This document shows positions 1 to 12,028 of a stretch of DNA of 12,028 nt, piece by piece. The stretch is from Candidatus Hermodarchaeota archaeon. Its GTDB lineage: Archaea > Asgardarchaeota > Lokiarchaeia > Sigyniarchaeales > SOKP01. The translations under genes were made by a program, and so were the position numbers. The notes beneath the pieces were generated by a model. The model was not told where the DNA came from. It searched no databases and saw only the letters and a list, made by a program, of their open reading frames with translations. Numbering within the stretch: position 1 is the first letter of the stretch; each line of letters opens with the position of its first letter. The DNA is taken from NCBI GenBank assembly GCA_048885535.1, contig JBHLLO010000083.1:1-12028 (forward strand), given 5' to 3'.

Positions 1-726
1 GCTACTACTTGTTCAGCTGATGTTCCAAGAGATCAAATTGAAAGCGCAGAAAAGTTTTATTATGAGGCAGATTATTGTTTAGTATCAATAGGAAGAGCTA
101 GAGAATCTAAAAATCTAGGACTTGAAAACTTTGGAATTCAAACCGAAAGAGGGGCGATTAAAATTGATAGTAAAACTACCGAAACGACAGCAAAGGGAAT
201 ATATGCAATTGGAGATGTTGCGGCTTCAGGGGCTCCAATGTTGGCTCATGTAGCCAGTTATATGGGAGATGTGGCAGTTGCAAACGCTTTATCGAGTATT
301 GGTAACTTTCCAGTTAAAGCAAAGACAACTGATTATATTGTGATTCCAGCTACCATATTTACTAATCCTAATATCGGTTCTGTAGGGTTAAGAAGAACCC
401 AAGCAAAAGATCTGGGAATAGATGTAGCAATGGGTAGATTCCCATATATGTCATTAGGAAAGGCTAAGTGTATGTCTGAGGAAGACGGTTTCCTTATGAT
501 ATTAGCTGATAAGAAGAGCCATAAGATAATTGGAGCATCCTGTATTGGAACCGAAGCTCCTGAATTAATTGCTTCAGTTGCTGTAGCTATGCAACATGGT
601 TTAACCACCCATGATTTAGCAGAAACAATTTGGTCTCATCCAACCATATCAGAAATGGTTTTAGAAGCTGCTGAAGATGTATTTGGGATGGCAATTCATA
701 AGAAAGGAAGACCAGTTTTTCATTAA
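1..726 (+). CDS. lpdA: Dihydrolipoamide dehydrogenase (E3), 5'-truncated by the window edge
   Basis: Frame 1 is open from base 1 (ATTCSADVPRD...CLVSIGR...GIYAIGDVAASGAPMLAHVA), so the ATG at 238 is internal. Shows the IYAIGD FAD-binding motif, 'MLAHVA', 'IPATIFTNP' and the C-terminal catalytic HPTISE motif typical of class I pyridine nucleotide-disulfide oxidoreductases/LpdA. Confidence 0.9.
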   Translation, partial: ATTCSADVPRDQIESAEKFYYEADYCLVSIGRARESKNLGLENFGIQTERGAIKIDSKTTETTAKGIYAIGDVAASGAPMLAHVASYMGDVAVANALSSIGNFPVKAKTTDYIVIPATIFTNPNIGSVGLRRTQAKDLGIDVAMGRFPYMSLGKAKCMSEEDGFLMILADKKSHKIIGASCIGTEAPELIASVAVAMQHGLTTHDLAETIWSHPTISEMVLEAAEDVFGMAIHKKGRPVFH

Positions 727-739
727 GAACTTCATTTAA

Positions 740-2845
740 TTAACGCCTTATAAAATTAACTTTGAAGGAAGAAAGTTTATTTTTTCTTATTTCTATTTCA
801 CGATAACCTCCGACTAATTTTGGATTATGATAACCTCCTAATCCTAAAGCAGGAGTTTGTACGACAAAAGGGGCATGCAATGTTATGTCTTTAGCATTGG
901 TATATAGCTCTGAATATAAATCATAGAATACAGCAGCAGGATTTTCTAATTTTTTCAAACTAAAAGGGGGAGCTATAAATACCTTCGATTTCTTACCTTT
1001 AGGATCTCCTAATCTAAATTCCTTTAACTCATGCGTGTGACCAGAAAGTGTTAAAATACTATGTTCCTTGCAAAATTCAATCAATTTTTCCCAATTAGAA
1101 GAGATGGTACCGAATTTTACATCAAATTTACCATCTATTCTAGCAGTAGACAACTTTTTGCCTAGATTCCTTAATACTGTTTCTTTAAATTCATCTACTT
1201 TATCTAAAAATTCCTGAAATAAATCTTTTTTACCCAATTTCTTAAAAATACCGACTGTTTTCCTAGGATTAATCGGTGGTCCATGAAGAAATAAATACAA
1301 TTGATCTTCTTTATTCTTTTTAATGTTAATTATATTTTCTAAATACTTAATCTGTCGATTAGAGAGTCCCGTTACTGAAGGATGTCCCATTAGGAAATCT
1401 CTAATATTTTTATATGAATCAGAACCAGAATTTAAAAAAATTAAAAGGTGTCTACCAAATCTAATTGAATAGTCTAATGATGAATTTATTTCTAATAAAT
1501 ACCCTTTCAATGCCATAAAGCTTTTAGTGATTGAGCTTATCGGATTTACTAATAATCTTTCATTTAAAGCTAACGCTTCATTTGCATTTAAACCAAGTTT
1601 CTTATATAAAGTACCCCACCTAAAGTCATAATGAAACGGACGATAATCATGATTTCCAGGAATAGTGAAAATAGGACATATTAACTCCTGTCCTTTAATT
1701 ACACCTCTCCTTTTTTTTTGAGATGAATTCAAAAGTATATCTTTAAACGTCTTCCAATTACTATATTCAAATTCAAAATTAAGAGTTTTTCTTGCATCTT
1801 TGGGTAATTCTGAGAATACAGTAAAATCCACAATATCTCCAGTTATAACAATAAAATCTAATTTATTGTCTAATACTTTTTTGTTCATTTGTTTTATAAA
1901 TTTCCGGAAATTATTATTTGGATTAATGAAACGTCGAACTAATGGTTTAATTACTAAAGGTTTAGAAGCTTCTTTTTTCTTGAATAATCGTTCGAAAAAT
2001 GAAAGTGTTTTTACACTTTGTTGAGCAATCTCAGCTAATTTTTCATTTTTAAATATTGCAGTCCAATTCTTTACAATACTATAAATATTATCATTGCGTT
2101 CTGCTAAATGCAAATCTGTCGCATGAACAAATTGGAAGTCTTTCCATTTATTTTTAGAAATTACGAATGAATGATGATTAATTTGCCTCTTTTCATGGCT
2201 CGGTTCATGAATAAAATCAAACATAACAAATGTGCGATACTGGAGGAATTCTAAAACTTCATCACTTAGAGAAAAGTTGATTTTTACTTTATGATAAAAA
2301 TTTAGATTATCAAAGATATTGTGCTTTATAAGATAAGATTGAGGACTACAATAATTGTCATACTCTGGGTTATCTATAGACGTTGGAGAGACTATTTCAG
2401 TATGCATTAAAATAACATCGATTGGATCTCCTCGAAAAACACGATGTTTTAATTTATCAATTTTCTTCTTTTCTACAAAATCAAATTTTTCTCCTTGCGA
2501 ATCAATAAGTTCATAACCTTCAGTTGACTTCTTTACTCTTTCTTTTTTAAATTTACGAAATAATTTTTCTTTCAATCTATTCCAAAAACCTTTCTTTTCT
2601 TCTCTTTCAGCCTTCTTGAGTCGTTTTAGTCTTTCTTGTTCAAGAATTTTCTTCAATTTCCATTTATATTCAAGGATTGGAACAAGGGTTATTTTATGTC
2701 TTAAATATTTTTCAAACACGTTTGAGTCAGAGATATTACTAACAAATAAAATATCTGTTTCAAACTCTTTCTTTTTTAATCGACGACCAATCCTTAAAAA
2801 TAAAGGATGTCCTAAATTAGGATTAATTAATCGAGCTTGTTCCAC
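740..2845 (-). CDS. Large calcineurin-like metallophosphoesterase with N-terminal extension and insertions
   Basis: All five MPE motifs appear in order: HATDLH (D244/H246), ITGDIVD (G336-D340), PGNHD (396-400), LFLHGPP (H521), SGHTH (601-605). GTG start; about 235-aa basic N-terminal region of unknown function. Substrate cannot be assigned. Confidence 0.85.
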   Translation of the reverse strand: MEQARLINPNLGHPLFLRIGRRLKKKEFETDILFVSNISDSNVFEKYLRHKITLVPILEYKWKLKKILEQERLKRLKKAEREEKKGFWNRLKEKLFRKFKKERVKKSTEGYELIDSQGEKFDFVEKKKIDKLKHRVFRGDPIDVILMHTEIVSPTSIDNPEYDNYCSPQSYLIKHNIFDNLNFYHKVKINFSLSDEVLEFLQYRTFVMFDFIHEPSHEKRQINHHSFVISKNKWKDFQFVHATDLHLAERNDNIYSIVKNWTAIFKNEKLAEIAQQSVKTLSFFERLFKKKEASKPLVIKPLVRRFINPNNNFRKFIKQMNKKVLDNKLDFIVITGDIVDFTVFSELPKDARKTLNFEFEYSNWKTFKDILLNSSQKKRRGVIKGQELICPIFTIPGNHDYRPFHYDFRWGTLYKKLGLNANEALALNERLLVNPISSITKSFMALKGYLLEINSSLDYSIRFGRHLLIFLNSGSDSYKNIRDFLMGHPSVTGLSNRQIKYLENIINIKKNKEDQLYLFLHGPPINPRKTVGIFKKLGKKDLFQEFLDKVDEFKETVLRNLGKKLSTARIDGKFDVKFGTISSNWEKLIEFCKEHSILTLSGHTHELKEFRLGDPKGKKSKVFIAPPFSLKKLENPAAVFYDLYSELYTNAKDITLHAPFVVQTPALGLGGYHNPKLVGGYREIEIRKNKLSSFKVNFIRR

Positions 2846-3061
2846 GCTGTTCCATCTAATAAATGTTAATTTTTAATATTTTTTTTTTAAGCAAGTTTCA
2901 TGAGAGAGTTAAATAATAACCCTCTTAATATTAAAATTCTAATGATTTAAAAAATTTTAATTTTAACCTATTTCATTCTGAAAGTTAAAGATGTATCTTA
3001 ATAAAATAGAAAATATTAGGAGTATCCTTTTAATATAAAACCCGCTATTCAGATTAACTTA

Positions 3062-3328
3062 TTATTCAGAATAATCAGCTAGATTCACGAATATTACATT
3101 ATCGCCACGAACAACGATGCTTCCTAGATCCTCGTGCTCCTCTCGAATGTTACCATCTTCATCTTGATATTCGAAAATCTGACTTGTTCCTTCAAGATAT
3201 AAGTTCAAATGTTCATCAAAACCAGCTAACGATCCACGAAATAAACGATTACGTTTCACTTTTATGAGAATTACTTTATTCATTGAATTTTTCAAATAGT
3301 CAATAGGTCTATTTGGTTTTCTTTCCAT
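3062..3328 (-). CDS. Sm-like archaeal protein (SmAP1/Lsm family), 88 aa
   Basis: N-terminal helix RPIDYL, Sm1 motif FRGSLAGFDEHLNLYL, Sm2 motif IVVRGDNVIFV. The likely start is the ATG at 3328 (MERKPNRP...), not the TTG at 3430 in the ORF track, whose extra 34 codons look like AT-rich intergenic sequence. Confidence 0.93.
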   Translation of the reverse strand: MERKPNRPIDYLKNSMNKVILIKVKRNRLFRGSLAGFDEHLNLYLEGTSQIFEYQDEDGNIREEHEDLGSIVVRGDNVIFVNLADYSE

Positions 3329-3510
3329 ATTTAATAACTCAAAAAAAATATTTAAAAAATCTACTAATAATATATGAAATATTAAAAGTGAATTAAAACC
3401 TTTGTATTTCGGTCTTTTTAAAGTAGTCAAGAAACTTTTCTAGTTAAAAAAATAAAAGTTAAAAATAGTAAAATACGCTTTTGTCATCATATCTATATTT
3501 TTATTTGATT

Positions 3511-3525
3511 AAATTTTAATATAAT
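3511..3525 (+). promoter_or_regulatory. Putative archaeal TATA box for the tRNA gene
   Basis: TTTAATATA at 3515-3523 lies about 23-31 nt upstream of the mature tRNA 5' end. The very AT-rich context makes this weak. Confidence 0.35.
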
Positions 3526-3584
3526 AGTAAGAATAAGAATAATTAAGGCCCGTGGCGAAGCATGGATATCGCGGCAGCCTCCTA

Positions 3585-3601
3585 ATTATCCTTGTGGAGA
3601 C
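3585..3601 (+). other. tRNA intron 1, canonical position 37/38, 17 nt, relaxed BHB
   Basis: Central helix CTCC 3579-3582 / GGAG 3596-3599; bulges TA|A (3583-3585) and AC|A (3600-3602); exon-side helix is the anticodon stem. The intron-side helix is poorly paired (T-T, T-G, A-T). Confidence 0.9.
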
Positions 3602-3622
3602 AGCTGACGGACGGGGGTTCAA

Positions 3623-3654
3623 ATCAACAAGTTCGTTCAATTTGTTGAGAACAC
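3623..3654 (+). other. tRNA intron 2, non-canonical T-loop position 58/59, 32 nt, strict BHB
   Basis: Central helix GTTC 3617-3620 / GAAC 3649-3652; bulges AA|A (3621-3623) and AC|A (3653-3655); perfect 7-bp intron helix TCAACAA 3624-3630 / TTGTTGA 3642-3648; exon-side helix GGGG 3613-3616 / TCCC 3656-3659. Confidence 0.92.
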
Positions 3655-3670
3655 ATCCCCCCGGGCCTGC

Positions 3671-3710
3671 TATTATTTATTTTAAAACTTTTTAAGTTAT
3701 TATTTTTTTA
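3671..3710 (+). terminator. Putative oligo-T terminator after the tRNA
   Basis: Several T runs (TTTATTTT, TTTTT, TTTTTTT) immediately follow the discriminator; archaeal intrinsic termination uses oligo-T tracts. Confidence 0.35.
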
Positions 3711-3718
3711 TCAATTTA

Positions 3719-5683
3719 ATGAAAAAGAAGTATGTTACTACCCTTTCTTATTTAAAAGTCGGTATAAGACCATTATTACCGAATTTTATTAGAAAAATCT
3801 TCTTAATTGTTAACCCTCATGGAGTTTTACCTATAGTTAAGCTTTTGGCATTACTTTTTAGAACTGGTTTTCCTAAATTCGGTGTTAAACGGTACCCAGA
3901 ATATATGTTAATTTTAAAGGATGGAACAAAATTAGCTACTGATGTTTATGTACCTAAAATAGTTTTAAAGAAAAAAAGGAAATGTCCCACAATTTTAATA
4001 CGCTTACCATATTGGAAAGATAATTTTAGTGTTCTTGGATACGCTTATGCAGCATATGGATTTGTGACCATTTTGCAAGATATAAGAGGGACGGGTCATT
4101 CAGAGGGCTTTAATTATTATTTATTTACTGAAAGAGAAGATGGATTAGAAACACTTGAATGGATTTCTAAGCAATATTGGTATAATGGTAAGATTGGAAT
4201 GATTGGAGCAAGTTACTTCGGTATTACTCAATTAGCGTTGTCATGGGATAATAAGTATTTAACTTGTATAGCACCAGCAATTACTTCAACTTTAAACCTC
4301 TGGAAAAACAATGGAGGGCTTCAAATACATGAGCTTACAAATTCAATTTATAGAATTATGGTCAATATAGTATCCCATCGAGATGCTCCTAGGGTCGATA
4401 AATTAACAAATTTAATGCAAGAAAGATATTTGAATCCAAGATATGCATTATTCAGTGATTCAACTAGAAAAAGAAGAAAAATTACATTATCTCAATTAAA
4501 AGGGAAATCAATCAACGAAATTCAGGATCTTTTAATAAAATACTATGATGTCAAAAATTTTAATCCCTCAAAGCGAAATTTAAAAACTTACTTTACATTT
4601 CTGAACGATTTCTTAATAACACGTGGTCTGGACAAGGATACAGAAAAAATGACAGGTTTTTTAAACATGGATGTAAAAAAGTTTTCACAACCTGCCTTAA
4701 TGTTAACAGGATGGCAAGATATGTTTTTTGAGAAACAGTTAATAGACTTTTTGGAAATTAAGGCTAACGCTACAGGCTTAGCAAAGGAATATACAAAATT
4801 AATAATTGGTTCTTGGGGTCATGCAGCATCTGGTCATCCAGAAAGTCGATTAAACAATGCAGGAATTCTGAAGTTCTTTAAAGAATTTCTATGTCTTGGT
4901 TGGAATAAATATTGGTTAATGGATGATGAAAAAGCATTTCCTGAAATCGATAAACCATCTATTAAATACTGGGTTATGGGAAAAAATATTTGGAAATATA
5001 CTGAAAGATGGCCTCCTGACGGGGTAAAATATCAAAAAATCTATATACATTCCCAAGGACATGCAAATAGTGTAAAAGGAAATGGTTTTTTAAGCTTTGA
5101 TAAACCAAATGAAGAACCCGAAGATCAATACATATTCGATCCTTTAGATCCTGTAATTACAAAAGGAGGGAGAAATCTGGGAATACGAAAGGGTTCTCGA
5201 AATCAAAAGGATGCTGAAAAAAGAGATGATGTCCTGATTTACACTTCAAAATCTTTAGACCATGGTCTTGAAATTACAGGACAGGTTAAGATAATATTAT
5301 ACGCCTCTACTTCTGCAAAAGATACAGATTTCATGGTAAAGCTAGTTGATGTTTATCCACGAGGAAGAGCAATTAACATTTTAGATGCTGGTGTTAGAGC
5401 AATGTACAGAAATGGCGAAGATAATCCTTCCTTAATTGAACCTAGTAAAATATATAGGTATGAGATCAATTTAGGAAACATTTCAAATTATTTTAGAAAA
5501 AGACATCGAATAAGAATAGAAATTACTTCTAGTAATTTTCCTAGATTCGATATTAATTCTAATCTTGGAGGAGACACTCATCTTGGAGAGTACATTGTTG
5601 CAAACCAAAAAATTTATCACAATCAGACATATCCAAGTCATCTTATAATACCTACTGTTCCTGAAAAGTCAGAGAAACCTTAA
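3719..5683 (+). CDS. CocE/NonD family serine hydrolase (peptidase S15-like alpha/beta hydrolase with C-terminal jelly-roll domain)
   Basis: 'DGTKLATDVYVP', 'PTILIRLPY', 'QDIRGTGHSEG', nucleophile motif 'IGMIGASYFG', acid 'TGWQD', His 'IIGSWGH', and C-terminal 'DTDFMVKLVDVYP' and 'IRIEITSSNFPRFDIN', all typical of CocE/NonD. Confidence 0.93.
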   Translation: MKKKYVTTLSYLKVGIRPLLPNFIRKIFLIVNPHGVLPIVKLLALLFRTGFPKFGVKRYPEYMLILKDGTKLATDVYVPKIVLKKKRKCPTILIRLPYWKDNFSVLGYAYAAYGFVTILQDIRGTGHSEGFNYYLFTEREDGLETLEWISKQYWYNGKIGMIGASYFGITQLALSWDNKYLTCIAPAITSTLNLWKNNGGLQIHELTNSIYRIMVNIVSHRDAPRVDKLTNLMQERYLNPRYALFSDSTRKRRKITLSQLKGKSINEIQDLLIKYYDVKNFNPSKRNLKTYFTFLNDFLITRGLDKDTEKMTGFLNMDVKKFSQPALMLTGWQDMFFEKQLIDFLEIKANATGLAKEYTKLIIGSWGHAASGHPESRLNNAGILKFFKEFLCLGWNKYWLMDDEKAFPEIDKPSIKYWVMGKNIWKYTERWPPDGVKYQKIYIHSQGHANSVKGNGFLSFDKPNEEPEDQYIFDPLDPVITKGGRNLGIRKGSRNQKDAEKRDDVLIYTSKSLDHGLEITGQVKIILYASTSAKDTDFMVKLVDVYPRGRAINILDAGVRAMYRNGEDNPSLIEPSKIYRYEINLGNISNYFRKRHRIRIEITSSNFPRFDINSNLGGDTHLGEYIVANQKIYHNQTYPSHLIIPTVPEKSEKP

Positions 5684-5808
5684 TTTTATTCTTAGGTAAA
5701 GAATCTTATTTATCGTTAGGTTTCTATGTACATATCGCTTCCTATTTTTAAAATAGATAAGTTATAAATAAAATTGGAACACAAATATATAATGCCAAAT
5801 TAAGAGAG

Positions 5809-7554
5809 GTGAAAAATTTGCCAAAAAAAATTTTAAGAGTAGATATGACTAATCTCGTAACTAAGTTTGAAGATTTACCTAAAGACTATTTTGCACTTGG
5901 TGGGAGAGGAATGACTTCAACTATCGTAGCAAAAGAGGTTCCTCCCACATGTAACCCCTTAGGCATCCATAACAAACTTGTTTTTGCTCCAGGAATTGTT
6001 ACAGGTACAGCAGCCCCTTCTTCTGGTCGATTATCAGTAGGTGGAAAATCTCCATTAACTGGAGGAATTAAGGAAGCTAATGCTGGAACTCCATTTGCTC
6101 AAATGCTAGCAAGAATGCGAATTGGAGCAATTATAGTAGAAGGCAAACACAAAGGAGACGACTATTACTTATTAAAAGTCACTAACAACGGTGCTGAATT
6201 TATAAAAGCAAATCAATGGGTAGGAAAAGGATTATATGAGGTTTATAAAGATTTACAAAAAGAATTTGGAGAAAAAGTAGGTATTTGCGGTGTTGGAATA
6301 GCAGCAGAAATCCTTGGAGCAATGTCAGGAATTTGTTTTAACGATCCAGAAGGACTACCAAGCAGATATGCAGGTAGAGGAGGCCTTGGAGCGGTTATGG
6401 CATCCAAAAAACTCAAATTTATTATAGTAGATGAGACTGGAGCTCCTGGAGTTGAAATTGCTAATCAGGAAGTCTTTAAACAAGGTATCACAAAATTAAG
6501 AGATGCATTAATGTCCCATGATGTCACAAAGGTTGGAGGGGCTCTCAATTCGTATGGTACAAGTGTTTTAGTAAATATTATGAATGAAGCTGGAGGGTTA
6601 CCTCAAAGGAATTTCTCTGCGGGTCGAGACGATAGATCCCAGAACATCTCAGGTGAAGCAAAGGCAGAAGCTATTAAGAAAAGAGGAGGCACAAGACCTC
6701 ACTTCTGCAATCCTGGGTGCATTATCCAATGTTCTGAAGTATGGACAAAACCTGATGGAACAGAGCCGGTTGGTGTTTTAGAATATGAAAGCGTTTGGGC
6801 TCTTGGAGCAAACTGTGGTATTTATGATTTAGATGATATTGGAGAACTCAATCGGGCTTGCAATGATTTAGGAACTGATACAATTGAAGCAGGAGATACT
6901 ATTGCTGTAGCCATGGAAGGAGGATTAATTGAGTTTGGAGATGGAAAAGGCGCGTTAAAACTCATGGAAGAGATTCGAAATAAAACACCAACGGGAAAGA
7001 TATTAGCTAATGGAACAGAAATCACGGGCAAGGTTTTAGGAGTTACAAGAATCCCAACTGTTAAAGGTCAAGGTTTACCAGCCTATGATCCACGACCAGT
7101 CCGTGGAATTGGAGTCACATATGCTACGACACCAATGGGTGCAGACCATACAGCAGGTTATTGTATTGCAACTGAAATACTTGGGGTGGGCGGCGAAGCA
7201 GATCCAAGGGATACTAAAAAAGCAGATCTCTCTCGAAATCTCCAATTAGCAACAGCAGCTGTAGATGCAACCGGATATTGCTTATTTATAGCTTTTGCTG
7301 TTCTCGATATTCCCTCAGGATTAGAAGGTGTTGTCGAATCATTAAATGGCGTACTAGGAGCGTCTCTAACTGTGGGGGACGTTCCTAAAGTTGGCCAGCA
7401 AATAATCGATATAGAAAGGAAATTTAATAAAGCTGCGGGATTTACAGCTGTACATGATAGACTCCCCGAATTTTTTAGTGAAGAGAAGGTTGCACCCCAC
7501 GATGTAGTGTTTGAAGTAACTGATGAGGAATTAGATAAAGTTTGGGGACCTTAA
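5809..7554 (+). CDS. aor: Tungsten-dependent aldehyde:ferredoxin oxidoreductase family protein
   Basis: 'ILRVDMT', 'LGGRG', 'KSPLTGGIKEANAG', 'AGRGGLGAVMASKKLK', 'EYES', 'AYDPR...GADH'. Fe-S ligand candidates C300, C304, C308 and C491. GTG start. Confidence 0.95.
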   Translation: MKNLPKKILRVDMTNLVTKFEDLPKDYFALGGRGMTSTIVAKEVPPTCNPLGIHNKLVFAPGIVTGTAAPSSGRLSVGGKSPLTGGIKEANAGTPFAQMLARMRIGAIIVEGKHKGDDYYLLKVTNNGAEFIKANQWVGKGLYEVYKDLQKEFGEKVGICGVGIAAEILGAMSGICFNDPEGLPSRYAGRGGLGAVMASKKLKFIIVDETGAPGVEIANQEVFKQGITKLRDALMSHDVTKVGGALNSYGTSVLVNIMNEAGGLPQRNFSAGRDDRSQNISGEAKAEAIKKRGGTRPHFCNPGCIIQCSEVWTKPDGTEPVGVLEYESVWALGANCGIYDLDDIGELNRACNDLGTDTIEAGDTIAVAMEGGLIEFGDGKGALKLMEEIRNKTPTGKILANGTEITGKVLGVTRIPTVKGQGLPAYDPRPVRGIGVTYATTPMGADHTAGYCIATEILGVGGEADPRDTKKADLSRNLQLATAAVDATGYCLFIAFAVLDIPSGLEGVVESLNGVLGASLTVGDVPKVGQQIIDIERKFNKAAGFTAVHDRLPEFFSEEKVAPHDVVFEVTDEELDKVWGP

Positions 7555-7566
7555 GATTACCATAAG

Positions 7567-7854
7567 ATGACAATTCTAGTAAAATTCTTCGGGAACTTAG
7601 TTAGTAAAATAGCGAATAATGAATCGGAGAGATCAAGTCCTTTAAATATCAATATCAACAGTGAAGGTATTGAATTTGTTGCTGACATACTAAAAAAATT
7701 TTCAATTGAAGAGAGTGAAACTAGTCATATTTTTGTTAATGGTGTATATGCTGGAATTAAAAAGAGAGTAAAAGATGGAGACCGAGTAGGAATATTTCCT
7801 AAGAATATGGGATTACTATATAAATGGTATTTTACAAGGCATGAGGATGAATAA
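7567..7854 (+). CDS. MoaD/ThiS-like beta-grasp protein lacking the C-terminal Gly-Gly
   Basis: 'ILVKFFGNL...VADILKKF...IFVNG...VKDGDRVGIFP' matches the MoaD/ThiS pattern, but it ends KNMGLLYKWYFTRHEDE instead of PxxGG. Confidence 0.8.
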   Translation: MTILVKFFGNLVSKIANNESERSSPLNININSEGIEFVADILKKFSIEESETSHIFVNGVYAGIKKRVKDGDRVGIFPKNMGLLYKWYFTRHEDE

Positions 7855-8098
7855 AGAAAATAGATATATATCAGTAACAGTAAAATTCTTTGCAGATTTC
7901 AGAAATTTTGGACCGGATAAAGCAACCTTAGAGGTACCAATAGGGAGTAAGATTCAATATCTTCTTGATAAATATGAGATCCCATATATTAAAAGGAATT
8001 TGGTAATTCTCGTAAACGGATTACCACATAAAAAACCTGATGAAGAAATGAAAGATGGAGATATTATCGCCATTTTTCCACCAATTGCTGGTGGTTAA
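7841..8098 (+). CDS. moaD: MoaD/ThiS/SAMP ubiquitin-like sulfur carrier
   Basis: 'VTVKFFADFR...ILVNG...MKDGDIIAIFPPIAGG' with terminal GG. It overlaps the end of the preceding gene (start 7841 or 7847), consistent with translational coupling. MoaD-like genes are commonly found next to aor. Confidence 0.9.
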   Translation: MRMNKENRYISVTVKFFADFRNFGPDKATLEVPIGSKIQYLLDKYEIPYIKRNLVILVNGLPHKKPDEEMKDGDIIAIFPPIAGG

Positions 8099-8107
8099 AG
8101 TCAAAAA

Positions 8108-8130
8108 TATTTTCTTTTCTTTTTTATTAT
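8108..8130 (+). terminator. Putative oligo-T terminator of the aor operon
   Basis: TTTTCTTTTCTTTTTT about 12 nt after the moaD stop, in a convergent intergenic region. Confidence 0.45.
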
Positions 8131-8193
8131 ATTTGTTTAAAATCAATTTAATTTTCATAAATTATAAATAAACTAAAATTAGGGGAAGTTCTT

Positions 8194-8823
8194 TCAGAAA
8201 GATTCGACTTTATTAGTTTTTAATAACTTTACCCCTTGTATTGCGCCCCAAATAACAAGTAAGTAGACTGTTACCTTCTGAAATGCTGCATTATAAAGGA
8301 ATATGAAAATATATAATAGAATAATTACACTAATAATGAAACCAGTAATGGCGTAATAATTTTCGTACTCGCTATTTAATAATATAGCTATAGAATAAAT
8401 CAGTATTGCAGCAGCAAAAGATATAAAAAATAATCTTGTTGTAAGTATATGTGGCTCAAAAAGAAGATTTCCAGGAAGGATTGATAATAGAGCGAGATTA
8501 GGGCACGAGAACAAACCTAGTAAAGATCCTATAAAGCTTAGATACCTTTCGAGAGTAGTTTTTCGAAACTTTGTTGTCAATGCACACCAGAAAGGTATCA
8601 ATAGAACTGCTGTAATTGTACAAGTTGATGCAAATATGATATAACTTGGGATACTTGGTTGTCCATTGTTATATGATACAGTATGACCTAAATGGCTGAA
8701 AAAATTTTCCCAAAAGGAATATCCTCCAGGATAAATTATCATAGCTACTATCGTTAGAATAATAAATTGAATTCCTGCACCTATTGCTAAAATACTACTC
8801 TGTTTTCTGGTAATTTTAAACAT
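8194..8823 (-). CDS. Integral membrane protein, DUF998-like
   Basis: About 6 hydrophobic segments. 'IIYPGGYSFWENFFSHLG' after TM1 and a His (EPHI) before a later TM resemble my recollection of the DUF998 pattern. Family assignment is tentative. Confidence 0.65.
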   Translation of the reverse strand: MFKITRKQSSILAIGAGIQFIILTIVAMIIYPGGYSFWENFFSHLGHTVSYNNGQPSIPSYIIFASTCTITAVLLIPFWCALTTKFRKTTLERYLSFIGSLLGLFSCPNLALLSILPGNLLFEPHILTTRLFFISFAAAILIYSIAILLNSEYENYYAITGFIISVIILLYIFIFLYNAAFQKVTVYLLVIWGAIQGVKLLKTNKVESF

Positions 8824-8946
8824 ACATCGAATTATCTATAATTACTTTCTATATGAAAAGTAGTTAAAATTGTTTAAAATAGTTTATTCTCATTAAATTA
8901 ACTGATCATCTTTAAAAATCGCATGTTGAATAATGACAGTATGAGG

Positions 8947-9525
8947 TTATTTTGCTTTTTGCTGATTATAAAATTTCTCCCAATCTTCCTTTAAGAACCC
9001 ATAGCTTTTAGTATCAACATATTTTCCATCTTTGTAAAAATCGTCCTTAATAATCCCTTCAAGAGTAAAGCCCACCTTTTCAGCAACTTTCCAAGATCCG
9101 ACGTTCTCAACAGCGACTCGCCCACTAATCTTATGAAGATTTAATTCCTCAAAACCATATTGAAGAACTAATTGCACAGCCTCAGTTGCGATATCATTGC
9201 CCCAATATTCAATTTCGCCGATATATATAAAAGCGTTCGCCCACTGGTTAACCCAATTAATTCGATTCAGGCCACAGGTTCCTATAGGTTTTTGATCTTG
9301 CTTATGGATAATGGTAAAATCAATAAATTCTTTGAACTTCCCATTTGGAGGATTTTCAAATCTTTCTTTCATGTTTTCAAATATAACTGGTATAGGACCA
9401 CGAAAAAAGCGGCGAACCTTTTGATCACTCATCCATTTACAATATAAATGAACATATTTTGCACTTGAAGGAATTAAATCTACAATTTCACCCTTAATGA
9501 ATGTATTGAATTCTTTACTTTCCAT
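8947..9525 (-). CDS. GNAT N-acetyltransferase, RimJ/RimL family (copy 1, most divergent)
   Basis: 'KPIGTCGL..INW', 'EYWGNDIATEAV', 'YGFEELNLHKI', 'ENVGSWKVAEKVGFTLEG', 'KDGKYVD'. Confidence 0.92.
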   Translation of the reverse strand: MESKEFNTFIKGEIVDLIPSSAKYVHLYCKWMSDQKVRRFFRGPIPVIFENMKERFENPPNGKFKEFIDFTIIHKQDQKPIGTCGLNRINWVNQWANAFIYIGEIEYWGNDIATEAVQLVLQYGFEELNLHKISGRVAVENVGSWKVAEKVGFTLEGIIKDDFYKDGKYVDTKSYGFLKEDWEKFYNQQKAK

Positions 9526-9557
9526 ATATTATTCATCAGTCTAGAATAGAAGTAAGT

Positions 9558-10142
9558 TTAAAAAGATGATTCACCTTTTTTTAGCCAATCTCTTTTAAAA
9601 AGAGCAAATCTATGGTTATCTACAAATTTTCCATCTACATACATTTCTTCTTTTAATACCGCTTCTTTTTGAAAGCCTAGCTTTTCTGCAGCTCTTAATG
9701 ATCTCTTATTCGGAGTAAATACCCCAGCATAAATTTTATGGAAATTTAATTCGGTAAAACCGTAATTAATTAAGAGTTTTGAGACTTCTACTGCTATTCC
9801 TCTTCCCCAGTATTCTGGTTCTCCTATTGAAGCCCATATGTTTGCATTAAGATTAATCCAATTTATATGACTAAACCCTGCTTGACCAATTGGTCGTTTA
9901 TCTGCCTTATGATAAATAGTGAATGCAATGAAGTCCCTTAAACGGCGATCTTGCTCGGGCTCAAACCATTTTTTAACCTGATCTAATGTGTGTGGAAACA
10001 TTTGTCGAGCATAATGTCTAACGTCTGGGTTATTCATCCATTTGCAATATAGATTCTTCCATTTGGAATTTTGAGTTACTAAGTCTATATTTTCGCCTTT
10101 AATAAATGGATAAACTTCTATTTCTTCTTTTTTTTCTTCCAT
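9558..10142 (-). CDS. GNAT N-acetyltransferase, RimJ/RimL family (copy 2)
   Basis: 'IGEPEYWGRGIA', 'YGFTELNFHKI', 'NKRSLRAAEKLGFQKEA', 'YVDGKFVD'. Confidence 0.93.
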   Translation of the reverse strand: MEEKKEEIEVYPFIKGENIDLVTQNSKWKNLYCKWMNNPDVRHYARQMFPHTLDQVKKWFEPEQDRRLRDFIAFTIYHKADKRPIGQAGFSHINWINLNANIWASIGEPEYWGRGIAVEVSKLLINYGFTELNFHKIYAGVFTPNKRSLRAAEKLGFQKEAVLKEEMYVDGKFVDNHRFALFKRDWLKKGESSF

Positions 10143-10162
10143 TTACTACTCACTTTTGATTT

Positions 10163-10747
10163 TCATTTTTGTTCTTTTTCTTTTTGTTTTAACCAATCCT
10201 CTTTAAAAAGGGCAAATTTATGATGATCCACATACCTGCCATCAACATATGCTTCTCCTTTCAGAACCGCTTCTTTTTGAAAGCCTAATTTTTCTGCGGC
10301 ACGAAGAGATCTTTCATTTGGTGAAAATACTCCAGCAAAAATTTTGTGAAAATTTAATTCTGTAAAACCATAATTAATTACCAATTTTGCTGCCTCTCCA
10401 ATGATTCCTTTTCCCCAATACTCTGGTTCTCCAATGAGGCCATAAAGATTTGCATTCCTATTTATCCAATTTATACGACCAAAACCTATATCTCCAATCG
10501 CTTTCTTATCTTGTTTATGCCAGATGATAAATCCAACCCATTCTGGCATTTCTCTTCCTCTTGGTTCATGCCATTTCTTTATTTCTTCAATAGAGTGTGG
10601 AAACATATTTCTAGAATAGTGGCGTACTTTTGGATCATTAACCCATTTAGCAATAAGGTTAGCCCATTGAGAACCGGGTGCTACTAAATCAATTCGTTCT
10701 CCCTTTATGAACGGAAATGGTTCTGTTTCTTCTTTTTTTTCATTCAA
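10163..10747 (-). CDS. GNAT N-acetyltransferase, RimJ/RimL family (copy 3)
   Basis: 'IGEPEYWGKGII', 'YGFTELNFHKI', 'NERSLRAAEKLGFQKEA'. TTG start; the N-terminus aligns with copy 2 (MNEKKEE vs MEEKKEE), which supports it. Confidence 0.93.
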   Translation of the reverse strand: MNEKKEETEPFPFIKGERIDLVAPGSQWANLIAKWVNDPKVRHYSRNMFPHSIEEIKKWHEPRGREMPEWVGFIIWHKQDKKAIGDIGFGRINWINRNANLYGLIGEPEYWGKGIIGEAAKLVINYGFTELNFHKIFAGVFSPNERSLRAAEKLGFQKEAVLKGEAYVDGRYVDHHKFALFKEDWLKQKEKEQK

Positions 10748-10912
10748 TTTTAATCATCTTTCAGTTTTACATTTTATCGAGATATCTTATTAGTATATTA
10801 AAACATTCGATTAAAATTTTTTGTTATTTCTAGCAATTTCTTTTATAATAATTCTTTTAATTCAATATTCAATAATTCTTAATGTTAAAAATTTGATTTT
10901 AAAGGCATTAAC

Positions 10913-12028
10913 TTAAAGATAATCATCTTTTACTCTTGTAAGTGCTGTGAATATCAGAATTATAACCCCATTAATAATAAAAAACCAATATACGCTCAAA
11001 GCATCCACGATAAGCCCTATATATATTGGATAAAGTACTGCCATTGAGAGACTACCAAACATATTTATTGTGCTTAACACTGTTGCTCTATTTTCAGATT
11101 CAATTTGATTATTAATACCATGTGTATATAACAAAAATCTAGGATACCCAAATGCCACAAGCACAAGAAGAATTACCATACCTAGGATTGGATTTGTTGT
11201 GAATCCTAAAGAAATAAATGCTAAACCTGCAATAATGTCCACCATAATAAGGATTTTTAATTTCTTTTTAACTCTACTGAGGATTTTAGGGAGTAAAAAA
11301 GAAAAGAAAGCATTTACCAAATTCATCATAGCTAAAATAAAACCCCAGAAAAGTAATGGGATACCCACCGCGGTAAGATAAGGTTGATATGTCCAGAATA
11401 GGAAAAAGATGAGGATATTTATAAATAATCTATCAAAACATAAAATTCTTAAGATCTTATTTTTTCTCAGTTCTTTAAATCCATCCTTAAGGATTGAGAT
11501 ATAATTTGTTGATTTTCTATTATTATTAATTTTAGGTTCATGATATGTTAATGCCGTGATAAATACGCCAATATATATTATTCCTAGCAAAGTCATTGTG
11601 AATTGTAAGGATATGAATTCAGCGATAATTGATCCAAGAGGAGCTGAAATTGTTAGAGCAATTAAATTAAACATCTGAATATTGCCCATAATTTTGGGTA
11701 ATTTTTTCTCTTCTCCTGATACTTTTAGAGAACTAAACATTAAAGCTTCTTGTGTTCCGGAAGCTAATGCAATACTTAACGCCCAAAATGTTTCAGCTAT
11801 ATAAAATAAAAATAAATTTGGAATTATACTATATACGAAAGCTGCAATAACAACAGTTAAAGCCGATAATAATAATGCTTTCTTCCTTCCTAAATAATCA
11901 GCAATAGCTCCTGAGGGAATTTCGAGAATAAAGATCATAAACATGAAGTATCCTTGTAATACCATCATTTGTGGAAATGTAAGACCACCCCACTCAGTCA
12001 TATACGGTAGATATACTCCCCTAACGGT
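10913..12028 (-). CDS. Major facilitator superfamily transporter, 5'-truncated by the window edge
   Basis: MFS motif A 'EIPSGAIADYLGRKK', 'ALASGT..AL', late 'SENRATVLS' and multiple TM segments. The frame stays open to the window end (TVRGVYLPY before M at 12001), so the true start is outside the window. Confidence 0.92.
   Translation of the reverse strand, partial: TVRGVYLPYMTEWGGLTFPQMMVLQGYFMFMIFILEIPSGAIADYLGRKKALLLSALTVVIAAFVYSIIPNLFLFYIAETFWALSIALASGTQEALMFSSLKVSGEEKKLPKIMGNIQMFNLIALTISAPLGSIIAEFISLQFTMTLLGIIYIGVFITALTYHEPKINNNRKSTNYISILKDGFKELRKNKILRILCFDRLFINILIFFLFWTYQPYLTAVGIPLLFWGFILAMMNLVNAFFSFLLPKILSRVKKKLKILIMVDIIAGLAFISLGFTTNPILGMVILLVLVAFGYPRFLLYTHGINNQIESENRATVLSTINMFGSLSMAVLYPIYIGLIVDALSVYWFFIINGVIILIFTALTRVKDDYL

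Follow-up and report, generated by a model that had tools for sequence, protein, structure and literature searches.

In three Asgard genomes, 92-95% of the tRNA genes were found to contain introns (Valentin-Alvarado et al. 2024, PMC11291895), and a recent preprint counts, for three families, 2.2 intervening sequences per gene (Goswami et al. 2026, 10.64898/2026.10.13.758758). This preprint describes the anticodon loop and the T-arm as the sites where called Asgard introns cluster, and it infers repeated gains (10.64898/2026.10.13.758758). The multi-intron Asgard genes published in these two sources belong to Atabeyarchaeia and Freyarchaeia/Jordiarchaeia (PMC11291895; 10.64898/2026.10.13.758758), whereas the genome studied here is of the Lokiarchaeia type. 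The main text of the preprint contains neither 'Lokiarch' nor 'Promethearch', and its supplements may list such genomes and intron positions (10.64898/2026.10.13.758758). tRNA genes have been predicted in a Lokiarchaeota MAG, and incomplete tRNA sets were described for Asgard genomes (Kaneta et al. 2018, PMC5829648). In Pyrobaculum islandicum, the tRNA-Pro(UGG) gene carries introns at positions 25/26, 37/38 and 56/57 (Yoshihisa 2014, PMC4090602). The non-canonical positions named in that review are 53/54, 56/57, 59/60 'etc.', and 58/59 is not spelled out in this list (PMC4090602). An earlier note on the DNA analysed here regarded multi-intron and non-canonical-intron tRNAs as best described in Thermoproteales and a few other archaeal groups; multi-intron Asgard tRNA genes have already been published. 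Position 58/59 is reportedly listed in Sugahara's tables of 2008.

We analysed a window of 12,028 nt, which is the whole stretch of DNA under study (contig C83), from a draft MAG (3.09 Mb, 112 contigs, 30% GC, 91.6% complete). Nucleotides 3546-3669 of the forward strand encode a true pre-tRNA-Arg(CCT) that is interrupted by two introns, one of 17 nt at the canonical position 37/38 and one of 32 nt at the T-loop position 58/59 (Table 1). The gene is real; its two-intron layout is already known for Asgard archaea and is no surprise to a specialist. Compared to the Thermoproteales and other Crenarchaeota, the locus is alike in combining a canonical with a T-loop intron and a strict with a relaxed BHB, and would be alike in a broad-specificity (alpha-beta)2 EndA (PMC4090602). 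However, the genome belongs to a different phylum and is mesophilic and AT-rich. Its intron load looks lighter than that of the published Asgard genomes, with 8 of the 19 scan-confirmed tRNA genes being intron-less in an incomplete census.

Table 1. Features of the tRNA-Arg(CCT) locus and further tRNA genes of the same genome. Positions are those of the window unless a contig is named.
Feature	Position	Strand	Description
LSM/Sm-like gene, 122 aa, PF01423	3062-3430	-	divergently upstream of tRNA-Arg(CCT)
TATA-box-like element TTTTAATATAAT	3514..3525	+	32 to 21 nt upstream of tRNA position 1; sequence reading
Exon 1, positions 1-37	3546..3584	+	acceptor 5' strand with A1, D-arm, anticodon stem 5' strand, loop CTCCTA
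Intron 1, 17 nt, canonical 37/38	3585..3601	+	relaxed motif; in-silico splicing, scan
Exon 2, positions 38-58	3602..3622	+	A38, anticodon stem 3' strand, 5-nt variable region, T-stem GGGGG, TTCAA
Intron 2, 32 nt, T-loop 58/59	3623..3654	+	strict hBHBh'; motif, scan, orthologues
Exon 3, positions 59-73	3655..3669	+	AT of T-loop, T-stem CCCCC, acceptor CGGGCCT, discriminator G
T-rich trailer TTATTTATTTT ... CTTTTT	3673..3694	+	sequence reading
S15 peptidase gene	3719-5683	+	downstream of tRNA
tRNA-Val(TAC)			T-loop intron 59/60
tRNA-Asn(GTT), three-intron gene			T-loop intron 59/60
Probable tRNA-Leu(CAA)			T-loop intron 59/60
Probable initiator tRNA-Met	contig C22, ~32440-32570	-	starts AGCGGGG, A1:U72, anticodon CAT; apparent anticodon-loop intron and 32-nt 59/60 intron (32470-32501)
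tRNA-Val(CAC) candidate	contig C8, 62079-62245	+	30-nt 58/59 intron (62215-62244), central helix 3/4 pairs; two more inserts by eye
tRNA-SeC(tca)	contig C73, 9476-9568	-	ARAGORN call and Infernal, 34.6 bits

Coordinates and sequences of the gene, read directly from the window, match those listed in the earlier note. Joining the exons in silico (3546-3584, 3602-3622 and 3655-3669) gave a 75-nt product of 67% GC, which ARAGORN recognized as tRNA-Arg(cct) with the loops CTCCTAA (anticodon) and TTCAAAT (T-loop). After splicing, a 7-nt anticodon loop, U33, the anticodon CCT (3581-3583, within exon 1) and a purine at position 37 are all in place. The stems measure 7, 4, 5 and 5 bp, and the single mismatch, G27:A43, is kept in the orthologues. 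The same tRNA, now with a 17-nt intron, was called when the 32-nt insert alone was removed and an anticodon-loop intron was allowed. No tRNA was detected by ARAGORN in the unspliced form or in a form lacking intron 1 only, nor in the raw window under default settings. With Rfam, no tRNA was found in the raw window at the gathering score, nor around the site at E<=10. The unspliced gene falls below the 29-bit gathering threshold of RF00005 and is not reported; the model cannot bridge two introns. Consistent with the expectation that standard annotation misses this gene, ARAGORN, Rfam and Infernal found nothing on the raw sequence. The weak Rfam matches (rli60, AbsR28 and others; E 0.9-10) were set aside as chance matches.

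To read such genes across their introns, we used a scan of our own that resembles SPLITS, in which BHB candidates are listed and a cloverleaf model is walked backwards across up to three of them. Between 3401 and 3800 this BHB-aware scan returned one solution only, identical to that of the earlier note, with a score of 37. Shuffling all 850 GC-rich regions of the genome in 15-nt blocks gave 28 solutions on both strands, the highest-scoring of them at 32. Without shuffling, 20 loci from these 850 regions scored at least 34, and ARAGORN confirmed 19 of the 20 after splicing. The cloverleaf/BHB match at the Arg(CCT) locus exceeds chance. A further 39 loci scored 32 or less and are indistinguishable from shuffles; the scan and the tRNA census are thus incomplete. 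An intact tRNA-Arg(CCT) gene elsewhere, combined with a lack of spliced product in expression data, had been named beforehand as a point that would count against the gene. No such second gene was found in the draft genome (112 contigs, ~92% complete) by ARAGORN, Infernal, BLAST or our own scans. Nucleotides 3546-3669 are the sole tRNA-Arg(CCT) gene found, and a second copy may lie on sequence missing from the draft.

Intron 2 has the strict hBHBh' motif. Its central helix, GTTC (3617-3620) paired with GAAC (3649-3652), comprises 4 bp and lies between two 3-nt bulges on opposite strands, AA/A (3621-3623) and AC/A (3653-3655), where the slash marks the predicted cut. The exon helix h (3613-3616:3656-3659, 4 bp) is the T-stem in a shifted register, and the h' helix pairs TCAACAA (3624-3630) with TTGTTGA (3642-3648) in 7 Watson-Crick base pairs. 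At intron 1, a central helix CTCC (3579-3582):GGAG (3596-3599) was observed together with a 3' bulge AC/A and a 4-bp exon helix formed by the anticodon stem. The scan reads the bulge sequences as TA/A and AC/A, with h'=0 in this copy. As there is no h' helix, the 5' 'bulge' is really part of the loop, and intron 1 has the relaxed hBH or bulge-helix-loop (BHL) form. In some orthologues an h' of 3-4 bp is present at this intron. A 4-bp helix flanked by 3-nt bulges had been proposed for each intron; this holds in its strict form for intron 2, whereas intron 1 shows it only in the relaxed form lacking h'. Judged from its motif, intron 1 would need an endonuclease of relaxed specificity. Cutting both introns at the bulge sites in silico restores a canonical cloverleaf according to ARAGORN. 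The minimum-free-energy fold of the precursor (z = -2.44) contains the acceptor, D and anticodon stems, the intron-1 helix with its bulge, the mature T-stem and the intron-2 h' hairpin. The 4-bp central helix of intron 2 is absent from this fold.

A BLAST search with the 124-nt precursor gave a match in 19 of the 24 other genomes of the genus and in genomes of three further genera. In total, 37 genomes from four genera of the family were examined (g1 29, g12 5, g16 2 and g17 1). In other families of the order, BLAST returned short, weak matches only, and the Arg(CCT) gene was not identified there. Selecting the loci by likeness to a query with introns is biased towards similar architectures, and additional weak matches were left out; in this set, both the 37/38 and the 58/59 intron were found in 25 of the 37 genomes, the 37/38 intron alone in 2, the 58/59 intron alone in 4 and no intron in 3. 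The remaining architectures occur in one genome each: a 30-nt variable-region insert alone, a variable-region insert with the 58/59 intron, and a D-arm insert with the 58/59 intron. The 37/38 intron is absent in 10 of the 37 orthologues. The earlier note had suggested surveying relatives for 58/59 introns, which it considered rare. In this lineage they are not: among the 37 orthologous Arg(CCT) genes, 31 carry the 58/59 intron and 6 do not (3 of these wholly intron-less), and at least six tRNA genes of the genome itself carry T-loop introns, two at 58/59 and four at 59/60. The 30-nt variable-region inserts (L018 in G019 and L115 in G087) lie at about 45/46 and both end in AGAAATC. The D-arm insert belongs to L022 (G003).

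Exon 1 is defined by the cloverleaf that ARAGORN and our own scan give for the spliced gene, and in the intron-less orthologues it runs straight into exon 2. The predicted spliced product is identical at 72 of 75 positions to the intron-less gene of genome G066, which Rfam scores as a tRNA with 56 bits. This identity fixes the intron boundaries without recourse to the motif, save for a one-base ambiguity of an A between 58/59 and 59/60. The interruption of tRNA-Arg(CCT) at 37/38 and 58/59 with exact splice sites, as originally proposed, is borne out by in-silico splicing, the scan and the intron-less orthologues.

The 58/59 motif is conserved in structure. Among the 19 orthologues with a T-loop intron from the first search, this intron is 29-32 nt long and widely divergent in sequence; in all 19, the central helix retains 4/4 pairs and the places of the bulges are fixed. 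On a MAFFT alignment of these 19 orthologues, 94.3% of the cells of the 58/59 motif were paired, compared to 81.7 +/- 1.7 in shuffled alignments, of which 0 of 500 reached the real value. Sliding the motif to other registers left 42-66% of the cells paired; the true central helix is paired to 100%. In the h' helix of intron 2, all 4 counted pairs change on both sides, with 29 such cells compared to 11.6 +/- 2.6 in shuffles. Additionally, RNAalifold applied to the 25 two-intron orthologues recovered the acceptor, D, anticodon and T stems, the intron-1 helix with its bulge and the intron-2 helix, with compensatory changes in 14 of 31 pairs.

The one-base ambiguity leaves room for a T-loop intron that is cut one base further 3', at 59/60 instead of 58/59. 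Both the intron and exon 3 start with A, which makes 3622-3623 and 3654-3655 ambiguous and yields the same mature sequence either way, and the four other T-loop introns at 59/60 were placed there by BHB geometry. At the Arg(CCT) locus, however, the 3-nt bulges cut after their second base and the GTTC:GAAC helix fix the site at 58/59. A cut at 59/60 would also yield T59 in 11 orthologues with a T-starting intron, whereas in the six orthologues that lack a T-loop intron this position is occupied by A, G or C. We consider the shifted cut very improbable and retain 58/59. It appears even less probable that the gene is decaying or inactive, so that the inserts stay in the RNA and the reading of AGG codons is left to tRNA-Arg(UCU). 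Two intact intron-less Arg(TCT) genes are present in the genome and the motif at intron 1 is weak, both of which would suit a decaying gene. On the other hand, the exons hardly vary between orthologues with divergent introns, covariation is seen in the helices, and each of the 19 orthologues checked retains the BHB. The cloverleaf is intact after in-silico splicing, the place next to the same LSM gene is kept in 34 of the 37 orthologous loci in four genera (tblastn), and no other Arg(CCT) gene was found, all of which argues against decay.

It had also been considered that the 32-nt insert could be an assembly artefact or chimera that is absent from the DNA of the organism. The source is a draft MAG, and the 5' exon is common to several co-occurring strains, so that the assembly graph branches there. 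In runs X1-X4, co-occurring relatives yielded contigs with a common, deeply covered exon 1 that part exactly at 3584/3585 into different intron-1 sequences, and in one contig (run X4) the same downstream flank (3674) follows a T-arm without interruption. This concern is countered by contigs from four sediment DNA runs of a single study, which possibly include the source sample; they span 3560-3800 with 0-1 differing letters and without gaps or joints. Among the sequencing runs listed as containing the stretch, none was an RNA run. Moreover, the intron is found at the same place in 30 other genomes. An artefact is the least probable of these explanations, and we give it next to no weight. Taken as a whole, the locus is very probably best explained as a two-intron Arg(CCT) gene, with a predicted splicing of the 124-nt precursor to a 75-nt tRNA.

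The genome encodes two EndA paralogues of ~200 aa, which score 99.7 and 70.2 bits to PF01974, as well as RtcB (560.9 bits). Paralogue 1 matches chain 3p1z_B with an E value of 3e-35; the catalytic Tyr/His/Lys are kept and K58 aligns with K44. We take 3p1z to be the Aeropyrum pernix enzyme. Paralogue 2 carries Ala at the place of the catalytic His. Eukaryotic Sen2 and Sen34 were weaker matches of the catalytic paralogue. The closest EndA genes among the 80 loci listed, with 73-91% identity, come from MAGs labelled mostly Promethearchaeota/Promethearchaeia and in a few cases Hod-, Odin- or Thorarchaeota. The phylum Promethearchaeota belongs to the kingdom Promethearchaeati, the Asgard group. The supposition that this is an Asgard genome thus agrees with its nearest EndA relatives. 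An Asgard (alpha-beta)2 EndA with an L1 (Crenarchaea-specific) loop has been described, and the genome here is alike, as read from its sequence, in having two ~200-aa paralogues, the catalytic one with a Lys aligned to K44 (PMC5829648). K44 is the lysine of the loop that gives a broad substrate range (PMC5829648). The pair is of the alpha/beta type, and its specificity would be broad.

In the pathway that we propose, the gene would be transcribed into a 124-nt precursor, and a heteromeric (alpha-beta)2 EndA would cut each intron after the second base of the 3-nt bulges. The 58/59 intron would be offered in a strict hBHBh' motif, for which G53-U54-U55-C56 would be borrowed as one strand of the 4-bp helix while the T-stem register shifts; the 37/38 intron would be offered in a relaxed motif lacking h'. 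RtcB would join the three exons to the 75-nt tRNA, and CCA, which is not encoded at the 3' end of the gene, would be added afterwards. The motifs, boundaries, covariation and enzyme genes described above are observed; from them we infer actual cleavage and ligation, and the order of these steps. Upstream of the gene, the TATA-box-like element may serve as an archaeal promoter, and boxes of the form (C/A)TTTAATATAA or CTTTTATATGA are found at equal distance in several orthologous loci. The T-rich trailer likely acts as a transcription stop, and the orthologues also have T-rich trailers downstream.

At the syntenic Arg(CCT) locus, close relatives have the 37/38 and 58/59 introns in all possible combinations, and variable-region and D-arm inserts occur in addition. 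In a tree of the downstream peptidase from 12 syntenic loci, the T-loop intron is missing from three g1 genes that fall within a clade whose other genes carry it; the inner forks are poorly separated. This suggests at least one precise loss of the T-loop intron, with the direction of change that we infer. Since close relatives may have or lack either intron, the pattern is one of lineage-level turnover and not an ancestral state. This agrees with published descriptions of introns being gained and lost repeatedly at BHB-compatible sites. A further reading, that the Arg(CCT) locus (LSM gene / tRNA / S15 peptidase) captures live and precise tRNA-intron turnover in Lokiarchaeia, is tentative and seems rather unlikely to us. 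If the changes were exact deletions, for example through recombination with reverse-transcribed spliced tRNA, archaeal tRNA intron gain and loss could become testable in natural populations. The evolutionary value of the locus is modest and lies in a boundary-exact Lokiarchaeia example in which alleles of one gene occur with and without introns.

Eukaryotic nuclear tRNA introns resemble those of the Arg(CCT) gene in that they are spliced out by proteins, the EndA homologues Sen2/Sen34, and intron 1 lies at the eukaryotic canonical position 37/38 (PMC4090602). However, most eukaryotic introns occur at 37/38 only and are recognized by a ruler mechanism (PMC4090602), whereas the 58/59 intron is without a general eukaryotic counterpart and is polymorphic here. 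Ectopic T-arm introns are known from Cyanidioschyzon merolae and from nucleomorphs (PMC4090602, PMC3728597). The bearing on the ancestry of eukaryotic tRNA splicing that the earlier note saw in this gene is weak, as the introns come and go among close relatives, and the locus alone tells nothing about the origin of this process.

Scanning the genome for a strict 58/59 signature returned the Arg(CCT) gene only, and a relaxed scan added the Val(CAC) candidate (Table 1). The other relaxed-scan matches to 58/59 were obvious false matches in coding sequence. For the probable initiator tRNA-Met, the full BHB scan gave no solution. Five T-loop introns compared by eye showed no sequence similarity and therefore no support for recent copying between genes. 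Introns were also found by our scan in the D-loops of Ser(GCT) and Arg(TCG). Infernal with RF00005 gave only 26 tRNA matches in the ~92% complete genome, and ARAGORN with introns allowed made 34 calls genome-wide, many of them doubtful. Probably many tRNA genes are hidden by non-canonical or multiple introns. Such genes are silently absent from Asgard tRNA counts and from estimates of codon capacity, which gives the locus its value for annotation.

The tRNA gene forms a GC-rich, intergenic island within the 30% GC genome, and no ORF of at least 60 aa overlaps 3431-3718. Further downstream in the window (5809-8098, forward strand), an aldehyde:ferredoxin oxidoreductase gene is followed by two small ubiquitin-fold ORFs, one Ub-Mut7C-like (7567-7854) and one ThiS/MoaD-like (7841-8098). 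On the reverse strand, three GNAT acetyltransferase paralogues of 192-194 aa each are arranged in tandem at 8947-10747.
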